From Escherichia phage C6: 64,000 nucleotides of DNA. This document shows, in pieces, positions 1 through 64,000 of this stretch. The position numbers were made by a program, and so were the translations under genes. The stretch is from the sequence record MW679410.1; one strand, given 5' to 3'. Position 1 is the first letter of the stretch. Every line of letters starts with the position of its first letter. A model generated the notes under the pieces. That model was not told the DNA's origin, ran no database searches, and saw only the letters and a list, made by a program, of their open reading frames with translations.

Positions 1-158
1 TAATGGGCTTCAAAACTCGTTACGGTATCGGTATCAACCCGTTTGCTGACCCGTCTGCACAGGCTCCTACCAAACGTATTCAGAGCGGTATGCCTGACAT
101 CGTTAACAGCCTTGGTCTGAATGGTTACTTCCGTCGCGTATATGTTAAAGGTATCTAA
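1..158 (+). CDS. 23: major capsid protein gp23, C-terminal fragment (5' end outside window)
   Basis: In-frame translation ...GFKTRYGIGINPFADPSAQAPTKRIQSGMPDIVNSLGLNGYFRRVYVKGI* resembles the gp23 C-terminus; lies directly upstream of gene 24 as in T4. Confidence 0.8.
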   Translation, partial: MGFKTRYGIGINPFADPSAQAPTKRIQSGMPDIVNSLGLNGYFRRVYVKGI

Positions 159-174
159 GATATAACCTTATTAT

Positions 175-200
175 GGGAGACTTCGGTCTCCCATTCTTGT
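175..200 (+). terminator. intrinsic terminator hairpin gggagaCTTCGgtctccc followed by T-rich tract
   Basis: Perfect 7-bp stem with UUCG loop immediately after gene 23 stop. Confidence 0.6.
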
Positions 201-207
201 TTCTGTA

Positions 208-474
208 CTATGCAATCTTAACTCGACGATTGATGATATCACGGAAGTCAATACGATTTTCTTGGATTTTCAGCCAGTTACCAGATTTGTCTTTGGTATG
301 GGTAGAGTATTCACCGTTCCACCAGAAGTCAGTTTCATAAGCTAGGGCTTCGTATTTCTTAACCAATGCATTAACTGCATTACCGTTAGGATTGGTACCA
401 AATTTTTCTACCAGAGCTTTGATGTCTTTGTCAAGGTTAGAAAGTGTAGTACGGATAAAGTTTAATTTGTTCAT
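208..474 (-). CDS. hypothetical protein, antisense to the capsid gene block
   Basis: Track ORF 208..489; likely start at internal ATG (MNKLNF...) preceded by GAGGAG; own early-type promoter upstream. Confidence 0.5.
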   Translation of the reverse strand: MNKLNFIRTTLSNLDKDIKALVEKFGTNPNGNAVNALVKKYEALAYETDFWWNGEYSTHTKDKSGNWLKIQENRIDFRDIINRRVKIA

Positions 475-494
475 TTTTAATCTCCTCATGTTTT

Positions 495-533
495 GATAGG
501 TCTATAGTAACACGACGCTTTTTGTGTGTAAAC
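495..533 (-). promoter_or_regulatory. early-type promoter (GTTTAC -35, TAnTAT -10, AGACCTATCAA box)
   Basis: Minus-strand reading GTTTAC-N18-TACTAT-AGACCTATC upstream of ORF 208..474; member of a motif family recurring in this window. Confidence 0.5.
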
Positions 534-539
534 CACTTT

Positions 540-547
540 TATAAATA
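540..547 (+). promoter_or_regulatory. late promoter TATAAATA for gene 24
   Basis: Exact T4 late-promoter octamer about 30 nt upstream of gene 24 ATG. Confidence 0.6.
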
Positions 548-576
548 AAATTATATTCTCAATAAGGAAAATAGCA

Positions 577-1857
577 ATGGCTAAAATTAACGACCTTTTA
601 AAAGAGTCGACCACTACTTCGAGTTCTTCGATTGGTCGTCCAAATTTAGTAGCTTTAACCAGAGCTACGACCAAACTGATTTATACCGACCTTGTAGCTC
701 AGCAGCGTACTAACCAACCTTTGGCTGCTCTATATGGTATCAAATATCTTACAGAAAAAAACGAATTATCTTTCCAGACAGGTGCTACTTATTCTGGTGC
801 AGTATCCGCTAAAGACCGTGCCTCTATCCCAGTTTTCACTGCAGGTGCTGTTTACGCTAAAGATGATTTGTTCCAATTTGAAAACGTAGTTTATAAAGCT
901 TTGGTAGCAACACCATTTGCAGGTGCTACTGGCGATGAATACGAACAACTTCAAGAAGCTATTGTTAAGTTGACTATTCGTATTATGTCCGAAGCCGCAC
1001 TGACTGAGCGTTTTGAAGGCCTCCAGGATGTAGATGTTTCTGAAGCCAAATTCGTCGTTAATAAATGGAACGCTCCAGTTAAATCCCGTAAGTTGAAGAG
1101 TACTGTTACTGTAGAACTGGCTCAAGACCTCGAAGCAAATGGTTTCGATGCCCCTAATTTCTTGGAAGACCTCCTGGCTACTGAAATGGCTGATGAAATC
1201 AACAAAGATATTCTTCAGTCCCTGGTTACGGTTTCCAAGCGTTATAAAGTTGAAGGTTTGTGTGATGACGGCTTAATTGACCTGAGTTATGCTAACTCAC
1301 CGGAAGCTTCTCGCAAGCTTTATGAAATAGTTTGTGAAATGGTTTCTCATATCCAGCGCGCAACCTCTTATACGGCAACTTATGTAGTAGCGAGTACTCG
1401 CGTAGCCGCTGTTCTGGCTGGTTCTGGCTGGTTAAGACATACCCCACAGAACGACAAATATCTTTCTGCAAATGCATACGGATTCCTGGAAAATGGTTTG
1501 CCTGTGTATTGTGATACCAACACGCCAATTGATTATGTTACTGTAGGTGTTAAAGAGGAATTTGGTGGGAAAGAAGCAGTAGGTTCTTTGTTCTATGCGC
1601 CGTATACAGAAGGCCTTGATTTGGCTGACCCTGAACATGTGGGTACATTTAAAGTGGTCGTTGACCCTGAAAGCCTGCAACCATCTATTGCATTAATGGT
1701 TCGTTATGCACTGGCTGCTAACCCTTATACGGTTACTTCCGATGATAAACAAGCCCGTATTATTGATGCGACTAATATGGATTTGATGGCGGGACGTTCT
1801 GATATGTCCGTATTGCTTGGTGTGAAACTTCCTAAAGTTTTGACTGAATTAAACTAA
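577..1857 (+). CDS. 24: capsid vertex protein gp24
   Basis: 426 aa; N-terminus MAKINDLLKESTTT..IGRPNLVALTRATTKLIY and C-terminal half closely match T4 gp24. Confidence 0.95.
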   Translation: MAKINDLLKESTTTSSSSIGRPNLVALTRATTKLIYTDLVAQQRTNQPLAALYGIKYLTEKNELSFQTGATYSGAVSAKDRASIPVFTAGAVYAKDDLFQFENVVYKALVATPFAGATGDEYEQLQEAIVKLTIRIMSEAALTERFEGLQDVDVSEAKFVVNKWNAPVKSRKLKSTVTVELAQDLEANGFDAPNFLEDLLATEMADEINKDILQSLVTVSKRYKVEGLCDDGLIDLSYANSPEASRKLYEIVCEMVSHIQRATSYTATYVVASTRVAAVLAGSGWLRHTPQNDKYLSANAYGFLENGLPVYCDTNTPIDYVTVGVKEEFGGKEAVGSLFYAPYTEGLDLADPEHVGTFKVVVDPESLQPSIALMVRYALAANPYTVTSDDKQARIIDATNMDLMAGRSDMSVLLGVKLPKVLTELN

Positions 1858-1860
1858 CAA

Positions 1861-1887
1861 AAAAGGGACCTTACGGTCCCTTTGTCG
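1861..1887. terminator. bidirectional hairpin gggaccTTACggtccc between convergent genes 24 and rnlB
   Basis: Perfect inverted repeat flanked by A-run and T-run. Confidence 0.6.
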
Positions 1888-1889
1888 TC

Positions 1890-2894
1890 TTACGACACTA
1901 ATTCAATCCATACTGCTCGTAGGGTATCTTTTACACACTCAACGAGCTGCTTTTTAACTTCAACAGGATTTTCTGCATCGGTTAATTCTAATTCTTCACG
2001 GGCGGCTTCTTCTAAGATATCTTGGACTGTCAAGCCCATTACCTTTCCGAAATCCTTTTTAGATACTTCGCCAATCTTACTGATGACATTATTAATGCGG
2101 TTAACAGTCACATAATCGGTGAATTGCCACATCAAATCCATATCGTCTTGGGATAAAACTACCACAGTCTTGATAGGCTTATCGGACTTTTTCTTCTCGC
2201 TGAATTTAGAGTTCTTACATTTAATCGCTACGCGATTTCCGTTTGGAAGCCAGGTAGGAATATCAGGTTTAAGTACAAAGCCTTCGGCTGTAAATACTTT
2301 ACCTTCTACCTTAGGAATAAAGTCTGTCGAGTTTGCAATAGTTAGGCCAGCGTTATCCACTGCAAAATTATAATCAGGAATAACTGAATCAAAGTCGTTA
2401 GGTAATTTAATAAGGTCTTCAAAGCTACCGGTGGCCAGACATGGAGCTACCTTAAACTTATGGATAATACAGAAGGCTTCCATCAATGTATCGGTTAGAA
2501 CAGATTCTGAACCATCTTCCTTAGTAACTCGGATATCGAACACATAAAAGTCTTTATCGCCGTAGTCCACATTCTTCTGGATACCTGTCCCAGCGAATTC
2601 GCCATAAATCTGGTACGACTGATAATTAATCGATTCAATTAGATGTTGAACAGATTTAATAGAATCAGCATAGTTCTTAAGTACAATTTCATAACCATAG
2701 AAATCTTCAGCAGGGAGGATAGGGCCAGTGCGCTTGGCGCATGTGACTGCGTCACGTTCTATGATTAAACTAAAGTTGGTTCCATGAATCTTCTCACGTG
2801 CCACCCATTCACCACTGGTCAAACCATTAGTACGGAGTTTTTCGATAAACTTACTGTTGTAGTGGTTTTCGAGACTGCTATATTTCTTGAACAT
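1890..2894 (-). CDS. rnlB: RNA ligase 2
   Basis: 334 aa; [20 protein letters not shown]...[10 protein letters not shown] (ligase KxHG-type motif), near-identical to T4 Rnl2. Confidence 0.95.
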
Positions 2895-3008
2895 AAATCA
2901 CCATAATAAATATAATTAAATAGAAGAGCTAGTAGTCTTCTGTCACCAAGCCAAATGGTTTAACGGAAGGACCTAGACCCATTATAACACACCTAAATTT
3001 AAAGCATA

Positions 3009-3218
3009 TTACTTTGAACTAGAACGCGCTTTGCGCCGAACCTTGTTGTTCAATCTTTTACGATAAACAACCTTTTCTTTCGCTTTAAATTTGGCCTTGG
3101 CTTGTTCTACATCAACCCATGCTTTGGCCATGTCCTTAGCGGTCCCGCCCATTTTTTTAGCAATTTCTATAAAATTCAACCCAGATTCGTGTAAAAAATG
3201 TACTTTAACCTTATCCAT
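3009..3218 (-). CDS. small basic protein with putative helix-turn-helix
   Basis: 69 aa; GLNFIEIAKKMGGTAKDMAKAWV resembles an HTH, lysine/arginine-rich tail; occupies the 24.2/24.3 position. Confidence 0.5.
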   Translation of the reverse strand: MDKVKVHFLHESGLNFIEIAKKMGGTAKDMAKAWVDVEQAKAKFKAKEKVVYRKRLNNKVRRKARSSSK

Positions 3219-3295
3219 AACAATTCTCTCGTTGAGTTGGTAAAACCCATCTTAACATAGAATTTTTAACTTGTAAACAGGAATTTTGTACTTTA

Positions 3296-3318
3296 ACGCA
3301 AAATGGGCCTTGCGGCCC
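3296..3318 (-). terminator. terminator hairpin gggccTTGCggccc after hoc
   Basis: GC-rich stem-loop immediately 3' of hoc on the minus strand. Confidence 0.5.
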
Positions 3319-3322
3319 TTAA

Positions 3323-4171
3323 TTAATAAACGTAATCGTATATAATACCAGCTTCTAAAGCGGTGCGATGAATAATTCGACCATTACGAGATTCTTGTAC
3401 ATCAACCTCCGGATAGTCGGTAATCATTTTTTGAAGTGTGTATCGGTGCAAATAATACGGGCTATCCGGGTCATCTGTTTTCCAGTCTTGCCCAGCAATA
3501 GTCATTTTCTGAATTTCATCCATAACCCACCAACCACACCAGATATAAGCCGAATTGCGTACTGGCAATGGATGCACATAAGGTAATTCACCGTCAGGAA
3601 CAGGTGCTACTTTAGCTGTGACTGTTACATTACCAGTTTTCGTAACAGTCGTCGGGTTATAATCAGTCGCCGAAACCACAACAGAAACTTCAATAACCTG
3701 TGAACCTTCAGCGCCTGTATCGATTGCTAGAGTATCCGTGGTGCCAGCAACAGGAGAACCGTCTTTCTTCCAAGAATAGGCAAAAGTAGCTCCACTCGGT
3801 GCGCCGACGACATCCGCTTTAAAAGAGGCCGGGGTGTCTTCCGGAACATTAATTGATTCTGGGGTTAATGTCACAGAAACATCAGACATAGTTTTATTCT
3901 GGATAGTTAAAGTTGTTTCGGCTTCAGCAGTTTCCGGTTCGCCTTCCGTTGGTGTAGTTGTTGCAACAACTTTAATAGTCTTACTGCCTGCTGGACCAGC
4001 TGCGACATAATCCATTGCTGCAGTCACAGAAGATTGAGGAACGCCATCAACGGTCCAGACAAATGATTCGGTACCTTCAGCTGCAGCACCGGAACCGGTC
4101 GCAGTGAAATTGGTTGTTGCTCCAATAACGGCCGTAGCCGCCAAAGGAGCAATAGTTACGGTATAAGCCAT
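3323..4171 (-). CDS. hoc: Hoc outer capsid decoration protein (short form)
   Basis: 282 aa; Ig-like repeat region plus conserved C-terminal capsid-binding region (...IWCGWWVMDEIQKMTIAGQDW...) as in T4 Hoc. Confidence 0.85.
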   Translation of the reverse strand: MAYTVTIAPLAATAVIGATTNFTATGSGAAAEGTESFVWTVDGVPQSSVTAAMDYVAAGPAGSKTIKVVATTTPTEGEPETAEAETTLTIQNKTMSDVSVTLTPESINVPEDTPASFKADVVGAPSGATFAYSWKKDGSPVAGTTDTLAIDTGAEGSQVIEVSVVVSATDYNPTTVTKTGNVTVTAKVAPVPDGELPYVHPLPVRNSAYIWCGWWVMDEIQKMTIAGQDWKTDDPDSPYYLHRYTLQKMITDYPEVDVQESRNGRIIHRTALEAGIIYDYVY

Positions 4172-4180
4172 AATAAACCC

Positions 4181-4852
4181 TTATTTTAAAGTGACAAAAG
4201 ATGAGTTACGAGTTTCTCGTACTAGAACAGACCCATTACGATTGATGTAATAAATCAAGCTGAATAGTGTTTGGTGTGCGGTAGGATGTTGGAAACTGGT
4301 CGGGCGTTCTTTCCAATCCGGAGTTTCAGAAATCCATTGATAAATCCACCAAGGAACGGTGCAATAACCTGGGTTCTTACCAATAAGCAAAAGATTAGGA
4401 CTGAAGTTTTCAGGTAAAGAGAATACAGGTTTTTCCAATTCAACAACCTTGGCTACAGCTTCTTTGAATTTCTCTTCGTCAAACGGAACATCCTCTTCAA
4501 TAATCTCTACCTTAGGATGTTCGGCTACCTCAACGACTTCAACAACTGCCTCAGGAGCATCGAACAACAGGGTTGCTTCTTCTTTAGCAGGTTCAGCACC
4601 ATCAACAAATTCGTTAGCACCTGTAAGTTCGTCGGCAGCATCAATCAAATCAGAAATGGACAACCCTTCGGTTTCCGGAAGTGGTTCGTCGGCCAAGGCT
4701 TTAAGACCTTCAGTGATATCGATAATCAAATTATCAAACGAACGGGTTTTCTTAAGTTTTAAACCGAACTGTTCACCGTATTCGATTAACTTAGCTTTAG
4801 CTTCTTTTTTATCTTCGAGTGCACGAAGCTCTTCAATATATTGAGTATCCAT
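4181..4852 (-). CDS. inh: Inh, inhibitor of prohead protease
   Basis: 223 aa; acidic central region and conserved C-terminal region; synteny hoc-inh. Confidence 0.8.
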   Translation of the reverse strand: MDTQYIEELRALEDKKEAKAKLIEYGEQFGLKLKKTRSFDNLIIDITEGLKALADEPLPETEGLSISDLIDAADELTGANEFVDGAEPAKEEATLLFDAPEAVVEVVEVAEHPKVEIIEEDVPFDEEKFKEAVAKVVELEKPVFSLPENFSPNLLLIGKNPGYCTVPWWIYQWISETPDWKERPTSFQHPTAHQTLFSLIYYINRNGSVLVRETRNSSFVTLK

Positions 4853-4871
4853 AATTAGTCTCTTGTTGGTG

Positions 4872-4879
4872 TATAAATA
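4872..4879 (+). promoter_or_regulatory. late promoter TATAAATA for uvsW
   Basis: Exact octamer about 30 nt upstream of uvsW ATG. Confidence 0.6.
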
Positions 4880-4885
4880 TAACTA

Positions 4886-4893
4886 TATTTATA
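4886..4893 (-). promoter_or_regulatory. late promoter TATAAATA (minus strand) for inh
   Basis: Reverse-complement octamer upstream of inh start; back-to-back with the uvsW late promoter. Confidence 0.5.
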
Positions 4894-4907
4894 ACTGAGA
4901 ATTACTT

Positions 4908-6404
4908 ATGCAAATTCAAGTACATTTTGATAATTTTAGTCATGTCCGTATTGAATGCGATGAATCTACATTCTACGAACTCAGAGACTATTTTAGCTTT
5001 GAAGCTGATGGATATAAATTCAACCCTAAATTTCGTTATGGACAATGGGATGGTCGTATTCGTCTTCTGGATTATAACCGTAAACTGCCTTATGGATTGG
5101 TTCCACAGATTAAAAAATTCGCTGAACAATTTGAATACTCTCTGTGGATTGACCCACGTATTCTTGAACAGGAAGATATTTCTCGTGAAGATTTTGACTC
5201 ATGGGTTGCTTCTCAAGAAATTTATTCAGGGTCTACCAAGATTGAGCCTCATTGGTATCAGAATGAAGCCGTATACAACGGCCTGACAAAACGTCGCGCA
5301 ATTCTGAATTTACCTACATCCGCAGGTAAATCATTAATCCAGGCACTCCTGAGTCGATATTACGTTGAGAACTATGAAGGTAAAATCCTTATTCTGGTTC
5401 CTACTACTGCACTCGTTGACCAGATGATTAATGACTTCATTGATTATCGTCTGTTCCCTAAAGCAGCAATGCTTGGTATTCGTTCAGGTACTGCTCGTGA
5501 TTCTGATGCAATGATTTACGTTTCGACTTATCAAACCGCTATCAAGCAACCTAAAGAATGGTTCGCTCAGTTTGGTATGTTTATGAACGACGAATGCCAT
5601 TTGGCCACAGGTAAATCTATTTCTACTATCATCGAAGGCCTAACCAACTGTATGTTTAAATTCGGTTTGTCCGGTTCTTTAAAAGATGGTAAAGCTAATT
5701 TAATGCAATATATGGGTTTGTTTGGTGATGTGTTTAAGCCGGTATCCACTTCACAGTTGATGGAAGAAGGACAGGTTACTGACCTTAAAATCAACAGTAT
5801 TTTCCTTCGATACCCAGACGAATTCACAGTTAAGATGAAAGGTAAAGATTACCAATCAGAAATTAAAGTCATTACTAAGGCTACTCGTCGTAATAAATGG
5901 GTTGCTAATTTAGCTGTTAAACTCGCTAAGAAAGAAGAGAACGTATTCCTGATGTTTAAAAACATCGAACACGGTAAAACTCTTTTTGAAATGGTTAAAG
6001 AGCAACATAAAGAAGTTTATTATGTATCAGGTGAAGTTAATACCGAAACGCGTAATGCTCTGAAAGTAATGGCGGAAAATGGTAAGGGTATTATTGTTGT
6101 GGCAAGTTACGGTGTGTTCTCTACCGGTATTTCCGTTAAGAACCTTCACCACGTTGTATTTGCCCATCCAGTAAAATCTAAAATCATTGTACTCCAGACA
6201 ATTGGTCGTGTACTCCGTAAACATGCTTCTAAATCAACAGCACAAGTATGGGATATCATCGACGACATGGGTGTTAAGCCTAAATCAGCTACGGCTAAAA
6301 AGAAATATGTTCATTTGAACTACGCCCTCAAACACGCTTTAGAACGTATTCAACGTTATGCTGATGAGAAATTTAATTACGTAATGAAACAGGTGGATTT
6401 ATGA
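4908..6404 (+). CDS. uvsW: UvsW DNA/RNA helicase
   Basis: 498 aa; MQIQVHFDNFSHVRIECDESTF..., Walker A LPTSAGKS, helicase motifs, strong match to T4 UvsW. Confidence 0.95.
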   Translation: MQIQVHFDNFSHVRIECDESTFYELRDYFSFEADGYKFNPKFRYGQWDGRIRLLDYNRKLPYGLVPQIKKFAEQFEYSLWIDPRILEQEDISREDFDSWVASQEIYSGSTKIEPHWYQNEAVYNGLTKRRAILNLPTSAGKSLIQALLSRYYVENYEGKILILVPTTALVDQMINDFIDYRLFPKAAMLGIRSGTARDSDAMIYVSTYQTAIKQPKEWFAQFGMFMNDECHLATGKSISTIIEGLTNCMFKFGLSGSLKDGKANLMQYMGLFGDVFKPVSTSQLMEEGQVTDLKINSIFLRYPDEFTVKMKGKDYQSEIKVITKATRRNKWVANLAVKLAKKEENVFLMFKNIEHGKTLFEMVKEQHKEVYYVSGEVNTETRNALKVMAENGKGIIVVASYGVFSTGISVKNLHHVVFAHPVKSKIIVLQTIGRVLRKHASKSTAQVWDIIDDMGVKPKSATAKKKYVHLNYALKHALERIQRYADEKFNYVMKQVDL

Positions 6405-6628
6405 AAACCTTTAAAGAAGTTATTCAAGAAGCATCTATTGAAAGCTTCATGTCTAAAATTAGTTCTTGTCAGACCATGGACGGTCTGGAGGAATTGGAGA
6501 AGTATTACAAAACTCGTAGTAAGGAAGCCGAACTTCGTGATTCGGATGATATTAGCGTGCGCGATGCATTGGCTGGTAAGAGAGCTGAATTGGAGTCGAT
6601 GGACGACGAGGAAGAGGAAGATTTCTAA
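6401..6628 (+). CDS. uvsW.1: UvsW.1 small acidic protein
   Basis: 75 aa, start overlaps uvsW stop (ATGA); acidic C-terminus DDEEEEDF. Confidence 0.8.
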   Translation: MKTFKEVIQEASIESFMSKISSCQTMDGLEELEKYYKTRSKEAELRDSDDISVRDALAGKRAELESMDDEEEEDF

Positions 6629-6688
6629 ACAAAAAGGGCCCAACCTTTCGGAAGGGCCAATAACCATAAAATGGCTATACACACTAGA

Positions 6689-6856
6689 CTAAATTAATAA
6701 TTGGGTTTCGTTCAGCTGTTCTTCAGTGTTTTCCGTAACTGGCAAGCTTTGAACGTAATTATAGCATGGACCCGGATGAACCGGACCTTTTTCTGTTTCA
6801 ACAACCAATGCAGCATCGATTGGAGTTTTACAGACAACGCAAATCTTATCTGACAT
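6689..6856 (-). CDS. uvsY.-2: UvsY.-2-like small cysteine-containing protein
   Basis: Hand-called 55-aa ORF MSDKICVVCKTPIDAALVVETEKGPVHPGPCYNY... with AAGGAGA SD; not in track (<60 aa). Confidence 0.6.
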   Translation of the reverse strand: MSDKICVVCKTPIDAALVVETEKGPVHPGPCYNYVQSLPVTENTEEQLNETQLLI

Positions 6857-6884
6857 GATTGTCTCCTTAGTTTAACTTACATAT

Positions 6885-6983
6885 CTATTTATTACTTGCT
6901 AAAGCGGCATTAATGAATTCTTGGAGAAGTTTCATCTTATCGGCATCTACTTTAATGGGTTTGGTATTTTTAGTACGTCTCAT
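6885..6983 (-). CDS. hypothetical 32-aa ORF overlapping uvsY stop
   Basis: Hand-called MRRTKNTKPIKVDADKMKLLQEFINAALASNK; ATG overlaps uvsY TAA (TAATG). Confidence 0.3.
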   Translation of the reverse strand: MRRTKNTKPIKVDADKMKLLQEFINAALASNK

Positions 6984-7417
6984 TATTTACCTGCCTCAAA
7001 TTGTCTCATCTCATGCATAGTCTTAAGGTTAAAACCACGCGCCTTAATAGCATCAAGTGCCGAACTACAGAAGTCCTGTAATAAAGCCCAATACTGGATT
7101 GATGTATCGATTTTAATTACACTAGAATCTGCAGCCATTACAGTCTTTAATTCAGACTTCTCATATTGGTCCATACAAACCTCATCACCAGGCTCTCCGC
7201 GTCCCGTGTAGAAATCTAATCGCTTCTTAAGTGAGGTCTTTTTCTGGATTTCTAATCTCATTATTTCTTTCTTACAATTCGTATACAGTCTTAGCCATTT
7301 GCTGTGCAGCAAAACGTTGTTCTGTACTTCATACTGTAACCGAGTTCCATCAATCTTTAAATCTTCATCCAAAGCATCTTGAAACGACTCTAATTTATAT
7401 TCAATCTCTTTACTCAT
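6983..7417 (-). CDS. uvsY: UvsY recombination mediator
   Basis: Track ORF 6983..7450; start set at internal ATG (MSKEIEYKL...) giving 144 aa; C-terminal LDFCSSALDAIKARGF...FEAGK matches T4 UvsY. Confidence 0.9.
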   Translation of the reverse strand: MSKEIEYKLESFQDALDEDLKIDGTRLQYEVQNNVLLHSKWLRLYTNCKKEIMRLEIQKKTSLKKRLDFYTGRGEPGDEVCMDQYEKSELKTVMAADSSVIKIDTSIQYWALLQDFCSSALDAIKARGFNLKTMHEMRQFEAGK

Positions 7418-7475
7418 CGCATGTTTCCTGTGTAATAACCATAGGACCATTATACACTATTCATTTGAATAGCAA

Positions 7476-7865
7476 TTAACCACTCTGTGAGAGCTGGATT
7501 CTAATTTGCTCTAATGTATCAGGGTCATCAACGATACTAAACTGAACGGTCACGATAATCGAGTTATCATCGTACACAGGTGTCACACCTACAGCCAGGG
7601 CAGAAATTCTAGGTTCGAAGTTCCGCACAGCGGAAACTATATTACGCTTAATAGTATCCGTGATTAATGGGGTGATATTCTCAAACAATTGGTTACTGAT
7701 GTCGCAACCAAATTCCGGCATAAAAGGGCGTGAACCTTTGCGAGTAGTAATAATGCCTAACAAACTATTTTTTACTGCACGAGCGCCTGTAGCTTTAGCG
7801 ACGTCTCTATTCCAAGACGTCCTCATTTCAGGGTCTAAATCCGAATACATTTTATTGATATTCAT
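7476..7865 (-). CDS. 25: baseplate wedge protein gp25
   Basis: 129 aa; MNINKMYSDLDPEM...LLGIITTRKGSRPF matches T4 gp25. Confidence 0.95.
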   Translation of the reverse strand: MNINKMYSDLDPEMRTSWNRDVAKATGARAVKNSLLGIITTRKGSRPFMPEFGCDISNQLFENITPLITDTIKRNIVSAVRNFEPRISALAVGVTPVYDDNSIIVTVQFSIVDDPDTLEQIRIQLSQSG

Positions 7866-8488
7866 TACATCACCTTAAAGAACTCTTTAAGTCCCTCAAT
7901 AACGTGGACGGTATGTTCACCACATTCACAAGAAATAGGTATGGCCAAAATAGGCTTAGGGGCGACTAGGGCATCATAAACTTCTTTTATATCTTTTTCT
8001 GTTATCACAGAATAAAGGTCATCAAGTTCCGCATCGCTTAAATCGGAAAGAAAAAGCTTTTCGCCTGCAGAAGTTAAAATATAATCGATACACCCTGCGA
8101 CCATCATAGCCCTATTTTTATCTTCAAAGAGTTTAGGGTATCTGAAAACAATTTTAAAGTTGCCAAAGTCTTTAATAACATCAGGCTCTTTACCTAATGT
8201 TGCGCGAGTTAGTGTCATAGGGACAACCTGTGAGCGACCACAACTACAAACCCACTCACGTTCTATATTCACTTCAGCTAATGAATGGGCCCACAGGTTT
8301 ATCACCAGGAGCTCAGATTCTTGCTTGTTTAAATCACGAGCATCTGTGCAATTGGAAATGAGTTCATTGATAAAGGACTCTATTCTGCCTTCTAATTTAG
8401 CTTGGAGCAAGTCCTTATACTCTCTGAGGGTAAATGCTCTGCATTTTATGGTTTTGTTTTTAATTTTTACGTCAAAAGTATAATTCAT
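7865..8488 (-). CDS. 26: baseplate hub protein gp26
   Basis: 207 aa; position and size as T4 gp26; stop overlaps gene 25 start. Confidence 0.85.
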   Translation of the reverse strand: MNYTFDVKIKNKTIKCRAFTLREYKDLLQAKLEGRIESFINELISNCTDARDLNKQESELLVINLWAHSLAEVNIEREWVCSCGRSQVVPMTLTRATLGKEPDVIKDFGNFKIVFRYPKLFEDKNRAMMVAGCIDYILTSAGEKLFLSDLSDAELDDLYSVITEKDIKEVYDALVAPKPILAIPISCECGEHTVHVIEGLKEFFKVM

Positions 8489-8506
8489 TGTCTTCTCCTT
8501 TAAGCT

Positions 8507-8518
8507 TATTTATAAATA
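8507..8518. promoter_or_regulatory. divergent late promoters (TATTTATAAATA) for gene 26 (minus) and gene 51 (plus)
   Basis: Overlapping TATAAATA octamers on both strands in the 26/51 intergenic region. Confidence 0.55.
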
Positions 8519-8538
8519 CATCAATAAGAGGACACCCT

Positions 8539-9291
8539 ATGGCTAATATAGTACGTTGTGAAATGCCTGATGGAGTCCACCGATTTAAACCTTTTACAGT
8601 AGCTGATTATCGTGATTTTATTTTGATTCGAAATGACATGAATAATAAATCACCTGAAGAGCAAAAACAAATTTTAGATGAGTTACTGGAAGAATACTTC
8701 GGTGAATATCCTATGTCATGGCGCCCGTATATGTTCATTGAACTTTACACGTCATCACTCGGCAAGACCAAAATTCCTATCCGATACACTTGCAGTAAGT
8801 GCGAAAAGGATAGACAAGTTTTATTCAATTTGAAACAGGCCAAGTTAGATAATCCCACAATTGAAGTGGCGGGCTTGAAGCTAACATTCAAATTTCCGGA
8901 AATAGAATATCCAGACAAATCTGAATTGATTTTGAACACCCTCCAAACCGTAGAAGATGAAAACGGAAAATATAATTGGACTGACCTTTCTGAAGAAGAC
9001 CAATTAGCCGTAATAGATGCTATAGACTTATCCACTTTAGAGGATATAGTCAAACAAACCAGCCCTATTAATTTCGAACTCAAATATGGATGTTGTAATC
9101 GTAGAACGATTGCGTATACCGATATTTTAGAGGTGTTTAAGCTTATAGTCAATCCGGATGAGATATTTTTATTTTACCAAATAAACCATTTATTGGTAAA
9201 GAACAATTATTCATTAGAAAGCATTATGCAGATGATTCCAATCGAACGCGGTATTGCTTTGTCTTTGGTTGAAAAGGACCTTAAGAAATGA
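8539..9291 (+). CDS. 51: baseplate hub assembly catalyst gp51
   Basis: Track ORF begins at a TTG; true start taken as ATG ([12 protein letters not shown]...) after AAGAGG; about 250 aa as T4 gp51. Confidence 0.9.
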
Positions 9292-10457
9292 GTTCAAAAA
9301 CTATGCAACGTGAAGGCTTTCCTAATATCAGTATACGCCTTTACGAAGATTATGACGCCTGGTTAGAGCATCGTTTTGTTGAACTAGGCGCTACATTTAC
9401 TACTCTAACAATGCGAGATGGACTTTACGGTAGTAATGAAGGGTTGCTCCAGTTTTATGATGCAAAGAACCTTCATACTAAAATGGATGGCGAACAGATT
9501 ATTCAAATTTCTGTTAAGAATGCTAACTCCGAGCGTACCCAATCAAGAATTTATGGAAGTAAACACTTTGCTGTAGGAGTGGATTCGAAGGGCGACAATA
9601 TCATAACAATACAACTCGCCCCAATCCACTTTTTAGAAAATCTTAAATTCGGGCGTATGTTCTTCCCTAGTGTCCAAGAAACATTAACTGAAATGATTGG
9701 TGTTATTTACCAAGACCGTCCACTTCTTGCACCTCCATTGAACGGGATAAACGTTTATGTTCCTAATGTTCCTTGGTGTGATTCAATGGACCGTTATATG
9801 GAATTTGTACGAGAAGTAGGTATGGCCGTTGAATCTGATAAATTTGTATTTGTCTGGGAAGATATAGATGGTATTTCTATCATGGACTACGAATTTATGG
9901 TTAATCAAGAGCCAATTAATTTTGTGGTAGGTGAGCCTCGTTTAATAGGCCAATACGTCCAAGATATGGACACTCCTATCGCATTTGATTTTGAATGGTT
10001 AACTAAAGCCAACCAGCATTCCAGAAAACCATATGAAAACGCTACTGTATACGCACACTCTTTCTTAGACAAAAACGCCACACGAATTACTTTTGGTGAT
10101 GGGCAAAACAGTATATTGGTTTCTCGCTCTGGTGGATATTCTGATTATACCTACCGAAATGGATTTGAAGAAGCCGATAGATTAGTTACTATGGCCCAAT
10201 ACGATGGCTATGCTCATTGTAAGGTATACGGTAACTTTGAACTAACTCCAGGCGATAAGATTAATTTCTATGACCCTAAAAACCAATTCCAATACGATTT
10301 TTATGTAGACGAAGTTATTCATGAAGTGAGTAACAATACATCAATTACAAACCTTTATATGTTTACTAATGGTAAGCCTATTAAGATTGAAGAACCACCG
10401 AAGGTTAAAAATGAACTTAAAACTGATACTCCCGATCAAGAAAATAACGCTGGGTGA
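9288..10457 (+). CDS. 27: baseplate hub protein gp27
   Basis: 389 aa; strong similarity to T4 gp27; start overlaps gene 51 stop. Confidence 0.95.
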
Positions 10458-10938
10458 CAAAGAGATTTCTATTCCTAAATTGGGCCTTAAACACCAGAAA
10501 TTGGTTAAAGATGAAAAGGACCCTTACAAGGCTCTTCACATATTAATGAATTCCATTTATAAAGGTTTATCTGCGGCAGAGACCGATTTTGCAGCTCTTC
10601 ATCTTTTAGAATTTAATGGAAGATTAAAAAGTAAAGTAACCAAAGACGGATTTACTTATAACTTAAATGACCTTTATATCTGCCAGCGACTTGAATTCCA
10701 ATTCCAAGGTAAAACATTTAAATTTAAATCACACGAACCATTTCAAACATTTGGTCCTGTTGATAGTGTATTACAATCTCTTTACCTTGGTGATGATGTA
10801 CCAGATTTTCTGGATATGCCTGCCTTTGTTGCTACATGGGCCGACGATATAACTTCTACCATAGCTATCCCTGGTCCTAATGGTCCTATCAAAGGATTGC
10901 TTAAAATCATGGATATCTTAAATGAAGAACGAATCTAA
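10411..10938 (+). CDS. 28: baseplate hub distal subunit gp28
   Basis: Internal ATG of track ORF 10369..10938 ([11 protein letters not shown]...), about 175 aa; synteny. Confidence 0.85.
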
Positions 10939-12658
10939 TCAGAATAGTTTTCGTCGCAATAAACTGATTGAAGAAATGGCTCCTCAGCGTCGTGCTGAGG
11001 CGCTAGCCCAAACTCAGAACGACGAATTAGGAAATATATCAGATGTTTTATCCGATTCCCAGGCGGCGTCTGAATTGCTCTCTGAAGTGGTTGAGACAAA
11101 GTCCAATCAGATTATTAGTTCTGTAGACCGAGTAGATAAAAGCGTCCAAGACGTTGTCGCTGGAACAGAATTAACAGCCGAAGCTATATCAGAACAAACC
11201 CAACAGTCTAAAGCTCTTTCGGATGCATTAAACGAAAAGATTAATAAGCTTTCTAATATGTTGGAGGCTAAATTTTCTGGTATTTCTATTCCACCGGAAG
11301 GGAGCTCATTAAAGGTTATTGAAGACTCTATTCCTGAAGAACCTAAGGCCGAAACTCCTAAAGTTCCTGCCGTTATTGAAGATATTCTCCCTCCGGAAGA
11401 CAATAAACCTGACGCTGAATTTGTGCCTGAGCCTCCTAAAAATTCAGATGAAGGTAAAGAAGGTGATAAGTCTTCTCTTTCTGATAAAATTGAAGCCCTT
11501 ACTAAAATAACTGAAAAGGGATTTAAAGCTTCTGTAAGTGTCGCTGATAGAATTTCAGGCATGCTTTTTAAGTATACCATTACTGCCGCCGCTGAAGCTG
11601 CTAAACTCGCCGCAGGTTTAGTCCTTTTAATATTTGGTATAGATGCCATTCGTGTATACTTCCAATATTTCATGGACCAATTTGAGTCAGGGTGGAAAGA
11701 ATTTAACGATAAGTTTAAAGAGTGGGGCCCGTTACTTGAAGGGCTAATGACATGGGCCAAGAATGCCGAGGCTATGTTTAGTGAAGGGAACTGGTTAGGC
11801 CTGGCCGAAGCTATTATTCGCGGTATGGTTAATCTTACTAAAAATATGGCACAGCTTTTAATGCTCGGTATTTCTAAGTTGATTTCGGCTATTTTAAGTA
11901 AAATACCTGGTATGGGTGATTTGGCTGAAAACGTAGAGGCTTCCGCTTTAATGTCGTATCAACAAAATACTGGAGCCACTTTAGATGACGAAGACCAAAC
12001 TAAAGTAGCCAAGTACCATGATAGACGTTCTGCTGAGGCTTTAGAAACAGCCGAGAAAATGAATAAGAAGTATAAGGATAAACCCGAGCTTATAAACCAG
12101 GCAGAGAAATACGGTAATCTTACTAAAGAACAAGCCGACCAATTACGCGCAGGTGGAATTGACACAAGCTTCCGTGACCTCCCTGAAGAAGAACGTTTAG
12201 ATTATTTCAAGAAACGTGATAAAGCCCAAGCTGATATTATTCGTTTGACCCAAACTGCCGATAATATAATGAAGCCTGATTCTAAAGATATCGAAAACGC
12301 TAAAGCATATAAAGCTGATATCGAGAAACAATTGGCTGACCCTATTATGGCTAAAGGTGGTGCACCGAAGGACCTTAATATCCAGCAATTACTTGATAAG
12401 ATGAATAAATCTTTAGAGAAATTTAACGAAGCTGAAAAGCCTAAACCTGCTTCTGTAGCTGAATCCCCTGAAAATACCCAGGTTAAAAAGGTTGATGAGC
12501 AAATGAGAGCAAAGGAAAATGCTAAATATAGTCAGCAGGCTCCAACACAAATAAATCAGCAAACGAATATCAAGAAAACGAGTAAGACTAGTTATAATTT
12601 ACCTCCACAGTCCTCTACTCCGGCTCCTGGTATGCGTCAAGCTACTAAAGTTAATTAG
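10922..12658 (+). CDS. 29: baseplate hub / tail-length determinator gp29
   Basis: 578 aa; N-terminus and overall composition as T4 gp29. Confidence 0.9.
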   Translation: MKNESNQNSFRRNKLIEEMAPQRRAEALAQTQNDELGNISDVLSDSQAASELLSEVVETKSNQIISSVDRVDKSVQDVVAGTELTAEAISEQTQQSKALSDALNEKINKLSNMLEAKFSGISIPPEGSSLKVIEDSIPEEPKAETPKVPAVIEDILPPEDNKPDAEFVPEPPKNSDEGKEGDKSSLSDKIEALTKITEKGFKASVSVADRISGMLFKYTITAAAEAAKLAAGLVLLIFGIDAIRVYFQYFMDQFESGWKEFNDKFKEWGPLLEGLMTWAKNAEAMFSEGNWLGLAEAIIRGMVNLTKNMAQLLMLGISKLISAILSKIPGMGDLAENVEASALMSYQQNTGATLDDEDQTKVAKYHDRRSAEALETAEKMNKKYKDKPELINQAEKYGNLTKEQADQLRAGGIDTSFRDLPEEERLDYFKKRDKAQADIIRLTQTADNIMKPDSKDIENAKAYKADIEKQLADPIMAKGGAPKDLNIQQLLDKMNKSLEKFNEAEKPKPASVAESPENTQVKKVDEQMRAKENAKYSQQAPTQINQQTNIKKTSKTSYNLPPQSSTPAPGMRQATKVN

Positions 12659-12666
12659 GATTAATA

Positions 12667-13755
12667 ATGAAAGCAAAAGAACTTGACTTTGATGTAGCCT
12701 CCTTGTTTAAAGGAGGTTCAAAGACCTCCGCCGGGCAGTCTAAAGCTAAACCGGCTCAAACTACGGTAACGGCCCAATACCCGGCAGAAAGGGCCTCTGG
12801 CAATGACACCTCTACAGATATGGTGTTAAGCGATTTATATAAAAACGGCTTACTTTTTACAGCGTATAATTTTAGCTCTCGTGTATCACCTGATTTGCGT
12901 AATGACCGATCAAGTCAAATGACTAAAAAGTTTTCAAAAGCCTCTAGTAAACTTACCGGTAATACCGGAGGATTCAGCGCGGTTAAAAACTTGTTCAGTA
13001 ATAACTCTAAAGGAGTTAAATTTGACAACCAAGCTTTGGCAAATATTTTACTCCCACGTTCTAAATCTGACGTAGATTCGGTATCGCATAAATTTAATGA
13101 TGTCGGTGAATCATTAATTACTAAAGGTGGTGGTACTGCTACAGGTATTTTAAGTAACATTGCAAGTACTGCTGTATTTGGTGCATTGGAATCTGTAACT
13201 AACGGCGTAATGGCTGATTCAGGTGAACAGATATACACCACTGCCCGTAGTATGTACGCCGGCCCAGATAACCGTACTAAGGTATTCACTTGGGAAATGA
13301 CTCCACGAAACGCTCAAGACCTTATCCAGATTATTAAAATATACGAAATCTTTAATTACTATTCTTATGGTGAAACCGGCAACTCAGCCTTCGCTGGTGA
13401 ATTAAAAGAGAAGATTGATACCTGGTATCGTTCTACGTTTAAAAAAGAAGCTATTGACAAGTTTGACGGTAAGCTATTAGGGGAAAGTATTACAAGCTTC
13501 CTTTCTAATGTTATTGTGGTAAGTAACCCGACCATTTGGTATATCCGAAACTTTGGCGATAGCAGTTCATATGATGGTCGTGAAGATATTTTTGGTCCAT
13601 GCCAAATCCAAAGTATACGATTTGATAAAACCCCTGATGGTCATTTTAACGGATTGGCTATTGCTCCTAACTTACCATCTACATTTAGTTTAGAAGTTAC
13701 TTTCCGTGAAATCATTACTTTAAACCGTGGCTCACTTTATACGGAAGGATTCTAA
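12667..13755 (+). CDS. 48: baseplate tail-tube cap gp48
   Basis: 362 aa; synteny and similarity to T4 gp48. Confidence 0.9.
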   Translation: MKAKELDFDVASLFKGGSKTSAGQSKAKPAQTTVTAQYPAERASGNDTSTDMVLSDLYKNGLLFTAYNFSSRVSPDLRNDRSSQMTKKFSKASSKLTGNTGGFSAVKNLFSNNSKGVKFDNQALANILLPRSKSDVDSVSHKFNDVGESLITKGGGTATGILSNIASTAVFGALESVTNGVMADSGEQIYTTARSMYAGPDNRTKVFTWEMTPRNAQDLIQIIKIYEIFNYYSYGETGNSAFAGELKEKIDTWYRSTFKKEAIDKFDGKLLGESITSFLSNVIVVSNPTIWYIRNFGDSSSYDGREDIFGPCQIQSIRFDKTPDGHFNGLAIAPNLPSTFSLEVTFREIITLNRGSLYTEGF

Positions 13756-14708
13756 TGTATACTTTACAAGAATTTCAGAATCAGGCAATTAATATTGACC
13801 TACAAAGGAATAACCTGTTTAGTGTAGTATTTGCTACAGTTCCTTCTTCTAAATCTCAAGCGCTCCTCGACCAGTTCGGTGGAGCTTTATTTAACAATAT
13901 CCCATTGAATACCGATTTGTTTGGTATTACACAAGGAGAGTTGACCCAAGGTGTTACGACATTAGTGACAGCGGGCACTCAGAAGTTGATTCGTAAGTCA
14001 GGTATAAGTAAATATCTGATTGGAGCTATGTCATCCAGGGTTGTGCAGAGCTTACTAGGAGAGTTTGAAGTAGGTACATATCTGATGGATTTTTTCAATA
14101 TGGCTTATCCTACGGCAGGTCTTTTAGTCCACGCCGTTAAAATCCCGGATAATACTTTGAACTATGAAATGGATTTGAACCACAACTCGCCTAATATCAA
14201 AATTACCGGAAGAGAATATTCTCCTCTGGTATTAAGCTTCCGTATGGATTCTGAAGCTGCCAACTACCGTGCTTTTAATGACTGGGTCAATAGTGTTCAA
14301 GACCCAATTACACAATTAAGAGCATTACCTGAGGATGTTGAAGCTGACATTCAAGTCAACCTTCATTCTCGTAATGGATTACCCCATACAGTAGTAATGC
14401 TTAATGGGTGTGTTCCTGTTAGTGTTTCGTCACCGGAATTATCCTACGACGGTGATAACCAAATTGCTTCGTTTGATGTTACATTTGCTTATAGAAGTGT
14501 GCAGACGGGTGCAGTCGGTAAACAGGCGGCTTATGAATGGCTGGAAGATAAAGTCCTTAAAGGAGTGGCGGGCATAAGTGAGAGTAATTCACTGAGTTCT
14601 TCAGTAGCTAAATTAAGCCGACTTTCAGGAGCTTCTAGTGGATTAACAGGATTGGTTAATACATTTGGTGGGCGTGCTATTAATAGTGGAATATCGAGGT
14701 TGCTATAA
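13755..14708 (+). CDS. 54: baseplate tail-tube initiator gp54
   Basis: 317 aa; similarity to T4 gp54; start overlaps gene 48 stop. Confidence 0.9.
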   Translation: MYTLQEFQNQAINIDLQRNNLFSVVFATVPSSKSQALLDQFGGALFNNIPLNTDLFGITQGELTQGVTTLVTAGTQKLIRKSGISKYLIGAMSSRVVQSLLGEFEVGTYLMDFFNMAYPTAGLLVHAVKIPDNTLNYEMDLNHNSPNIKITGREYSPLVLSFRMDSEAANYRAFNDWVNSVQDPITQLRALPEDVEADIQVNLHSRNGLPHTVVMLNGCVPVSVSSPELSYDGDNQIASFDVTFAYRSVQTGAVGKQAAYEWLEDKVLKGVAGISESNSLSSSVAKLSRLSGASSGLTGLVNTFGGRAINSGISRLL

Positions 14709-14710
14709 CA

Positions 14711-14738
14711 AAAAAGGAGAGCGTACGCTCTCCTTTAG
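14711..14738. terminator. bidirectional hairpin ggagagcGTACgctctcc between gene 54 and the minus-strand block
   Basis: Perfect 7-bp stem flanked by A6 and T-run. Confidence 0.6.
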
Positions 14739-14741
14739 GGG

Positions 14742-15032
14742 TTATTTACGGAACGAAATGAAACCTGCTGTGGTCATTAGCGGTTGCTTTTTAACAAACA
14801 CCGTAACTGAAATAGGAGCTTCAGATTCGAGTTGTCCTGTCACTACACCGTTAAAAATGTTTTCGGTTTGTTCTGGATGAGAAAAATTCTCAACAGGTCG
14901 GATATCAAACTGTTTGTCTTCACCGAAAACTCGACGTAATTCATTACCCACTGCACTGTCAAACTCTTCAGAAGCAGGGATAACGTTTTCAACTACCAGT
15001 TCTTGACCATTAAAACGGAATGCAGATTTCAT
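14742..15032 (-). CDS. hypothetical protein downstream of the alt array
   Basis: 96-aa track ORF with GAGGAG SD; occupies the alt.-x position. Confidence 0.5.
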   Translation of the reverse strand: MKSAFRFNGQELVVENVIPASEEFDSAVGNELRRVFGEDKQFDIRPVENFSHPEQTENIFNGVVTGQLESEAPISVTVFVKKQPLMTTAGFISFRK

Positions 15033-15089
15033 AATGTTCTCCTCATGTTTGTGTAAGGTAATAGTACCACATCCTTGTGGTGTTGTAAA

Positions 15090-17213
15090 CTACATTTTGA
15101 ATTTATTTGGCAGAGCAGAGATATCCAAAGATGCAGCAAGGATTTCCATAGCTTCGTTGCTTTCAGAAACGGATTCATTAACCAAGAATTGACTGAATCC
15201 ATGCATCAGGCGAACTTCACCAGTTTCCATCAAATGGTCGCCATCGTAAACAGATTCGCTGAGCTCTGAAGGAGGTGTTACTGTAGCTTCCATAAGATAT
15301 TTGTGAGATACCCTATCATTCATAGCAAAAGCCGCTACTTTATCAACCTTCAACAATAATCCACGCGGAAGGATAATTTCTGCTTCTTCGGCATATTCTG
15401 TAAGGTCACCAGGAGCGATAACTTTAACTGCTTCAGCACCTCGAATAACCATACCAATTTCAGCAATTCTATCCGCAGGACCTTCAGGTGCAATTGGATT
15501 ACCAAACTCGTCTTCTTCCCATTCTACCTCTTCGTCATCGACTTCACCCACATCAGATGAACTACCACTAGCCAATTTAAACAACTCATCAGCGGAGGAT
15601 AAAGAACCTTCACCACCAACAAAAACGGCTTGGTTGTCGAGGGCCATATAATTTTTACCAAATTCACCAAAGATGTTAGGCTTTAATGAGGCTGACACAA
15701 AGTTCTTAAAGTAAAATGTTTTGTTATCGATATTATGACGCAGAATTTTGTATGGCAAATCCTGACCACGATACAAAATAGTACCCTTAGGAAGTTTAAT
15801 ACCCTTAGTAAATGCTGAGTCTAAATCCTTAATCAATTTAATAGCCGTTGTATTGTTTTCGGATTCAGGTTTACCTAAAAGGAACAAGTTCATAGGAGCA
15901 TATTCAGCTGCGCAATATTCAATAATAGCATTGCTTTCGTCTTTGGTTAGGTCCTTAGGTTTAATGAGCTCACCTGAATAAGCATATGCATCACTAATAG
16001 AATCGTTAATTAGTTTATAAACGGCTTCCATAGCGAAAGCAATTCGAGAGGCCTTTTCTGAAGGGGAGCCTTTAAAACGGGTACTCAGGTTATTAACAAT
16101 TTTCTTAATAATATCCAGACTATTGGTTGTATTGATTTGCGAAAGACCGCTTAAAAGTCTATCGACTTCTGTATTAAAAAATGCCATATTATTAGAGTAA
16201 ATTTCAAACCCTTGTTTATCTCTATTAGCATAATTTAGTTTAAATTTACTATCAGTCATTAAAGCGTGCGTGAGAGCAATGGTGTATCTAAAGTTGGCAA
16301 GGTCCTCGCTCTTAGATTTAAACTGAGAAGCCTGGCGCATTTTGGTAATAGCACCTTTTTTAAAGTTCTGACTAATCTGTTCAATACCTTCATTCTCAGG
16401 GCCTTCAGCCGTGTGAACCGGTACAGAAGCTTCAAACTCGTTATAAACCTGCAATTCTTTAGGGGACAAAGTTTCAGGCTCAGCAGTAGAATACTGCGCG
16501 GCTGCTGCCATACGACGCGAAATCTTAGTACGAGTAATGACAGCCTTATCAGTACGTTTTTCTTCAACTTGTGCAATAGATGCCGCTACGGCTTCGACCT
16601 TACTTACGGCCTGGCCGGTTTTCTTAGAAACATACACTTCGCCAACTTTAGACTCAACTTTAGTATAAAGATCGGCATTAATTTCAGGCATACCCTTGAT
16701 ATCTTCAATATTAGCCCCGCGACGTACTAAAAGAACGTAGGTATGTTTTCCGCTGAATTGGAACATGTCGTCAACAACTTTAAACTTACCACCGGTACGG
16801 GCCATAGCCAAACGAGCTAATACGCGCTGAACGGTAGGGCCTTTACCTTTCATTTTCTTAGTAGGGAAACGGAATAAAACCGCGTCCATTTTAAGTTTGT
16901 TTATTTGTTCATATATGGTATCGAAAATGGTGTTCAGTGTACCGAGTGGATCGGTACCCAAACCACCCTTGAGTTCTGCCGGAGCGCCTTTAGCAGATAA
17001 ACTCATTAAGATAACATGGACGTACTTATCGCCCGCCTTAACCATCTTAATAGCGTCGCCTTCAGACGCATAAGATACCATACGTGCTACTAAATTGTCA
17101 TTACCAGGAGCATGTACCGCAAAAATCTGCGGTACGCCTGAGCCAGGTTTAAGATTTGTTACTGGGTAATTTTTTTTATCACTTTTATCAAAAACTTCGT
17201 TTAAATTTTCCAT
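15090..17213 (-). CDS. Alt-like ADP-ribosyltransferase paralog 1 (divergent middle region)
   Basis: 707 aa; N-terminal ~230 aa near-identical to paralogs 2 and 3 and similar to T4 Alt; C-terminal YRGQ / FVSASL / EAEIILPRG motifs; poly-acidic insert. Confidence 0.85.
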   Translation of the reverse strand: MENLNEVFDKSDKKNYPVTNLKPGSGVPQIFAVHAPGNDNLVARMVSYASEGDAIKMVKAGDKYVHVILMSLSAKGAPAELKGGLGTDPLGTLNTIFDTIYEQINKLKMDAVLFRFPTKKMKGKGPTVQRVLARLAMARTGGKFKVVDDMFQFSGKHTYVLLVRRGANIEDIKGMPEINADLYTKVESKVGEVYVSKKTGQAVSKVEAVAASIAQVEEKRTDKAVITRTKISRRMAAAAQYSTAEPETLSPKELQVYNEFEASVPVHTAEGPENEGIEQISQNFKKGAITKMRQASQFKSKSEDLANFRYTIALTHALMTDSKFKLNYANRDKQGFEIYSNNMAFFNTEVDRLLSGLSQINTTNSLDIIKKIVNNLSTRFKGSPSEKASRIAFAMEAVYKLINDSISDAYAYSGELIKPKDLTKDESNAIIEYCAAEYAPMNLFLLGKPESENNTTAIKLIKDLDSAFTKGIKLPKGTILYRGQDLPYKILRHNIDNKTFYFKNFVSASLKPNIFGEFGKNYMALDNQAVFVGGEGSLSSADELFKLASGSSSDVGEVDDEEVEWEEDEFGNPIAPEGPADRIAEIGMVIRGAEAVKVIAPGDLTEYAEEAEIILPRGLLLKVDKVAAFAMNDRVSHKYLMEATVTPPSELSESVYDGDHLMETGEVRLMHGFSQFLVNESVSESNEAMEILAASLDISALPNKFKM

Positions 17214-17216
17214 TAT

Positions 17217-19262
17217 TTACCCTTGGGTGAATTTTTCTGGGATTTCGTCAAAATTAATACATGAAGCCAAAAGAGGCATTATATCCACCTTGGTCGATTT
17301 GACAAATGAATCAAAAGACACAGGGTTGTCGGTCTCTGTTTCTACGCCTTGGTAAACAACCAATTCGCCGGTTTCCATCAATGCATCACCATCATAGATA
17401 ACCGCATTTTCTGCTAGTTGGTCTGTGGTCTGGATATCAGCTTCCAATAATTTGGTGTTGTAGTTTCCTTTATATGAGGCATCTGTAATTTTAGTAATCT
17501 TAACAGTAGTTCCACGTGGAAGAATAACCTCTTGTTCTGTTGGAGAACCTGACAATTCACCGGGCACAATTACGTTAATAGAGTCTGCACCGGAAATTTT
17601 CCAACCGATGTTCATCATTGTATTTTCGGAACTCGTCAGCATACTTGGAAGAACAATTTCATTATCGCCTTGGAAAGATGTCCCAACGCGATAGTCCTGA
17701 TGAACTGCGGCCATTGCGACGTTTGATACCCAGCCGCCAAAGATAATCGGCTTAAGGGACGTTGATACATAGTTCCTGAAATAAAACAATTTTGAGTGTT
17801 TGATTTTATCAAAAGTGTTAACATTTAAATATTGACCACGCCAAAGTGTAATATCAGGTGGCAATTTATGGCCAATTTCAAATGCCGCATCCATATCATT
17901 AATTACTTCAATTACGCGATAACTATCAATAAATTCTGCATCCTCTTCATAATAATTACCCAACAAATAATTATTAACATCGGTATAATATTGGCCGCAA
18001 TAAGAAGAAATAGCCTCACGCTGCTCATACTCAAATCGATTATCGCTATAACTGGCTGTAAAATGCATAACACTTTCTGACGCTTCATTAGCAAAATCGG
18101 TAACAGCAGCACTTATACGTTGAGCATACTCTTGTTCCCAAAGCTCTGCCGCATATTCGGCCGCATCCATATTAGGAGGAGCCTCATTCATTTTTCTTTC
18201 GATAAATGCAGCTTTGCGAAGGTTAAGAACCTCTGCACATGATTCGGCAAAAATCTGCATCTGCTTCATACTGCCGACAGGAGCACGTTTAAGTTCACGA
18301 TGCATACGGTTAAAAATTGGGTCAGAGTCTTCGACTCGAATTTCTTCTTTCCAAACACCGTTTGCTCGCATAGCCATATCTGCCGCGCGCATACGCTCCA
18401 TAGTATTCGTTTCAGAAGGTTGAATAAAAATTTCTAGTTCTTCATAATCGTCGATAAGTTCCGCTGTTGCTGGGGCACTAAATTTTGATGCCTCTGCATC
18501 AATCTCATTCCAACCTTCCGGAACTTCATCTCGAGGAGAATACTGGGCTGCGGCTACAGCACGCCTAGAAATCTTGGTAGTAGTAATAACGGCCTTATCC
18601 GTACGTTTTTCTTCGACTGCCGCTATACTAGCAGATAGTGCTTCTATTTTGGTTACCGATTGGCCTGTTTTCTTGGATACATAAACCTCACCAACTTTAG
18701 ACTCAACCTTAGTGTAAAGGTCTGCATCAATTTCAGGCATACCTTTTATGTCCTCAATATTAGCTTGTTTACGAACCAGTAAAACGTATGTATGTTTGCC
18801 TGTAAATTGATACATATCATCGACAACTTTAAACTTGCCGCCAGTACGAGCCATCGCCAAACGTGCCAATACACGTTGAACAGTAGGACCCTTACCTTTC
18901 ATTTTCTTGGTAGGGAACCGGAAAAGAACTGCATCCATACGAAGAGCTTTAACTTGTTCGTATACAGTATCGAAAATGGTGTTCAGTGTACCAAGTGGGT
19001 CAGAACCTAACCCGCCTTTCAACTCGGCTGGGGTACCCTTAGCAGACAAACTCATCAAAATAACATGAACATATTTGTCGCCCGGCTTAACCATTTTAAT
19101 AGCGTCTCCTTGAGACGCATAAGATACCATACGAGCAACCAGATTATCATTACCTGGTGCTTGGATAGAGAAAATCTGTGGAATACCGGAACCCGGTTTA
19201 AGATTTGTTACTGGATAGTTTTTAGCGGAATCACTATCAAAAACCTCATTTAAATTTTCCAT
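17217..19262 (-). CDS. Alt-like ADP-ribosyltransferase paralog 2
   Basis: 681 aa; conserved N-terminal module; WRGQ / YVSTSL / EQEVILPRG motifs. Confidence 0.85.
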   Translation of the reverse strand: MENLNEVFDSDSAKNYPVTNLKPGSGIPQIFSIQAPGNDNLVARMVSYASQGDAIKMVKPGDKYVHVILMSLSAKGTPAELKGGLGSDPLGTLNTIFDTVYEQVKALRMDAVLFRFPTKKMKGKGPTVQRVLARLAMARTGGKFKVVDDMYQFTGKHTYVLLVRKQANIEDIKGMPEIDADLYTKVESKVGEVYVSKKTGQSVTKIEALSASIAAVEEKRTDKAVITTTKISRRAVAAAQYSPRDEVPEGWNEIDAEASKFSAPATAELIDDYEELEIFIQPSETNTMERMRAADMAMRANGVWKEEIRVEDSDPIFNRMHRELKRAPVGSMKQMQIFAESCAEVLNLRKAAFIERKMNEAPPNMDAAEYAAELWEQEYAQRISAAVTDFANEASESVMHFTASYSDNRFEYEQREAISSYCGQYYTDVNNYLLGNYYEEDAEFIDSYRVIEVINDMDAAFEIGHKLPPDITLWRGQYLNVNTFDKIKHSKLFYFRNYVSTSLKPIIFGGWVSNVAMAAVHQDYRVGTSFQGDNEIVLPSMLTSSENTMMNIGWKISGADSINVIVPGELSGSPTEQEVILPRGTTVKITKITDASYKGNYNTKLLEADIQTTDQLAENAVIYDGDALMETGELVVYQGVETETDNPVSFDSFVKSTKVDIMPLLASCINFDEIPEKFTQG

Positions 19263-19265
19263 TAT

Positions 19266-21350
19266 TTACCCTTGGATGAATTTTTCTGGGATGTCATAGA
19301 GGTCTATGCATGAAGCCAAAAGAGGCAGTACATCAAACCGTGTAGATTTAACAAATGAATCAAAAGATACAGGGCTTTCGGAAGTATCGAAGTCATCTTG
19401 ATATACGACCAACTCGCCGGTTTCCATTAGTACGTCACCATCATATACCACAGATTCTTGAAGCTCATCTGTTGTCATAACTTCAGCTTGGATGAGTTTT
19501 GTATTACTAGATGTTGTTCCATCATTATTAGAAGCATCTGTTATTTTATTAACTTTGACCATTAATCCACGCGGTAGAATAACTTCGGCTTCAGTTGCTA
19601 TTCCGAGATTTCCTGGATATACTACATTAACTTTATGAGCCCCATCAATAGCCCATCCTATTTGAACTTTAACGTAATCAGGATTTTCCTTATACGCCCT
19701 TATTTCATTAGGGTTAATAGTTATTCCTTCTTCATTTTTATCGACTGTCAATTCATTACGAACTTCCGGTTCTAAAAGACCGATACCAGCGTGTGTAACA
19801 CCAAATCGTCCAAAAATGATAGGGGTTAAAGAAGTAGATACAAAATTTCTGAAATAGAACACTTTATTTTTAACTAGTGCTTCGTATATAGGAGCAGTCA
19901 TACTCTGTGCACGATAAACTGTAATGCCTTCTGGTATACGGTCACCATTTTCAAAAGCAGAATCCAAATTATTAACTGCAGATTCGATATCTTTTTCGCT
20001 CATAACCTCATAGTTCTGAGGATTATAACGTCCTAAAAGAAGATTATTTATGTCTGTATATCCTGAACCACAATATTCTCTGATGCCGCGCTTTTGTGAT
20101 GGGGTATATTTAGAGCCCTCACGAGCAATAGTAATATCGACCATAATACCACCACCCACACCAGCAAAACTATATACACGTTTTTTAATGAACTTGGTCT
20201 TGGCGGCTTTCCACTTCGCATCGGTCAATTCATTCCAGAGGTCGTCAGGTTGGCCTTTACGAGTTTTGTTATGCCGGGCCAGCCATTCACCTTTGTATTC
20301 TTCGAAAACGGTATTAATAGCAGAGGCATATTTTTCTAGAGCTTTAACAGATGTCAAAGGTTCGTTTTTGATGGCCGTAAGAATTTTATCTTTAATTTTC
20401 TCTTGGATTTCACCTATACCGTGAAGAGGAAACATTTTATAATCGTAATGCAATTCTTCAGCAGTGCCTTCAGCCACTATATTAGCAACCTTATTTTTAG
20501 CCGCAGGAGAATTGTTATTAGTAACCATTTCCTGAGCCTCAGGGATTAATGGAACTGTTGCTGGTTTATTAAAATCCGCTGCAGTAGCTTCATATTTCTT
20601 AAACAATTCACTTTCATTACGATAAGATTCCAATGATTGGCTTGCTGCAATAGCACGTCGCGAAATCTTAGTCTTGGTTATAACCATTTTATCAGTGCGA
20701 CGTTCTTCAACCTTAGCAATACTGCCGGCAATAGCAGTTTCTTTAGTAACCTGCACACCTTCTTTTTTGGAAATATAAACTTCACCGACATCAGAATCTA
20801 CCTTAGTGTATAATTCGGAATTAATTCCTGGCATACCTTTGATATCTTCGATATCAGCTTGTTTACGAACTACTAAGATGTAAGTATGTTTACCGGTAAA
20901 TTGGTACATAGCCGGAACTACTTTAAAACGTCCACCAGTTTTCTGTGCTACCAAACGTTGGATAATCCGTTGGACAATAGGTCCTTGTCCTTTCATTTTC
21001 TTGGTAGGAAAACGGAACATCACGGCATCCATACGAAGCTTTTTAACTTGGTCATAAACCACATCAAAAATAGTATTAATCGCATCTACGGGAGTAGGGC
21101 CAAGGCCACCCTTAAGTTCGGCCGGAGTACCTTTAGCTGAAAGGCTCATAAGGATAACGTGGGCATATTTATCACCCATTTTAACTTGTTTAATAGCATC
21201 ACCTTCAGAAGCGTAGGATACCATACGCGCGACCAATTGGGATTCAACGTCTCCAATTTTCCAAATCTGGGGTACTTTAAGTTTAGGGTTCAAGTTTACT
21301 GTAGGCAGAGTGCCTTCGGACTCAAACACTTCATTTAATTGTTCGGTCAT
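19266..21350 (-). CDS. alt: Alt ADP-ribosyltransferase (closest to T4 Alt)
   Basis: 694 aa; collinear similarity to T4 Alt over full length, including KYTPSQKRGIREYCGSGYTDINN, FVSTSL and EAEVILPRGLMVKVNKITDAS. Confidence 0.9.
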   Translation of the reverse strand: MTEQLNEVFESEGTLPTVNLNPKLKVPQIWKIGDVESQLVARMVSYASEGDAIKQVKMGDKYAHVILMSLSAKGTPAELKGGLGPTPVDAINTIFDVVYDQVKKLRMDAVMFRFPTKKMKGQGPIVQRIIQRLVAQKTGGRFKVVPAMYQFTGKHTYILVVRKQADIEDIKGMPGINSELYTKVDSDVGEVYISKKEGVQVTKETAIAGSIAKVEERRTDKMVITKTKISRRAIAASQSLESYRNESELFKKYEATAADFNKPATVPLIPEAQEMVTNNNSPAAKNKVANIVAEGTAEELHYDYKMFPLHGIGEIQEKIKDKILTAIKNEPLTSVKALEKYASAINTVFEEYKGEWLARHNKTRKGQPDDLWNELTDAKWKAAKTKFIKKRVYSFAGVGGGIMVDITIAREGSKYTPSQKRGIREYCGSGYTDINNLLLGRYNPQNYEVMSEKDIESAVNNLDSAFENGDRIPEGITVYRAQSMTAPIYEALVKNKVFYFRNFVSTSLTPIIFGRFGVTHAGIGLLEPEVRNELTVDKNEEGITINPNEIRAYKENPDYVKVQIGWAIDGAHKVNVVYPGNLGIATEAEVILPRGLMVKVNKITDASNNDGTTSSNTKLIQAEVMTTDELQESVVYDGDVLMETGELVVYQDDFDTSESPVSFDSFVKSTRFDVLPLLASCIDLYDIPEKFIQG

Positions 21351-21388
21351 AATAATTCCTCTTTAATAACCTTATTTATGCCAGAAAA

Positions 21389-21400
21389 GGCCCGAAGGCC
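21389..21400 (-). terminator. hairpin ggccCGAAggcc (UUCG loop on minus transcript) upstream of alt
   Basis: Palindromic stem followed by T-run on the minus strand. Confidence 0.4.
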
Positions 21401-21583
21401 TTAAAGTGGTAGCAACGTACGGTATACTTCAAATTTAGGACCCTTTTCATAGCGGTCGAAATTATCTTTAAAATCGGCGAACGCGATTTCATTTTCAAAT
21501 TCAAGGACAATTTGGGACACCGCAGTGGAGACATCGCCACCTTCTTTATATCCAATAACCACGGTTTCTAAATAAACTTTCAT
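21401..21583 (-). CDS. hypothetical small protein
   Basis: Track ORF 21401..21625 overlaps the ligase 3' end; internal ATG (MKVYLETVV...) just past the ligase stop gives 60 aa. Confidence 0.4.
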   Translation of the reverse strand: MKVYLETVVIGYKEGGDVSTAVSQIVLEFENEIAFADFKDNFDRYEKGPKFEVYRTLLPL

Positions 21584-21584
21584 A

Positions 21585-23108
21585 TTATAACCCAGTTTGA
21601 GACCAATCACCGAATACATCTTCAAATGTATCAGCTTCTGTTTTATCGAAACGCCAACCTTTAATAATTGGAAGGAAAATACCTACGGTATCAGTACGTC
21701 CTTTAGAATGAACCCAACCATTACATTCACAGTCGGCAATACGGCCAATCAATTTACCTTCACGAGCTTGTTTCATAAGAAGTTCACGGTCTAAATCAGG
21801 ACGGTCTTCCAATGGAATCAATACCTTTTTACCTGATTTATCTTTCTTATGGGTAGTATCTTTAAAGCCTGAACCACAGTCACTTGTAATTCGACGACAA
21901 CGTGATACCAACTCGACACCACCTAGTTTGTTAGGGTCCTTCGAGTGTTCATAATAACCTACCACTTCTAAAGCAATATCAATTACTTCTTTGAACTTGA
22001 TAAGATTCTTAGAACGGCGGTTTTCCCAGTAGGAGTCCATGTTCTTAAGGATAATACCTTCCAGGCCCTGGTCGACATATTTCTTATAAACGACTTTAGC
22101 TTCTTCAAGATTATTAACCCACTGGTTTTCGATAGCTTCAACACGCGTTGTACCATGCAATACGACATTATGAGCAACCATAAGTTCTAAGGCTGTAAAG
22201 CGTACATCATACTTATCGCCTTTAATTTTACCTTCGGAATATACGACATCCAATGGGACATAATCCCACGCCTGTAATACCATACCAGCGGCTTCGGTCG
22301 GAGTAATAGTTCCTTGAAGAGCCTTGTTAGCCAAGCCGTTTGACGTGGAACGATCGGCGACAGTTTGGAATTCCTTAGCCTTACTTAATTCAGGAAGTTC
22401 CTCATCAAACATACTAAACAAATCATTAGATGCTTTAGGTTCTACCTTAGGAGTATGGTAAACTAATTCGCCGTCAATCATAACACCATTAGGATGGCGT
22501 TGTCGAGCTTCTTCGGTCATGGTCATTAATTCAGCAGCCAAAAGATTAAGCCCTTGATATTCGTTACCACCACGAGTAAGGAATGTCACACCATCGTTAC
22601 GAACTTCAGCAAAACAACGAGCGCCATCAGCTTTTAATTGGGCAAACGCAGGCCATTTAATATTTTTCTTAATCAAAGCTTCATCATAAGAACTAGCCAA
22701 CATCTGCGGTTGTTCAGGGATTAAACCTTTCCAAACCTTGTTAGCAATAGAAATTGATGCACCACATTCAAGGTCACGCATCATTACACGACGTAATACC
22801 TCGGCATCTTGTCCCTTAGCATCAGCAATGATTTGAGCCAGTTCTTCAATAGCTGCATTACCCGTAATCTTACGTGTGGCTAATGTGAATTCAGCGAAAT
22901 CAAGAAGGTCTTCAAGAGTAATCATACCAAAGGATTGAGACGTAAATCCAGGTTCCGGCCACTTTTTAATGCCATAGTTCAAACGACGAGTATAAGCCAT
23001 ACGATAAACACGTTTCAGAAGCTCATTGTCCTTTTCACGAGCAATAATAGCTTCTTTAGCTTTAGTAGAATCAATAGCAGCAATTTCGTTTAAAATATCT
23101 AAAATCAT
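21585..23108 (-). CDS. 30: ATP-dependent DNA ligase
   Basis: 507 aa; MILDILNEIAAIDSTKAKEA..., adenylation motif region FAQLKADGARCFAEVR (active-site Lys), strong match to T4 ligase. Confidence 0.95.
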   Translation of the reverse strand: MILDILNEIAAIDSTKAKEAIIAREKDNELLKRVYRMAYTRRLNYGIKKWPEPGFTSQSFGMITLEDLLDFAEFTLATRKITGNAAIEELAQIIADAKGQDAEVLRRVMMRDLECGASISIANKVWKGLIPEQPQMLASSYDEALIKKNIKWPAFAQLKADGARCFAEVRNDGVTFLTRGGNEYQGLNLLAAELMTMTEEARQRHPNGVMIDGELVYHTPKVEPKASNDLFSMFDEELPELSKAKEFQTVADRSTSNGLANKALQGTITPTEAAGMVLQAWDYVPLDVVYSEGKIKGDKYDVRFTALELMVAHNVVLHGTTRVEAIENQWVNNLEEAKVVYKKYVDQGLEGIILKNMDSYWENRRSKNLIKFKEVIDIALEVVGYYEHSKDPNKLGGVELVSRCRRITSDCGSGFKDTTHKKDKSGKKVLIPLEDRPDLDRELLMKQAREGKLIGRIADCECNGWVHSKGRTDTVGIFLPIIKGWRFDKTEADTFEDVFGDWSQTGL

Positions 23109-23401
23109 TTTACCGTCCTTACAGTTTGGGTACTTCTATTATAAGCCACTTCATCTAAAAGCTCATTTAAAGTTTTGTGATACGATATAATACGCTTATC
23201 TTTAATATCATATTCAGTAACATACATAAATCCACGCCGAACACATTGGATAAAGATATCTTCATCTTTGGCTTGGAAATATACAGGGTTCAATCGAAGG
23301 AATTGTCTAACGTTTCCATAATCATGGGATTTAGGGGTCCCATCAGTAATAGTATGAACTACAAACATATTAACCTCGAGCAATCCATTCAACTGCGGCA
23401 T
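23105..23401 (-). CDS. hypothetical protein (30.1 position)
   Basis: 98-aa track ORF, translationally coupled to gene 30. Confidence 0.5.
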   Translation of the reverse strand: MPQLNGLLEVNMFVVHTITDGTPKSHDYGNVRQFLRLNPVYFQAKDEDIFIQCVRRGFMYVTEYDIKDKRIISYHKTLNELLDEVAYNRSTQTVRTVK

Positions 23402-24008
23402 TATTACGAAGGGATTCGATTGCTGCGATATCGTCCCATGAATTAACCTTTACGGCCAAATTAGGTTTAAAGTCGCGTTCACCACGAGCTAACCAATAAA
23501 CTTGGATATCCATGAGAACATTAGATGCTGCATCGCAATGATGAGCCAAATCATCAACATAAAACTTAATACGTTTACCGTACGTATTTTTAGCTCTTAT
23601 GAAGAGGTCTTCTTTTGATTCTGAATGACCGCACATCAGAATCTCCTTGAATGCGCCAGGGAACAAAGCATTCAAATTGAATTGTCTATTCAGCAGGGCA
23701 TCAATTGAGTCGCCTAGCGCAGTCACGGCTACAAAATCGAAGTCTTTTTTGAGCTTGTTGATATGTTTTAGTGCGTCCATGTAAGGAGACAGATAACGAA
23801 TAAAATCTGACTGATTATATTTCTCGATTAAACGAGCGCCCAATTCATTATCACAATTAAACAGCTCGCCTGGAGATAAGAACCGTTCGTCCTGAATCAT
23901 ATTCAAAATATGTTCTAAAGGCAAATTATATTTCTGTGCGAAATAAGGCAAGCCGGACTGCCAACTTAAACATACTCCATCGATATCTGTTAAGATAACT
24001 GGTTTCAT
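23370..24008 (-). CDS. HAD-superfamily hydrolase-like protein (30.2 position)
   Basis: 212 aa; N-terminal VILTDIDGV resembles HAD motif I (DxDG). Confidence 0.6.
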   Translation of the reverse strand: MKPVILTDIDGVCLSWQSGLPYFAQKYNLPLEHILNMIQDERFLSPGELFNCDNELGARLIEKYNQSDFIRYLSPYMDALKHINKLKKDFDFVAVTALGDSIDALLNRQFNLNALFPGAFKEILMCGHSESKEDLFIRAKNTYGKRIKFYVDDLAHHCDAASNVLMDIQVYWLARGERDFKPNLAVKVNSWDDIAAIESLRNNAAVEWIARG

Positions 24009-24463
24009 AATAAATCTCTCAATTTGTTTAGGATGTCGATAAACTCTTTTTCAGTTAGTATTGTATCACATTCTGTAAGGTGGCTTGCCATCGAATGCTT
24101 TAAAACTTTACCTTTTGTGGATTGTAACGCATCGCGGAATCCTTTGTTCTGGAGCGCTGCTTCAAAATACGCACTTTCGTAAAGCTCTTTCCACGCTTCG
24201 GAATATCTTGAAAACGGAGTTCCAAGCCAGAACAACGTGCCACGGTCCTGAGCTCTAGCATAAGCTCGACCAGCTTTTTGCGCGTCTAACCCGGACATCC
24301 CAAATATACGTCTTTGCTGTTCAACATTTTTCACCTTACATCCTTGGAGGAATCCTTCGAGTCCACCAAATTGGATACCATCCATAACGAAAGGCCATTT
24401 AGCAAAGTTACTTAATGCACATGATGGCCATGGGAAGTTGCTTCTAATTTCTAATTCAGACAT
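24005..24463 (-). CDS. NADAR/YbiA-like (DUF1768-type) protein
   Basis: Track ORF 24005..24472; segment LSNFAKWPFVMDGIQF... resembles the E. coli YbiA N-terminal FSNFAAWP...DG motif; probable ATG at 24463 overlapping upstream stop. Confidence 0.5.
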   Translation of the reverse strand: MSELEIRSNFPWPSCALSNFAKWPFVMDGIQFGGLEGFLQGCKVKNVEQQRRIFGMSGLDAQKAGRAYARAQDRGTLFWLGTPFSRYSEAWKELYESAYFEAALQNKGFRDALQSTKGKVLKHSMASHLTECDTILTEKEFIDILNKLRDLL

Positions 24464-24668
24464 CTTTGACACTTATAATTTCAACATCAGCCCAATGACC
24501 ATAACCAGGTAGACGGTCTTTAATAGATAATCCACCGTCAAATTTCAGCATTTTAATTGTTTTAGTATATGGTTCAATATTTCGGGCCCATGGACTCACG
24601 TCTGTCACACGATAAGTAACTTCGACCATTTCTGTGCCCAAAATTTTCTGAATCAGTTTCTTAAACAT
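24456..24668 (-). CDS. hypothetical protein
   Basis: 70-aa track ORF in tightly packed operon. Confidence 0.45.
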   Translation of the reverse strand: MFKKLIQKILGTEMVEVTYRVTDVSPWARNIEPYTKTIKMLKFDGGLSIKDRLPGYGHWADVEIISVKDV

Positions 24669-24669
24669 A

Positions 24670-24864
24670 TTATCCTCGCTTTAAACATTTAATTACAGAC
24701 AGTTCACCACCCATGCGAACATCTTCAGTTCCATCGACCCATAGGACGGTGTAGGCTTCTTTAATAGTAACATTACCTAATTTAAAAGCAGGTAGAACCT
24801 TTGAAATCATTCCAGGAATACCTATACCCTTTAATTGGACCGTTTGCGATAAGAATAGTTGCAT
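24670..24864 (-). CDS. hypothetical protein
   Basis: 64-aa track ORF. Confidence 0.4.
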   Translation of the reverse strand: MQLFLSQTVQLKGIGIPGMISKVLPAFKLGNVTIKEAYTVLWVDGTEDVRMGGELSVIKCLKRG

Positions 24865-25151
24865 TAGAACCTCATCTGAAAGCCGTGTGATTTAACATTA
24901 CCACCATAGATGTCAGACGTATTGACTTCACGTGCAACACTCGGGTCGATATTGATATCACGGTTGAGCTTAGTGATTGCTAGGGTATCACGACCATTAA
25001 CAGTACGGAATTCTACCGGGCATACAACATCAGCGTAAGCCTTAATAGATTCACGAGTAGGTTGTTTGTCGGCAGGAACATCTTTACTTGCTTTAGAGAA
25101 AACAACTTCACAGAAATTTTTACGAGTGTCGAAATAAGTGGTCATAAACAT
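24864..25151 (-). CDS. hypothetical protein
   Basis: Track ORF 24864..25184; likely start at MFMTTYF... after GAGGAAA SD just past a UUCG hairpin. Confidence 0.45.
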   Translation of the reverse strand: MFMTTYFDTRKNFCEVVFSKASKDVPADKQPTRESIKAYADVVCPVEFRTVNGRDTLAITKLNRDINIDPSVAREVNTSDIYGGNVKSHGFQMRF

Positions 25152-25166
25152 AATATTTTCCTCAAA

Positions 25167-25182
25167 GGAGGCCGAAGCCTCC
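25167..25182 (-). terminator. intercistronic UUCG hairpin ggaggcCGAAgcctcc
   Basis: Perfect 6-bp stem; identical copy at 62962..62977; sits just 5' of the next gene's SD. Confidence 0.5.
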
Positions 25183-25192
25183 ATTTTTAAGA

Positions 25193-25558
25193 TTAGATAT
25201 CGAATTCGTTCAGAACTACATCAAAGATTGCTTCCAGGTGTTCAGGTTTAGCTCTGTTGCTCAGGATGTGTCGAATCCAAGTTTTAACCAGAAGCTTACG
25301 ATTAACACCGTTCCAGCAAGGATGGGTACCTAAATCACGTTGACGGAAATCATCATCTAAAGCGATTTTAAAAGTAGAACCTTCCATTGTGATTGAAACC
25401 GTAATACCATTTTCAAAGCGCATATAAACGTAGTTAGGAGTCATGCACTGCTCGATTTCGCACACCGTGCCGTTGTTGTGTTTCCACAGGCAAATAACTT
25501 CAGAAGAACCAGCGATACCGTTAGAAACATATTTACGTTCGAAGTTGATGTAGTTCAT
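25193..25558 (-). CDS. hypothetical protein
   Basis: 121-aa track ORF; 5'UTR belongs to a duplicated promoter/leader cassette. Confidence 0.5.
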   Translation of the reverse strand: MNYINFERKYVSNGIAGSSEVICLWKHNNGTVCEIEQCMTPNYVYMRFENGITVSITMEGSTFKIALDDDFRQRDLGTHPCWNGVNRKLLVKTWIRHILSNRAKPEHLEAIFDVVLNEFDI

Positions 25559-25593
25559 TTTATTCTCCAGTTTGTTTTCGTATTATTTGGTAC

Positions 25594-25630
25594 AGGTCTA
25601 TAATAACACAACCTGTACCAAAGTAAACTG
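25594..25630 (-). promoter_or_regulatory. early-type promoter (GTTTAC-N18-TATTAT)
   Basis: Motif family member upstream of ORF 25193..25558. Confidence 0.5.
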
Positions 25631-25632
25631 TT

Positions 25633-26001
25633 TTATGCAACTTTAATCCAATTATCTAAATTTAATTCACCTTTGGCTTTCATTTTTTCAATCAAATCGT
25701 CAGCAGTAGTGCGACCATTTTGATACCATGTAACATCTTCAGAATAACCAGTTTCTTCATCTTCATAGGTCTTACAACGAATCTTACCGATTATGATGGT
25801 TTTCAGTTCGTAGGTATCACCGGTAAAAAAGTTTGTTACCATAATTTTCCAAGAGAAGTCATCAGAAGGACCTTCCGGAGTCATGCAACCTACAAATTCA
25901 AATTGTTCTTTGTACAAGCGCCATTGCATTTCTTTAGTTTCGATTGCTTTGTAACCGTCGTGGTCTTTACATTTGATATATGAGTTAAGATTGATTTTCA
26001 T
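25633..26001 (-). CDS. hypothetical protein
   Basis: 122-aa track ORF; same 5'UTR cassette as the ORF at 25193..25558. Confidence 0.5.
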   Translation of the reverse strand: MKINLNSYIKCKDHDGYKAIETKEMQWRLYKEQFEFVGCMTPEGPSDDFSWKIMVTNFFTGDTYELKTIIIGKIRCKTYEDEETGYSEDVTWYQNGRTTADDLIEKMKAKGELNLDNWIKVA

Positions 26002-26039
26002 TTTATTCTCCAGTTTGTTTTCGTATTATTTGGTACATG

Positions 26040-26072
26040 TCTATAGTATCATGCCTACTAGAGATGTACATA
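26040..26072 (-). promoter_or_regulatory. early-type promoter variant (ATGTAC -35, TACTAT -10)
   Basis: Second copy of the duplicated cassette, with a degenerate -35. Confidence 0.4.
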
Positions 26073-26097
26073 CTTTTTTGCAAATAAAACGAAAAAA

Positions 26098-26113
26098 GGA
26101 ACCCGAAGGTTCC
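26098..26113 (-). terminator. hairpin ggaaccCGAAggttcc with flanking T-run
   Basis: Perfect stem, UUCG loop on minus transcript, followed by TTTTTT; same element recurs at 58214..58229. Confidence 0.55.
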
Positions 26114-26470
26114 TTACTTAATGATGATACGAGGATTAAGCTCTGCCGTGTAGTAATTTACAGCCTTAGTAACTATAGCTTCACCTTTAGGATTTGCCAG
26201 AACCCATTCACGGGCTCGTTTGTGAGCTTCTAATTCAGTCAATAATCCGGACCTTTGACACCCTCTGTCTTGGGTACCTGCTTCTGTTAAAAAAGCAACT
26301 AGGTAGATCGCGTTTTCATAAGGCGTGGCGGGCGGTACGTATACAGGCGGGCTTGGCGGGTTATATGCCGCGGGATGATGTGCCGGAATTCCATCATACG
26401 GCCCTGTACCTGGCACCGCGTAAGAGGCGCCGCGAGGAGAAGTAAATGTATGATTATATCTATCGTTCAT
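26114..26470 (-). CDS. hypothetical proline-rich protein
   Basis: 118 aa; N-terminal proline-rich tract (GIPAHHPAAYNPPSPPVYVPPATPY) then a globular C-terminal part. Confidence 0.5.
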   Translation of the reverse strand: MNDRYNHTFTSPRGASYAVPGTGPYDGIPAHHPAAYNPPSPPVYVPPATPYENAIYLVAFLTEAGTQDRGCQRSGLLTELEAHKRAREWVLANPKGEAIVTKAVNYYTAELNPRIIIK

Positions 26471-26488
26471 AATATTTCCTACAAAAAT

Positions 26489-26506
26489 GGGACTCCGAAG
26501 AGTCCC
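26489..26506 (-). terminator. hairpin gggactCCGAAGagtccc
   Basis: Perfect stem followed by T-run on minus strand. Confidence 0.5.
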
Positions 26507-26511
26507 ATAAC

Positions 26512-26673
26512 TTATGCCTGAGGCTTACCAAAGCAAGCAGCATCTGCACGCAATACCGCACGAGCACGAGCTTGAAGCTTATCAACTACCTGATCGATAC
26601 GCTTGTTGGACGCACGCTTGTAACCAGCGCGTTTAGAGGTACCGTCAACTACTTTAACTTCTTTCTTAGCCAT
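26512..26673 (-). CDS. hypothetical 53-aa basic protein
   Basis: Hand-called MAKKEVKVVDGTSKRAGYKRASNKRIDQVVDKLQARARAVLRADAACFGKPQA; not in track (<60 aa). Confidence 0.45.
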   Translation of the reverse strand: MAKKEVKVVDGTSKRAGYKRASNKRIDQVVDKLQARARAVLRADAACFGKPQA

Positions 26674-26828
26674 TTTAAATCTCTTAAATTAGAATGCAGG
26701 ACTTATTGGCGTTGCCTGCGCAAGCCCTCAAGGGGAACATAGGTTTCGGATATTTAACGACAGGATAACCATAAACCTCGTCATCATACCAACCACGGCT
26801 TAGACAGATAACCTTTTTCTGACGCGTG

Positions 26829-26857
26829 ATAGTACAAAATACATTCAAGAGGTACAC
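26829..26857 (-). promoter_or_regulatory. early-type promoter (GTGTAC-N17-TACTAT) inside a 260-nt ORF-free region
   Basis: Correct spacing; would give about a 145-nt leader ahead of ORF 26512..26673. Confidence 0.4.
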
Positions 26858-26940
26858 CGTAAAATTGTCGGGGCGGTACTTCTAAAACATACCGATTCGT
26901 AAATCGATAATCAGACAATTCGACGGCTCCTCGATTTAAC

Positions 26941-27189
26941 TTACTTCAGGGTAATAATAAAATGACGTACTGCTTTACGAGCTGCTGAAGCCAAAGGCTT
27001 AGCAAATTTCAGTTCATCTTTAGCTTCCAGTTCAGCAGCCAGAGTAGCCTGAGCCGGATTCAGATGTTTGAAATAACGCAGGATTTCCAGTGCTTCGGCT
27101 TCAACATCAATAGATGCGCCGTAGTTTTCGTGACCGTTGTTCCAAGCGTTGCGTTGCAGTTCAAGAGCGTGATTCAGTTGTTTGTTCAT
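26941..27189 (-). CDS. rIII: rIII lysis-inhibition accessory protein
   Basis: 82 aa; MNKQLNHALELQRNAWNN...AKPLASAARKAVRHFIITLK matches T4 rIII. Confidence 0.9.
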   Translation of the reverse strand: MNKQLNHALELQRNAWNNGHENYGASIDVEAEALEILRYFKHLNPAQATLAAELEAKDELKFAKPLASAARKAVRHFIITLK

Positions 27190-27327
27190 TTTAGTTTCTC
27201 AATTCGAGATAAAGATTGGCGAGCACGTTCGTCTCAGTATTTCCAGCTGAGTTGTATCTCGCCGTATGGAAGAGGCTAACCCCATACACCAACCGAAGTT
27301 CTGTATGACATCAACCTCTTCGTAATT

Positions 27328-27651
27328 TTATTTATACAAGCAAGGAATTGCTTTGTAATGACAGGTAACGAATTTTTGTTTAATTTCTTTGGGCTGTTTA
27401 ATACCCAATGCAACCAACGGATGAGGCACGTTAGCAATCTTACCAACAGGAAGTGGAGTCAAATCGCCTACTTCACAAAAATCTTCAGGGACATCAGGTC
27501 CTACAGAATAAATTTCACAAAGTTCAGGGATTTCACCTTGATGGAGTTTGCCAATAACGATACCAGATGCAGTAGTTTCTTCATCACCAGCTTGTTTTGG
27601 TTCGGAAACGAGAATAACATATTCTCCGACCGCTTTAATAGGAAGTTCCAT
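27328..27651 (-). CDS. 31: gp31 co-chaperonin (GroES homolog)
   Basis: 107 aa; ...[11 protein letters not shown]...[23 protein letters not shown] matches T4 gp31. Confidence 0.95.
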
Positions 27652-27709
27652 ATTTAATCCATATTGTTTTGTTGATAGATTAATAATAACACGCTATTCT
27701 TAAAGCATA

Positions 27710-28006
27710 TTACAGGACAAGCAGAGTTTCGGTCTGAAGGCCATTAACAGAAATCAGCTTATCGAAACGGAATGAACGCCATTGTTGAAGGTCGACATCA
27801 AAAACATATAGAGAATTACGTGGGCCTTGTTTACCTGTTTCAGATTTGAAGTCTTCCTTTTTAGGAAGAAGGTCTAAGTCACGGGTACATTTAAGACGAC
27901 GAATAGTACCATTAATCTTTTCAAACACCACTTCGTGAATGCCTACGGACAGGATGGTTTTTACTTTTTCACAAATGCGAATTGTTTCTTGTTCAGTTAA
28001 AATCAT
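27710..28006 (-). CDS. hypothetical protein (31.1 position)
   Basis: 98-aa track ORF. Confidence 0.5.
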   Translation of the reverse strand: MILTEQETIRICEKVKTILSVGIHEVVFEKINGTIRRLKCTRDLDLLPKKEDFKSETGKQGPRNSLYVFDVDLQQWRSFRFDKLISVNGLQTETLLVL

Positions 28007-28008
28007 AA

Positions 28009-28242
28009 TTATTCCAGAATAGTTTTGATAGTGGTTGCATTACGCTCTTTTAGAGCTCTTAATAGGCTATAGCAATTTTCAAGAATAGGTACTGTTTTGT
28101 AGTTCATGTTGGCATAAACCCACTCAGATTTATAGTACGATTTCCATCGAGAGAAAAAGTACTTTTTGTATTCTACTGAATAGGCTACTAAGCTTTCACC
28201 TTTTGAGTTCAGGCCTGAAAACTTAACTAGACGAAATTTCAT
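28009..28242 (-). CDS. hypothetical protein (31.2 position)
   Basis: 77-aa track ORF. Confidence 0.45.
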   Translation of the reverse strand: MKFRLVKFSGLNSKGESLVAYSVEYKKYFFSRWKSYYKSEWVYANMNYKTVPILENCYSLLRALKERNATTIKTILE

Positions 28243-28787
28243 TATTCACCACAATAGTTTTGAATTGATTCCCAGTTCAGAGAACGGAGACCTGTACGGT
28301 TATACTGGATAACTTCTATGCCTGATTCACGGAGGATATCGTCCCAACCTTCAGGATTTCGGTCATAGAGCTCAGCATAAACCAATGTTTTAATTCCAGA
28401 CTGTGCAATAGACTTAGCACAATCGGCGCACGGAGATAACGTCACGTACATCGTAGCGCCATCAATAGAACTTCCGGTACGAGCTGCAAACAAAATAGCA
28501 TTCAGTTCAGCATGGATTTCATTTTTAGATGACCATGCAGCGTGAGCCATACGGTGTTCTTTAAGAAGAACGGATTTATGCGACATTCGCGTCGGGTCAT
28601 ACACAACACGAGTCCAGTCCTGTTCCACAGCGTGGTCACAACAGTTAACACCGCCGGATGGTGAACCATTATAGCCTGTAGAGATAATGCGACCATTCTT
28701 TTCGATAACCGCACCCACTTTCCATGAACAACATTTTGATTCTTGAGAAATCAGATATGCAATCTGAAGGTATGTGCTTGCTTTCAT
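28242..28787 (-). CDS. cd: dCMP deaminase
   Basis: 181 aa; zinc-binding deaminase motifs (HAELNA, SPCADCA) as in T4 Cd. Confidence 0.95.
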   Translation of the reverse strand: MKASTYLQIAYLISQESKCCSWKVGAVIEKNGRIISTGYNGSPSGGVNCCDHAVEQDWTRVVYDPTRMSHKSVLLKEHRMAHAAWSSKNEIHAELNAILFAARTGSSIDGATMYVTLSPCADCAKSIAQSGIKTLVYAELYDRNPEGWDDILRESGIEVIQYNRTGLRSLNWESIQNYCGE

Positions 28788-29125
28788 TACATCACCACTA
28801 GATAAGCTGTATTATTGGTTTCGACACGATATAAATCAGTACGAAGTTTAGTGATAGATTTCACACGTGAGGTTAATATACCATAACCGTCCGGGAAGCG
28901 TTTTTGTTTATCGAAAAATACCGCCGCCGGAATTCGATCACCAATTTCAACCGGAAGAACAGTAGCCAGCACAGCATCATATGTTGAAGTATGGATGCTT
29001 TGGAAATCTTCACTCAGTTTAAAAAGGTCTTTGATGTACTGAGTAGCCTTTTCAGAGAGACCTCGATGGTCTCCGTCTTCGTCAGATTGTAAGGTGGCAT
29101 TAACTGCTAGTTTTAAATTAAGCAT
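28787..29125 (-). CDS. hypothetical protein (cd.1 position)
   Basis: Track ORF 28787..29167; internal ATG (MLNLKLAVNAT...) overlaps upstream stop. Confidence 0.45.
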   Translation of the reverse strand: MLNLKLAVNATLQSDEDGDHRGLSEKATQYIKDLFKLSEDFQSIHTSTYDAVLATVLPVEIGDRIPAAVFFDKQKRFPDGYGILTSRVKSITKLRTDLYRVETNNTAYLVVM

Positions 29126-29354
29126 CAATATACACCCGCTGCGCTTCGACCAGACCATCAGAACCAAGTTTCAACTGGGTAATCTGGCCGCCATTTTTAG
29201 GATTAACGATAACCAATACCGCACGTGGTGATTCCTGAATTACTCGCAGAGTTGCATCAGGAAAACGTACAGAAACCTTATTAATCAGGGCCTGAGCAAA
29301 TTCTTTAACTTTAACTTGGAACTGCTCTACAGTAATAGGTTGTTCGCTCAGCAT
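29118..29354 (-). CDS. hypothetical protein
   Basis: 78-aa track ORF. Confidence 0.45.
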   Translation of the reverse strand: MLSEQPITVEQFQVKVKEFAQALINKVSVRFPDATLRVIQESPRAVLVIVNPKNGGQITQLKLGSDGLVEAQRVYIDA

Positions 29355-29908
29355 CAGATTGTCTCCAACTTAAGTTGTTTGGTAGTGGTAGCTTGGGTAA
29401 CGTCGCCTTTAACAATATAACACACTTGTTGGAACGAACTGGTCAAAAGCTCTTCAGCCTGACGATCGGCTTGTTCCTTTGTGTTATGGCGAGAATGAAC
29501 TTCAATCTTACCATTTTTAACAATAAGCACTTTCCAATCGGCTGTAGCTTTTACTGGCTTAGGTTCGTCATTTTCAGGAATACTTACCGATACCGTCGGA
29601 CGTGCCACTTCAATGAAGTATTCGAATTCATGAGCAAATGCACCTGTTGAATTAAAGAGAACACCATCTTTAACATCAGGATTACCGGTAATTTTGCCCA
29701 TATCAGAAAACATCATTTCATCGTATATACGAATTCGGCTTACACGCGGCTTCCCATTATGGTAAATAATTTCAACTTCAAACGGATTCATACCTACATA
29801 CTTGGCAAAAGCCATATTAGTCATGTAAGCACCGTTACCAGTGAATTCATTTTTATAATGGTCACTTATAAACTTGTAAAACTTACGCTCTTCAAAGAAC
29901 TTACTCAT
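29354..29908 (-). CDS. hypothetical protein
   Basis: 184-aa track ORF. Confidence 0.5.
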   Translation of the reverse strand: MSKFFEERKFYKFISDHYKNEFTGNGAYMTNMAFAKYVGMNPFEVEIIYHNGKPRVSRIRIYDEMMFSDMGKITGNPDVKDGVLFNSTGAFAHEFEYFIEVARPTVSVSIPENDEPKPVKATADWKVLIVKNGKIEVHSRHNTKEQADRQAEELLTSSFQQVCYIVKGDVTQATTTKQLKLETI

Positions 29909-29976
29909 TTCGATTTCCTCATTTGTTTCGGTAAGGTCATCATATCACCGTCCTTGGTGAAAGTAAACACCTTTTT

Positions 29977-30255
29977 TTAAATTGCTTCGACAACTACCGT
30001 TTGTTTCTGGAAGTCCATTTTGCATGAAATAGCCAAAATGTGGTTATCAATTTTAAATGGGACAATTGCAAATGCTGCACCAGGCGTGAGTTGAACAGTG
30101 ATTGCATCAACCGCATCCGGGAACATGATTTCCAGAATAGCAGACAAACGACCGTGCACCTTTAGTTCAGTCGACACGTCGACGGGTTCGTATAGGTAAT
30201 CAGATACAATCTGACTAAAAATGGTTTTAACAATTTCAGAATAAGTAGGGAACAT
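29977..30255 (-). CDS. hypothetical protein
   Basis: 92-aa track ORF. Confidence 0.45.
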   Translation of the reverse strand: MFPTYSEIVKTIFSQIVSDYLYEPVDVSTELKVHGRLSAILEIMFPDAVDAITVQLTPGAAFAIVPFKIDNHILAISCKMDFQKQTVVVEAI

Positions 30256-30262
30256 AATTACC

Positions 30263-30478
30263 TCAGTGTACTGTATGGACCTTCACGTTAACAATAAACC
30301 GGTCAACGACTTCAGTCAGAGGAACGAACTCAACATAGTACTCGCCTTTGTAACGTTCATTGAGGTCATTACGAAGGGCCGCTAGTGAGTTAATGAGGGT
30401 AGGAGACATATTCTGACCTACCAGTTTCTGAAGCTCTTTATAAGCTTCTTCTTCAACTTCGTGGTGTTTGTTATACAT
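30263..30478 (-). CDS. hypothetical protein
   Basis: Track ORF 30263..30583; internal ATG (MYNKHHEVEEE...) overlaps upstream stop. Confidence 0.4.
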   Translation of the reverse strand: MYNKHHEVEEEAYKELQKLVGQNMSPTLINSLAALRNDLNERYKGEYYVEFVPLTEVVDRFIVNVKVHTVH

Positions 30479-30667
30479 AATGTTCTTCCAAGAAGGCAAG
30501 GAGTTCAGGAGCGGATTTAAAAATACCACCATCGACCTTGTCTTCATCTTTATAGTCCATAACATCCAGGCCAATACGTCCATCGGTTAAAGGCCATACG
30601 CTGAAAAAGTATTCGTAACGTTTTTCAATTTCTTCGATTGTGCGAAAAATCTTTTCAATATTATTCA

Positions 30668-30668
<1 letters not shown>
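30471..30668 (-). CDS. hypothetical protein
   Basis: Track ORF 30471..30698; internal ATG (MNNIEKIF...) overlaps pseT stop (TAATG). Confidence 0.4.
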
Positions 30669-31868
<1,200 letters not shown>

Positions 31869-31872
<4 letters not shown>

Positions 31873-32351
31873 ACACCGAGTTCCTTATAAAGTTCTTCAC
31901 GGCAAGTTTTAAGGGTTTTACCTGATTCGTAAGCAACACTTTCAGGAACATCGCCAAGGGTTACAGCGGATTGCATTTGGCCATGGCGTTTAGCCGCGTA
32001 TTCAAAACTTTTCACTAGCTCACGAATACGTTCTTTTTCATTGTACTCTTCAATGAATTCAGGGTATTCCCAAACCGGACGCATCATACGATACCACTGT
32101 TGGATGGTAATATAATTACTTCCATCCAAATTAATAATCTGCGAAGGCTCAATAGACCCTGGAGCATAAAAAGTTACCTGTCTTACTACATCAATACCGT
32201 CCACAATAGCCCAAGCAAAATTGAAAGTTGCCTTCTTTTCAATTGGTGTACTTGCACAGGACCCTAATTTTAAGAGCTTTTGTAATGCGGGAGATTTAAT
32301 ACTTGAAATGTATTCAGGCTTAGCCACAAAACTGTTATCACGTAAAGTCAT
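31869..32351 (-). CDS. hypothetical protein
   Basis: Track ORF 31869..32387; probable start at MTLRDNSF... after GGAAA SD. Confidence 0.45.
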
Positions 32352-32518
32352 AATAATTTCCTCAAATTTTATAATCCGTAGGAGCATTATACTCTGCTCC
32401 CAAGAGTTTGTAAACTACTTTCCAAAAAGACCATGCATACACATGCTGAACACAATCCCAAAACAAAAGAATGCAGCGCCAAATCTAACGGCATCCCAAC
32501 CGCAAACACATGTCTCAA

Positions 32519-32809
32519 TCATTTGCACTTCTCCTCTTTTAGTCCAGAACGATAATAACATAACATAGATTTCTGGTCTTGTACATATCTTTTTACGTCA
32601 TTCAACCAAATACGATGTTCTTGGGAATCTTCAAATGGCATTCCAACCCAAGCTTTACCATCGATTACCTTAACCTGCCATTTAACATTATGTTCGGCAA
32701 TAGGTTGTGGCCATGAAGGATGCAGTTGTTGCTTAGGCACTACAGGGATGTCCTGGGTGCATCCAACTAACAAGCCAATAGATAACACTACCACAGATAA
32801 TTTAATCAT
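32519..32809 (-). CDS. pseT.2: outer-membrane spanin (lipoprotein, Rz1-like)
   Basis: 96 aa; signal peptide with lipobox LLVGC; follows the i-spanin gene as in T4 pseT.3/pseT.2. Confidence 0.7.
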   Translation of the reverse strand: MIKLSVVVLSIGLLVGCTQDIPVVPKQQLHPSWPQPIAEHNVKWQVKVIDGKAWVGMPFEDSQEHRIWLNDVKRYVQDQKSMLCYYRSGLKEEKCK

Positions 32810-33159
32810 TCTGTAATGCTCCTGAAGTCTTCTGTAAAGGAATCGAAGGACTTGTTGATTTGTTTTTCGACCAGTCCTGGCTTACTTGCCACCACGTGCG
32901 CCTTCTTCGAATCTTTACGGAGCTTTTCATTTTCTACCTTAATTTTATCCATTCGGGCATTCATTTCAGTAGTACGGAATTCAATATCCGAGTATTGACC
33001 ACGAAGGTCCTCTACAGCTTCAGCGTTCTGTTTGGCTGTTTGCTGGGTAGTTTTCAGTTCTTCAGTAAGGGTATCAATACGACTTGATTGATACGAAATA
33101 AAACCGTAAGCACCTACTGCAATGGCTCCAGCTAAAAGGTAAATACTTAATTTAGACAT
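32806..33159 (-). CDS. pseT.3: inner-membrane spanin (Rz-like)
   Basis: 117 aa; N-terminal TM helix then coiled-coil-like charged region. Confidence 0.7.
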   Translation of the reverse strand: MSKLSIYLLAGAIAVGAYGFISYQSSRIDTLTEELKTTQQTAKQNAEAVEDLRGQYSDIEFRTTEMNARMDKIKVENEKLRKDSKKAHVVASKPGLVEKQINKSFDSFTEDFRSITE

Positions 33160-33647
33160 TTGGTAATAATCTCGATGATGTCATCACGTGACAGGGAATT
33201 AATAAGAACCGTTTTAGGATTTTCGCACTGAATTTTGTACGTTTCGAACATAAAACACAATTCTTCAGCGGTATGGTAAGGACTTGAAATGCCGAGGCGA
33301 TTAAACTTGTCGCTTAATGGGTCGCAAATCAAATAGAAAGTGATGCCTGAGATTTTAACATTAGGTTGGCTAATATTAATGAACACCTCGGCATCGTACT
33401 TGGAAAGGTTGTTTTGGAGAAACTCAACCATAGAGTTAACAGCTTCTGGCATGGCTTCACGCTTTTCTTCTGCATAACGGGTAGAGTATTCTTTTTGCTT
33501 GATTTTCTTTTTAGCATTTTTAGCTAAAGTAACACGAAGATCGGTCAGGTAACCTACTGCACGAGAACCTTTAAAAACTTGGATACCGTCAGTAGAGTCA
33601 CCAAAAGCCTTAACAACCATTTCGTTAGTAATCATTTGCATATTCAT
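33147..33647 (-). CDS. Alc-like protein (host transcription unfolding/termination factor), assigned by position and size
   Basis: 166 aa, lies immediately before rnlA in transcription order like T4 alc; sequence identity not verified. Confidence 0.4.
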   Translation of the reverse strand: MNMQMITNEMVVKAFGDSTDGIQVFKGSRAVGYLTDLRVTLAKNAKKKIKQKEYSTRYAEEKREAMPEAVNSMVEFLQNNLSKYDAEVFINISQPNVKISGITFYLICDPLSDKFNRLGISSPYHTAEELCFMFETYKIQCENPKTVLINSLSRDDIIEIITKCLN

Positions 33648-33673
33648 TTTGTTTTTCTCCTCATTAGTTGGTA

Positions 33674-33708
33674 AGTCTATACTAACACATCATGAGGAGA
33701 TGTAAACT
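33674..33708 (-). promoter_or_regulatory. early-type promoter (GTTTAC-N17-TAGTAT) overlapping rnlA 3' end
   Basis: Motif family member upstream of ORF 33147..33647. Confidence 0.5.
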
Positions 33709-34855
33709 ACTCTACCACAATTTCTTTCAAATATTTTTCAGGGATTTGGGCTTTATGGTTTTTCAAGAACACCGAGTTAATCTGGTCTACAACCGTATCA
33801 TAATTAATACCGCCTACGTACGCCTGCATAAGAATAGAGAACAGCCCTGGGAAGTCCTTAAGGATTAACTGACCCGTAACGGCATAGTCTTTACGGTCGC
33901 GGCCCTTGAGTTGGGAATATGCTGCTTCCAACAAAGCCAATGATTGTTCTAGGTAATCTAGATGGATACGTTCAAAGGCATCGATTTTCTCGATAGCAAA
34001 GGAATCCGTACTGAACAGACCACGGAGGTCATCGGTTCCACCGGCCACTACAACTTCAAACAAACGTTCGTTATTGTTAATGGAATCTTTGGTATGGTGC
34101 AGTGCACTGTACCAGGCAGTTTTGAGTTTAAAGAACGTACCATCTTTCAGTACAAAGATGAAACCTTCAATACCCTCTTGTTTACGGATGTTTTCTACGA
34201 AATCACCTTCAGTGAGGTCATAGCTTTCAACCAAATGCTTACGCAGCGCGCCATCTTTAAACAGTTCAGCATATGGAATATATTCACCTGTTTCATTATT
34301 ACGAACGTTCAACAGGATGAGGTTTGTTTCTTGGTACGCCAGCACGATACGGTTGGTAGGTGCAACATATTCAAGGTTGCAGGTATACCCAGCTTTGGTG
34401 ATTTCTTCTAGACGTGCGGCAAAAGCCTCGTTCTCAGGGAGACGAAGGAAACGTAAAGAATCATACACCATTGATGAATGGATAGAGCCTTTAGATTTAA
34501 CAGAAAGATACTGACGGTCCATGAATGTAGAAATCAGAGAACCATCTTCCTTAGCCATTACGAGGTCGATATTTTCTGGCGACAAATCCAGACCGATAGT
34601 CATAGGGTTTTCGTCGAGGTTAAAGAACTTTTGCATAGGACGAGCAGCAATACGTACTGGACCATTCTCGTCCATTTCAAACATAATGCCTCGACACTCT
34701 AGTGCGCCGTCTTCCAACCAATCACTGTACGATGCATAGTTATAACTAAAGATGCGATAGTTGACTCCTAGCGCACTCTGAAAGTCTTTAAAGAAGAACT
34801 TAGATTTAGTCGAGTTTTTAACCAAGGCCATCAAGTTATCATATAATTCAATCAT
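33707..34855 (-). CDS. rnlA: RNA ligase 1
   Basis: 382 aa; YRIFSYNYASYSDW...LECRGIMFEMD... matches T4 Rnl1. Confidence 0.95.
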   Translation of the reverse strand: MIELYDNLMALVKNSTKSKFFFKDFQSALGVNYRIFSYNYASYSDWLEDGALECRGIMFEMDENGPVRIAARPMQKFFNLDENPMTIGLDLSPENIDLVMAKEDGSLISTFMDRQYLSVKSKGSIHSSMVYDSLRFLRLPENEAFAARLEEITKAGYTCNLEYVAPTNRIVLAYQETNLILLNVRNNETGEYIPYAELFKDGALRKHLVESYDLTEGDFVENIRKQEGIEGFIFVLKDGTFFKLKTAWYSALHHTKDSINNNERLFEVVVAGGTDDLRGLFSTDSFAIEKIDAFERIHLDYLEQSLALLEAAYSQLKGRDRKDYAVTGQLILKDFPGLFSILMQAYVGGINYDTVVDQINSVFLKNHKAQIPEKYLKEIVVE

Positions 34856-35265
34856 TGCTTTATCCTATGTTGGGTATTCCAAGGTGGATTAAATTTCTTT
34901 ATGAACATTGGCTCTTCAAGAGACATGGTCTCAACTGACATAGTTCCAAGTTCGTTAGTCATCGACAGATTAAAGCACTGCCGTGCATAGAACTCTACCT
35001 TTTTACCTGCCATTAATGCTTCATGAATCAGAATGGACTTGGTCGAATCCGACGTTTGGTCCTTACGATTAATAGCGGTTCGGTAGTAGTTGATGCGCTT
35101 ACGAAGATTTTTAGTCTTCCCGATGTAGACTAGTATATCATCAACCGCTATAGCATATATGACATTTTGTTTATTTGGTACTGTGAGCGGAGCAATGCTG
35201 GCGTCATCTTGGAGTTCTAGGGTGACGTACTTGATAAAGCTAAATTCGTCTGCGATTTCTTTCAT
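34852..35265 (-). CDS. denA: endonuclease II (GIY-YIG)
   Basis: 137 aa; MKEIADEFSFIKY..VIYAIAVDDILVYIGKTKNLRKRINYY near-identical to T4 EndoII. Confidence 0.95.
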   Translation of the reverse strand: MKEIADEFSFIKYVTLELQDDASIAPLTVPNKQNVIYAIAVDDILVYIGKTKNLRKRINYYRTAINRKDQTSDSTKSILIHEALMAGKKVEFYARQCFNLSMTNELGTMSVETMSLEEPMFIKKFNPPWNTQHRIKQ

Positions 35266-35291
35266 AGCAATAAGGGGCCGAAGCCCCGTCC

Positions 35292-36470
35292 TTAAAAATA
35301 TTTCTTGTATGATGCCATTACTTTATCATCAACATCATTATCAATTTGTGCTACAAGGTAAGAACTGATTTCCACTTCCTGAGGAGCAGCCTGTACAGCA
35401 TCAGAGTTCAGGTATTCGCGAATCCAAGGATACGGATGGCGGGTAGGAGCATCAGTAATAGGACATGGTAAGCCGCATTGTTTCATACGAGAAACTGTCA
35501 AGTAATCGACAAAAGCACCCATGTTCTGAGTATTTAATCCAGGGCAAGTGCCGTCTTTGAACAGGTGAGCGGCCCATTCTTTTTCTTGACGGTTAACTTC
35601 CATGAAAATATCAACTGCTTCTTGTTCACACTCTTGAGCAATTTTAACCCATTCGTCGCCATCAGTGCCAAGTTGGAGTTGACGAATAATGTACTGGGTA
35701 CCTTTAAGGTGAAGCTGTTCATCACGTGCAATGAACTTCATAATCTTGGCATTACCTTCCATGATTTCCATGTTCTTATGGAAGTTAAAGGTACATGCGA
35801 AAGATACATAAAAACGAATAGCTTCCAATGCGTTGATTACGTGGAGACAAAGATAAAGAGAACGCATCAGTTCACGTTTCCAATACATCTCATGCTCTAT
35901 GGCATCTTCAATATCATCTTCGTCTGCGTTAATTTCTTTTTGGTACTCAATATCAGCTTTAGCATTCTGCCAATATCTAGTTTTCTTTAAAACATCGTCA
36001 TAATAACGACCAATGGATTCGGCCCGTTTCATGATGGCGTCATCTAACAGAATTTCATCAAATACCTTAGACGGATCTGTATAGAGGTTACGCATGATAT
36101 GGGTATATGAACGAGAGTGAATAGTTTCACTAAAGGTCCATGTGGCAACCCATGTATCGAGGCTAGGGTCTGAAATCAAGGCCTGAAGCGCTGCAGAAGG
36201 AGCACGTCCCTGGATACTATCCAGAAGTGATTGATACTTCAGGTTATTGGTAAAAATATTTTGCTGGAATTGTGGAAGCTTATTAAACTGGGCAGCGTCC
36301 ATCATCAAGTTGACTTCTTCTGGACGCCAGAAAAAACTCAACTGCTTTTCACAAAGCTCTTCGAATACTTTATGACGTTGGATATCATAACGAGCAATAC
36401 CCAATCCTGAACCAAAGAACATCGGCTCGACTAAAACATCAACTGGGGTAGTATTAAAAACTGTAGACAT
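35292..36470 (-). CDS. nrdB: ribonucleotide reductase beta subunit (uninterrupted)
   Basis: Track ORF to 36500; start at MSTVFNTTPVD... as in T4 NrdB; single continuous ORF. Confidence 0.95.
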   Translation of the reverse strand: MSTVFNTTPVDVLVEPMFFGSGLGIARYDIQRHKVFEELCEKQLSFFWRPEEVNLMMDAAQFNKLPQFQQNIFTNNLKYQSLLDSIQGRAPSAALQALISDPSLDTWVATWTFSETIHSRSYTHIMRNLYTDPSKVFDEILLDDAIMKRAESIGRYYDDVLKKTRYWQNAKADIEYQKEINADEDDIEDAIEHEMYWKRELMRSLYLCLHVINALEAIRFYVSFACTFNFHKNMEIMEGNAKIMKFIARDEQLHLKGTQYIIRQLQLGTDGDEWVKIAQECEQEAVDIFMEVNRQEKEWAAHLFKDGTCPGLNTQNMGAFVDYLTVSRMKQCGLPCPITDAPTRHPYPWIREYLNSDAVQAAPQEVEISSYLVAQIDNDVDDKVMASYKKYF

Positions 36471-36523
36471 GTTATTCTCATTTGTTAGTGACTCATCCAT
36501 GAGTCAATTATAATCAGATTTTA

Positions 36524-38779
36524 TTAAAGCTTACAAGCTGCACAATCGTCGGCTTTAGGAGTTTCGATTTCGTAGTCATCAGTACCAGAGCCATCTCGGG
36601 TATTATGATAGTAAAGGTTCTTACCACCGTAGTACCAGAAATATAGCAGGTCATCAAGCATTACAGACATCGGAACTTTTCCTTTTGGAAAAATCTGCGG
36701 GTCGTAATATGTGTTTGCTGATGCAGATTGACAAACCCATTTCAACATAATCACCACCTGCGTAAGATAAGGTTTATTACCTTTCTTAGCAAGTGTCCAA
36801 GCGTAATCATAGAGCCCTTGGTTATGTTCTACATTAGGAACTACCTGACGGAAGTTACCTTCTTTAGATTCTTTAATACTTACCGGGCCACGCGGAGGTT
36901 CGATACCGTTTGTAGAGTTGGAAACCTGGCTGCTTGATTCGCACGGCATAAGTGCTGATAATGTGCTATTACGGATGCCATGTTTAGCCAAGTCTTCCCG
37001 CAACGACGTCCAGTCACAAACATAGTTAGGGGCTGCGATTTGGTCAATCTTTTTATTGTACCAGTCGATAGGTAATTCGCCTCGAGACCATTTAGTGTCT
37101 GAATAATACTCGCAAGGTCCTTTTTCTTCGGCCAACTTGATTGATGCTCGGATAAGTCCATATTGTAATCTCTCAAACAGTTCGTGAGTTAAATCGTTAG
37201 CGTCTTCATAAGAAGCAAAGTTTGAAGCCAACCAAGCGGCGTAGTTCGTAACACCTACACCCAGGTTACGACGTTTCTTAGCCTTCAGAGCTTCAGGAAC
37301 AGGATAATCTTGGTAGTCCAACAGGTTATCAAGTGCACGTACCTGGACTTCAGCAAGTTCGTTGATTTTGTCTTGGTCCTGCCAATCGAAGTTATCCAGC
37401 ACAAATGCAGACAATGTACACAAGCCAATTTCAGCGTCCGGACTATTCACATCAGTAGTCGGGATAGCAATTTCACAACACAAGTTACTCTGACGAATAG
37501 GAGCTTTCTCACGAATAAATGGTGTGAAGTTGTTAGTGTTATCAACGAATTGAGGATAAATTCGTGCAGTGCCTGAACGTTCAGTCATGAACAATTCAAA
37601 AAGGTCACGTGCTTTAATACGTTTCTTACGAATACTAGGGTCTTTTTCTGCAGCTTCATACAATTCACGGAAACGGTCTTGGTCTTCGAAATAAGAATGG
37701 TAAAGCTCACCACCCATTTCATGAGGACTAAACAGAGTAATGTAATCATTTTTGCCGAAACGTTCCATCATCAGGTCGTTCAACTGGATTCCGTAGTCCA
37801 TATGACGAATACGGTTCTCATCGACACCCTTGTTGTTTTTCAGAACGAGCAGATTTTCAACTTCCAAATGCCAAATAGGATAATAAGCAGTAGCAGCGCC
37901 GCCACGGATTCCACCTTGTGAACATGATTTAACAGCAGTCTGGAAATGTTTCCAGAATGGAATAACACCGGTATGTTTGACTTCACCCATGCCAATACGA
38001 GAACCTTCAGCACGAATCATACCAACGTTGATACCAATACCTGCACGTTTAGAAATGTATTCAATTATTGAGTTAGCAGTTTTGTTAATAGATTTCAGTG
38101 AGTCGCCTGCTTCAATAACCACACAAGAACTAAATTGGCGAGTTGGTGTACGGGCTCCGGCCATAATAGGAGTAGGCAACGAAACCTGACGAGTACTTAC
38201 GGCATCATAAAAACGAATAATATGTGCTAAACGATTACCCGGCTCTTCTTGGTGTAAGGCCATACCAATACACATGATAGCGAACTGAGGAGTTTCATAG
38301 ATTTTACCGGTTGTTTTATCTTTAACCAGATATTTCTCTTTCAGCTGCATTGCGCCAGCATATGTCAATTCGAAATCGCGTTCATGCTTGATATGAGATT
38401 CTAAGAAAGTAATTTCTTCTGCAGAATATCGAGACAGCAATTCAGGGTCATATTTACCTTCGTTAACACAATAGGAAATATGGTCGATAAAACTACGCGG
38501 TTCAAACTGGCCGTAAACTTCTTTACGCAGTGCAAACATCAATTGCTTTGCAGCAACATATTGGTAATCAGGCTCTTCAACCGAAATAAGGTTGGCTGCT
38601 ACCTTAACAGTCAGATTCTGAATATCTTTGGTAGTCATACCATCGCGAAGATGAGATTTGATTTCTTCGTATAATTCATAGGGGTCGATTTGGGTTCCTT
38701 CACAGCCCCAAGTCAGAACTTTAATAATTTTTTGTGCGTCAAAATCTTGGGATACACCACTACTTTTTTGTACTTGCAT
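36524..38779 (-). CDS. nrdA: ribonucleotide reductase alpha subunit
   Basis: 751 aa; class Ia RNR large subunit. Confidence 0.95.
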   Translation of the reverse strand: MQVQKSSGVSQDFDAQKIIKVLTWGCEGTQIDPYELYEEIKSHLRDGMTTKDIQNLTVKVAANLISVEEPDYQYVAAKQLMFALRKEVYGQFEPRSFIDHISYCVNEGKYDPELLSRYSAEEITFLESHIKHERDFELTYAGAMQLKEKYLVKDKTTGKIYETPQFAIMCIGMALHQEEPGNRLAHIIRFYDAVSTRQVSLPTPIMAGARTPTRQFSSCVVIEAGDSLKSINKTANSIIEYISKRAGIGINVGMIRAEGSRIGMGEVKHTGVIPFWKHFQTAVKSCSQGGIRGGAATAYYPIWHLEVENLLVLKNNKGVDENRIRHMDYGIQLNDLMMERFGKNDYITLFSPHEMGGELYHSYFEDQDRFRELYEAAEKDPSIRKKRIKARDLFELFMTERSGTARIYPQFVDNTNNFTPFIREKAPIRQSNLCCEIAIPTTDVNSPDAEIGLCTLSAFVLDNFDWQDQDKINELAEVQVRALDNLLDYQDYPVPEALKAKKRRNLGVGVTNYAAWLASNFASYEDANDLTHELFERLQYGLIRASIKLAEEKGPCEYYSDTKWSRGELPIDWYNKKIDQIAAPNYVCDWTSLREDLAKHGIRNSTLSALMPCESSSQVSNSTNGIEPPRGPVSIKESKEGNFRQVVPNVEHNQGLYDYAWTLAKKGNKPYLTQVVIMLKWVCQSASANTYYDPQIFPKGKVPMSVMLDDLLYFWYYGGKNLYYHNTRDGSGTDDYEIETPKADDCAACKL

Positions 38780-38907
38780 AATTTCCTCAATATGTTAGGT
38801 TCTATAATTATTCTATCATAGAACCTGTTAAGCATGGACTGATATTTATAGAATGAAATTCAGTCCGACCATAATAACCAAAAACAGAGTACAGATTATT
38901 TGAATTT

Positions 38908-40684
<1,777 letters not shown>

Positions 40685-40694
40685 TATATTTTCC

Positions 40695-40934
40695 TCACGC
40701 TTTCTTAGCGATTTTCCAGTCAGCTTTAAATTGGTCCACATCAGAGTGGTGAACCCAGAAACCGGATGAGCTACCATCTTCATAAAGAGGGCACCCATCA
40801 CAATCGTCTTTCCAACCCATTTCACACAAAGCTTGTTCAGCTTTTTCCAGAGCTTCTGGATTTTTACCTTGGATTGTGAAGTACCATTTACCTTTAACTT
40901 CAGAATCGTTGATTGATTCACGTTGTAATTTCAT
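40695..40934 (-). CDS. hypothetical protein
   Basis: Track ORF begins at non-ATG; ATG (MKLQRES...) after AAGGAG; early promoter upstream. Confidence 0.5.
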   Translation of the reverse strand: MKLQRESINDSEVKGKWYFTIQGKNPEALEKAEQALCEMGWKDDCDGCPLYEDGSSSGFWVHHSDVDQFKADWKIAKKA

Positions 40935-40954
40935 TTTATTCTCCTTAGTTGACA

Positions 40955-40990
40955 AGGCTATAGTATCACTACCATAGCCTGGTGTAAACT
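40955..40990 (-). promoter_or_regulatory. early-type promoter (GTTTAC-N18-TACTAT)
   Basis: Motif family member upstream of ORF 40695..40934. Confidence 0.5.
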
Positions 40991-41217
40991 TATTTTTGAA
41001 TTAAGCCCATATAAAATTTAGCGTCTTCCGGGTGCATACCGTCACAATACTCGTCAGCCATAAAGCGGGTAAGGTCTTCAAGAGGACCTTGGACTTCAAT
41101 TTGCATACTGCAGAATTGCGTATCTTTAATATGGGTCATAACTAAAGAAGGATAACGATTACGGATAACTTCGTAAGTGTATTCAAAATCAACGATATCA
41201 ATATTAACCTTAGCCAT
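40990..41217 (-). CDS. hypothetical protein
   Basis: Track ORF 40990..41235; start MAKVNIDIV... after GAGGAAA. Confidence 0.5.
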
Positions 41218-41240
41218 TTTATTTTCCTCACTCATTAGTT

Positions 41241-41279
41241 GATAGGTCTATAGTATCATGTTTAAAGCAGATGTAAACA
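41241..41279 (-). promoter_or_regulatory. early-type promoter (GTTTAC-N17-TACTAT-AGACCTATCAAC)
   Basis: Canonical member of the motif family. Confidence 0.55.
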
Positions 41280-41280
41280 C

Positions 41281-41541
41281 TTATTTTTGAATTTTATCGA
41301 GCCATTTACCAAGTTTAATCATTTCTTTGGTAGCTTTTTCCATACTTCTGAATTTAACCAGTAAAGGTTGGGCATCAACACCCATAACTAAAGTGGTTAC
41401 AAGGCTATGTTCACCTACAAGCCATAAGGAATACGTTTGGATATCGAGGCCATAATTTCTGTCTTTATGAACTCGTACACCCATCACTTCAAATTTCTCA
41501 CTGGCTTTTTCTACTGCATCCAGGAAATCATCTTTAGTCAT
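41281..41541 (-). CDS. hypothetical protein
   Basis: Track ORF 41281..41604; start MTKDDFLDAV... Confidence 0.45.
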   Translation of the reverse strand: MTKDDFLDAVEKASEKFEVMGVRVHKDRNYGLDIQTYSLWLVGEHSLVTTLVMGVDAQPLLVKFRSMEKATKEMIKLGKWLDKIQK

Positions 41542-41542
41542 A

Positions 41543-41926
41543 TTAGGCCTTAAAAGTTTTTTGCAAAAGTTCAATGATTTGGTCAACGTTCTGTTCGGTG
41601 ACAATGCAATGGATTTGAGTTACGCCCGCCTTAGTAATGGGTTCGTCAACTTCATCTTGTTCGGCATATTCACGGAAGCAATAGAACTCGTCTTCATGCA
41701 ACTCAAAATAATTTGGCCCTAACCCAACTTCATTATAAATCTCGCCGTTAGCGCATTCGATTTTAGTCACAAATTTGTCGCCATCTATAGTCAACATATC
41801 CTTTACTTCAAACCAACCACCGTTGTCTTGGATAAGGTCGACCATATCGTTATTATTGATAGGGGTGATATTAATAAAAGCTTTGATACACTCAGGGCGA
41901 AGTTCGTATTTTTTACCGATTTCCAT
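41543..41926 (-). CDS. hypothetical protein
   Basis: 127-aa track ORF; early promoter upstream. Confidence 0.5.
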   Translation of the reverse strand: MEIGKKYELRPECIKAFINITPINNNDMVDLIQDNGGWFEVKDMLTIDGDKFVTKIECANGEIYNEVGLGPNYFELHEDEFYCFREYAEQDEVDEPITKAGVTQIHCIVTEQNVDQIIELLQKTFKA

Positions 41927-41944
41927 TTTTATTTCCTCATGTAG

Positions 41945-41984
41945 TTGATAAGTCTATAGTATCATGTTTAAAGGCATTGTAAAC
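41945..41984 (-). promoter_or_regulatory. early-type promoter
   Basis: Motif family member GTTTAC...TACTATAGACTTATCAAC. Confidence 0.5.
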
Positions 41985-42001
41985 CATTAAATGCCAAAAA
42001 G

Positions 42002-42022
42002 GGAAGACCGAAGTCTTCCCAT
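42002..42022 (-). terminator. terminator hairpin gggaagaCCGAAGtcttccc after gene 32
   Basis: Perfect 7-bp stem, T-run on minus strand. Confidence 0.6.
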
Positions 42023-42036
42023 TATAAATCAATAAC

Positions 42037-42942
42037 TTATAGACCAGCTAACAGGTCGTCCAGACCATCGTCATCAGAAGGACTTACTGACGGCTCAGGA
42101 GTAGTGGAACGAGTTGGTGTAGACGGTTTGGAATCATATGCATCAAGGTCTGCACTGAATGCGTCCAGGTCATCACCAATCTTATCAGCGGCTGCAGATG
42201 CGACAGCGGCAGCACCACCAAGAGCAGCTGTACCAACAACTTTCTTAAACTTGGCTTCGTTAGTTTCGAATGATTTGAAATCGAGCAGTTTAGAAAGGTC
42301 ATGCATTTCTTCCATCAATTTAGCTTGGTAAGCTTCATCATTGATGTTAGGAATTTCAGACTGACCCATGAATTTGGAATCGTCGTAGTTCTTGAAGTCG
42401 CCAACTTTCTTAGATTTCAGTACGAAGTTCGCACCATCAAACGGACATGTTACGTCAACCGGCACTTCACCAATATCAGTATCAACTTCAACCATCTGGT
42501 TGATTTTATCCATAATTTTCTGACCGAAACGGAATTTAAACACTTTACCTTCGTTAGCAGGCACTGCACTATCCTTAATAACAAGGATGTTAGCCCAGAA
42601 GGAAGTTTTACGTTTCATCAGTTTGTATTCGGCGTTATTCGTATTAAAGGTGTCATTCTGGTTCATGTATTTACATACAGGGCATGAATCGAAATCACCG
42701 TGAGTAGACGTACAGTTCTCAATATACCATTGACCATTTTTCTTAAAGCCGTGGTTAACGAGCTTAATGAATGGAGATGGATTTTCTTCGTTTTTCGAAG
42801 GTAGGAAACGAATTACCGCAGTACCGACACCATTGTCATCTTTCAATTTCCATTCAGCTTTATCATCGGAAGAGAAAGAAGAACCACCTTTCATTGCAGA
42901 CAGTTGAGCAGCCAGTTGGGAAGGGTCTTTACGTTTAAACAT
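42037..42942 (-). CDS. 32: single-stranded DNA-binding protein gp32
   Basis: 301 aa; ...[33 protein letters not shown]... and acidic C-terminal tail as T4 gp32. Confidence 0.95.
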
Positions 42943-43031
42943 ATTATTTACCTTAGCAGATTTAGCAGTTGTATTTTATTAACAGTTTTTAACAGATTGA
43001 GTTAGTATATTAACACAGTTTATTTGGAGCA
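42943..43031 (-). promoter_or_regulatory. gene 32 5' leader (candidate translational operator)
   Basis: AU-rich leader with repeated CTGTTAA/CTGCTAA-type elements upstream of the gene 32 ATG. Confidence 0.4.
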
Positions 43032-43685
43032 TTAAAACTTACAAGATTTGATAGTTTCAATAAACAATTTACGAGCTTCTAAATTATCAATTATAAGAAT
43101 TTTCTTATAAGCATTTAATTTAGTCGAATACTTGGACCACACTAAATCGTTGGTCTGTTCATCATGTTTATTTATTATATCCATAAATGAATCAAGCAAA
43201 ATAAATGTTTCGAATGAAATAACATTCGATTGAAGGAGCTTAAAAATATAGCTCGAGTTAACTTTTTTATTATAATCAAAAATTTCAGAAAGCGCTTGAA
43301 CTTCCACTTTCTTACTAAAATAATAAATGTTTTTGATATCATCCTCAAAAACTTGTTTTATTCTTTTAAGTCTACCGATATATTCTCGGTAAAAGACTAA
43401 GGCGTCAGCATCACTGATGTCGCCAATCCATGCATCTTGGTTAGCTACCAAGTTACTCATGAAAATAAGAGCAAGCTCTTTCAAAGTGTATTTATCACTC
43501 AATTTCTCAAAGAAATATTTGTCACGTCGTTTTTGGTAAGCCGTATCGGAGATTCGCATGACCCAGTTATATTTTATAACGTCGTATTTGGCATTGAAGT
43601 GATGTTTGAGCATTAAGTATAGTGAATATACGCTCTTACCATTCACCATACGGTTATTGTTTGGTGGCATGCGAATCTTAATCAT
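43032..43685 (-). CDS. 59: helicase loader gp59
   Basis: 217 aa; near-collinear identity to T4 gp59 (MIKIRMP...KYDVIKYNW...). Confidence 0.95.
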   Translation of the reverse strand: MIKIRMPPNNNRMVNGKSVYSLYLMLKHHFNAKYDVIKYNWVMRISDTAYQKRRDKYFFEKLSDKYTLKELALIFMSNLVANQDAWIGDISDADALVFYREYIGRLKRIKQVFEDDIKNIYYFSKKVEVQALSEIFDYNKKVNSSYIFKLLQSNVISFETFILLDSFMDIINKHDEQTNDLVWSKYSTKLNAYKKILIIDNLEARKLFIETIKSCKF

Positions 43686-43984
43686 AACAAGAAATCCAGG
43701 GTATTAGTCTTTTGCGTTCGGGCCATTGAAGGTCGAAGCAAGTTATCATCAATAGCTTCGTTCATAATTTTATCAATAATTCCTGCAGGCAAATAACGAG
43801 CAAAGTTACCTTCAGGGATGCTGTTCTCTTCTAACCATGCGGTAGCCGCTTCGAGGTAACTACAACCTTCAGCTTCAACAAAGGCCTCAATATCAAGGCC
43901 ATTCTGTTGTTTGTTTACCAATACATGGACAGGTTCGGAAGCGGTATTAACCGCTCCATCAAAATCATTCAAAGATTGTGTCAT
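43682..43984 (-). CDS. 33: late transcription accessory protein gp33
   Basis: 100 aa; position between dsbA and 59. Confidence 0.8.
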   Translation of the reverse strand: MTQSLNDFDGAVNTASEPVHVLVNKQQNGLDIEAFVEAEGCSYLEAATAWLEENSIPEGNFARYLPAGIIDKIMNEAIDDNLLRPSMARTQKTNTLDFLL

Positions 43985-44234
43985 ACAGTTCTACCACTTC
44001 AGTTTTTTCGTCTTCGAAACGTTCACGAGTGCCTTTATGGTACAGGGAGAACAATTGGTTAAACATTTTACCGTCTACACCAAGTTCAGTCTTAGCACGG
44101 TCTTTGATATCTTTAATTTCGTCACCATAAGCTTCCATTTTTAATTTAGTATCGGAAGCCGACTTAATCAGTTGTGCCAATGTGTTGCCATGTTCTTCTT
44201 GATTGAATTCAACTTTCACTTTTTCTTTAGCCAT
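43965..44234 (-). CDS. dsbA: dsDNA-binding protein DsbA
   Basis: Track ORF 43965..44243; start MAKEKVKVEF...; about 89 aa. Confidence 0.8.
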   Translation of the reverse strand: MAKEKVKVEFNQEEHGNTLAQLIKSASDTKLKMEAYGDEIKDIKDRAKTELGVDGKMFNQLFSLYHKGTRERFEDEKTEVVELYDTIFE

Positions 44235-44244
44235 TATATTCACC

Positions 44245-45192
44245 TTAATAAAAATCAGCTACTGTAGCGGTTAGTTTAGACAAACCGGATTTAACGAAAT
44301 AAGGATAAACTTTAGATTTCGAAGGTTTGTTATACGTATTATATCTTTCAGTAATTAAAGCAACAATATCATCTGGAATAAAGTCCATATCAATTAAGAT
44401 TTGGTTTTCACAGAAACGTTCATATTGTTCTTCAGTAAGAAGTGTTTTAATTATATCATGGTCATAATAATTAAGAGCAATTGCTTCAAGTTCCTTGGCA
44501 CGAGTGCTAGGAGTACGTTCGCCTTCAACCATTGTCAACCAGTAATCACCGCGAACTTTAATACTCGCGACGTTATCTTTACGGTCGCCTTTAACTACTT
44601 TAGTTACACAATCCAGTAATGAGTCACCAGATTTCGTTTTGACGAATTTTTTCTGCATTGGAGACCATTGTTTTACCCCAGGGAATTTATGGAGTTGAGT
44701 AAAGTCACCGTCCGAAGAACCAATCATTACCGGATGGCCTAAAGCCGTAAGGATTCGGGTTAAAACCGCAATATGGTCATCAGCTTCGATTGTATCGATA
44801 TTCATAACAATATAAGGCATGTTTTGTTCCAGTTCATCAACAATAATATGCATTGCTGTGAATAAACCTTCCCAATCAAATGGTGATTCGTCACGTGCCT
44901 TAGCACGGTTTTTCTTATAATAAGAAGAATAACGACGACGCCAATAGCCGGATTTGGAGTTATCAACACAAATAATCAATTGGTTGTAACCTTGTTTTTT
45001 AAAGTCTTTAATATTTTTCTTAATTGAATTCAACACGAGGTGTCGAAGCATTGCTGTGGTTACTTTAGGAAATCCAGCATTTTCACCAAATTCTTGGAAT
45101 GCTGCAGCCATAATGATTTGGCTAAAGTCTAACAACAAGAATCCATCTTTTTGACGTTCTTCTTCAGGAAGTAAAAAATCTAAATCGTTCAT
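44245..45192 (-). CDS. rnh: RNase H (5'-3' exonuclease)
   Basis: Track ORF to 45225; probable start MNDLDFLL... after GAGG; FEN-family motifs match T4 RNase H. Confidence 0.9.
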   Translation of the reverse strand: MNDLDFLLPEEERQKDGFLLLDFSQIIMAAAFQEFGENAGFPKVTTAMLRHLVLNSIKKNIKDFKKQGYNQLIICVDNSKSGYWRRRYSSYYKKNRAKARDESPFDWEGLFTAMHIIVDELEQNMPYIVMNIDTIEADDHIAVLTRILTALGHPVMIGSSDGDFTQLHKFPGVKQWSPMQKKFVKTKSGDSLLDCVTKVVKGDRKDNVASIKVRGDYWLTMVEGERTPSTRAKELEAIALNYYDHDIIKTLLTEEQYERFCENQILIDMDFIPDDIVALITERYNTYNKPSKSKVYPYFVKSGLSKLTATVADFY

Positions 45193-45259
45193 ATGAACCT
45201 CTGTCCAATTAGTGTAGAGGTTCATTATATCATGACCCTAGAAGAAGTAAACACTTTGC

Positions 45260-45267
45260 TATAAATA
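45260..45267 (+). promoter_or_regulatory. late promoter TATAAATA for gene 34
   Basis: Exact octamer about 33 nt upstream of gene 34 ATG. Confidence 0.6.
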
Positions 45268-45299
45268 GTTCTATACCCTGAAAACGAAAAGGAAATAAA

Positions 45300-48200
45300 A
45301 TGGCTGATATTTTAAAACCTGCATTCCGTGCTACATCCGGACTCGATGCTGCGGGCGAGAAAGTTATCAATGTTGCCAAAGCCGATTACAATGTATTAGA
45401 TGATGGCGTCAACGTTGAATTCTTTATAGATGAGAACACCATCCAGGCGTACGACGAGACGCGCGGATATAAGAATGGGTTTGCAGTAATCCATGACCAA
45501 CGTATCTGGGTTGCTCAACGTGATATCAATGCTCCTGCAGGAACTTTTACTCCCGGCTATTGGACTGCTACCCGTACTGACCCTAAATGGATTACCGTAG
45601 CGTCTCCTACACGCCAGCTGGCTTCCGGTGAATATATTGCGGTGGATTCCGCTGCTAGCTTTACTACATTTACCCTGCCTCCTAACCCTACAGATGGTGA
45701 TACCGTTGTAATTAAAGATATCGGCGGACGAGTGGGTTATAACGAAATCAAGGTCCAATCTAGTTCTGCTCCTGGCGGTGGTAACCAGAAAATTGTTCGT
45801 TTTGGTAATCAGTTCTCTGAAACCCTGATAACTAAGCCTTTTTCTTATAACATGCTTATCTTTGCTAACCGTCTTTGGCATTTCTGGGAAGCAGGTAATG
45901 AAGAACGTGGTATTCGTGTAGAACCGAACATGGCCCAGTTCCAATCACAAGCAGGTGATAACGTTCTCCGTCGTTATACTTCAGGTGCAGTAATTAAGTT
46001 TACTCTTCCTAAGTATGCGAACCAAGGTGATATGATTAAAACCGTTGATATCGATGGTTTAGGAAGTAAGTTCAACTTAATCGTTGAAACGTTTGATGCT
46101 TCATCTGCATTAGGTAAGCCTGGACAGCATAGCATGGAATTCCGTACCTCCGGTGATGGATTCTTTGTTTATAACTCTACCGAAAAATTATGGTATGTTT
46201 GGGACGGTGACCGTCAAACTCGTTTACGTGTAATTCGTGATGATGTTGAGCTCTTGGCTAATGAAAGTGTTATTGTTTTTGGCCCTAATAATACAACGCC
46301 GCAGACGATTAATATCACATTACCCACAAGCGTAGCCCAGGGTGATGTCGTTAAGATTGCTCTGAACTATCTCCGTAAAGCTCAGACGGTAAATATTAAG
46401 GCTTCTGTAGGAGATAAAATAGCTTCTTCGGTTCAATTGCTCCAGTTCCCTAAACGTTCTGAATATCCGCCAGATACTGAATGGGTATTGAATGATGTAT
46501 TGACCTTCAATGGTAACTTAAGTTATACTCCGGTTATTGAACTGAGTTATATCGAAGACCCCACTACAGGTGCTAAATATTGGGTTGTTGCTCAGAACGT
46601 TCCTACTGTAGAACGCGTGGATTCTAAGGATGATTTAACCCGTGCTCGTCTAGGTGTTATTGCTCTGGCGTCACAGACCCAAGCAAACGTCGACCACGAA
46701 AATAATCCTGAAAAAGAACTGGCTATCACACCGCAGACTTTAGCTAATCGTGTAGCTACTGAATCACGTCGTGGTATTGCTCGTATTGCTACAACCGCTC
46801 AGGTAAACCAGAATACCGAATTTGCATTCCAGGACGATTTGATTATTTCTCCTAAGAAATTAAACGAACGTACTGCTACCGAAACTCGTCGTGGTGTCGC
46901 TGAAATTGCTACGCAACAGGAAACTGATGCTGGTGTTGATGATACAACCATTATCACTCCTAAGAAGCTACAGACGCGCCAGGGAACTGAAATCCTGTCC
47001 GGTATAGTAAAATACGTATCCACCACAGGAACCACTCCTGCGACTTCTAGAGCAACTGTAGGTACTAACGTTTATAATAAGAACACAACTACTTTAGTTA
47101 TTTCTCCTAAAGCTTTGGACCAATATAAAGCTAACTATGAGAACCAAGGCGCTGTATATCTTGCTACGCAAGCCGAAGTTAATGCGGGTGCTACTAACCC
47201 TGGTTTTAGTAACTCAGTTGTTACACCTGAAACATTAGGTGCTCGTCGTGCTACTGATACCAATCATGGTTTAATTGAAATTGCTACGCAAGCAGAGACT
47301 GATACTGGAACTGATTATACTCGTGCGGTAACGCCTAAGACGTTAAATGACAGGAATGCTACTCAAACACTTACCGGTATTGCTCGTATTGGTACTCAAG
47401 TAGAATTTGATGCAGGTGTATTAGATAATGTTATTTCAACTCCGTTGAAAGTTAAAACAAGATTTAATGATACTGCTAGAACTTCTGTCTCAGCAGCCAG
47501 CGGTTTGGTTGAATCAGGAACCTTATGGAACCATTATACACTAGATATCCGTGAAGCAAGTAATACTCAACGTGGTACGGCTCGTTTGGCTACCCAAACT
47601 GAAGTTAATACTGGTACCGATGACAAAACAATCATCACTCCACTTAAGCTTCAAGCTAAAAAGGCTACCGAAAACGCTGAAGGTATTATCCAACTCGCTA
47701 CTCAGGCCGAAGTTATTGATGGTACGGTAAGTAATAAAGCGTTTAGTCCAAAGCATTACAAATATATCGTTCAACAGGAAAAATCCTGGGAAGCTACTTC
47801 TGCTCGTAGAGGATATGTTAAATTAACCACAGGTACAGCCACTTGGGAAGGTGATGATACTAATGGTTCTGTTGCTAACCTGGCTAAATTTGAAGATTCC
47901 GGCTTTGCTATTTCCCCTCTTCAAATGAATACAGCATTAACTCACTATCTTCCGATTAAAGGTAAGGCTTTTGACTCTGATAAATTGGACAACCTGGATA
48001 GCTCTCAGTTCGTCAGGAGAGATATTGACCAAATAGTTGAAGGAACATTAACCCTTCGTAAAAACATCAGAGTAGATGGCCAGTTGGCTACAGGCGGTAC
48101 CGGTGAATTTGGTGGTTCTTTAGCTGCTAATAGCACATTTACCCTCCGTAATACAGGAACGGCTACGCGTATAGTATTTGAAAAGGGTCCTCAAACGGGA

Positions 48201-49199
48201 ACTAACCCTGCCCAATCTATGAGTATTCGCGTATGGGGTAACCAATTTGGCGGTGGGTCCGACCAAACCCGTTCTACGGTATTTGAAGTTGGCGATGAAA
48301 CATCTAACCACTTCTATAGCCAGCGTAACAATTTAGGTAACATTACCATGAGTATTAATGGTACTGTCCAACCTATTAATGTTAACGCTTCGGGTACATT
48401 GAACGCTTCCGGTGTTGCTACCTTTGGACGTTCTGTAACAGCCCAAGGTGAATTTATATCTTATAGTTCAAACGCATTTAGAGCAATAAGTGGTAATTAC
48501 GGGTTCTTTATTCGTAATGATAACTCTAATGTTTATTTCATGTTGACTAATTCAGGCGACCAGACTGGCGGCTTTAACGGATTAAGACCATTAGCTATTA
48601 ATAATACATCCGGCCAGGTTACAATTGGCGAAGGGCTTGTTATTGCTAAAGGAGCCACTATTAACTCAGGCGGTTTAACGGTTAATTCAAGAATTCGTTC
48701 ACAAGGTGCTAAACCGGCAGACCTTTATTCTAGAAAACCTGATGCGGATAACACTGGCTTTTGGTCTGTTGACGTTAATGATTCAGCCACATATACCCAG
48801 TTCCCGGGTTATTTTAAAATGGTTGAAAAAATTAACGAAGTAACCGGACTGCCGTATTTGGTTCGTGGTGAAGAAGTTAAATCGCCTGGTACGTTAACTC
48901 AGTTCGGTAATACTCTGAATTCGCTTTACCAAGATTGGATTACCTATCCAAATACTGCAGACGGAAGCACTACTCGTTGGACTCGTACTTGGCAGCAAAA
49001 TAAAAATGCTTGGTCTGGATTTGTTCAGGTATTTGATGGTGGTAACCCACCACAACCATCTGATATCGGTGCATTGCCTTCAGACAACGCTTCAATGAGT
49101 AACTTGACCATTCGTGATTGGTTACGTATTGGTAACGTTCGTATAATTCCGGACCCGGTAACTCGTTCTGTTAAATTCGAATGGATTGATACACCATAA
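45300..49199 (+). CDS. 34: long tail fibre proximal subunit gp34
   Basis: 1299 aa; extensive collinear identity with T4 gp34. Confidence 0.95.
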   Translation: MADILKPAFRATSGLDAAGEKVINVAKADYNVLDDGVNVEFFIDENTIQAYDETRGYKNGFAVIHDQRIWVAQRDINAPAGTFTPGYWTATRTDPKWITVASPTRQLASGEYIAVDSAASFTTFTLPPNPTDGDTVVIKDIGGRVGYNEIKVQSSSAPGGGNQKIVRFGNQFSETLITKPFSYNMLIFANRLWHFWEAGNEERGIRVEPNMAQFQSQAGDNVLRRYTSGAVIKFTLPKYANQGDMIKTVDIDGLGSKFNLIVETFDASSALGKPGQHSMEFRTSGDGFFVYNSTEKLWYVWDGDRQTRLRVIRDDVELLANESVIVFGPNNTTPQTINITLPTSVAQGDVVKIALNYLRKAQTVNIKASVGDKIASSVQLLQFPKRSEYPPDTEWVLNDVLTFNGNLSYTPVIELSYIEDPTTGAKYWVVAQNVPTVERVDSKDDLTRARLGVIALASQTQANVDHENNPEKELAITPQTLANRVATESRRGIARIATTAQVNQNTEFAFQDDLIISPKKLNERTATETRRGVAEIATQQETDAGVDDTTIITPKKLQTRQGTEILSGIVKYVSTTGTTPATSRATVGTNVYNKNTTTLVISPKALDQYKANYENQGAVYLATQAEVNAGATNPGFSNSVVTPETLGARRATDTNHGLIEIATQAETDTGTDYTRAVTPKTLNDRNATQTLTGIARIGTQVEFDAGVLDNVISTPLKVKTRFNDTARTSVSAASGLVESGTLWNHYTLDIREASNTQRGTARLATQTEVNTGTDDKTIITPLKLQAKKATENAEGIIQLATQAEVIDGTVSNKAFSPKHYKYIVQQEKSWEATSARRGYVKLTTGTATWEGDDTNGSVANLAKFEDSGFAISPLQMNTALTHYLPIKGKAFDSDKLDNLDSSQFVRRDIDQIVEGTLTLRKNIRVDGQLATGGTGEFGGSLAANSTFTLRNTGTATRIVFEKGPQTGTNPAQSMSIRVWGNQFGGGSDQTRSTVFEVGDETSNHFYSQRNNLGNITMSINGTVQPINVNASGTLNASGVATFGRSVTAQGEFISYSSNAFRAISGNYGFFIRNDNSNVYFMLTNSGDQTGGFNGLRPLAINNTSGQVTIGEGLVIAKGATINSGGLTVNSRIRSQGAKPADLYSRKPDADNTGFWSVDVNDSATYTQFPGYFKMVEKINEVTGLPYLVRGEEVKSPGTLTQFGNTLNSLYQDWITYPNTADGSTTRWTRTWQQNKNAWSGFVQVFDGGNPPQPSDIGALPSDNASMSNLTIRDWLRIGNVRIIPDPVTRSVKFEWIDTP

Positions 49200-49207
49200 G
49201 AGGTAAT

Positions 49208-50332
49208 ATGGAAAGATTTATGGCTGAATTTGGACAAGATTATGTTCAAATTCCTGTACTATCTGAAAATAATGCCGTTAGTTATAAACTTAGTATAGCA
49301 GGGAGCTGTACTAAGTCCACTAAAAAGGCTTATATCAAATTTCAAGATGAGGACTTCGGTCCTCAGAATTTCCAATCCGGGTTAAATTTGGTTGAAATAG
49401 ACCCGACAAATAACACAATAGTGACTACAAAATCATACGCACTTACTAAAGACCATGATGTTATTTCCCAAGCGTTTATAACTTATATTTCATCTATACC
49501 CGCTGGTAGAATTGTTTGCTTTATTTCTTCCGGTAAATTAAACGCCTCACAGGTATTAATTGATTGGTTTAGAGCTTCTGGCTCTACAGCGTTTCCGGAT
49601 AAATGGCTTATTGATAAAGTGGATACTTCTTATTCAGCTTTTTATGTTTCAGGAAGAAATGCTATTGTAATGGAACATGTGCTTTATAACGATGGTGTTT
49701 TGGTAGAAGACGTTTCCACCCCATTAGAAGTCGTTTATGACAACTTTAATGATGTAGGAGGAACTGGGTTCCCTGTTAGAGTCATTGAAGATGAAAACAC
49801 TTATTATAGCGGAGCTACTCAAGAAATTAAAAGGTTTCCTACCGAATCCACTATAACTCCTTGTGCCGGTTATAATATGGTTCCTGGAGATTTCTTTTAT
49901 CTCAAATTCCAAATGACCTATGACCAGGCTTTAAAAGATTTAGGGACGACTCAGATGTCCATACGATTTTTTAATGGTCAGGAAATGCTTCAATCCACTG
50001 ATATCAATATTCCTGTAGGAGCGGGCTCTCCGCCAGCAGGCGCATGGATGTCTTTTGAGCGCGTAATAGAAGTTCCGCCGAATGCCAATGGGTTTACATT
50101 ATATTGTAGAAAAACTGTCTCAGGAGGAGTAGGAGGTGTTAGGAATGTTATGTTTGGTGAAATAGCTAGACCTGAAGATACTCCTAAATCCGCTGAAATT
50201 GGTGTTAATGGTATTCGTATGAGCTACGGTACTGAAACCCGTTCAATGGATAATGTTATTGCACAATTGAATGACAAATCATCTGGTAACGCAGGTAAGG
50301 TATTTGTTCAAGAATTTAAAGAAAAATATTAA
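49208..50332 (+). CDS. 35: long tail fibre hinge protein gp35
   Basis: 374 aa; synteny 34-35-36-37. Confidence 0.9.
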   Translation: MERFMAEFGQDYVQIPVLSENNAVSYKLSIAGSCTKSTKKAYIKFQDEDFGPQNFQSGLNLVEIDPTNNTIVTTKSYALTKDHDVISQAFITYISSIPAGRIVCFISSGKLNASQVLIDWFRASGSTAFPDKWLIDKVDTSYSAFYVSGRNAIVMEHVLYNDGVLVEDVSTPLEVVYDNFNDVGGTGFPVRVIEDENTYYSGATQEIKRFPTESTITPCAGYNMVPGDFFYLKFQMTYDQALKDLGTTQMSIRFFNGQEMLQSTDINIPVGAGSPPAGAWMSFERVIEVPPNANGFTLYCRKTVSGGVGGVRNVMFGEIARPEDTPKSAEIGVNGIRMSYGTETRSMDNVIAQLNDKSSGNAGKVFVQEFKEKY

Positions 50333-50356
50333 GGGACCATAAGGTCCCTTTTTTGC
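50333..50356 (+). terminator. hairpin gggaccATAAggtccc plus T6
   Basis: Perfect stem followed by TTTTTT after gene 35. Confidence 0.6.
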
Positions 50357-50364
50357 TATAAATA
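50357..50364 (+). promoter_or_regulatory. late promoter TATAAATA for gene 36
   Basis: Exact octamer upstream of gene 36. Confidence 0.6.
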
Positions 50365-50389
50365 CGTTATCTAATAAAGAGGAATAACT

Positions 50390-51049
50390 ATGGCTGATTT
50401 AAAATTAGGCTCAACTGCTGGAGGTTCCGTTATATGGCACCAAGGTAACTTTCCGTTGACGCCCGTAAGCAATGATTTATTTTACAAAACATATAAAGTA
50501 TATACAGAATTTAATAAGCCTCAAGCCGCTGATAACGACTTTGTTTCTAAAGCCGATGGTGGGAATTATTTAGGTACAGTAAACTTTGATAAAGACTTGC
50601 AATTTAAAGATTCTGATGGATACTGGGTTAAATTAGGTAGAAAAACCAATACATCCCCAATGTCATCCACGTATTCTTTCTCATTTAGAATGAGCAAAGG
50701 TATGGGTCTTGAGACATCGGATGGTACACCATTTGTAATTTTCGACCCGACTACTGTTGTAGGTGCAAACCGACTTACTGTAATGGGTGATATCCTTGGT
50801 CGTCAAATTAAAGACGAATCAGGTCGAGTGTTTTCTCCAGGGAATACTCCGACAAAAGCCCAAGTTGGATTAAGCGATGTAGATAACGCAAAACAGGTCC
50901 AAATAAATAATAGTAACATACAATCTATGGCTGGTGTTCTTTCAGCCCCGAATTTCATATCTAGGAACCCAGGTACATTGAACGAACACGTTCCTCGTAT
51001 GGACCAGGTTGTTCTTAGAGGTACATCTGAAGATTTTGGATATTATTAA
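50390..51049 (+). CDS. 36: long tail fibre distal connector gp36
   Basis: 219 aa; [23 protein letters not shown]... matches T4 gp36. Confidence 0.95.
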
Positions 51050-51057
51050 GAGGCATT

Positions 51058-54000
51058 ATGGCTACTTTAAAATCGATACAATTTAAAAGAAGTAAAACAC
51101 CAGGAGCCAAGCCTACTGCAGCTCAGTTAGATGAAGGCGAACTGGCTATTAACTTGCGTGACCGCACTATTTTTACTAAGTCGGACCAGGGACAGATTAT
51201 TGATTTAGGCTTTGCTAAAGGTGGACAAGTTGATGGCGATGTAACTATTAATGGAACTTTACGCATTAACGGCCCATTAAATAATTTTGGAAACTTTTCT
51301 ACAAGCGGGTCAATTACGGCAGGCACGAGTATTTCGGCTCAAACTTTTAGAGCATTACAAGGCTCGTTTTATTCAAGAGCTTCAAACGATACAACATCGA
51401 ATGCCCATTTATGGTTTGAAAATGCTGATGGCTCTGAACGTGGTGTTATATATGCACGTCCTCAAACTACAAATGCTGGTGAATTACGCATTAGGATTAA
51501 ACAGGGGACAGAAGGCACTGCTAATAGTGAATTCTATTTCCGCTCTATAAATGGTGGTGAATTTCAGGCAAACCGTATTTTAGCATCAGATTCATTAGTA
51601 ACTAAACGAATTGCAGCCGATACAGTTATCCACGGTGGCAAAGCCTTTGGTGTATATGATACAGATTCATTAGTTAATTATGTATACCCAGGCACAGGCG
51701 AAGAAAATGGTGTAAACTATCTTCGTAAAGTTCGAGCTAAGTCTGGCGGCACTATATGGCATGAAATCTGTACGGCCCAAACAGGTCAGGCTGATGAGGT
51801 TTCTTGGTGGACTGGTAGTACTCCAGTATCTAAACAATGCGGTATTCGTAATGACGGGCGAATGATTGTTCGTAATAGTCTTGCGCTTGGCACAATGACT
51901 ACTGATTTTCCGTCAAGTGATTATGGTAATGGAGGTGCTCTAGGATTTGGCGCTTATTTAGCTTTAGGTGATAACGGCACAGGTTTACGTTATCAAAAAA
52001 CCGGTGTTTATGATTTAGTCGGTTCTGGTTTATCTGTGGCCTCTGTTACTCCGGATAGTTTCCGTAGTACTCGTAAAGGTTTATTTGGACGTTCAGAAGA
52101 CCAAGGTGCAACTTGGATTATGCCAGGTACGAATGCTGCCTTTTTATCAGTTCAAACCCAGGCTGATGTGAATAATGCAGGTGACGGTCAGACGCATATT
52201 GGCTATAACTCAGGCGGAAAAATGTCTCACTATTTCCGCGGTAAAGGTCAAACCAATATTAACACCCAAGAAGGCATGGAACTTAACCCAGGTATTCTTA
52301 AACTGGTAACCGGCGGTAATAATGTACAGCTTTATGCTGACGGCACTATTTCTTCTATTCAAAGAATTAAATTTGATAACGGGGTACTTCTTACCGGGGC
52401 TAGAGCTGACGGTATTCAACTTGATGCGCCTACATCATTAGATGGCACTAAAACTATACTGTGGGGCGCTGGTACTCGCGCAGGTCAGAATAAAAACTAT
52501 ATATCTATTAAAGCATGGGGTAATTCATTTAATACAGGTGGCGGTAATAGAGAAACTGTTTGGGAAGTTTCAGATTCACAGGGCTATTATTTTTACGCGC
52601 AAAGAACCAACCCGGCATCAGGTGAAACCGTCGGCCCTGTTAACTTTAAATTTAACGGAACTGTCGAAACAGGCCATATCATAGGCCTTGGTAATATAAG
52701 TGCCTCCGGTACAGGTTCTTTTGGTGGCAATGTTACTATGTCTAACGGTTTGTTTGTCCAAGGTGGTTCTTCTATTACTGGACAAGTAAAAATTGGTGGA
52801 ACAGCAGATGCATTAAGAATTTGGAATGCCGAATACGGTGCTATTTTCCGTCGTTCAGAAAGTAACTTTTATATTCTTCCAACCAATCAAAATGAAGGCG
52901 AAAGTGGAGACATTCACAGCTCTTTGAGACCTGTGAGAATAGGATTAAACGATGGCATGGTTGGGCTAGGAAGAGATTCTTTTATAGTAGATCAAAATAA
53001 TGCTTTAACTACAATAAACAGCAATTCTCGCATTAATGCCAATTTCAGAATGCAATTAGGACAAAATGCTTATATAGATATTGAGGCTTCTGACGGTGTT
53101 CGTCCTGCAGGGTGTGGTTCATTTGCATCCCAGAATGACGCAAACGTAAGAGCTCCGATTTATATGAATATAGAGCGTACTGCTCCTTCTGAATATATTC
53201 CTATTGTCAAACAACGTTACGTACAAGGTGATAGTACTTATTCTATTGGTACCTTAATTTCTCAAGGAGACTTCCGCGTTCATTATCACCAGGGCAATAG
53301 TACTACCGGAACTGATTTGAGTTGGGAATTCCGCCGCACCGGTGACTTCCGCTTACCTGGTAAAATTATTGTAGGCAACACAACTTTAGGAACTGATGGT
53401 AATATCACTGGTGGCTCTGGTAACTTTGCTAACTTAAACAGTACAATTGAATCACTTAAAACTGATATTGTTTCAAGTTATCCTATTGGAGCCCCAATTC
53501 CATGGCCAACGGATACTCCTCCTAATGGTTATGCTTTGATGGAAGGTCAGACCTTTGATAAAGGTGCTTATCCTAAGCTTGCTGTTGCATATCCTTCTGG
53601 TACTATTCCTGATATGCGTGGTCAAACTATCAAGGGTAAACCAAGTGGACGTGCTGTGTTAAGTGCAGAAGCTGATGGTATTAAGTCCCATAACCATGGT
53701 GCATCCGCATCTAATACAGATTTAGGTACTAAAACTACGTCAAGTTTTGATTATGGTACTAAAACCACTTCAAGTTTTGATTATGGTACTAAGACCAGTA
53801 ATACCACTGGTAACCATAACCATACAGTAAGCGGTACTACTAGCGCAGCAGGTAACCACCAGCACTCACAGACCGGTCCAAGGGGTCCTAATAATCAACC
53901 AACAGGAGTATATCCTAATGGAGCTACTGCAATTAGTGGAACCAATGTTCTTTCTTTTGCCACAAGCGACAAAATCGTGCCTGGTATAGGCCAATATATT

Positions 54001-54237
54001 GCAAAGTCGTCAACAGAAGGTAACCATACACACTCTTGGTCTGGAACTACAAGTACCACAGGTAACCATGCCCACACTGTGGGTATTGGTGCCCATAGCC
54101 ATTCGGTCGGTATTGGTGCTCACACTCACACGGTAGCGATTGGTTCACATGGTCATACAATCACTGTAAATAATACAGGTAATACAGAAAACACAGTTAA
54201 AAACATTGCTTTTAACTATATCGTTCGCTTAGCATAA
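51058..54237 (+). CDS. 37: long tail fibre distal subunit gp37 (receptor-binding tip, T4-type)
   Basis: 1059 aa; high identity to T4 gp37 including C-terminal His-box repeats (GNHx[26 protein letters not shown]). Confidence 0.95.
53725..53797 (+). repeat. in-frame tandem 30-bp repeat in gene 37 ([10 protein letters not shown] x2 plus partial)
   Basis: Two near-identical 30-nt units and a partial third, read directly. Confidence 0.7.
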
Positions 54238-54239
54238 GG

Positions 54240-54260
54240 AGAGGGGCTTAGGCCCCTTCT
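54240..54260 (+). terminator. hairpin ggggcTTAGgcccc after gene 37
   Basis: GC-rich stem-loop immediately 3' of gene 37 stop. Confidence 0.5.
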
Positions 54261-54264
54261 GAAT

Positions 54265-54807
54265 ATGAAAATTTATCATTTTTATTTTGACACAAAAGAA
54301 TTTTACAAAGAAGAAAATTATAAACCAGTTAAAGGTCTTGGTCTCCCGGCTCACTCAACTACAAAGGAACCATTGGAACCTAAAGAAGGTTTCGCAGTTG
54401 TATTTGATGAACGTAAGCAAGATTGGATTTATGAAGAAGACCATCGAGGCAAACGTGCATGGACTTTTAATAAAGAAGAAATCTTGATAAATAACATAGG
54501 AAGCCCGGTCGGTATAACTTTCGATAAACCTGGCGAGTTTGATATATGGACCGATGATGGTTGGAAAGAAGATGAAACATATAAACGAGTAATGATTCGC
54601 AATCGAAAAATTGATGGGTTTTATAAAGAATTCCAGGTATTAAGTAATATGGTTGAAGCCTCAGTCGCTGATAAGAAAGAAAAATTCTATCACCAGAATC
54701 TTAAACGTTTCTTTGCTCTTTTAGAAAAACACGAACACCTCGGCGGTGAATTCCCGGAATGGCCTGAAAAAGAACAGAAGCCTTGGTATAAGAGATTTTT
54801 CAAATAA
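54265..54807 (+). CDS. 38: gp38 tail-fibre assembly chaperone (T4-type)
   Basis: 180 aa; MKIYHFYFDTKEFYKEENYKPVKGLGLPAHST... near-identical to T4 gp38. Confidence 0.95.
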   Translation: MKIYHFYFDTKEFYKEENYKPVKGLGLPAHSTTKEPLEPKEGFAVVFDERKQDWIYEEDHRGKRAWTFNKEEILINNIGSPVGITFDKPGEFDIWTDDGWKEDETYKRVMIRNRKIDGFYKEFQVLSNMVEASVADKKEKFYHQNLKRFFALLEKHEHLGGEFPEWPEKEQKPWYKRFFK

Positions 54808-54818
54808 TACTTCCGTAT

Positions 54819-54826
54819 TATAAATA
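54819..54826 (+). promoter_or_regulatory. late promoter TATAAATA for t
   Basis: Exact octamer upstream of the holin gene. Confidence 0.6.
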
Positions 54827-54844
54827 TCTTTAAAGGAGAAAAGT

Positions 54845-55498
54845 ATGGAACCAAAAGTAGGATTTTCATTATCAGACCTACTTTTTGGACTTCTTGATAG
54901 AATTTTTAAAGATACTTCTTCCGGGAAAGTAGTTTTTTCCCGGGTCCTAGTCGTGATATTATTGTTCTTTATGGCACTGGTTTGGTATAAAGGCGAATAT
55001 ATTCTAAACTTTTACAAAGAGACAACTTATGCCTCTTATACTGAAATGATTAGACAAGACCAGGACAATAGATTTAAAATTGCGGCTATCGAGCAGCTCC
55101 GAATAGTGCATTCTTCTTCAGGTGCAGACTTCACAGCAATATATTCTTTTAGGCCGACCAACATGAATTATTTTGTGGATATGGTAGCTTACGAGGGTAA
55201 ATTACCGGAAACGGTAGACGCAAAAAACACGGGAGGGTTTCCAATTGACAAAACGTCAGTAGAATATATGGCGGGAGTTAACGGGAACTATTTTGAATCA
55301 AGTACCGAAACTGTATTCCTTCCTACAAAGAAGAAAACACAATTCACGTATATGTTTTCATGCCCGTTTTTTAATTTGGATAACGTCTACGCCGGCTCGA
55401 TATCGTTGTACTGGTACGATATCAAACCGGATTTAGGATTTCCTAGACTTTCGTCTATGTGCGGTCAAGCCGGAAGGACATTAGGTCGAACACGTTAG
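54845..55498 (+). CDS. t: holin T
   Basis: 217 aa; single N-terminal TM and large periplasmic domain, collinear with T4 T. Confidence 0.95.
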   Translation: MEPKVGFSLSDLLFGLLDRIFKDTSSGKVVFSRVLVVILLFFMALVWYKGEYILNFYKETTYASYTEMIRQDQDNRFKIAAIEQLRIVHSSSGADFTAIYSFRPTNMNYFVDMVAYEGKLPETVDAKNTGGFPIDKTSVEYMAGVNGNYFESSTETVFLPTKKKTQFTYMFSCPFFNLDNVYAGSISLYWYDIKPDLGFPRLSSMCGQAGRTLGRTR

Positions 55499-55770
55499 AA
55501 ATTGGAGGTATACATCATTAAGTAACGGTGTATATCTTCATATCCTTCATTAAATTGCTCAATAAGAGTTTCACGCTCATCTTCAGTTAAAGACTTAAAT
55601 AATTTGTTATAAGACAAACCATTAAGTTCCTTTCCATGTTCATTACGAATACCTAACTCATTCAAAAAGGCAATAAACTCATCACGACGTTGCATGATGT
55701 CTTCACAATCCGTTTTAATCAAAATGGAAACAATAGTGGCAATTTCGGAAACGATTTCAATTTTAGTCAT
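55495..55770 (-). CDS. asiA: anti-sigma70 factor AsiA
   Basis: 91 aa; ...IVSILIK...FIAFLNELGI...EQFNEGYEDIHRYLMMYT matches T4 AsiA. Confidence 0.9.
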   Translation of the reverse strand: MTKIEIVSEIATIVSILIKTDCEDIMQRRDEFIAFLNELGIRNEHGKELNGLSYNKLFKSLTEDERETLIEQFNEGYEDIHRYLMMYTSNF

Positions 55771-55802
55771 AATATTCTCTTCAATTCAGTACGTCATTAT
55801 CT

Positions 55803-55841
55803 GATAGGGCTATACTAACATATCCTTAGGGATTGTAAACA
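55803..55841 (-). promoter_or_regulatory. early-type promoter (GTTTAC-N17-TAGTAT) for asiA
   Basis: Motif family member about 35 nt upstream of asiA. Confidence 0.55.
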
Positions 55842-55951
55842 TGTTCTTCGTTCTTTTTAACATATTCCTGATACATCTCTTCTATTGGTTCCTGGAACTT
55901 AAAATCAGCTCCCAGGAATTCCTCAAAGCACTCCTGCTCACGTGTACGCAT
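55826..55951 (-). CDS. hypothetical 41-aa acidic micro-ORF
   Basis: Hand-called MRTREQECFEEFLGADFKFQEPIEEMYQEYVKKNEEHVYNP; 3' end overlaps the asiA promoter -35. Confidence 0.3.
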   Translation of the reverse strand: MRTREQECFEEFLGADFKFQEPIEEMYQEYVKKNEEHVYNP

Positions 55952-55956
55952 GCCTG

Positions 55957-56082
55957 TTACGGTATTGACTCATAGCCTTTACCCTTATGTTTCTGTTTAC
56001 GTTTAGACTCTTTAAGATTTTTCTTCTTGTCCTTATGGACAGACGCCTTATTGAAATCGTGCTTAGCTACCAGATTGTTCAC
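55957..56082 (-). CDS. hypothetical 41-aa highly basic micro-ORF (GTG start)
   Basis: Hand-called (M)NNLVAKHDFNKASVHKDKKKNLKESKRKQKHKGKGYESIP with AAGGA SD; different frame from the adjacent acidic ORF. Confidence 0.3.
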   Translation of the reverse strand: MNNLVAKHDFNKASVHKDKKKNLKESKRKQKHKGKGYESIP

Positions 56083-56344
56083 GTAATTTCCTTAATTGGT
56101 ATTCAAGAGAGCTGATAATTTCTTTATTAGTTGCAATATACATATCACGTAGGAATGGCTTCAAACCTTCCATATTCCCATGGATTGTCTTAGAACTAAT
56201 ATTCTTTATATATTCGTGGTCTAATGCATCCCAAGCCGGTTGGTTGACATAAGTTCCCCAATTATCTTCCACCATGACATTCAGTCGTTTAATATGGTTA
56301 ATATGGGCTTCGATTGCATCAATCTGGAGTTGTTTAAGATTCAT
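56063..56344 (-). CDS. hypothetical protein (arn position)
   Basis: 93-aa track ORF between asiA and motA; size as T4 Arn (recalled as about 92 aa), identity not verified. Confidence 0.5.
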   Translation of the reverse strand: MNLKQLQIDAIEAHINHIKRLNVMVEDNWGTYVNQPAWDALDHEYIKNISSKTIHGNMEGLKPFLRDMYIATNKEIISSLEYQLRKLREQSGS

Positions 56345-56841
56345 TAGTAAAGGTCCTCAGAGTAAAGTTCTTTTTCACTACCGCCACGTTCAATACAAAC
56401 TTGACCAGCATAAGTCGCAATAATCATTGCTTCTTCACGGGTCCAATAGTTTGAATATTGGTCAATAAATCCTTGGTCATCACCACAGACATGGTCTGTC
56501 ACAAGTTTATCACTTACCTGGTCTAGCACTTCTGCCATATCTTTAGAATAATGACGAGCGCCAGGAATAACCAGAGTCCCACCATCTTTTAACTTAAAGC
56601 GGTTGGCTGCGCACACAATTCGACGTTGATATTTTTCATTATTGTTCCAATGAGCAATCTGCCAACAGATTTCAGGAACCTCTTCTAAAACATCCTCTTC
56701 CGTATATTCGGTGTAGTCGCCATAGGCCTGTAATTTAGCTGCTAGACTTTCGGGCGTCTCACGAGAAAGAGCTTTATCTAATAAAGCCATTCGGTCTTTA
56801 AAGGATAATTCTTTACCTTTTAATGGATTCATTTGAACCAT
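56344..56841 (-). CDS. hypothetical protein
   Basis: 165-aa track ORF. Confidence 0.5.
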
Positions 56842-57158
56842 CCTTTAACACGCTGCCATAAAGTTTTCTGTTGAGCTTTATTAACACCAATTGAACGAAT
56901 AACCGGCTGTGATTCCTGGTATTCTTTATAGTCGGCTTTATAGACTTCATAAGCCGCTGGAACAAAGGTGCTGATTGCTGCCATAAAGTTCTTACGAATT
57001 CCCATAGAAGCTTCAGAACCACCACGGATGATTAAGTATTTACCTGCTTTAATCTTAACAATAGTGCCGAGATAAGCACCGTGGTACCAAATGTCCCAAC
57101 CTTCTTGAGTAGGTTCTGCACAACGACGAAGTTCATTAACAATATTCAGCTTGTTCAT
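56829..57158 (-). CDS. hypothetical protein (motA.1 position)
   Basis: 109-aa track ORF. Confidence 0.5.
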
Positions 57159-57168
57159 AATAATTTCC

Positions 57169-57801
57169 TCAGATTGCGTTGGTTACGGTTTTGATAACTT
57201 CAGATGATACGTTTTGGAAGTCGATATAAGTATTCTTACCACCGGTCTTAATCTTAACATCAAGATTCAAGGAAGTAAACACTTGTTTTTCTTTATCAGT
57301 CATATTATAACCGAAGATACGCATCATGCCATCACGGCGGACTTCAATTTGACGAATACCATTGGTACGTTTGGCGAATCGAACTTCAAGGTTGCTACGG
57401 TTTTCAGCAATTTCACGAATCTCGATACGGTCTTCTAATAAAGCTTTAACTTCATCAGCCAGTGTTACCATTTCAGGAGTAACACCACGTGAACTGCGTG
57501 TTTTACGTTTTTCCAACATCTCTGGGGCATTTTCAGAAGCGAACAGGTCGGCAGCTTTTTGAACTAAGTCCATTGCTTCACCTGTAGCCACTAAACCGTC
57601 GCCAGATTTTTCGATGAATCCTTTCTTAATCAATACACCGATGTTAGAGTTAACTACCGCAGCACTAAATTGCTCACTCAGGGCTTCACGGACTTCGCCT
57701 GAAGTGATGAAGTTATGCTTGATGATATGTACTAAGATCGAAGCAGTTTTTTCATTCAGGGCGTCTTCAGAAGCTTTGATGATATAAGTAATTTTAGACA
57801 T
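57169..57801 (-). CDS. motA: middle-transcription activator MotA
   Basis: 210 aa; MSKITYIIKAS...NSNIGVLIKKGFIEKSGDGL... matches T4 MotA. Confidence 0.95.
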   Translation of the reverse strand: MSKITYIIKASEDALNEKTASILVHIIKHNFITSGEVREALSEQFSAAVVNSNIGVLIKKGFIEKSGDGLVATGEAMDLVQKAADLFASENAPEMLEKRKTRSSRGVTPEMVTLADEVKALLEDRIEIREIAENRSNLEVRFAKRTNGIRQIEVRRDGMMRIFGYNMTDKEKQVFTSLNLDVKIKTGGKNTYIDFQNVSSEVIKTVTNAI

Positions 57802-57826
57802 TTTAATCTCCGATAACCATTTATTT

Positions 57827-57865
57827 GATAGGTCTATAATAACACGTTTAAAGCAGAAGTAAACT
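57827..57865 (-). promoter_or_regulatory. early-type promoter for motA
   Basis: GTTTAC-N17-TATTAT-AGACCTATCAA upstream of motA. Confidence 0.55.
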
Positions 57866-57905
57866 TTATTTTGAGCTCTTTTTCAAGAGCTCTGGTAAAA
57901 ATTAC

Positions 57906-58121
57906 TTAGATTGATAGGTCTTTAATCTCGGCGATTAAAGCAGCTTTTCCTTCACGAAGTTTTTCCAGTTCACGACCATTAGAACCGCGAACCACTAAGG
58001 AATTTATCTCCACTTCTAACCAATTCAGTTTTTCAACTAGTTCTTTACGTTTAGCATTCATGCCAGGTTTAACTTTACCGAAACGGGTTGTAGCGTTTTG
58101 GGTATTTTTCATCTTGTTCAT
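57906..58121 (-). CDS. hypothetical protein
   Basis: Track ORF begins at GTG; ATG (MNKMKNTQ...) after GGAGA. Confidence 0.45.
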   Translation of the reverse strand: MNKMKNTQNATTRFGKVKPGMNAKRKELVEKLNWLEVEINSLVVRGSNGRELEKLREGKAALIAEIKDLSI

Positions 58122-58150
58122 TTTGTATCTCCATTTCACTCTATTGTTTT

Positions 58151-58189
58151 GATAGGTCTATAGTATCATGTTTAAAGCAGAAGTAAACA
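58151..58189 (-). promoter_or_regulatory. early-type promoter
   Basis: Same 40-nt core as the promoter at 41241..41279. Confidence 0.55.
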
Positions 58190-58207
58190 CTTTTTTTCAC
58201 TAAACCC

Positions 58208-58240
58208 AAAAAAGGAACCCGAAGGTTCCTTACTTTTTAA
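58208..58240. terminator. bidirectional hairpin A6-ggaaccCGAAggttcc-T-run
   Basis: Same hairpin as at 26098..26113. Confidence 0.55.
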
Positions 58241-58334
58241 AGTGGGCCGCTATTAAACCTATAGCTAAGCCTGTCGCCAGGCCTAGAATAACAGCAAAGA
58301 TACAGAGTAACAAGAACTCGACTCCAAGGCTCAT
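58230..58334 (-). CDS. 34-aa hydrophobic peptide, translationally coupled to gene 52
   Basis: Hand-called MSLGVEFLLLCIFAVILGLATGLAIGLIAAHFKK; ATG overlaps gene 52 TGA (ATGA), GGAGG SD. Confidence 0.45.
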   Translation of the reverse strand: MSLGVEFLLLCIFAVILGLATGLAIGLIAAHFKK

Positions 58335-59710
58335 AGAGCCTCCAAATCTTTAACATACTCAGTTACCACATCAGTGGTTTTCCAGTATTGGTGCTCTTCT
58401 TTCTTAGCCTTGGCTTCGAGGGCCAGTTTCTTGGCTTCATCGGATGTGATATGGAAAATGTTCATTGCAACCAGTTTATCGGCATATTCGCCGTAGACTT
58501 TATTACCAGCCAATTCTTCGGTTAAAACCTTACGAGTCTTACCTTGGATAACCACTACGCCATCAATAACATCTTTGATGAATGTAGCTTTAGCCAATGC
58601 CAGTTTAAAAGCTTCTTCAGTTTCGATGATTTTACCATCAATACGTTTTTGTACAAAGGTCTTACGGACCTCAACGAAATCGCGAATCAGTTCAACTGCA
58701 TCTTCGTAAACCTTAAGTTTACCTTTTTCATTAATGACGGTCAGGTTTTGTGAACGACGTTCGATTAACCCGAAGTCCTTCATGAGTTTTTCGTGTTTCT
58801 TATCTTCATCAGTAGGCAATTCGTATTCTTTACGAATCTTAACCTTGAAGCCGAAACCGTTCTCGTCACAGTCATCATCATATGTGATATACCCTTTGTC
58901 TTCCAGAGGGTCTAATACCTTAGCCACATACGTTTCACGGTCATATTTGTATGGGATTTCCGTGATATGCATTTGGGTTCGGGATGTGAACTTATACGTT
59001 CCACGAATCTCATAACTACCGGGTTCAATTTCAACAACTTCACCACGGAATTCAGGATAAGCCACTTTAGGTTTGGTTACTCGTTTTTCCTGAAGAACTT
59101 GCAATACAGCTTTCTTAACAGAATCAAAACTATGAGGAAGAATATTAGTTGCATAACCAGTTGCAATACCGGAAACGCCATTAAGAAGAACAGTAGGAAT
59201 AATAGGCAGATAAAAAGCCGGTGGCTTATGTTCGACATCCGCATGAACCGGAGCATATTCTGTGTCCTTATAAACTTTGGCAAAGTTACTTCCAATACGT
59301 GCAAAGATATAACGAGAGGCTGCAGCTTTTTGAACCAATCGAGAACCGAAGTTACCCTGACCGTCTAACAATGGATAGTTGTTGTTCCATGTGTTAGCCA
59401 TCAAAGCCCCTGCTTCCTGGGCAGAACCTTCACCATGGTGATATCCAAGGTCGGCTACGCCACCAGCAATAGAAGCTAGTTTGTGGAATTTTTCTTTATT
59501 ACCACGAGCCATATCAAGACAACGAGCAACTACAAAACGTTGTACAGGTTTAAAGCCATCAATCATATTCGGAATGGCTCGGTTTTCGACAGTATACATT
59601 GCATAAGCCAATGCTTCGTTGTCGATAATACTTTTTAAGTCACGACGAGTGAAAGAATCATCGTAAACATCTAAAGCCTGTTTAAAAAGGGTATCAATTA
59701 CATCAGCCAT
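58331..59710 (-). CDS. 52: DNA topoisomerase II medium subunit gp52
   Basis: 459 aa; GyrA-like N-terminal domain (...MYTVENRAIPNMIDGFKPVQRF...). Confidence 0.95.
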   Translation of the reverse strand: MADVIDTLFKQALDVYDDSFTRRDLKSIIDNEALAYAMYTVENRAIPNMIDGFKPVQRFVVARCLDMARGNKEKFHKLASIAGGVADLGYHHGEGSAQEAGALMANTWNNNYPLLDGQGNFGSRLVQKAAASRYIFARIGSNFAKVYKDTEYAPVHADVEHKPPAFYLPIIPTVLLNGVSGIATGYATNILPHSFDSVKKAVLQVLQEKRVTKPKVAYPEFRGEVVEIEPGSYEIRGTYKFTSRTQMHITEIPYKYDRETYVAKVLDPLEDKGYITYDDDCDENGFGFKVKIRKEYELPTDEDKKHEKLMKDFGLIERRSQNLTVINEKGKLKVYEDAVELIRDFVEVRKTFVQKRIDGKIIETEEAFKLALAKATFIKDVIDGVVVIQGKTRKVLTEELAGNKVYGEYADKLVAMNIFHITSDEAKKLALEAKAKKEEHQYWKTTDVVTEYVKDLEAL

Positions 59711-59714
59711 AATT

Positions 59715-59855
59715 TTACCATACTAGTGAATGAATAGCCATAATAACATCGGAAATAAAAAGCACAACTTGGATAAGTCCGAACATTACTCCATAATACA
59801 GTGCTACTAATAAAGCAGCAAGGGCTACAGAGTAGCCTAAGATTTTCTTAATCAT
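59715..59855 (-). CDS. 46-aa predicted membrane peptide
   Basis: Hand-called MIKKILGYSVALAALLVALYYGVMFGLIQVVLFISDVIMAIHSLVW; start overlaps upstream ORF. Confidence 0.35.
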   Translation of the reverse strand: MIKKILGYSVALAALLVALYYGVMFGLIQVVLFISDVIMAIHSLVW

Positions 59856-60009
59856 TTTTAATCATCTTAAGTAAACCGACAGAAGTAGAAAGAATCCAGC
59901 CAATAAACAGAAAACTTAAGAATACCGGACCAGGGGTCCACACGCCTAAAAAGAAGCAAACTGAACAGACAATAGCCATAATAAGTTCAATAAAAACTAG
60001 AATAACCAT
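59848..60009 (-). CDS. 53-aa predicted membrane peptide
   Basis: Hand-called MVILVFIELIMAIVCSVCFFLGVWTPGPVFLSFLFIGWILSTSVGLLKMIKND; GAGGAAA SD. Confidence 0.4.
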   Translation of the reverse strand: MVILVFIELIMAIVCSVCFFLGVWTPGPVFLSFLFIGWILSTSVGLLKMIKND

Positions 60010-60019
60010 ATTTTCCTCA

Positions 60020-60097
60020 TTAGCGTCCGAAGACGCCTTTGGTTTTAAGATTGTTACGATAGAACTGCATCACATGTTCATTATGGAAATTACTCAT
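60020..60097 (-). CDS. stp: Stp peptide
   Basis: Hand-called 25-aa [25 protein letters not shown], matching the remembered T4 Stp peptide sequence. Confidence 0.75.
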
Positions 60098-60263
60098 ACA
60101 CACCACACATTTTGCATAAACGTTCAAAACAAATAAATCCACCACCTACACACATAACGACAGCCACATTATCATTAAGAGGTAGACCTAAAGCCATAAA
60201 GGCTCCGGTCACTGTGAATAGTGCTAAAACTAATAGGTAACCCATTACAAATAGAGCTTTCAT
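60090..60263 (-). CDS. 57-aa predicted membrane protein (ac position)
   Basis: Hand-called [32 protein letters not shown]...; ATG overlaps ndd stop (TAATG). Confidence 0.4.
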
Positions 60264-60712
60264 TAGTAAGCCTGCAGAATGAATTTAAAGTTATCAGCCA
60301 ACATGCGGTTCATTTCTTCCAGTGTCTGGAGGTCGGAACTATGATTGCGAGTGAAAGCCATTGCAATTTGGCCCTTACCAAAACCAGTAGTCAGAGGTTT
60401 CATCTTAGAAGCCGGCACATAAAGAACTTCGTACACAACACCATTCACTGCCATAGTGCGAGCTGATTGAGAACGTTTCTTACGAATGTTAGCCACGATA
60501 CCATCAAGACCTTGAGCCGAACGTTGATTACCGACATAAAAACGAGCAGCTACGACACGAGAATCAGCTCCACCTTTAACAAAGAAGTAGAAGCCTGGTT
60601 GAGCAGAGATTTCTTTAGAAGGTTTACCATTTTGGTATTCACCATTCTTAACATAAGCAACAGTAGTAGCACCAGCAGACAGAACGTTACGGCGAGTCAT
60701 ATAAGTATTCAT
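60263..60712 (-). CDS. ndd: nucleoid disruption protein Ndd
   Basis: 149 aa; ...[10 protein letters not shown]...[22 protein letters not shown]...[18 protein letters not shown] matches T4 Ndd. Confidence 0.95.
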
Positions 60713-60789
60713 ATCAATTTCCTCAGTAGATTAATGTTTTGTTATCCAGTCAACGAGAACCATTATAACATGATTCTCGAGGTTGTAAA

Positions 60790-61134
60790 CTATTTTTGTA
60801 GCTGTTCCAAAATAAATCCGCTCGTATAAAAGGAAGCATTATAAACCTTGTTCAGTGGGTCCAAAGCGCGTCCGTAAGTATCACGTAGTTCTTTGATAAC
60901 GTTTTCATAACTCACGTAGTAAGCACTATGATAACCAGGGTCCATGCTCATACGGAATTTGATGAATCGATAAAAACCTGTATCCGGGTCTTGAACGAAA
61001 ACGAAATCAGCACTCGTCATAATTTTTGAATCTACGCCAGGAATCATACTTTGATTGAATGCCACCGATGCATCCTGAAGGCTGAGTTGTTTAAAGAACA
61101 TTACCTTAGCATTACCAAAAAAGATTTTAGACAT
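60790..61134 (-). CDS. hypothetical protein (ndd.x position)
   Basis: Track ORF 60790..61158; probable start MSKIFFGN... Confidence 0.45.
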   Translation of the reverse strand: MSKIFFGNAKVMFFKQLSLQDASVAFNQSMIPGVDSKIMTSADFVFVQDPDTGFYRFIKFRMSMDPGYHSAYYVSYENVIKELRDTYGRALDPLNKVYNASFYTSGFILEQLQK

Positions 61135-61144
61135 GATAATTTCC

Positions 61145-61357
61145 TTATTCAGCGTCAACAGAAATAGCCATCAGTTCATCAACAGTAAGACACTGTACAC
61201 TAGGTCCTACACAAAAACGCTTAGTTGAATCATAAAGGTCTGTAGCATTAACAGGTTGTAATTCGGTCCCAACTTGTAAAGGAGAAATACGAATCAGTTG
61301 TTGACCATTATGTAATACAAAGCTCTCACCAACTGCAACATCTTTAAAAAGTTTCAT
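61145..61357 (-). CDS. hypothetical protein
   Basis: Track ORF 61145..61399; probable start MKLFKDVAV... after GAGGAAA. Confidence 0.4.
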   Translation of the reverse strand: MKLFKDVAVGESFVLHNGQQLIRISPLQVGTELQPVNATDLYDSTKRFCVGPSVQCLTVDELMAISVDAE

Positions 61358-61367
61358 AATATTTTCC

Positions 61368-61478
61368 TCAGAAGTTAAAGAATACACGTACATGGTCAAT
61401 CATAAAAACGATTGGGAAAATGCTCAATACCATTAACAACACAAACATGTTCCAAATTGCTTTAAGTAAGTTTTTCAT
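61368..61478 (-). CDS. 36-aa predicted membrane peptide
   Basis: Hand-called MKNLLKAIWNMFVLLMVLSIFPIVFMIDHVRVFFNF; GGAG SD; early promoter upstream. Confidence 0.3.
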   Translation of the reverse strand: MKNLLKAIWNMFVLLMVLSIFPIVFMIDHVRVFFNF

Positions 61479-61495
61479 AATCATCTCCATTAGTT

Positions 61496-61534
61496 GATAG
61501 GTCTATAATATCATGATTAATGGAGATGTATACT
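61496..61534 (-). promoter_or_regulatory. early-type promoter variant (GTATAC -35)
   Basis: Motif family member with TATTAT -10 and AGACCTATCAAC box. Confidence 0.45.
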
Positions 61535-61623
61535 GATTTATGCCAATTTCCACAACAATAAACTAAAACATACGCAAATCACTGGGATACAGGCCAACCA
61601 AATAAGGCACCACATTTTGCTAC

Positions 61624-61890
61624 TCAAAACACCACCTCTTTTATCTCAATCAATCCCCTGTACAATGCAGTGCGGAGGTCATAAAGAATATCTATGCCAT
61701 CAACATTATCTAGTTTACCGTCGATAAGTTTTTGTAAATCTTCCTTTGATGCGATTAAGGGACGGAGAAATTTACATTCAGAAAGAGATAACTCTGTAGT
61801 AACATCATCACCTTCACCTGACGCGTCATACATAGCGGCAACAACCATACCTGTAACTTTGTGTTTAGCGTAATATAATTTGATATCCAT
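61624..61890 (-). CDS. hypothetical protein
   Basis: Track ORF 61624..61950; start MDIKLYYAKH... after GAGGAG. Confidence 0.45.
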   Translation of the reverse strand: MDIKLYYAKHKVTGMVVAAMYDASGEGDDVTTELSLSECKFLRPLIASKEDLQKLIDGKLDNVDGIDILYDLRTALYRGLIEIKEVVF

Positions 61891-61911
61891 TTTGTTCTCC
61901 TCATTAGTTGA

Positions 61912-61950
61912 TAGGAAGATAGTAACGCCATCCATGGTATATGTAAACAC
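61912..61950 (-). promoter_or_regulatory. early-type promoter (GTTTAC-N18-TACTAT)
   Basis: Motif family member upstream of ORF 61624..61890. Confidence 0.45.
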
Positions 61951-61960
61951 TTGTTTTAAA

Positions 61961-62518
61961 TTATAAGGCGAGATACCAGCCGTTGTAATTGCTCTTACGG
62001 ACTAGCTTTTTGATGGCTTCTCTGTCACCAGAGAACTTAGGAGTGAACAGGACATCGCCTGCCTCATTTACTGAAGTGTCGAATATGATTATACAGTCTG
62101 CAACTTTATGATTCAAGAGCGGACCCAGGTTAATCCCTGTTCCATAAGGGAAGTCACCAGAGTATCCTGTAGTACAGGAAATCCACTTAGAATCTGATTG
62201 ATGGGTCTTGACCTCTACACGTAGTCCACAATACATGGGATGAGCTAAAACATCCCATGCATAGGTATAAGGGTCGTCATGGTCTTCCAGACCACTGTTA
62301 ACGTATCCTTTCAACCAATCAGCAACCATGTACTCGGCATACGTTGCAATGACACACCGAGTCAATACTTCTTTCTTATCTTGGGACGGGTCTTGGCTTA
62401 AGGAATACAATACGGTATCCTTAATCTTGACCTTCATTTCACCTGTTAAATCAGATGTCTTCAGGGTAAATGTCGGCATCGCTGCCAATCGGAGTAGTCC
62501 CGGGTTCGTCTTCACCAT
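61961..62518 (-). CDS. denB: endonuclease IV (DenB)-like protein
   Basis: Track ORF 61961..62542; internal ATG after GAGG gives 185 aa (size of T4 DenB as recalled); position between ndd and rIIB. Confidence 0.6.
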   Translation of the reverse strand: MVKTNPGLLRLAAMPTFTLKTSDLTGEMKVKIKDTVLYSLSQDPSQDKKEVLTRCVIATYAEYMVADWLKGYVNSGLEDHDDPYTYAWDVLAHPMYCGLRVEVKTHQSDSKWISCTTGYSGDFPYGTGINLGPLLNHKVADCIIIFDTSVNEAGDVLFTPKFSGDREAIKKLVRKSNYNGWYLAL

Positions 62519-62759
62519 AAATGCCTCGAATATGAAGTTCACCGTAATAAATTCGGTCGTCGGGTTCTAAAGTATCAGAATCAATTAAAGGAAATTCACC
62601 TTCGACCACCTCATCGCATTCTAAAAAAGCGTAATGAACATCACCAGGATGTTTAACGAGCTTAGCACAATAAACAGTACCTGCTTTATGGAACCCACGC
62701 AAATTAGAAATCTTGATATCACGTTCACCGACATTCAGGTAATTAATCATTTTACTCAC
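62451..62759 (-). CDS. hypothetical protein
   Basis: 102-aa track ORF overlapping denB 5' end. Confidence 0.45.
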   Translation of the reverse strand: MSKMINYLNVGERDIKISNLRGFHKAGTVYCAKLVKHPGDVHYAFLECDEVVEGEFPLIDSDTLEPDDRIYYGELHIRGIYGEDEPGTTPIGSDADIYPEDI

Positions 62760-62949
62760 CGAAATAAGAAATACGAACCTCTAAACAATGAGCGTATGCA
62801 CCCATCGCGTCTAGTTGGGCAATCAGTAACCCTTGTTGACGGATATCAAGAGTTTCAAAAACACCGCCTTTAATAAACTCTTCGAGAGCATTAATTTTAA
62901 GAACTAACTGGTCGTATTCTTCAATTACACGTGCTTGGTAACCTAACAT
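62752..62949 (-). CDS. hypothetical protein
   Basis: 65-aa track ORF; GAGGAAA SD directly after a UUCG hairpin. Confidence 0.45.
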   Translation of the reverse strand: MLGYQARVIEEYDQLVLKINALEEFIKGGVFETLDIRQQGLLIAQLDAMGAYAHCLEVRISYFGE

Positions 62950-62961
62950 AATTTCCTCTTA

Positions 62962-62977
62962 GGAGGCCGAAGCCTCC
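62962..62977 (-). terminator. intercistronic UUCG hairpin ggaggcCGAAgcctcc (second identical copy)
   Basis: Identical to 25167..25182; lies between the rIIB stop and the next SD. Confidence 0.5.
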
Positions 62978-62986
62978 ATTTAGTTT

Positions 62987-64000
62987 TTAACGTAAATCTG
63001 ATTTAAACTGATCGGTAACGTCTTCCAGAACTTCATAATAACATACGCGCATTTTAGCATCACCATAATCAACAGGAATACTAACAACATCACGTGGGTT
63101 AACTTTACATGAAACTACACGGTTGTTTGAATTACCGAATGCACCGATATAGCTACGAGAGCAAACGTGCAGACCACTTGAACAAGTTACTTCATCATCG
63201 TCATTTACACGAGAACGTGGCATTTTAACCGGTTTGCCCGGTGAGTTATCAAACGTACCGGTACGGCAGTCGGTGTAATCAGAGTTAACTACCTTCCACG
63301 TAATAAAGTGACCATCTTCGGTGATTTTGATATCGTTTGCAACCAGGAAGTCGAACAAACGTTGTACAGCTTTTTCACTTGGGTTTTCTAACAGGTTTTC
63401 AAGGAAAGGCAGGTAGAATTCGAAGTCTTCACCATTTTCCATTGAAGCAATAATACGATTGATAAGGCCTGAACGAAGTTCGATACCTTGATACATCAAG
63501 CGTCCACCTTCAATACGAACGTTGCCTTTAACAAATGCCTTAACAGCTTCTTTAATGGAAATCAGTTTAATCGCATCGTCAAAACGGGATTCTTTAAGAG
63601 CCTGTACGATGGCATCAAAATGTTTATTCTTATTGGTAGTGTTCCATACTGTACGGCCTTCGGTGATGGATACGAATTTAGAACTAGCATTCCAAATAAT
63701 TTCAGGACGAGAACCACCGATAGTAATATCAACAGGAACTACACGAGGCTCGTTAGGAACCGTTACTTTGATATTTCCGGTAATAACCACTTCTGTCGGG
63801 GCATTAAGAGGTACAGTAGGTGCTTTTTTAAGAGATTCGGCTAATTCTTTAGCCACTTGAGAACGTTTAGCTTCTTCAGCATTTTTCAGGACTTTACGAA
63901 TGGTATCAACCGAAACACTATACCAGTCAGCTAGTTCTTGCTGGGTATAATTACCGGATTTATAGAGGGAAACTACTTTCTCTTGTTCAGATTTAGCCAG
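62987..64000 (-). CDS. rIIB: rIIB protein, partial (5' end beyond window)
   Basis: Reading frame stays open to the window edge; ...YKSGNYTQQELADWYSVSVDTIRKVLKNAEEAKR... and C-terminal region match T4 rIIB. Confidence 0.9.
   Translation of the reverse strand: MAKSEQEKVVSLYKSGNYTQQELADWYSVSVDTIRKVLKNAEEAKRSQVAKELAESLKKAPTVPLNAPTEVVITGNIKVTVPNEPRVVPVDITIGGSRPEIIWNASSKFVSITEGRTVWNTTNKNKHFDAIVQALKESRFDDAIKLISIKEAVKAFVKGNVRIEGGRLMYQGIELRSGLINRIIASMENGEDFEFYLPFLENLLENPSEKAVQRLFDFLVANDIKITEDGHFITWKVVNSDYTDCRTGTFDNSPGKPVKMPRSRVNDDDEVTCSSGLHVCSRSYIGAFGNSNNRVVSCKVNPRDVVSIPVDYGDAKMRVCYYEVLEDVTDQFKSDLR

Follow-up and report, generated by a model that had tools for sequence, protein, structure and literature searches.

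The minus-strand DNA between ndd and gene 52 of Escherichia phage C6 is the already known ndd-52 micro-gene set of T4-like phages, which consists of Stp and three conserved small hydrophobic proteins. It occupies positions 59715-60263 of the window, by which we mean the whole 64,000-nucleotide stretch analysed here (record MW679410.1). Taken together, the evidence makes it very probable that this is an ordinary ndd>52 early stretch of a T-even phage (Dhakavirus), in which Stp is the T4 peptide and its companions are three conserved hydrophobic proteins. As a discovery this is of little matter; its use lies in annotation. Stp is a textbook anti-restriction peptide that is sensed by a host abortive-infection nuclease, and length cut-offs of 60 aa for open reading frames (ORFs) hide a functional gene that has been characterised by experiment.

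Four consecutive ORFs of 57, 25, 53 and 46 codons fill the interval (Table 1), and the coordinates, the lengths and the Stp sequence given for them in the original prediction are exact. The cluster had been described there as unannotated. This proved to be only an effect of the 60-aa cut-off, as relatives annotate the set at least in part: stp is annotated in JS10 and JS98, 52.1 in JS98, JS10 and IME08, orf57 in IME341 (gp012) and orf53 in NC-G and Bp7. Several relatives leave one or more of the three hydrophobic ORFs without annotation. The genes had also been described as linked by overlaps throughout, which is correct for three junctions. The stop codon of ndd and the start codon of orf57 share one nucleotide in TAATG, and overlaps of 8 nt join orf57 to stp (ATGAGTAA) and orf53 to orf46 (ATGATTAA). 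The remaining two junctions are spacers, of 10 nt with a GAGGA between stp and orf53, and of 4 nt between orf46 and gene 52. Another ATG, which overlaps the stp stop codon in a TAATG, was considered as the start of orf53 and ruled out, as it opens a frame of only seven codons. A 41-aa Stp frame initiated at GTG (60020-60145), which appears in the ORF listing, was also ruled out, as the homologues start at the ATG at 60097.

Table 1. Features of the window that are discussed in the text, with positions counted from its first nucleotide.
Feature	Position	Strand	Description
ndd (nucleoid disruption protein)	60263-60712	-	149 aa; upstream neighbour of orf57; annotated ndd in relatives
orf57	60090-60263	-	57 aa; hydrophobic micro-protein; phrog_5941
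stp	60020-60097	-	25 aa; Stp peptide; PF08133; phrog_6763
orf53	59848-60009	-	53 aa; MVILVFIELIMAIVCSVCFFLGVWTPGPVFLSFLFIGWILSTSVGLLKMIKND; hydrophobic micro-protein; phrog_9347
orf46 (gp52.1 homologue)	59715-59855	-	46 aa; MIKKILGYSVALAALLVALYYGVMFGLIQVVLFISDVIMAIHSLVW; DUF7396 (PF24129); phrog_3595
gene 52 (topoisomerase II medium subunit)	58331-59710	-	459 aa; downstream neighbour
Sigma-70 (T4 early-type) promoter-like site	60762-60789	-	TTTACA-16-TG-TATAAT; upstream of ndd; consensus match only
RNA hairpin	60022-60037	-	GGCGUC-UUCG-GACGCU; Stp codons Gly21-Arg25 (GVFGR) and first stop base; just upstream of orf53 GAGGA
orf53 Shine-Dalgarno	60013-60017	-	GAGGA; inside the 10-nt stp/orf53 spacer; read from sequence
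Intrinsic-terminator-like hairpin	58212-58231	-	AAGGAACC-TTCG-GGTTCCTT, then T run; after gene 52; consensus match only
pseT (Pnk, polynucleotide kinase/phosphatase)	30668-31576	-	PF25109 HAD_PNKP, E 4.8e-58, and AAA_33
Alc	33147-33647	-	between Pnk and Rnl1
rnlA (gene 63, RNA ligase 1)	33707-34855	-	PF20819 T4_Rnl1_C, E 5.3e-46, and PF09511

The three hydrophobic ORFs all fall into families. Over their full lengths, orf57 matches phrog_5941 (E 1.6e-27, residues 1-57 of 57) and orf53 matches phrog_9347 (E 2.7e-25, residues 1-53 of 53). The first is 100% identical to gp012 of IME341 (YP_010094686), and the second is 96% identical to the copies in NC-G (QBP35603) and IME341. Both gp012 and QBP35603 lie at the same positions as their counterparts in the window and, like other members of the two families, are annotated only as hypothetical proteins; no family was found for orf57 or orf53 in Pfam or NCBIfam. 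The third ORF, orf46, shares 44 of 46 residues with T4 gp52.1 and scores 79.9 bits against PF24129, for which the cut-off is 27. Profile-profile comparison by hhalign, using small family alignments, found no mutual relatedness of the orf57, Ac and orf53 families, with probabilities of 0.1% for orf53 against Ac and 0.3% for orf57 against Ac. A literature search on gp52.1, DUF7396, ndd.1 and motA.1 yielded nothing relevant, and no published function for the three membrane micro-proteins was found in the literature searched, despite their conservation across T-even genera. As predicted genes, the four frames are far beyond chance, because each ORF matches a family (E 1e-20 to 1e-27) and its frame is kept in other phages.

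The closest megablast match of the region is Dhakavirus IME341 (97.9%), a member of the genus of JS98/IME08/JS10-like T-even phages, and its layout, orf57-stp-orf53-52.1, is the same as that of the window. The Ndd proteins of the two are 100% identical, and identity to T4 Ndd is 64%. Individual genes may be present or missing, but their order was orf57 > stp > ac > orf53 > 52.1 in every one of the approximately 25 loci that were compared. T4 carries stp-ac-52.1 (ndd-stp-ac-52.1-52 with the flanking genes), JS10 carries stp-orf53-52.1 and EcS1 carries orf57-ac-orf53-52.1, while all five genes are found in JS98. The orf57 family was found in 219 phage records by tblastn. Its start lies at, or a few bases past, the end of ndd in all seven relatives that were fetched and read, which represent Tequatrovirus (Solly), Dhakavirus, Jiaodavirus, Winklervirus and Kagamiyamavirus of the Tevenvirinae, and Marfavirus. 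The orf53 family was found in 76 phage records, including phages of Enterobacter, Edwardsiella and Kosakonia. In several genera of the Tevenvirinae, and in Marfavirus, it immediately precedes 52.1, just as orf57 immediately follows ndd. In one relative from IMG/VR (L017, 155 kb), the orf53 frame extends to 70 aa (2138-2350) and 52.1 was not found as an ORF of its own, which may reflect either a fusion or a frameshift from sequencing.

Failure of the frames to be conserved in related phages had been named beforehand as a result that would speak against the original prediction. All four frames are kept, and synonymous change exceeds non-synonymous change. The dN/dS values (Nei-Gojobori), which are based on very short genes and, for the close pairs, on few substitutions, are 0.18-0.46 for orf57, 0-0.14 for stp, 0.15-0.57 for orf53 and 0.05-0.5 for orf46, with the value of 0.05 found for orf46 against T4. 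Synonymous sites are saturated between genera. Invariant motifs are also present, FER in orf57 and G-W-P in orf53. Values below 1 for every gene, together with these motifs, show that the proteins are under purifying selection.

The micro-genes move as cassettes between T-even lineages, because orf57 and stp of the window are far closer to those of Solly (Tequatrovirus) than the adjoining ndd is (dS of 0.17, 0.08 and 1.48, respectively), and because alleles have diverged within one genus: in JS98, orf57 is 74% identical and Stp is a diverged form of 26 aa. A direct remnant of such movement is found in JS98 (L002, approximately 1394-1540) and NC-G (L004, 1390-1497), where the spacer that separates ac from orf53 includes a 5' piece of 52.1 and, after it, a second stp copy of the T4 type. 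In JS98 this copy lacks a start codon, and in NC-G it is joined in frame to MIKK. The spacer is a scar left by recombination of an stp-ac-52.1 module with an stp-orf53-52.1 module. It was also observed that gp52 of the window, with 459 aa, has an N-terminus 17 residues longer (MADVIDTLFKQALDVYDDSFT..., 59660-59710, minus strand) than the 442-aa form of IME341, JS98 and T4; in the alignment, the IME341 and T4 proteins start M(E/Q)L. The long N-terminus is common to JS10, and the gene of NC-G also has a length of 1380 nt. Since two alternative 5' ends of gene 52 occur among the relatives, the 52.1/52 boundary is another mosaic junction, and the window is more than a variant of IME341.

A promoter-like site with 11 of 12 consensus matches and an extended -10 element lies upstream of ndd and was the best in a consensus scan of 58000-62500, in which no comparably strong minus-strand site was found inside the micro-ORF cluster. 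This site and the terminator-like hairpin after gene 52 are the probable start and end of an ndd>52 unit, and this stretch of the early region is probably covered by one transcript that runs from the former to the latter, with a contribution of read-through. The four micro-genes would all be translated from this mRNA. For orf57, stp and orf46, the stop/start overlaps and the weak Shine-Dalgarno contexts suggest translational coupling, while orf53 would be translated from its own GAGGA site just past the UUCG hairpin. In a side observation, a motif resembling a MotA-box middle promoter (TGCTTTA-12 nt-TATTAT, 59793-59817, minus strand) was found inside orf46/52.1. The motif is also found in JS98 and JS10, and the pattern is unmatched in T4 and Solly; its chance expectation is approximately 0.03 in a stretch of 1.2 kb. 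Such a site within 52.1 could drive gene 52.

The UUCG hairpin at the end of stp has a folding energy of -10.5 kcal/mol in a 46-nt context (z -2.2). The same structure is shared by T4, Solly, JS10, IME341 and NC-G, and JS98 has a version of it that includes a G.U pair. In the siphovirus T145P1, GVFGK is kept but the hairpin is not. The C(UUCG)G hairpin is the classic extra-stable type of T4 (PMC4371310), and the copy described here may stabilise the mRNA or set the context for translation of ac or orf53. An Rfam scan of 59000-61200 gave only a sub-threshold chance match (SNORD100, E 0.75).

The three companions of Stp had been called strongly hydrophobic, and this is borne out by GRAVY values of 1.34, 1.72 and 1.75 and by long apolar runs: residues 3-29 and 33-46 of orf57, 9-47 of orf53 with a break at WTPGP, and 5-28 and beyond of orf46. 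In single-sequence AF2 models, orf53 is a helical hairpin (2-22 and 26-52) with its turn at WTPGP, predicted with confidence (pLDDT 84.7), and orf57 has a helix at 2-25 followed by short helices at 31-40 and 47-53, predicted with moderate confidence (pLDDT 69.8). To call them single- or double-pass membrane peptides is fair as a putative topology, which fits both the hydropathy and the predicted helices. Most likely, judging from their composition, orf57, orf53 and gp52.1 become part of the inner membrane of the host at an early stage of infection. Once there, they might alter the envelope or inner-membrane complexes, affecting permeability or efflux and not nucleic-acid metabolism. Such a location and role are put forward, with low confidence, by analogy with the neighbour Ac; this analogy and the hydrophobicity of the peptides are the two grounds. 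Expression of Ac by itself makes E. coli sensitive to acriflavine, and interference of Ac with AcrAB-TolC is a hypothesis put forward in a preprint (10.1101/2025.06.30.662393).

The main rival to a role in the envelope or in transport is that the hydrophobic micro-proteins act in superinfection exclusion, as Imm and Sp do, or in lysis timing, in the manner of holins and antiholins, and leave host transport alone. This is an unlikely reading that still deserves attention. The peptides are small, would be located in the inner membrane and are encoded in a T-even early region, and Imm, Sp, RI and Ac of T4 are all small envelope proteins. Moreover, a combinatorial pattern of presence and absence is typical of accessory conflict genes. 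Against these points stands the result that no similarity to such proteins was found, Pfam and PHROGs giving families of unknown function only, and lysis genes are located elsewhere in T-even genomes. The envelope/transport role is the preferred, if tentative, reading. A more speculative proposal, which we consider doubtful, is that orf57, Ac, orf53 and 52.1, which keep one order but occur in different combinations, are a modular set of inner-membrane effectors. In the way proposed for Ac and AcrAB-TolC, each would disable a membrane machine or membrane-anchored defence of the host, with a separate target for every family, and Stp would have been inserted among them as a further anti-defence cassette. 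If this were true, the ndd-52 interval would be a compact island of micro-proteins for anti-defence and host takeover.

Stp itself is a hydrophilic, basic peptide (GRAVY -0.94). Its assignment withstood alignment: residues 1-25 are identical to those of T4 Stp at all 25 positions, with only the terminal Gln26 of T4 absent, and the peptide is the same as the product of the annotated stp of JS10. The match to Pfam PF08133 (Nuclease_act) scores 72.1 bits against a cut-off of 25 (E 2e-20, profile positions 1-25 of 26), and phrog_6763 is matched as well. The DNA of the gene is 94.3% identical to that of T4, and there are no non-synonymous changes with respect to T4, JS10 or Solly. In T4, Stp prevents restriction by acting on the type Ic complex (EcoprrI as well as EcoR124I). 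In prr+ cells this action unmasks PrrC, an anticodon nuclease that cuts tRNA-Lys, and the phage enzymes Pnk and Rnl1 repair the cut tRNA (PMC3014915, PMC12409349). Loss-of-function mutations of T4 Stp cluster at residues 4-14, within the conserved N-proximal 18 residues (PMC3014915), and residues 4-14 of the peptide in the window are all intact by this criterion. From the identity of the sequences we infer the same anti-restriction and PrrC-activating role as in T4. Stp would bind the type Ic complex of the host (EcoprrI, EcoR124I) and block DNA restriction; in a prr+ host, its action would unmask PrrC and lead to cleavage of tRNA-Lys, which Pnk would heal and Rnl1 would reseal. The window carries the genes for Pnk, Alc and Rnl1, arranged as in T4, and Pnk and Rnl1 complete a predicted Stp/PrrC counter-defence set of the T4 type.

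It might be argued that the peptide is anti-restriction only, or is inert through truncation, and does not trigger PrrC. The C-terminal Gln of T4 Stp is indeed missing, and since activation of PrrC harms the phage, selection would favour a loss of triggering. However, in T4 the loss of up to eight C-terminal codons lowers both activities only moderately (PMC3014915), therefore the missing Gln26 should be harmless. Furthermore, the residues that are required for activation of the nuclease largely coincide with those for inhibition of EcoprrI, overlapping at 4-14 (PMC3014915), and the rest of the chain is that of T4. The phage also keeps Pnk and Rnl1, counter-measures that are needed only if cleavage of the PrrC type occurs. 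A PrrC-silent Stp is accordingly improbable, and a peptide that is active in both respects is the reading preferred here.

The main side observation of this work, a minor one, is that Stp-like micro-ORFs also occur in T1-like and other siphoviruses unrelated to T4. They are 26-30 aa long and share the core SN[FW]HNEH[VI]MQ[FW]YR. Four examples were read (L012, 1483-1575; L013, 1501-1581; L014, 1501-1581; L015, 963-1046), of which three come from Drexlerviridae (Veterinaerplatzvirus T145P1, Tunavirus SA30RD and Klebsiella phage Samwise) and the fourth from Shigella phage Sf11 (Cedarrivervirus). More matches were found by tblastn, among others in phages Tls and Stevie and in Salmonella phage seszw. 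In all four examples the site is without an annotated gene, and a few other matching records list a hypothetical protein there. All three of the peptides that were tested against PF08133 pass its cut-off of 25 bits (T145P1, 52.6; Samwise, 36.1; Sf11, 35.1), and at least 80% of the Samwise peptide is covered in approximately 206 phage records. In Samwise, an annotated polynucleotide kinase follows approximately 480 nt downstream of the ORF.

The position of orf53 invites the idea that it is a diverged Ac orthologue in the slot that ac occupies in T4. It follows stp and the UUCG hairpin, begins after the same GAGGAAAATATG that precedes T4 ac, and overlaps 52.1 by 8 nt, all as ac does in T4, and its size and two-helix hydrophobic character are also similar. 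Nevertheless, this candidate was ruled out. The two proteins belong to separate PHROGs, their profiles are unrelated (the hhalign probability given above), the Ac motif SV(I/F)SQ is missing from orf53, and ac and orf53 stand side by side, in this order, in JS98, NC-G, EcS1, Gravdalen and an IMG/VR relative (L018). Orthology of orf53 and Ac is thus very improbable. None of the four ORFs is similar to Ac by sequence or profile, and the window has no ac gene. As the ac slot holds an unrelated gene here, the acriflavine phenotype of T4 should not be assumed for such phages.

Finally, the possibility that Stp is the sole real gene, and that the three hydrophobic ORFs are open by accident within an AT-rich spacer, is largely refuted and can be given almost no weight: the three are very short (46-57 codons), have no NCBIfam model and in some relatives go partly without annotation, but they match family profiles over their full length (E 1e-22 to 1e-27), remain open across genera despite the saturation of synonymous sites (dN/dS 0.05-0.57), and keep their invariant FER and G-W-P motifs and a gene order that is fixed in approximately 25 loci.

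The set is best seen against its T4 counterpart. T4 Stp (NP_049878) has the same first 25 residues and is likewise encoded between ndd and 52; the T4 gene has the same UUCG hairpin at its end, with GAGGAAAATATG after it, and Pnk and Rnl1 are encoded in both genomes. The peptide of T4 has 26 aa, whereas that of the window has 25 aa, as in JS10. In T4, stp overlaps ndd by 1 nt, while in the window it overlaps orf57 by 8 nt, as orf57, which T4 lacks, intervenes. T4 Ac (NP_049877), the membrane protein of acridine/acriflavine sensitivity, resembles orf53 in its slot, its start context and its nature as a hydrophobic two-helix peptide of approximately 50 aa, but there is no detectable homology between them and the two coexist in other phages. 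T4 gp52.1 (NP_049876) is the counterpart of orf46 and has the same length; its gene likewise overlaps the gene upstream by 8 nt and stops 4 nt short of gene 52, and the two proteins differ by two substitutions only.
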